Shown here: positions 1 to 14,992 of the stretch, one piece after another
Numbering within the stretch: position 1 is the stretch's first letter
Layout of the letters: each line of letters starts with the position of its first letter
NCBI GenBank assembly: GCA_016839365.1
Contig: JAEOUH010000013.1
Coordinates: 1-14,992 of the forward strand
Direction of reading: 5' to 3'
Length of the DNA stretch: 14,992 nt
DNA from: Candidatus Hermodarchaeota archaeon
GTDB lineage: Archaea > Asgardarchaeota > Hermodarchaeia > Hermodarchaeales > Hermodarchaeaceae
Notes under the pieces: model-generated
The model's database searches: none
What the model saw: the letters and a program-made list of their open reading frames with translations, nothing else
Told to the model about the DNA's origin: nothing
Translations under genes and position numbers: made by a program

Positions 1-210
1 TCCGTACTAGACGAGGCATCCAACCAGTCTACGAATCGCACACCGCTCAGCCACCCGGAACACGACCAAGCAGCCGCGTCAATAATCCCCAGACGGAATC
101 ATAGAAAAACTCCACACCCAACGCGCAGGTCCAATTTACGAATACTATTAAGAAAGTGACGTAAAAGTAATCAAAGCTCATGGGAGAAACAGCAAAGGAT
201 CTTTCCTTCA

Positions 211-1944
211 ATGACACCCAACCAGTCACGAGATCAAACTACACTCCTTAGCCAAGCCCAAGCGGAAGCCATTAAAAAATTTGATACTGTCGCAGCTATG
301 ATTGAAAACCTCCTTGGGTCTCCTCCCATTGGCCATTATTCAACTATGAGTTTTGCATCTTTTCCCCTTCAACTCAAAGGACCCAGATTCGGAGTAAAAG
401 AATACAAAGACAATAAAGACCACAATGTTCTACAATTTTCGAAGGACTTACTCACAAAGTATCCAAAGTACCTCGAGCCAATTCTCTGGCGTGAAGCCTT
501 TCTCCTACACTTGCCTAGTTCTATCCGGGAAGTTTCGCTGGCTGCTGACCTTGGGCTATACTGTTATTACCGTTTCGGACTCAGAACAAAAAAACAAAAA
601 GACCAGTTCCTCCAAATCTGGCAAACGACTTCACCATCCATTGATTACACCTTTTACCGCTATTATCCCACAGCTGGGTTTGAATACTTCGACAATCTTG
701 TTGATGGTAACTTTCTCAAAATGGCAAAAGGGTGGTTCAAACCTTTCATCCAGGTGACAACAGCGATAAGTGCAGAAACGTACACAGAGAACCTCGAGCG
801 ATGGATGTTCAATTATCACCGGAAGCTTCGTCCCATAGAACACAAAATCCTTTGTGGTTTAAACGACTGTCTTACTTGCTCACAAATCGAATTGGCAGAA
901 CACCTCAAACTTCGCCAACCAACAATTAGTCAGGTTATCAAACGCTTAGCGCAACAACACTTGCTTAGATTCATAATCTACGAAAACTATCCCAAACTTG
1001 GGCTTCAACCTATTACAGTTAAATTCGCTTCTAATAAAGCGAAAATAACTAATTCACTAATGAAGATGATTTCAAAGATTCGTTATTCACATTCATTACA
1101 GGAATTTGATTACCAACTATTTGCTTCTTTTTTGATACCAACAGAACGAATGACCCGATTCCGCCAATGGCTAAAGCAAGTTACCTCAAGTTTTAATCTT
1201 GTACCACCGGAGATACGATTTATTACAGAAAGAATGCATGCACGAAATCTACATTTGTATAACACTCAAGCAGGCGAATGGTCACTAGAGATTGAATCAC
1301 AGTTGGAGAATTTTTCTCGGTTGGTATCTGAAAAATTAACATCGCATTTACCTTCTATTAAATCATTCAAAATGGCGCCTCATCAGATTAAAAGAAGCAT
1401 CAAAATTAAGCAAGAAGATTTTATCTACATGCAAAGAGCAACTGAGGTCTTTCTTGCTACTCGGCATGTGAAGTTTATTGAATCTCATGAGTTACGAGAA
1501 GCAGGTTATAAAGAATCAGAACACATGGCGTATCGTCGGCGAGTAAAGTTTTTAGAAAAAAATGAACTGATTAGCCCCCCTCTTGGAATTGGATTACTGA
1601 ATATCGGCCTGAACTCGGTGATATTCATTGACATTAGATCTCATGAAGAGGAAACCAGACGAATTCTTTCAGCATGTCAGATCTTCCCACACATATCTTC
1701 TAAATTATTTGATGATGGTACTGGTATAGCAACCCTCCCCGTTCCTTCCATAATTGCGGTTTCTCTAATGACATCTCTCGACGAACTTTTAATGTCACTT
1801 GGGGTTCCTGCAGTTACCACAATGAAACCTACATGGAAAGCCTATGGATGGATGGGACCTCCAATCGTAGACTCCTTGAACTACGATTTTGAAAAAAACA
1901 AATGGATATGGACTAAAGACACACTACCAATACCACGTATTTAG
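211..1944 (+). CDS. Large multi-domain winged-HTH / tandem Lrp-AsnC-like putative transcriptional regulator (577 aa), paralog 1
   Basis: Long ORF with a wHTH at about aa 208-255 (HKILCGL...SQIELAEHLKLRQPTISQVIKRL), followed by an Lrp-type linker (NYPKLGLQPITV). A second HTH-like helix (YRRRVKFLEKNELI) and a C-terminal YDFEKNKWIW follow. It aligns by eye along its length with 2347..4083. Confidence 0.75.
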   Translation: MTPNQSRDQTTLLSQAQAEAIKKFDTVAAMIENLLGSPPIGHYSTMSFASFPLQLKGPRFGVKEYKDNKDHNVLQFSKDLLTKYPKYLEPILWREAFLLHLPSSIREVSLAADLGLYCYYRFGLRTKKQKDQFLQIWQTTSPSIDYTFYRYYPTAGFEYFDNLVDGNFLKMAKGWFKPFIQVTTAISAETYTENLERWMFNYHRKLRPIEHKILCGLNDCLTCSQIELAEHLKLRQPTISQVIKRLAQQHLLRFIIYENYPKLGLQPITVKFASNKAKITNSLMKMISKIRYSHSLQEFDYQLFASFLIPTERMTRFRQWLKQVTSSFNLVPPEIRFITERMHARNLHLYNTQAGEWSLEIESQLENFSRLVSEKLTSHLPSIKSFKMAPHQIKRSIKIKQEDFIYMQRATEVFLATRHVKFIESHELREAGYKESEHMAYRRRVKFLEKNELISPPLGIGLLNIGLNSVIFIDIRSHEEETRRILSACQIFPHISSKLFDDGTGIATLPVPSIIAVSLMTSLDELLMSLGVPAVTTMKPTWKAYGWMGPPIVDSLNYDFEKNKWIWTKDTLPIPRI

Positions 1945-2103
1945 CGAAATAATTGTATTCCAATCCTCATTGCTTATCTGGCTACTGCACAAAAAGGAAT
2001 TTTGAAAGTAATATTTGCTCCATATTTTTGCAACTGATTTTAGGTCTTTAAAACGGTCTCTCAGACTCGAAAGGTTACTAGCAAAATACGGAGGCATCCT
2101 ATT

Positions 2104-2148
2104 ATGTGGCCCCCTCGTCGTCCTGAACCTGATCTAAAAGTAGATTAA
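2104..2148 (+). CDS. Putative micro-peptide 1, MWPPRRPEPDLKVD (14 aa)
   Basis: GGAGG at 2090-2094, ATG at 2104, TAA at 2146-2148. Homologous to the peptides at 2175 and 4147(-); the shared residues differ only at synonymous third positions. Confidence 0.7.
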   Translation: MWPPRRPEPDLKVD

Positions 2149-2174
2149 AAGAAATTATAGAGGCATCTAATCAA

Positions 2175-2207
2175 ATGTATCCCCCGCGCCATCCCGAACC
2201 GTTCTAA
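2175..2207 (+). CDS. Putative micro-peptide 2, MYPPRHPEPF (10 aa)
   Basis: AGAGG at 2159-2163, ATG at 2175, TAA at 2205-2207. Tandem copy of the GAGGCATC-spacer-ATG-[WY]PPR-x-PEP unit. Confidence 0.7.
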   Translation: MYPPRHPEPF

Positions 2208-2223
2208 GAATCACTTAATAAAA

Positions 2224-2265
2224 GGAAACCAATTCGGTTTCCCTCTTCTTTTCTTTACATTTTTC
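2224..2265 (+). terminator. Hairpin plus pyrimidine tract downstream of the two peptide ORFs
   Basis: Perfect 7-bp stem GGAAACC-AATTC-GGTTTCC (2224-2242), followed by CTCTTCTTTTCTTTACATTTTTC. Confidence 0.6.
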
Positions 2266-2301
2266 AACTCGTTTACCTTACACCCGTAATCGGAAAGTAG
2301 A

Positions 2302-2325
2302 ACTATCAAAACACTAGTGTATAGT
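2302..2325. promoter_or_regulatory. Palindromic putative operator upstream of regulator paralog 2
   Basis: Perfect palindrome ACACTAGTGT (2311-2320), flanked by inverted ACTAT/ATAGT arms, about 25 nt before ATG 2347. Confidence 0.3.
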
Positions 2326-2346
2326 CATTGCATGGATGGCTAGCTC

Positions 2347-4083
2347 ATGTCGTCAGAGCTTCAGAAGCTTATTCACCGATTTAAACCCAAACAGGACTCA
2401 TTAGCGAAGGTGCTAGATTTAGAGGCTTTACCACGACGGAAAGATCGGATTCTCGATTTCGTGTGGTCTGATCATCCATTGGTCTATGATCGTCCACGGT
2501 TTGGTGTCATTGAAAGCAAAATCGCTGACCGACCCCATCGAGGGTGGCAAGTGATGTTGGCTCAAAGTTTCCAAGATGAAAGTGCTTACGTTTTGGATTG
2601 GGTGCTCTGGCGGGAAGCCCTTCTTAGCTTTCTGCTCCCTCATCTTCGGCATATCCCCGAAGCCGCAGATCTCGGCATGTATGCGGGCCTTCAATACGGA
2701 AAATTCAGCGAATCAGACCGAGAGGCCCTCACAGCATTATGGAAACAGGTTTCTCCTCCCCAACATTACCAACACTACATTTACGATGGCCCCTTTGGTT
2801 TTCCCCTCTATGATCAAGTCGTCTCTGGAACCTTCCTCCAACGAGTCGTTCCATGGCTCAATACCCTCCGACCCACCACCACACGAACAACCATTAGTTC
2901 CCATACATACACAGCAGCTCTTGAACGCTGGCAGCTTGAAACCCACATTCCCCTCACTGAACCCGAACACTTCATCCTCATTGCCTTAAGTCGCCTTACC
3001 AATCCCCTGCACCAAAGCCGTCTCGCTGATCAACTCAACATGAGCGTCTCTGGTCTCAGCCAACACCTCACCAATCTTGCCCAGCGCCATCACCTACGCC
3101 TGCTACGATCTATTGATTTACCCTTAATCGGGCTCCTTCCGCTTGAAGTGTTTTTTAATGTCACTAACCGAAAAATGGTGCAAAGAATCTCTGAAATTAT
3201 TTCATCAATCCAATATGTCTACTTCATCCAATCATTCCGAGAGAACATTCTACATTGCAGGTTGCTCATACCATACGAAAGACTCGATATAGTAAATGAG
3301 TGGTTAGACGATCTTGCAATTATTGAGGGAACAGGAGCAGTTCAATCGATAGCTAATTCCTCTCTTTTTTTCAATTGGAACTTTGATACATATATTCCAG
3401 ATTCAGGGTGGTCTCTTGATTTCACACTAATTCTCAATCTAATCGAATCCTCAATATCAAATAATCTTGAAAATCAGGTAGCTCCGAATCAAGGTTTTCA
3501 TTATTCTTATGATTCTGTAGCTTTGAAGGAATTTCCAATTAGGTTACAATTGGAAGATTTTGCGTATATACGGCGAACGTTTGATTCGATCTTATTGACA
3601 GAGAGAATTGCCTCTCAACCTTCTCAGGAACTTCGTGACTTGGGGATTCCTGAAACAATGCACATGCGGTATCGCCGGCGAATAAGGAAACTTGAAAGGC
3701 TGAAAATTAGTAAGAATAATGGAATAACGCTTTTTCACATCGGCCTGGATACCGTTTTGAAAATATACATCAATGAGCCACGTATGATTTCTGAACAAGT
3801 ACTCGGTGTCTTGTCTCTGCTGCCATATCTGAATGGTATAGTGCTTGAAAATGGCCATGCGTATGTGTTTGCTTATGTTACAAATTCTCACGCAGTAGAT
3901 ACGCTTTCTACTTTACAGAAGACCTTTGCTAAAAACGAAATCGAGGCATCGATAGAAGCACGACCTGCCTGGCAGTCTTTTACTGGGTTTGAAACACCGG
4001 TTTCACCCAAGAACTATGATTTCGCTAAAGGTGAATGGAAATGGGATGAATGCACACTCCCTAAGATACGGAAAAATACGTAA
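2347..4083 (+). CDS. Large multi-domain winged-HTH / tandem Lrp-AsnC-like putative transcriptional regulator (578 aa), paralog 2
   Basis: Shares PRFGV, LWREA, AADLG, TY(T)xxLERW, the wHTH (HQSRLADQLNMSVSGLSQHLTNL), EDFxY, ELR, YRRR, PxW and NYDFxKxxWxW with 211..1944. Confidence 0.75.
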   Translation: MSSELQKLIHRFKPKQDSLAKVLDLEALPRRKDRILDFVWSDHPLVYDRPRFGVIESKIADRPHRGWQVMLAQSFQDESAYVLDWVLWREALLSFLLPHLRHIPEAADLGMYAGLQYGKFSESDREALTALWKQVSPPQHYQHYIYDGPFGFPLYDQVVSGTFLQRVVPWLNTLRPTTTRTTISSHTYTAALERWQLETHIPLTEPEHFILIALSRLTNPLHQSRLADQLNMSVSGLSQHLTNLAQRHHLRLLRSIDLPLIGLLPLEVFFNVTNRKMVQRISEIISSIQYVYFIQSFRENILHCRLLIPYERLDIVNEWLDDLAIIEGTGAVQSIANSSLFFNWNFDTYIPDSGWSLDFTLILNLIESSISNNLENQVAPNQGFHYSYDSVALKEFPIRLQLEDFAYIRRTFDSILLTERIASQPSQELRDLGIPETMHMRYRRRIRKLERLKISKNNGITLFHIGLDTVLKIYINEPRMISEQVLGVLSLLPYLNGIVLENGHAYVFAYVTNSHAVDTLSTLQKTFAKNEIEASIEARPAWQSFTGFETPVSPKNYDFAKGEWKWDECTLPKIRKNT

Positions 4084-4100
4084 AAAAAGAAAAAAGAAAA
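4082..4100 (-). terminator. Oligo-T terminator for the minus-strand peptide ORF
   Basis: The minus strand reads TTTTCTTTTTTCTTTTTTT, starting 8 nt after the TAG of peptide 3. This is a typical archaeal U-tract. Confidence 0.55.
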
Positions 4101-4108
4101 TGATAGTT

Positions 4109-4147
4109 CTAACTTGGGACAGGCGTCGAAGGTCGTGGGGGGTACAA
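4109..4147 (-). CDS. Putative micro-peptide 3, MYPPRPSTPVPS (12 aa, TTG start), convergent with regulator paralog 2
   Basis: The minus strand reads GGAGG(4160-4156)-CATTGTGA-TTG TAC CCC CCA CGA CCT TCG ACG CCT GTC CCA AGT TAG. An in-frame TGA lies directly before the TTG, a TATA-like TTTATA at 4204-4199, and a U-tract downstream. Confidence 0.65.
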   Translation of the reverse strand: MYPPRPSTPVPS

Positions 4148-4501
4148 TCACAATGCCTCCTTATGGGTTTGGTTCTAAAGAGACATTCTGAATGGAACAT
4201 ATAAACAACGGAAAATTCATGCAAGGTTCTGACCGGAAAACTATTGAAATTAGGAAAATTTCCCAGTAAAATATCTGAGTTCATTCAAGCTCAAATTTTG
4301 GGCTACTCCGGAAAAAAGTAGCATTAGGATTGGATGAGCCCATGAAAGTGACTTTCTGTTCGTTTTCGGGCATATTTCGAACAGTTACGCGATAGCTGAG
4401 TCTTTCAGCTCTGAGAATGCATTGTTCACTTATCGTCAACTCTGTCTGCGCTTTTATTACGCCCGTTCAATGTTCAAAATACAGCGAACGGAGAACAAAG
4501 G

Positions 4502-5722
4502 ATGGAGATTATTCGGCATGAATTACAACGCCCATCTGTATTCATCGATGAGGCGAAGCTGTCCATTGATTATGTTCCTCCCAACCTCCCCCACCGTGAG
4601 GAACATCTCCGTAAATTAACGCAGTTGTTCCGTGGTGTCATTGAGACACCTGGTCAAGTGTCACAAAAGGTAATCATTATCGGTAATACGGGTTCAGGCA
4701 AGACCTCGGTCACTAAACTGTTTGGAAAATTGCTCTGCGAAGTGGCGAAGAGTCACGGATTTAATCTGGTGTACGTGCATGTGAATGCGCGTCGTGAACG
4801 AACCGAATACATGATTCTGAACAAAATTCTCTCTGCGTTTCAGACAGGGATACCACTTCGTGGGTTATCAACACAAGAATTGCTTTCAATCATTTTGGAG
4901 TATATTGAATCGAATAATCTCTACTTGCTTGTCACGTTAGATGAGCTTGGGGTGTTCCTCAAGCGTCGTGGAGAAGAGATACTCTATCTTTTGTCGCGCA
5001 CGGTGGATGATCAACTCAATGCCCAACAGCGCATCTCCCTAATTGGCATAAGTCGTGATCCATTATTCGGCTTCATCCTTGACCCGAGCACTTGGAGTAC
5101 TCTTCAGAAGAACGTCCTCTATTTTAATCGCTATGATTCGTGTCAACTTCGAGATATCTTGGAGTTTCGGGTAAAAGCGGCAGTGTTGGACGGCGCAGTG
5201 CCGACCAGTACAATCGACCTAATCACCGATATCGCAGCTGCTTCTGGGGACGCACGTTACGCCTTGGAGCTGCTCTACAATGCAGGTAAAGTGGCCGATG
5301 AGAAGGGGGTGCTTCGAATACTGCCTGAATATGTGCGAAGCGCGAAGGCGTTCATTACGCCGGAAATACGACGCGAAGTCCTTGTCGATTTATCGCTGCA
5401 TCGTCTTTTCCTTCTACTTGCGGTTTGCAGGTTGTTGAAATCTTCGGAAGATGCCTACATTACCACTGGCGACCTTGAAGCTCGTTATGAGCTTATCTGC
5501 GAAGAGTATGCACGGAGTCCCCGCGCACACACTCAGGTATGGACATATATCCAAGACCTTGTGGGGCTTGGGGTTCTCACTTCAAAAATCTCCGGTGCTG
5601 GGCAACGCGGGAAAACTACGCTAGTCAGTCTCCCTGACATCCCTGCGGCTGTCCTAGAATGTGAGCTGGAATTACTCCTTGAGAAAAGGAGAGTTGGTGC
5701 TAAAGGTGGTCGAAGAAACTAA
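4502..5722 (+). CDS. cdc6: Cdc6/Orc1 family AAA+ DNA replication initiation protein (406 aa)
   Basis: N-terminal LSIDYVPPNLPHRE, Walker A GNTGSGKT, Walker B VTLDE, sensor II GDARYALELL, and a C-terminal winged helix ending in GQRGKTTLVSL. Confidence 0.95.
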   Translation: MEIIRHELQRPSVFIDEAKLSIDYVPPNLPHREEHLRKLTQLFRGVIETPGQVSQKVIIIGNTGSGKTSVTKLFGKLLCEVAKSHGFNLVYVHVNARRERTEYMILNKILSAFQTGIPLRGLSTQELLSIILEYIESNNLYLLVTLDELGVFLKRRGEEILYLLSRTVDDQLNAQQRISLIGISRDPLFGFILDPSTWSTLQKNVLYFNRYDSCQLRDILEFRVKAAVLDGAVPTSTIDLITDIAAASGDARYALELLYNAGKVADEKGVLRILPEYVRSAKAFITPEIRREVLVDLSLHRLFLLLAVCRLLKSSEDAYITTGDLEARYELICEEYARSPRAHTQVWTYIQDLVGLGVLTSKISGAGQRGKTTLVSLPDIPAAVLECELELLLEKRRVGAKGGRRN

Positions 5723-6026
5723 CACTACACTCATCGAGCAGATGCCCAATACGCGTCCTATCCCCGTTGAAATTCTCTTTTCCTCCCGGGGTCGAATCAA
5801 GATAATCCGTCTTCTAGCGGAATGTGGAGAATTGAACATCTCTGAGATTGCGAGGCGAACACAGTTGAACCATAGTACCACACGAAGACATCTTCTGTTC
5901 CTAGAACGTGCAAAACTTGTTCAAGAGAAAACCTTTGGTCGAATTCGGATATATCGTTATAAGATCGAGAATCTACGGGCGCTCGCGCTTCGACGATTTA
6001 TTGAACTCTGGGAAAAGTCGGAGTGA
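5706..6026 (+). CDS. Small ArsR-like winged-helix DNA-binding protein
   Basis: FSSRGRIKIIRLL...LNISEIARRTQLNHSTTRRHL..LE...LV...FGRIRIY. The start is uncertain (GTG 5706 overlapping the cdc6 end, or ATG 5742); the ORF-track start at 5661 is probably too long. Confidence 0.85.
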   Translation: MVEETNTTLIEQMPNTRPIPVEILFSSRGRIKIIRLLAECGELNISEIARRTQLNHSTTRRHLLFLERAKLVQEKTFGRIRIYRYKIENLRALALRRFIELWEKSE

Positions 6027-6034
6027 AACGCGTG

Positions 6035-7264
6035 TTAGTCTTTGAGGAGTAATTGGATTAATTCGTCTGTTAGCTCCAAATCTTTCTTAATCTCCTCTTT
6101 CAAGCCACCGGTTTCTATTAGGGCTTTAAGTACGATTTTGTATTCTGTGTAGGCTTTCTTGGAGGAAAGGTGTACAATTGGCGAAAGTGATTGACCAACT
6201 AAAGCGCGCTTTTGACGGAGTCCTCGAGAAAATCCCATCTGGCGAATCCACTCGGGGTAGCTGTATTCTAGGTGTGTTTCAGCAGGCTTTCCACCTAATA
6301 TGGATGCAGATAGGCTCATGAGCTCTTTAGAATAGGGAAGCAATCTCCAGTTTTGTGTTTGTTTCATTCGTTGATTGTGAATGCTTGCTTTTGACAGTAT
6401 TGCCAATCCTTTCTCTTGTTGCGCGAGACTAGGAAATACAAGGTGCAGATTGTTGCTTACCCATCTGAGTAGTTCATCAGGGTATGCGTCGGTCTGGTTT
6501 GCCGCATAAATGGCATCGTTCCAGGTTTTTGCATAGAAAATTCTGTCAAGAGCCTCATTAATGTCAATCGTTTGGTCTCGTGCTTTAAGAAGGTCGATTA
6601 CGCTCTCAGTAGTGATTGTTGAACCCGATTCGGCTAGACGCTGCAAATCGTTAATGGCCGCTCGAAGATCACCGCGAGACTTCAAGGCCAATTGTTCCAA
6701 TGCCGCCCTATCGTATTTGATTGATTCCTCATCGCAGATACTTTGAAGTTTATCGGCGATTTCCACATTTGTTAGTAGCTGGAACTCAATATATGTGCAT
6801 AACTTTCGCAAGGGGCTGATTTTAGCATCTGTAATATCGTTTGTGATAAGTATAATTGGCACTTGCGTTTCTGTGACATAATCTTTGATTGCAGAAGCTG
6901 CCCCCCTATCGGATTTCCCGCTAAGACCCTCCAATTCATCAATTAAGATCACACGTCCCCGCTTGCTCGTGAGGGTTTTCGTCATTGTTGAAGTCTTCAA
7001 CAATTCATTCATCAGTTTCTTACTGCGTTTTACACTCGCATTGATTTCAAAAACCGCATAACCCACTTCGTTGGCAATTGTATATACCGTTAGGGTTTTT
7101 CCAACTCCGGCGGGACCAAAGAGTAAGAGTGCACGTTGGTTACGCAAGACGCTTTTGGGCCACTTTTGCAGCCATTCTAGAATCCTAGAAGTAACTGCTT
7201 TGTTTCCAACTAGGTCCTTTGTGTGGTTGGGCTTATATTTTTGAACCCAGGGCTGGTCTCTCAT
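6035..7264 (-). CDS. rfcL: Replication factor C large subunit (409 aa)
   Basis: PWVQKYKP, Walker A GPAGVGKT, EINAS, ILIDELEGL, GDLRAAINDLQ and NWRLLPY. ATGA overlap with the rfcS stop. Confidence 0.93.
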   Translation of the reverse strand: MRDQPWVQKYKPNHTKDLVGNKAVTSRILEWLQKWPKSVLRNQRALLLFGPAGVGKTLTVYTIANEVGYAVFEINASVKRSKKLMNELLKTSTMTKTLTSKRGRVILIDELEGLSGKSDRGAASAIKDYVTETQVPIILITNDITDAKISPLRKLCTYIEFQLLTNVEIADKLQSICDEESIKYDRAALEQLALKSRGDLRAAINDLQRLAESGSTITTESVIDLLKARDQTIDINEALDRIFYAKTWNDAIYAANQTDAYPDELLRWVSNNLHLVFPSLAQQEKGLAILSKASIHNQRMKQTQNWRLLPYSKELMSLSASILGGKPAETHLEYSYPEWIRQMGFSRGLRQKRALVGQSLSPIVHLSSKKAYTEYKIVLKALIETGGLKEEIKKDLELTDELIQLLLKD

Positions 7265-8235
7265 TTTCGAAAATCACTCGACTGTGCTAATAGAGAAAAT
7301 CTCGCTAATATGTGACTTAGCTGAATTTCGGGATCTGCGCCTTCGGTTAAGCGGAATTCAGCCTCTCCTACCATATCTACCATTTGTACCTTAACCGATT
7401 CATCAATACCTAGTTTCAATACTTCTTGGTGTACCTGTCGGATGATATCGGTTCCGGATAGTCCCTGCCAAACCAAAAGATTGCGTAGTTTCTCTTGGGC
7501 GTCTAAGAATTTGCCATTGAGTGCTGATTGAAGCATCTGGTGAATATCCTCTGGTCGCGCTTTACCAGTTGTCGTAAAAACGGCATCTGCATCAACTTGC
7601 TTCTGAAGGACAGAAGCGGCTTGAAGAACATTGATTGCACGCCGCATGTCTCCTCCCGATACATATAATATCGCATCGAGGCCCTCTTCAGTTAATTTGA
7701 CCTGCTCTTTCTGCGCGATGAAACTCAATTGTTTACGTATTTCCTTTTCGTCCAATCGGGGGAAGCGGAAAATGGCACACCGGGATTGGATGGGGTCAAT
7801 TATTCGACTCGAATAGTTACAAATCAAACAAAACCTGCAACTAGAAACATATCGTTCCATAGTCCGGCGCAAGGCATGTTGCGCATCTCGCGTCAAGCTA
7901 TCCGCTTCATCCAAGGATATAATCTTGAATGGGACATCACCCAAGGGGCTGGTTCGTGCGAAGCTTTTTACGCGGTTTCGAATAACATCGATCCCACGTT
8001 CGTCTGACGCATTCAGCTCTAAAAAATTCCCCTGAAATTGATCGCCATATAGCTCATTGGCAAAGGCGATGATTGCTGTAGTTTTTCCTGTTCCTGCAGG
8101 CCCGGCAAACAGAAGGTGAGGTAAATCACTTTCGACCAGGAATTTTTGTAATCGGTCTGTTATCGGTTTTTGACCTACAATCTCTTTAAGCTTCTTGGGT
8201 CGGTATTTCTCTGTCCACATCCAATGCTCTGACAT
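7261..8235 (-). CDS. rfcS: Replication factor C small subunit (324 aa)
   Basis: WTEKYRP, PHLLFAGPAGTGKTT, ELNASDERGIDVIR, DEAD, AQHALRRTME, SRC and GDMRRAIN. The probable start is ATG 8235 (MSEHW). No intein is visible. Confidence 0.96.
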   Translation of the reverse strand: MSEHWMWTEKYRPKKLKEIVGQKPITDRLQKFLVESDLPHLLFAGPAGTGKTTAIIAFANELYGDQFQGNFLELNASDERGIDVIRNRVKSFARTSPLGDVPFKIISLDEADSLTRDAQHALRRTMERYVSSCRFCLICNYSSRIIDPIQSRCAIFRFPRLDEKEIRKQLSFIAQKEQVKLTEEGLDAILYVSGGDMRRAINVLQAASVLQKQVDADAVFTTTGKARPEDIHQMLQSALNGKFLDAQEKLRNLLVWQGLSGTDIIRQVHQEVLKLGIDESVKVQMVDMVGEAEFRLTEGADPEIQLSHILARFSLLAQSSDFRK

Positions 8236-8309
8236 GTGCTCTTTACCCTCGTGGTAATTGTAAGGTGCTCTTCGATTAAGCTTTCGACAATACAACAGAT
8301 ACTTTCCTT

Positions 8310-9437
8310 TTAATGTGATACGATTCGTTTGGTCGATCGCTTCCTTCTCAAAGTGAGAATTGAACTTCCGATTGTCAAACAACTAATCGTAGCAAGGCTA
8401 ATTTGATGAAGTACAGAAACCCAAGCATTGGATGGAGTTAGCTCAATAGACTGAGTAAAGGGATTATGAGGTGGGCTAGAAATGATCCCTACAATAGCTC
8501 GTGCTCCACTATGTCCCAGTACTCCATTATATCGGAGTATAAGGTAACGGTTATTGTGGAGGAATTCGGTGAATCCATAAAGATCAAAGTCGAATTTTCC
8601 GTCATTATCAGTTCGAGAAAACGAGAAAGCTTGACCTGACTCGTCTAAGAGATCAATTGAGGCATTAGCGATACCTGTGTTTGTGGTGGTGATTAATTTC
8701 CCACGAAGAGAATAGCCATGTGAAGGGTGCCAAAACGAGGGGAGGCCAACGAATAAGGGTGTGACATTTCCAAAAAACACCTGGACTACGCTTTCTGTTC
8801 CATTATGGTACCCCTGGTTCAGGCTTTTGACTCTGAAGGTTGCAGTGGGGCTTAGGGTTTGATTCAAAGTACAACGAAATACGAGGGATCCGTTCTGAGG
8901 GGTATTCTTTTCCGCAAGAATTATGTCCGGTTCTAAAATTAGTTGGACTGTAACCCCTTCCATTGGTGTCATGTTATCATCGGTTACTTGGTTATGAAAG
9001 AGCAGTACTTGTCCAATTTGGACACTTGAACCAATTGGTACACCGCTAACATCGGTGACGTTCAGGTAATTCTGAAGCTGTGCAAAGATAGTCAAGGGAA
9101 TCGGGACCATGCTTGGAAGAAGATATCTCTCTGGATCTCCTCGGAATGTTACGTTTAATTGAACTGGACCTAGTTCATGTAAGGTGGGAATTGCCCAAAT
9201 GAACTGGGCGTGTCCCGTTGAATTTGTCGTGCCAGTACCCAGAAGCACATCCTGTGTTTCGTGAAAGAACAAAACCGTGGCATCTTCAATAGGGAGACCA
9301 CTTTGGCTTCGAAGTTGTACCGTTAGAGTGATTGAAGTTCCTCTGAACGCACTGGTTTGAAGCGAGGGAACAGGGATAGATGCCGGTGCAAATGCTGAGA
9401 TAACCAAGAAAACCAGTAGCATACTCGTTTGAATCAC
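8310..9437 (-). CDS. Secreted, C-terminally membrane-anchored beta-sandwich (Ig-like/bacterial Ig-fold repeat) surface protein
   Basis: Hydrophobic N-terminus (MLLVFLVISAFAPA); about three beta-rich repeats (G.PIE.ATV.F...LGTGTTNSTGHAQF; PMEGVTVQL; GIANASIDL...TDNDGKFDF); C-terminal TM followed by RRKRSTKR. Probable GTG start at 9437 after AGGTGGTGA. Confidence 0.7.
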   Translation of the reverse strand: MIQTSMLLVFLVISAFAPASIPVPSLQTSAFRGTSITLTVQLRSQSGLPIEDATVLFFHETQDVLLGTGTTNSTGHAQFIWAIPTLHELGPVQLNVTFRGDPERYLLPSMVPIPLTIFAQLQNYLNVTDVSGVPIGSSVQIGQVLLFHNQVTDDNMTPMEGVTVQLILEPDIILAEKNTPQNGSLVFRCTLNQTLSPTATFRVKSLNQGYHNGTESVVQVFFGNVTPLFVGLPSFWHPSHGYSLRGKLITTTNTGIANASIDLLDESGQAFSFSRTDNDGKFDFDLYGFTEFLHNNRYLILRYNGVLGHSGARAIVGIISSPPHNPFTQSIELTPSNAWVSVLHQISLATISCLTIGSSILTLRRKRSTKRIVSH

Positions 9438-9448
9438 TTCATCACCAC

Positions 9449-10939
9449 CTATATCCAACTTCCTTGACTCAACTTGGCTCGGGGATCAATAGCGGCGATT
9501 TTAGCGTTTTCCACAACGAGTGGGTCTCTCCAGGCCCAGCTGCAGCTCTCTAAGTCGAAGGTTTCAAAGGTTAAAGGCCATCCACCATTTTCGGGACCGG
9601 TGATGAAGACATCAGATTGGGTGTGGATGTATTTGTTGAGATAGTAACGAATCAGTGAAAAAGATCCAGGTGGTAGCGTTGTGTAGATGAAGAACTCGTT
9701 TTCATGGGTCTGATATTCGGTAAGCTGTCTTATCCACGCTTGGGGCAGCTCGTTAACTATTCCAAGTAACCGCTCATCTTCTTCTTTCACCCGAATGATG
9801 ACGTCTTCGAGTAAACCTACTCTTCTTATCAGAGGTGTAGGCTGTATCACACCGAGTTCTATCAGTTTGGATCTTCGACGACTAACCTGAGAGATACTCA
9901 TTCCAGCGATAGTCGCAAGCTTTTCTAGCTTAATTCGTGCATCTGGTGCTAGCAACGGTATCAATCGCTTATCTTTGCTGTCTGGAACGTAAAGCCGATG
10001 TGGTTGTGGCTGCTTATCATCGTGGACCTCTGATTGAGGATTAAGACAGCGGTTGTGAAGTAGATGTGCGCCGATGAATAGTTTCTGCCAATTAATCGCC
10101 CATCGTTTTTGCTCCATTCTGTAATGTGTGAACTCGACTGTTCGGCCTACGTCTTCAACTAGAAACAGAGTATGTGTTGTCCCAAAATGAGATTGGAGAA
10201 AACCGGAAAGCTGTTTAAGCCGTTCTTTTGGCACAGCCATAAAGCATAGTGCTCGTCTTACGTTACCTGCGAGTTCGATATACGAAAGCATGTAAGGGCT
10301 TTGAATCGAAGTATTTGTATCATGAAGTTCAATGAAAACCGGCACCAATCCTAGACTTTGATAATTCACCTGAGCAAGTATTCGGCATATGTTTAATCGC
10401 CGCAAGCGGCTCCAACGGCTGCGTGTTTTTTTGTAAGAACTACCTAATAATCTGGCGAGTGCAGGAATGGTAATCATTGGCATATTGCTGAAAGCCTTGA
10501 TGATGTGAATGTCAAGGGAAGATAAAGGAAATACCGTGAATTTGCACAACTCAGTGGCTAAGTTCCAAAACTGCTCGACAGACAACGGGGCGGCTGTGCA
10601 CTTCGCAATCGATTGTAGCAAGACAATTATTCGTTCAAGGAATTGCCCATCCAGTTTTCCATCCCATTCAATGAAATCAGCTACTCCTCGGTATCCGCCG
10701 GGTTCAAAGCTCACCTTGAACTTGGTAAAGGATGAATCCATGGAGCTACGAAGCCAACCAATTTTGCCTGAGAGCTTATTATCAAAGAATACTTGGAAAT
10801 CGTCTCTTACCATTTCTGGTAAAATAGCTGGGAGCCAATGGTCTAGTATCTGATATGGGCTAGTGATGGGCGTATCCGGTATTTCTCGCCAAGGCTTGCA
10901 TTTTAGATGTTTAGCTACAAAGTCCAGATTCAGGCGCAT
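9449..10939 (-). CDS. Tandem wHTH / Lrp-AsnC-like putative regulator (496 aa), distant relative of the two left-hand paralogs
   Basis: Two HTH units (LDIHIIKAF...TIPALARLLG...; KDKRLIPLLAPDARIKLEKLATIAGMSISQVSRRRSKLIELGVI), an Lrp linker (VNYQSLGLVPVFIEL) and unit-terminal Y/F-x5-W motifs. Confidence 0.75.
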   Translation of the reverse strand: MRLNLDFVAKHLKCKPWREIPDTPITSPYQILDHWLPAILPEMVRDDFQVFFDNKLSGKIGWLRSSMDSSFTKFKVSFEPGGYRGVADFIEWDGKLDGQFLERIIVLLQSIAKCTAAPLSVEQFWNLATELCKFTVFPLSSLDIHIIKAFSNMPMITIPALARLLGSSYKKTRSRWSRLRRLNICRILAQVNYQSLGLVPVFIELHDTNTSIQSPYMLSYIELAGNVRRALCFMAVPKERLKQLSGFLQSHFGTTHTLFLVEDVGRTVEFTHYRMEQKRWAINWQKLFIGAHLLHNRCLNPQSEVHDDKQPQPHRLYVPDSKDKRLIPLLAPDARIKLEKLATIAGMSISQVSRRRSKLIELGVIQPTPLIRRVGLLEDVIIRVKEEDERLLGIVNELPQAWIRQLTEYQTHENEFFIYTTLPPGSFSLIRYYLNKYIHTQSDVFITGPENGGWPLTFETFDLESCSWAWRDPLVVENAKIAAIDPRAKLSQGSWI

Positions 10940-11007
10940 AAGCTTCCATCAGAGGACTGAGTGCTTTCACTGAAAAACCCCACAAAAACAAGCGTATTGG
11001 TAGCAAA

Positions 11008-12111
11008 CTAGCTAACTGACCGAAATTCTAAACCTAATCTTTCTGCGTGATTGTAGGCTTGCTGCATTTCTTCTTGTGAAACCCGTGACGTGATATCTTC
11101 GAAGATTTTGGGCTGACGTAATACCTGCCACATTGGTCGATATTGGGCCATGATATTAACAAGGGCTTCTGGGGTGTTCTCCGAAATCCAATCTAGAAGC
11201 GGAAGTACACAACACTGGAGATGATTGGGTAGTACAAGGACACGGATAATCATCTCCTTTGTCCCTTCTGTGTACGCGGTCTTAATATTACGTGTAACAA
11301 TGGAGGTATAGTTCTTTACATCTGATATCCTTTCAGCACATCGATCTGAGAAATATTTGAGATCTGGAAGCCAAAAATCAATAATATCAATGAGCAAATC
11401 CAGGGCCTCTTCGGAGAGAAACATATTGGAGTTCCAAAGCTGGGTGATATTAAACTGCTGATGTTTTAGAGATGCAAGAATAGTATGAAGGTGTGGAGTG
11501 GGGTCTCCCCCAACATAGTTAATGTTCTTTGCTCCTTGTGATGCCAAATCGTTAGCAATTGCAGCTACTTGGGTTGAGCTCACTATACTCCCATTTTTTG
11601 GGTTACACGAGATATCATGATTTTGGCAATGGGCACATCGGAAATTACATCCACTGAAGAAAATCGTTCCAGATGGTACAAGTGGGGCCTCTTCTCCTGT
11701 GTGAAGGAATGCAGAGGATATGTAACTAGTGTTGGTAACTTGACAATATCCTATCCTATTTGCACGGTCAATATTACACCGTCGCTCACAAAAATAGCAT
11801 TGCTGAAGTATCCGATTAGCAATGAGTGTTTTTAAATCCAAGAAAGACTTTGACGGAAAAGTATCGTGATCTGTTGGTGCAACCTCTTTTACGTTTTTTA
11901 GTTGTTTATTGAATTTTTTTCGAGTAACCTTGTGGAGTTCCCACAGCTTAGATAAGGGCTCCTTGTTAGAGTAATCAACTTCAATATTTCGTGCTAAGAA
12001 ATATCGGGCAGGAAGCATAAGATCGATTATTGAACGGTATCGTGATAATCGATTCTTAACGATATCCCTGGACCAGACAGTCACTGCATCGTTTCTAGTG
12101 AATCTCCACAT
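11008..12111 (-). CDS. Radical SAM protein, PflX-like (pyruvate formate-lyase activating enzyme-related, COG1313 type)
   Basis: N-terminal CYFCERRC...GYC cluster, HTGEEAPLVPSGTIFFSG, the CxxxCxxC motif CNFRCAHC, NINYVGGDPT, WNSN, DFWLPDLKY and NIMAQYRP. Probable start ATG 12111. Confidence 0.9.
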   Translation of the reverse strand: MWRFTRNDAVTVWSRDIVKNRLSRYRSIIDLMLPARYFLARNIEVDYSNKEPLSKLWELHKVTRKKFNKQLKNVKEVAPTDHDTFPSKSFLDLKTLIANRILQQCYFCERRCNIDRANRIGYCQVTNTSYISSAFLHTGEEAPLVPSGTIFFSGCNFRCAHCQNHDISCNPKNGSIVSSTQVAAIANDLASQGAKNINYVGGDPTPHLHTILASLKHQQFNITQLWNSNMFLSEEALDLLIDIIDFWLPDLKYFSDRCAERISDVKNYTSIVTRNIKTAYTEGTKEMIIRVLVLPNHLQCCVLPLLDWISENTPEALVNIMAQYRPMWQVLRQPKIFEDITSRVSQEEMQQAYNHAERLGLEFRSVS

Positions 12112-12227
12112 TCGAATTGCACCAACACAAAGGATATTCATCCGGAATTATTAATGCACCTTCGTTTTCCTTGTTTTTTTGGAGTTTTTGTACTTACCCG
12201 AAAGGAGAGAAGGGGGTAAAAGTCATA

Positions 12228-12482
12228 ATGATCCTTCAAGGTCCTCTATTCCCTCTCCAAAGTCTGATTGAGCAACTTACATACGTTCTTATTACTAGCT
12301 GGGGTATTGTAATCCTTGTTGGGACCTTTGCATCAGCTTTGCTCATTGCAATTGGATTTATTTCTTGGTTATCAGGTGTTGGCACAAGGCGGGGGAAGAG
12401 AATGATTATTGGAGGGGTTATTCTGTTCTTTGTAATGCAATGGCTTGCGCTTAACCCCCCTTGGCTGATACTTCTTGGATAG
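12228..12482 (+). CDS. Small two-TM membrane protein (84 aa), pilin (TrbC/VirB2)-like topology
   Basis: Two hydrophobic helices separated by the basic loop TRRGKRM, then IIGGVILFFV. Probable ATG at 12228 after a purine-rich GGAGAGAAGGGG. Confidence 0.65.
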   Translation: MILQGPLFPLQSLIEQLTYVLITSWGIVILVGTFASALLIAIGFISWLSGVGTRRGKRMIIGGVILFFVMQWLALNPPWLILLG

Positions 12483-12508
12483 ACGGATTATTTTCTACTT
12501 AAATCTGA

Positions 12509-13000
12509 TTAAGAGCCCAACGCAAGCCGGGCTGCCTCTTCGCTAGATTCGGCTACGTGAATATCAGCGTCAGGAAATAATGAGGTGTTTTTAATGATCA
12601 TTTCAGTAACACCTCCTGAGTTATTCAGCAGGATAATCCGTTTTTTCAGGGCTATAGCATAACCAATCTCACTGAGAGTCCCTCCTGAACCTGCTATGCT
12701 AATAATGGCATCACTTGAAACTACGTTGATGTAATTCCTGGCGAAGCCAATTCCAGTGGCTAGAGGAATATCAACATGGGGATTAGCCCCAGAATCGGAG
12801 TGGTCAGGCAATATTCCAATAGTGGTACCTCCAGCTGCTTTCGCTCCTCTTGATGCTGCTTCCATTACTCCGTCTTTGCCTCCTGTAATAAGGAGTGCTC
12901 CCGCTCGGGCAATTTCCTGTCCTACCTCTTCTGCAAAAGCTGTCACGCGTTGAGATATGGGTCCGCTACTACCAATCACCGTTATACGATATGTAATCAT
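12509..13000 (-). CDS. TIGR00725 / LOG-family Rossmann-fold nucleotide-binding protein
   Basis: ITVIGSS, LITGGKDGVMEAASRGAKAAGGTTIGILP, ARNYINVVSSDAIISIAGSGGTLSEIGYA. GAGGAGG RBS upstream. Confidence 0.92.
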   Translation of the reverse strand: MITYRITVIGSSGPISQRVTAFAEEVGQEIARAGALLITGGKDGVMEAASRGAKAAGGTTIGILPDHSDSGANPHVDIPLATGIGFARNYINVVSSDAIISIAGSGGTLSEIGYAIALKKRIILLNNSGGVTEMIIKNTSLFPDADIHVAESSEEAARLALGS

Positions 13001-13010
13001 CTATCCCTCC

Positions 13011-14992
13011 TCATAGTAATCCTCTTCTTTTCTTAATGTCTGAGACAATCGAAGTGGCACGTTGTTCTGGGACAATCTCCCAACGTGAAAATTTGGTTTG
13101 CCAGACAGCTTTTCCTGCAGTGCTAGATCGTAGCACATCAGCCAGATCAAATGACTCGGCTACTGGAATCACTCCAGTAATGGTTACCCAATCTCCTCTA
13201 AATTCCACATCCTCAAGTTGTCCTCGTTTCGACTTGATGACGTTCACAGTTGCCCTTTGAAACTCTTTGGGAACTATTACTTCAAGATTATAGATTGGTT
13301 CGAGAAGAGTGATCTTCGCTTTTTCAAATCCAAGGAAGATAGCATCACGTACCATAGACATCAGCTCAACCCTACTCCTTTCGTTAATATCGGAGCTAAC
13401 TTCAAGCTCTTTAATACACACCAAGGTCATGCCTACTGGCTCTGAACACAAAGGTCCGCGTTCCATGGCCCAATTGAACCCATCGACAATAGCCGCCTTT
13501 ACATCTGGTGAGTTATCAAAGTCAACCAAGCTGATTAGGGTATTTCCACGCGAGTCTGCTTGCCAAACTGATTCTAGAGCCTTCCGTTCATCTTGAAACT
13601 GAACTGAGATTCGTACTGCATTTTTGTTATTTGGGCTTGGGTTTTTCTTGGGGTGTGTGTAGCTGCTCGTTAATGTTTCTCGATAGAGAACAATCGGATC
13701 TGAGGCATGGACCAGAATTCCTGCCGCTTCAATGTCTTTTAATGCAATCTCTAAGTGTAACAGACCCAACCCAGACAAGAGATTTTCTCCCGTTTGCTCG
13801 TTGACTGAAAAAACAAGGTTGGGATCACTTTTTGTCAGATCCTCAACAAATGTTAGTAAACGTGGTAAATCCTTTGTATGGTGCGGTTCTATTGCTATTG
13901 TTACGACAGCCTCGCTTAAGTAAGTAATTTCTTCAAATGGGACCATTCCTTCCAAGAAGTGTTGACCAGTTATTGTATCGCCAGGCTTCACTTCATCTAA
14001 GCCGATAATTCCGCAAATGTTCCCCGCAGTCAAAGAAGGAATTACTACCTGGCGTGAACCCATGAATAGGGTAACTCGTTGAACTTTATGCAATTTATCT
14101 GAGGGGAAGATGCGTATTTGTGTTCCACGTCGAATAGTACCTGAAAATAGTCGACCTACAGCAACAAGACCATGTTTTGATTCTGCAACAACATTCGTAA
14201 TAGCGATTATTAGAGGTCCCTCTCTCTCGCATTGACGGAGGGCTAGCCCAGCTGGTGAAGTGATATCACCCTTCCAAATGAATCCCACTCGATTTTTTTG
14301 GGCGTTTTTTGGTGACGGTAATCGGTCTATTATCATATCCAATATCGGCTGGTGGATGGGTAAGATTTGGCTTAGCCTCTCAACGGAATCGTCCTGGTAG
14401 CTTTCTATAATATTTTGAAATTGAAGGTCTGCTTTTTGCATTAAATCAACTGTGAAAGCCCATTTATGCAGGGCAGAACCGAAAGCAACCGTATTAGTAT
14501 CGGTACCAACTTTCCATTCAATAGTATCATCGTCTTTTGATGCAAACGCAATTACTTTGTTAACATCTTGAATAATCTGTGTAAGGCGATCTTGTATGGC
14601 AATCGGTGATAGTTTTAATTCGCGAATAAGTCGGTCAATCTTGTTAACGAATAAAACAGGTTTTACACGTTCTTTAATCGCTGATCTGATTACGCTTTCC
14701 GTTTGGGCCATAACACCTTCAACTGCATCAACAACGATGATTGCTCCATCAATAGCCCGGAGTGCCCGAGTAACCTTCCCACTGAAATCAACGTGACCTG
14801 GAGTATCAACTAGATTGACCACATATCGCAATCCTTGATGTACATGGAGTAGTGAGATATTAGCTGACTTGATAGTTATTGAGGCGTCTGCGGCTTTCCG
14901 CGGTGACGTTTCCTCGCCGTTGCTCTTCTTCCAAATAGTCTAGTGCTCGAGCTTGACCCACCAGATCATAAGAGAGCATCCCGGCGTTTGCA
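13011..14992 (-). CDS. fusA: Elongation factor 2 family GTPase, probably the divergent archaeal paralog aEF-2p. 5'-truncated by the window and interrupted by a 31-nt intron: join(>14992..14910, 14878..13011)
   Basis: The upstream exon reads ANAGMLSYDLVGQARALDYLEEEQRRG. After removing the insert the protein continues ITIKSANISL...NLVDTPGHVDF, NKID, FGSALHKW, GRLFSG, GLGLLHLEI, VLYRET, GPLCSEP, LLEPIY and LRSSTAGKA. Confidence 0.9.
14879..14909 (-). other. Putative 31-nt archaeal mRNA intron with bulge-helix-bulge/loop junctions
   Basis: The minus strand reads GAGG-AA|A-CGTC-ACC-GCGG-AAAG-CCGC-A-GACG-CCTC-AA|T. GAGG/CCTC forms a 4-bp central helix with 3-nt segments AAA and AAT next to it. Cutting after the second nt of each gives CGA GGA ATA ACT ATC (RGITI) in frame. 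Confidence 0.85.

Follow-up and report, generated by a model that had tools for sequence, protein, structure and literature searches.

A candidate cassette of proline-rich micro-peptide genes and tandem Lrp-type regulators in Hermodarchaeota

Micro-ORFs and regulators at the locus

The host of the peptide-regulator cassette belongs to the Hermodarchaeota (Asgard archaea), and the window is the whole 14,992-nt stretch of its DNA that was analyzed. R1 (211 to 1944, plus strand, 577 aa) and R2 (2347 to 4083, plus strand, 578 aa) are paralogs with 29% identity, in agreement with a preliminary description that had paired regulators of about 578 aa with three micro-ORFs, whose coordinates and codons also match. 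P1 (2104 to 2148, plus strand) is a micro-peptide gene of the W-P-P-x-R-P-E-P type, encoding 14 aa from an ATG start, and P2 (2175 to 2207, plus strand, 10 aa, ATG start) is a second P1-type copy on the same transcript. Other second copies of this type occur in G007, G012, G001, and L165. P3 (4109 to 4147, minus strand, 12 aa) is convergent with R2 and starts with TTG, not with the ATG of most of its orthologs. The GAGGCAT reported before each ORF is present, with its GAGG core 9, 11, and 8 nt upstream of the starts of P1, P2, and P3, respectively; the Shine-Dalgarno (SD) sites lie at 2090 to 2094 (P1) and 2159 to 2163 (P2, one mismatch) on the plus strand and at 4156 to 4160 (P3) on the minus strand. 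The terminator-like ends were likewise found: the P1-P2 transcript ends in a hairpin and T-rich tract at 2224 to 2260 on the plus strand (hairpin and T-run, 2224 to 2242), and a minus-strand oligo-T tract (4098 to 4081) lies 3' of P3. Both recurring peptide loci carry their own SD site and TATA box, and each is, judged from these sequence signals, a stand-alone transcription unit. A 212-nt contig from a soil metatranscriptome (depth 4) spans 2145 to 2356, which is weak evidence and establishes neither transcription nor its strand or level; two further RNA runs yielded nothing usable. The micro-ORFs are unannotated, and gene callers miss the cassette. As described before, a signal peptide is absent from the Hermodarchaeota micro-peptides. 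A search for traits of RiPPs gave ORFs of 10 to 14 aa without a leader and no conserved enzyme neighbor.

The structure model of R2 (pLDDT 89.7) is an alpha/beta protein whose entire chain is filled by a zincin-like domain with a decayed HExxH motif (residues 1 to 200) and two wHTH-RAM modules (residues 200 to 578); the same architecture is assigned to R1 by homology. The wHTH followed by a RAM domain, which is a trait of Lrp/AsnC proteins, is present, as revealed by Foldseek and VIA matches to NirDL, PH0061, and PF0864, and the earlier designation as tandem Lrp/wHTH regulators therefore holds. Residues 205 to 577 align with the Lrp-fold enzyme NirDL with a Z score of 14.4 (rmsd 5.3, 285 aligned). 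For the N-domain, all 50 matches listed in the structural comparison belong to the zincin clan, and the best, tricorn factor F3, has a moderate Z score of 10.0 (rmsd 3.9, 170 aligned). Foldseek at an E value of 0.001 and a profile search of PDB sequences returned no match to the N-domain, and an ESM Atlas feature search returned no usable one. Gluzincin/M1 metallopeptidases share the fold of residues 1 to 200, but R1 and R2 lack the zinc ligands: the HExxH motif reads R-E-A-x-[LF], and the position of the third ligand is Asp108. The N-domain cannot be a zinc protease, because neither His ligand is kept, Asp takes the place of the third ligand, and the catalytic Glu is gone in many members of family f6. 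R89, E90, D108, W132, and Y146 are near-invariant despite the lost His ligands. This zinc-less fold and the promoter element described below are two features that the preliminary description had missed.

Conservation, coding selection, and co-variation

A scan of the flanks of regulator homologs found SD-led micro-ORFs in all 15 genomes that represent the genus, both after R1 (P1 orthologs, 15 of 15) and after R2 (P3 orthologs, 15 of 15). SD-led micro-ORFs are also found at the same places in the sister genus, and none accompanies any of the 16 loci of a third regulator paralog. A loose pattern, defined as an SD-led ORF of 6 to 30 aa starting with M-x?-[WYF]-P-x(1,2)-R, gave 20 matches in the 2.2-Mb genome versus 10 to 14 in shuffles; its density of about one match per 150 to 200 kb is far exceeded at the locus, with three matches within 2.1 kb. 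The loose pattern by itself is weak evidence, and conservation is the decisive evidence.

Proline occupies core positions +1, +5, and +7 in 42, 38, and 38 of 42 distinct ORFs, respectively, with synonymous codons mixed, and the pairwise identities at codon positions 1, 2, and 3 are 0.94, 0.77, and 0.40. All four proline codons are in use, which indicates that selection acts on the peptide; together with the third-position variation, this bears out the proposal of selection on peptide rather than on a DNA repeat. Length differences among the micro-ORFs are whole codons and not frame-breaking indels, and G017 has an in-frame tandem duplication. Crude pN/pS values of 0.16 to 0.5 are affected by saturation and register shifts and were given no weight. 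The idea of a constant N-terminus with a variable tail was right in part: the aromatic-Pro pair and the prolines at +5 and +7 are constant, but the residues between them vary, and a constant N-terminus is not general, as the constant part is C-terminal in family f6. On this comparative evidence, the three genes of 10 to 14 codons are real and conserved. A reading in which a conserved element in DNA or RNA, for instance an origin G-string or a repeat, gives rise to the ORFs as a by-product is largely refuted. P3 is close to a cdc6 gene and has a G-run on its reverse strand; however, the third-position variation, the whole-codon indels, and the conserved SD and TATA spacing argue against such an element, as do the lack of an Rfam match in 1900 to 4550 and the Pro/Trp-rich peptides that unrelated nucleotide sequences encode in other families. 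The origin-element (ORB G-string) form of this explanation was rejected.

The proposed cognate pairs, R1-P1 and R2-P3, are supported by domain-wise co-variation, which is strong for R2 and modest for R1. R2 and its nearest relative, in G007, which has a different P3, are 77% identical in the N-domain, 81% in HTH1, and 28% in RAM1; R2 and its L165 homolog, which has the same P3, are 73%, 87%, and 82% identical in these segments and 96 to 100% identical further on. The partial correlation of the peptide with the C-region given the N-domain is 0.82 for R2 and 0.39 for R1, compared with -0.10 and 0.11 for the N-domain given the C-region, and the cross pairs (peptide versus the other paralog) show little or no co-variation (rho of -0.19 and 0.19). 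RAM1 and the linker of R2 are hypervariable and co-vary with P3, and the peptide correlation is 0.74 for RAM1 versus 0.35 for the tail, although the tail sits nearer the peptide gene. In family f6, peptide classes track regulator clades, even between paralogs of one genome. The peptide thus co-varies with the C-terminal Lrp/RAM region of its neighbor but with neither the pseudo-peptidase domain nor the second regulator, a pattern that supports cognate pairs with putative pherotype-like allele swaps. The C-region is physically closest to the peptide gene, so hitchhiking on recombination tracts can yield this signal, and permutation counts overstate it because the genomes are kin. A complex prediction of R1 with P1, lengthened by 16 upstream in-frame and probably untranslated residues, scored 0.02 against a mark of 0.32 and counts neither for nor against the pairing.

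These correlations bear on where a peptide might bind. It might sit in the inactive zincin cleft like an uncleavable substrate, with the zincin domain controlling the Lrp modules. The zincin-clan matches and the near-invariant residues point to a peptide-shaped groove that may persist, and Pro-rich peptides resist cleavage. However, the peptide variation does not track the N-domain once the C-region is accounted for, and the motif is kept equally in the third paralog, which has no peptide, making this arrangement unlikely. The constant aromatic-Pro end could still be held by the zincin domain, with RAM1 as the reader of the variable part.

The micro-ORFs might also act via their translation, as ribosome-stalling or proline-aIF5A sensors, as attenuators, or as CreT-like RNA toxins checked by the regulators. 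An early Pro-Pro in 36 of 47 ORFs, CCC as the first proline codon in 30 of 42 ORFs versus 29% genome-wide, strong SD sites, hairpins or T-tracts downstream, and distant homolog loci that in some cases adjoin CRISPR arrays or cas genes are consistent with this mode of action. The CreT proline-codon toxin likewise has an SD site, a mini-ORF with Pro-Pro, and a downstream hairpin, and it needs two proline codons immediately before the stop (bioRxiv 10.64898/2026.06.02.729485). However, the Asgard ORFs are longer, and Pro-Pro directly precedes the stop in none of the 47 and is missing in 11. In addition, P3 is convergent with no downstream gene to attenuate, stalling leaves the allele-specific RAM1 co-variation unexplained, and the Hermodarchaeota loci stand among housekeeping genes and tRNAs, with no CreA or cas linkage seen. 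Action through translation is therefore quite improbable. A mobile-element reading for Hermodarchaeota was also rejected, as the locus keeps a stable place between housekeeping genes.

A promoter element common to DNA-damage genes

The P1/P2 promoter (2028 to 2052, plus strand), which has the top score in a scan with a matrix built without the window, consists of TTGCA (2028 to 2032), a 14-nt spacer, and a TATA box (2047 to 2052), and the P3 promoter (4200 to 4224, minus strand) has TTGCA at 4224 to 4220, a 14-nt spacer, and TATA at 4205 to 4200. Upstream of the P1 promoter, at 1986 to 1995, its TGCA/T-tract half-site recurs in inverted orientation, as it does in many orthologs. Across genomes, TTGCA lies 18 nt upstream of TATA at the first peptide copy of each locus. 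The archaeal Lrp protein Ss-LrpB has TTGCA as its half-site (PMC2715240). A matrix built without the present window was scanned against 3030 ORF upstream regions of genome G000, and the best genes were polB2 (24.3 bits) and PPB2 (17.5 bits), with a 99th percentile of 5.6. The element stands at a constant offset before polB2 in 12 of 12 genomes with the 5' end and before PPB2 in 12 of 12 genomes of the genus, and a variant is upstream of iRadA; it is absent before R1, R2, and cdc6. The bare pattern has 57 matches genome-wide versus 25 in the control, about twofold, and is not enriched in G000 intergenic DNA. Given this limited enrichment, the promoter case rests on positional conservation. Regex scans for more regulon members gave chance-level matches, mostly inside genes.

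The peptide promoters have their element in common with polB2 and PPB2 and, as a variant, with iRadA, which are PolB2 mutasome genes. This mutasome is damage-inducible in Sulfolobus, where polB2, PPB2 (with an N-terminal MGRT motif), and iRadA likewise share a promoter element (PMC6061795, PMC11791011). In contrast to the Sulfolobus regulon, in which no peptide is known, the Hermodarchaeota genes are dispersed and their element, TTGCA-N14-TATA, is common to the peptide genes; the three genes are probably co-induced. Only in Hermodarchaeota is the link to polB2 clear; in f6, the PPB2-polB2 promoters differ from the peptide promoters, as described below. With the polB2 query used, four of five other genomes gave no match, three of them with a peptide gene.

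Alternatively, recognition of the element could fall to an Orc1-2-like Cdc6 paralog or an alternative TFB; the pairs would be the same, but their peptides would be a damage-induced output signal, and R1 and R2 would control other genes. In Sulfolobus, an ANTTTC element is the site through which Orc1-2 turns on dpo2 and further damage genes (PMC6061795). The f6 PPB2-polB2 promoters carry ACTTTCGG, a sequence similar to the Orc1-2 site in which ANTTTC is clear, A[CG]TTTC is enriched in f6 peptide promoters (23 versus 4.6), and G000 encodes at least three Cdc6 paralogs, one adjacent to the cassette. However, ANTTTC occurs in the spacer of just 5 of 34 Hermodarchaeota peptide promoters, the invariant part is the Lrp-type half-site TTGCA, and a cdc6 neighbor is limited to 3 of 15 genomes and L165, which leaves this explanation a small chance. 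The f6 peptide promoters also have a TT[TG]C-N10-G[AC]AA palindrome (16 matches versus 0.5 in shuffles), with related half-sites recurring every 19 nt, which the f6 PPB2-polB2 promoters do not have.

A possible peptide switch and its relatives

The preferred reading, given a probability of about 0.55, is that the duplicated cassette (R1 with P1/P2; R2 with P3) is a leaderless peptide-Lrp switch tied to a DNA-damage regulon. The leaderless Pro-rich peptide would be the effector of the neighboring regulator. Its main binding site would be the pocket that RAM1 and RAM2 form as a fused pseudo-dimer, the place where amino acids are bound in Lrp proteins; RAM1 is the most variable regulator segment, unlike a fixed amino-acid pocket. 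The regulator may bind the element directly upstream of TATA, which is placed as archaeal activator sites are, and would activate the error-prone PolB2 mutasome together with its own peptide gene, the latter giving positive feedback. The zincin domain, which has no zinc ligands, may serve as a scaffold or provide a second input without catalysis. IrrE/PprI, ImmA, and CapP are zincin-fold damage sensors, and the damage-response context would be similar, although IrrE and CapP are not among the N-domain matches listed. A wider reading, rather unlikely at present, is Asgard-wide cell-to-cell peptide signaling that is based on Lrp proteins, has pherotype alleles open to exchange, and switches on the PolB2 mutasome in Hermodarchaeota. 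If true, the lineage closest to eukaryotes would have an SOS-like response under quorum control, and the dead zincin would supply a second input that possibly senses damage. The earlier suggestion that peptides without a leader act intracellularly does not follow, as communication peptides that lack a leader are exported nonetheless (PMC10518010).

RopB-LCP/SIP, Rgg/SHP, and ComR/ComS (RRNPPA; PMC10518010) likewise have, beside a cytosolic regulator, an ultrasmall ORF that lacks a leader and has a promoter of its own, in divergent, convergent, or tandem layouts and with allele-specific peptide codes. The adjacent small peptide gene with its own promoter is present here, as is peptide-receptor co-variation, subject to linkage and kinship. 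However, RRNPPA receptors have a TPR domain and hydrophobic peptides, whereas the receptor here would be a zincin-like domain with two Lrp modules, and the peptides are Pro/Trp-rich and encoded by an archaeon. The system is not RRNPP, and the scaffold is unrelated, as supposed earlier: the R2 model lacks a C-terminal TPR-like all-helical peptide-binding domain. The likeness to Lrp/AsnC proteins (Ss-LrpB, FL11, PF0864) lies in the wHTH-RAM fold and the TTGCA half-site, as for Ss-LrpB, but R1 and R2 add a 200-residue N-domain, and the effector predicted for them is a peptide with its own gene instead of an amino acid. The wHTH-RAM unit occurs twice in one chain as in NirDL (NirDL/AhbAB, a fused Lrp-fold enzyme), but a haem-synthesis context was not seen around R1 and R2.

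A limited full-text literature search found no paper describing the cassette, no archaeal transcription factor with a cognate peptide signal encoded by a gene, and no Lrp protein reading a peptide, and the gene-level evidence points to an undescribed candidate peptide switch of the Asgard group. The analysis supplies ligands by name, RAM1 and the linker as the predicted binding region, pairs of natural alleles, a DNA site, and possible target genes. Peptide signaling in Asgard archaea and their control of mutagenesis after damage thereby become testable in vitro, with no Hermodarchaeota culture needed. Pro/Trp-rich micro-ORFs lie beside regulator homologs in at least six Asgard families. G000 encodes family-5 solute-binding proteins, through which peptide uptake is possible.

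Regulator pair and adjacent micro-ORFs

R1 (211-1944; 577 aa) and R2 (2347-4083; 578 aa) are 29% identical regulators. The other 14 genomes of the genus all share this tandem arrangement, as does part of the sister genus; relatives carry the label Hermodarchaeota. The predicted structure of R2 is confident (pLDDT 89.7), and residues 200 to 578 are modeled as two wHTH-RAM modules, with the fused Lrp-fold enzyme NirDL as the best structural match (Z 14.4) and Lrp regulators also among the matches. Residues 1 to 200, folded alone (pLDDT 94.4), matched zincin-clan structures in 50 of 50 rows (best Z 10.0), and the Atlas rows largely agree. These Z-scores are moderate, but the uniform match list and the motif positions support the zincin assignment. 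In the regulator N-domain, R-E-A-x-[LF] replaces HExxH, the third ligand is Asp, and the motif Glu is lost in many distant homologs, so a zinc protease function is ruled out. A promoter-like block of R2's own (2285-2330), unlike the peptide promoter element, and a GGATG ahead of the R2 start are both conserved. A 496-aa tandem AsnC-HTH protein encoded at 9449-10939 (minus strand) is very weakly similar to R2, lacks the zincin motif, and has no visible peptide neighbor.

The proline-rich micro-ORFs P1 and P2 (14 and 10 aa) follow R1, and P3 (12 aa) converges on R2. Their codons, Shine-Dalgarno (SD) sites, and downstream tracts are as given in the preliminary description, except that P3 starts with TTG. 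A loose micro-ORF pattern matched 20 times genome-wide versus 10 to 14 times in shuffles, and the case from the sequence alone is only suggestive. At the level of comparative genomics, the reality of the micro-ORFs is settled by conservation: the proposed scan of flanks of regulator homologs recovered a co-directional SD-led micro-ORF 3' of R1 and another facing the R2 end, each in 15/15 genomes. A third, more distant regulator paralog had no micro-ORF neighbor in 16 loci. Across 42 distinct ORFs, the peptide core is aromatic-Pro-[PARQ]-x-x-Pro-x-Pro, with its three prolines kept in 42, 38, and 38 ORFs by mixed synonymous codons, and pairwise identities at the three codon positions are 0.94, 0.77, and 0.40. 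Frame-breaking indels, which form part of a refuting condition in the preliminary description, were not seen among the copies; length differences are whole codons, the third codon position varies most, and in one genome (G017) the peptide is duplicated in tandem, in frame. Several genomes carry P2-like second gene copies. CCC predominates as the first Pro codon (30/42), for which we can offer shared ancestry as the sole explanation. A role of the micro-ORFs in stalling or as a CreT-like element is very unlikely, and the Pro-Pro-stop that defines the latter is absent from 47/47 ORFs.

The Hermodarchaeota peptides have no leader; streptococci export leaderless peptides (PMC10518010). A 49-codon ORF (L074:537-686), three genes upstream of a remote homolog of the regulators, encodes a helix resembling a signal peptide and a tail rich in Gly and Pro, and is possibly an exported form.

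Proposed cognate pairing and mechanism

By polB2, PPB2, and iRadA identity, G007 is the nearest relative of the window genome, and the R1 proteins of the two are sisters. The window R2 groups instead with those of G014 and L165, bearers of the same P3 type (support 100/99). Identity between window and G007 R2 is 77% for the N-domain and 81% for HTH1 but drops to 28% for RAM1; the corresponding values against L165 are 73%, 87%, and 82%, rising to 96 to 100% further on. In the core group, peptide similarity follows that of residues 263 to 545 of the adjacent regulator given the N-domain (partial correlation, 0.82 for R2 and 0.39 for R1) but not that of the N-domain given the C-region (-0.10 and 0.11), and cross pairs gave rho values of -0.19 and 0.19. 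This co-variation points to the RAM region as the determinant of peptide specificity, as support and not proof, because physical linkage can mimic the signal and kin are not independent. The RAM region is the usual effector site of Lrp proteins. The co-variation pattern is similar to that of bacterial pherotypes, which have hypervariable peptide-plus-sensor blocks.

We favor, at a probability of roughly 0.55, a mechanism in which the peptide would act as effector of the adjacent regulator by binding its RAM pseudo-dimer, and the peptide-bound regulator would switch as activator of the peptide gene and the mutasome. Binding in the cleft of the dead zincin domain is improbable.

By layout, the cassette resembles RopB-LCP and ComR-ComS. 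The RRNPP/Rgg-SHP likeness drawn earlier holds for layout, and the scaffold is unrelated as stated: the regulators lack TPR, unlike RRNPP receptors, and fall outside that family. The preliminary observation stands, and its interpretation stands in part, cognate pairing being backed by co-variation. Limited full-text searches of the literature found no paper describing the cassette; the peptide-regulator system is new, and its function is putative.

A promoter element shared with mutasome genes

A TATA box lies about 55 to 60 nt before the start of first-copy peptide genes, in most cases with TG[CT]A exactly 18 nt ahead of the box. With a matrix built without the window, the P1 promoter ranked first in the window genome, polB2 second, and the P3 promoter third. 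The top two genes among its 3030 ORF upstream regions were polB2 (L176:11363-13567, minus strand) and a small protein gene (L176:4727-5041, plus strand) identified as PPB2 by its N-terminal MGRT motif (PMC11791011); the two lie 9 kb apart on G000:C42 in different orientations. The element precedes polB2 at a constant offset in 12/12 genomes and PPB2 likewise in 12/12 genomes of the genus (spacer, 14 to 15 nt), a weaker variant precedes the RadA-like iRadA gene, and the element is absent ahead of R1, R2, and cdc6. The products of polB2, PPB2, and iRadA form a mutasome, which is damage-inducible in Sulfolobus (PMC11791011). In Hermodarchaeota its genes are split over three loci, each with the common promoter element; the mutasome locus on G000:C24 is L249:1386-2153.

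TTGCA is the half-site of Ss-LrpB (PMC2715240), which favors R1/R2 as readers of the element over an unlikely alternative, control by another factor. For the latter, Sulfolobus uses Orc1-2 on ANTTTC (PMC6061795), and PPB2-polB2 operon promoters of family f6 (L269-L279; probably Thorarchaeales) carry this motif, in a conserved ACTTTCGG element that closely resembles the Sulfolobus Orc1-2 damage-response element, which suggests that an Orc1-2-type damage regulon exists in Asgard archaea. Control by another factor, the zincin-cleft reading, and the favored effector role all presuppose a translated peptide ligand. TT[TG]C-N10-G[AC]AA palindromes occur 16 times in f6 peptide promoters, against an expectation of 0.5, and half-sites recur there every 19 nt. 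The peptide-mutasome promoter link is well supported in Hermodarchaeota and only hinted at elsewhere.

A long insertion, probably an intein, sits at polB2 residue 446 in several genomes, and the ribonucleotide reductase-like gene directly upstream of PPB2 (L176:1524-4619) is apparently interrupted by one. A second, divergent iRadA-PPB2-polB2 operon (L252 in G012:C80; ~40% identity), without the TTGCA element, was probably acquired horizontally.

Distribution and genomic neighborhood

A profile search recovered strong regulator homologs across many Asgard families. Pro/Trp-rich micro-ORFs of 8 to 26 codons flank them in f2, f5, f6, f15, and f31, arranged divergently, convergently, or in tandem, and some homologs have no detectable peptide gene. 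What stays constant in f6 peptides is the Pro-Trp end at the C terminus, and their three classes match three regulator clades, including paralogs inside one genome. A Csa3-like CARF-wHTH gene (HFX_2341-like) often lies between divergent peptide gene and regulator in f6 (L111-L157), with a possible cyclic-nucleotide input. Distant regulator pairs accompanied by Pro-rich micro-ORFs adjoin CRISPR arrays or cas1/2/3/4 genes at L052, L073, and L076. In the sister genus (G018 and G016), L106 and L108 hold a further tandem pair of distant paralogs, with a Pro-rich minus-strand frame of uncertain start between them. A second SD-led small ORF directly follows the peptide gene at L160, L162, and L163 (f2 and f15), and the peptide gene therefore heads an operon there.

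The cassette locus is set among housekeeping genes and tRNAs, relocates by inversion, and adjoins cdc6 in a minority of genomes only. The window contains an EF-2/EF-G family ORF (13011-14831, minus strand; 606 aa when read from TTG) that is missing the initial portion of the GTPase domain if its true start is not upstream or past the window end. It also encodes a cdc6 paralog (4502-6026) overlapped by an ArsR-type wHTH gene; in relatives, the cassette lies near another cdc6 gene that is preceded by ORB-like boxes, which places the locus close to a probable origin.
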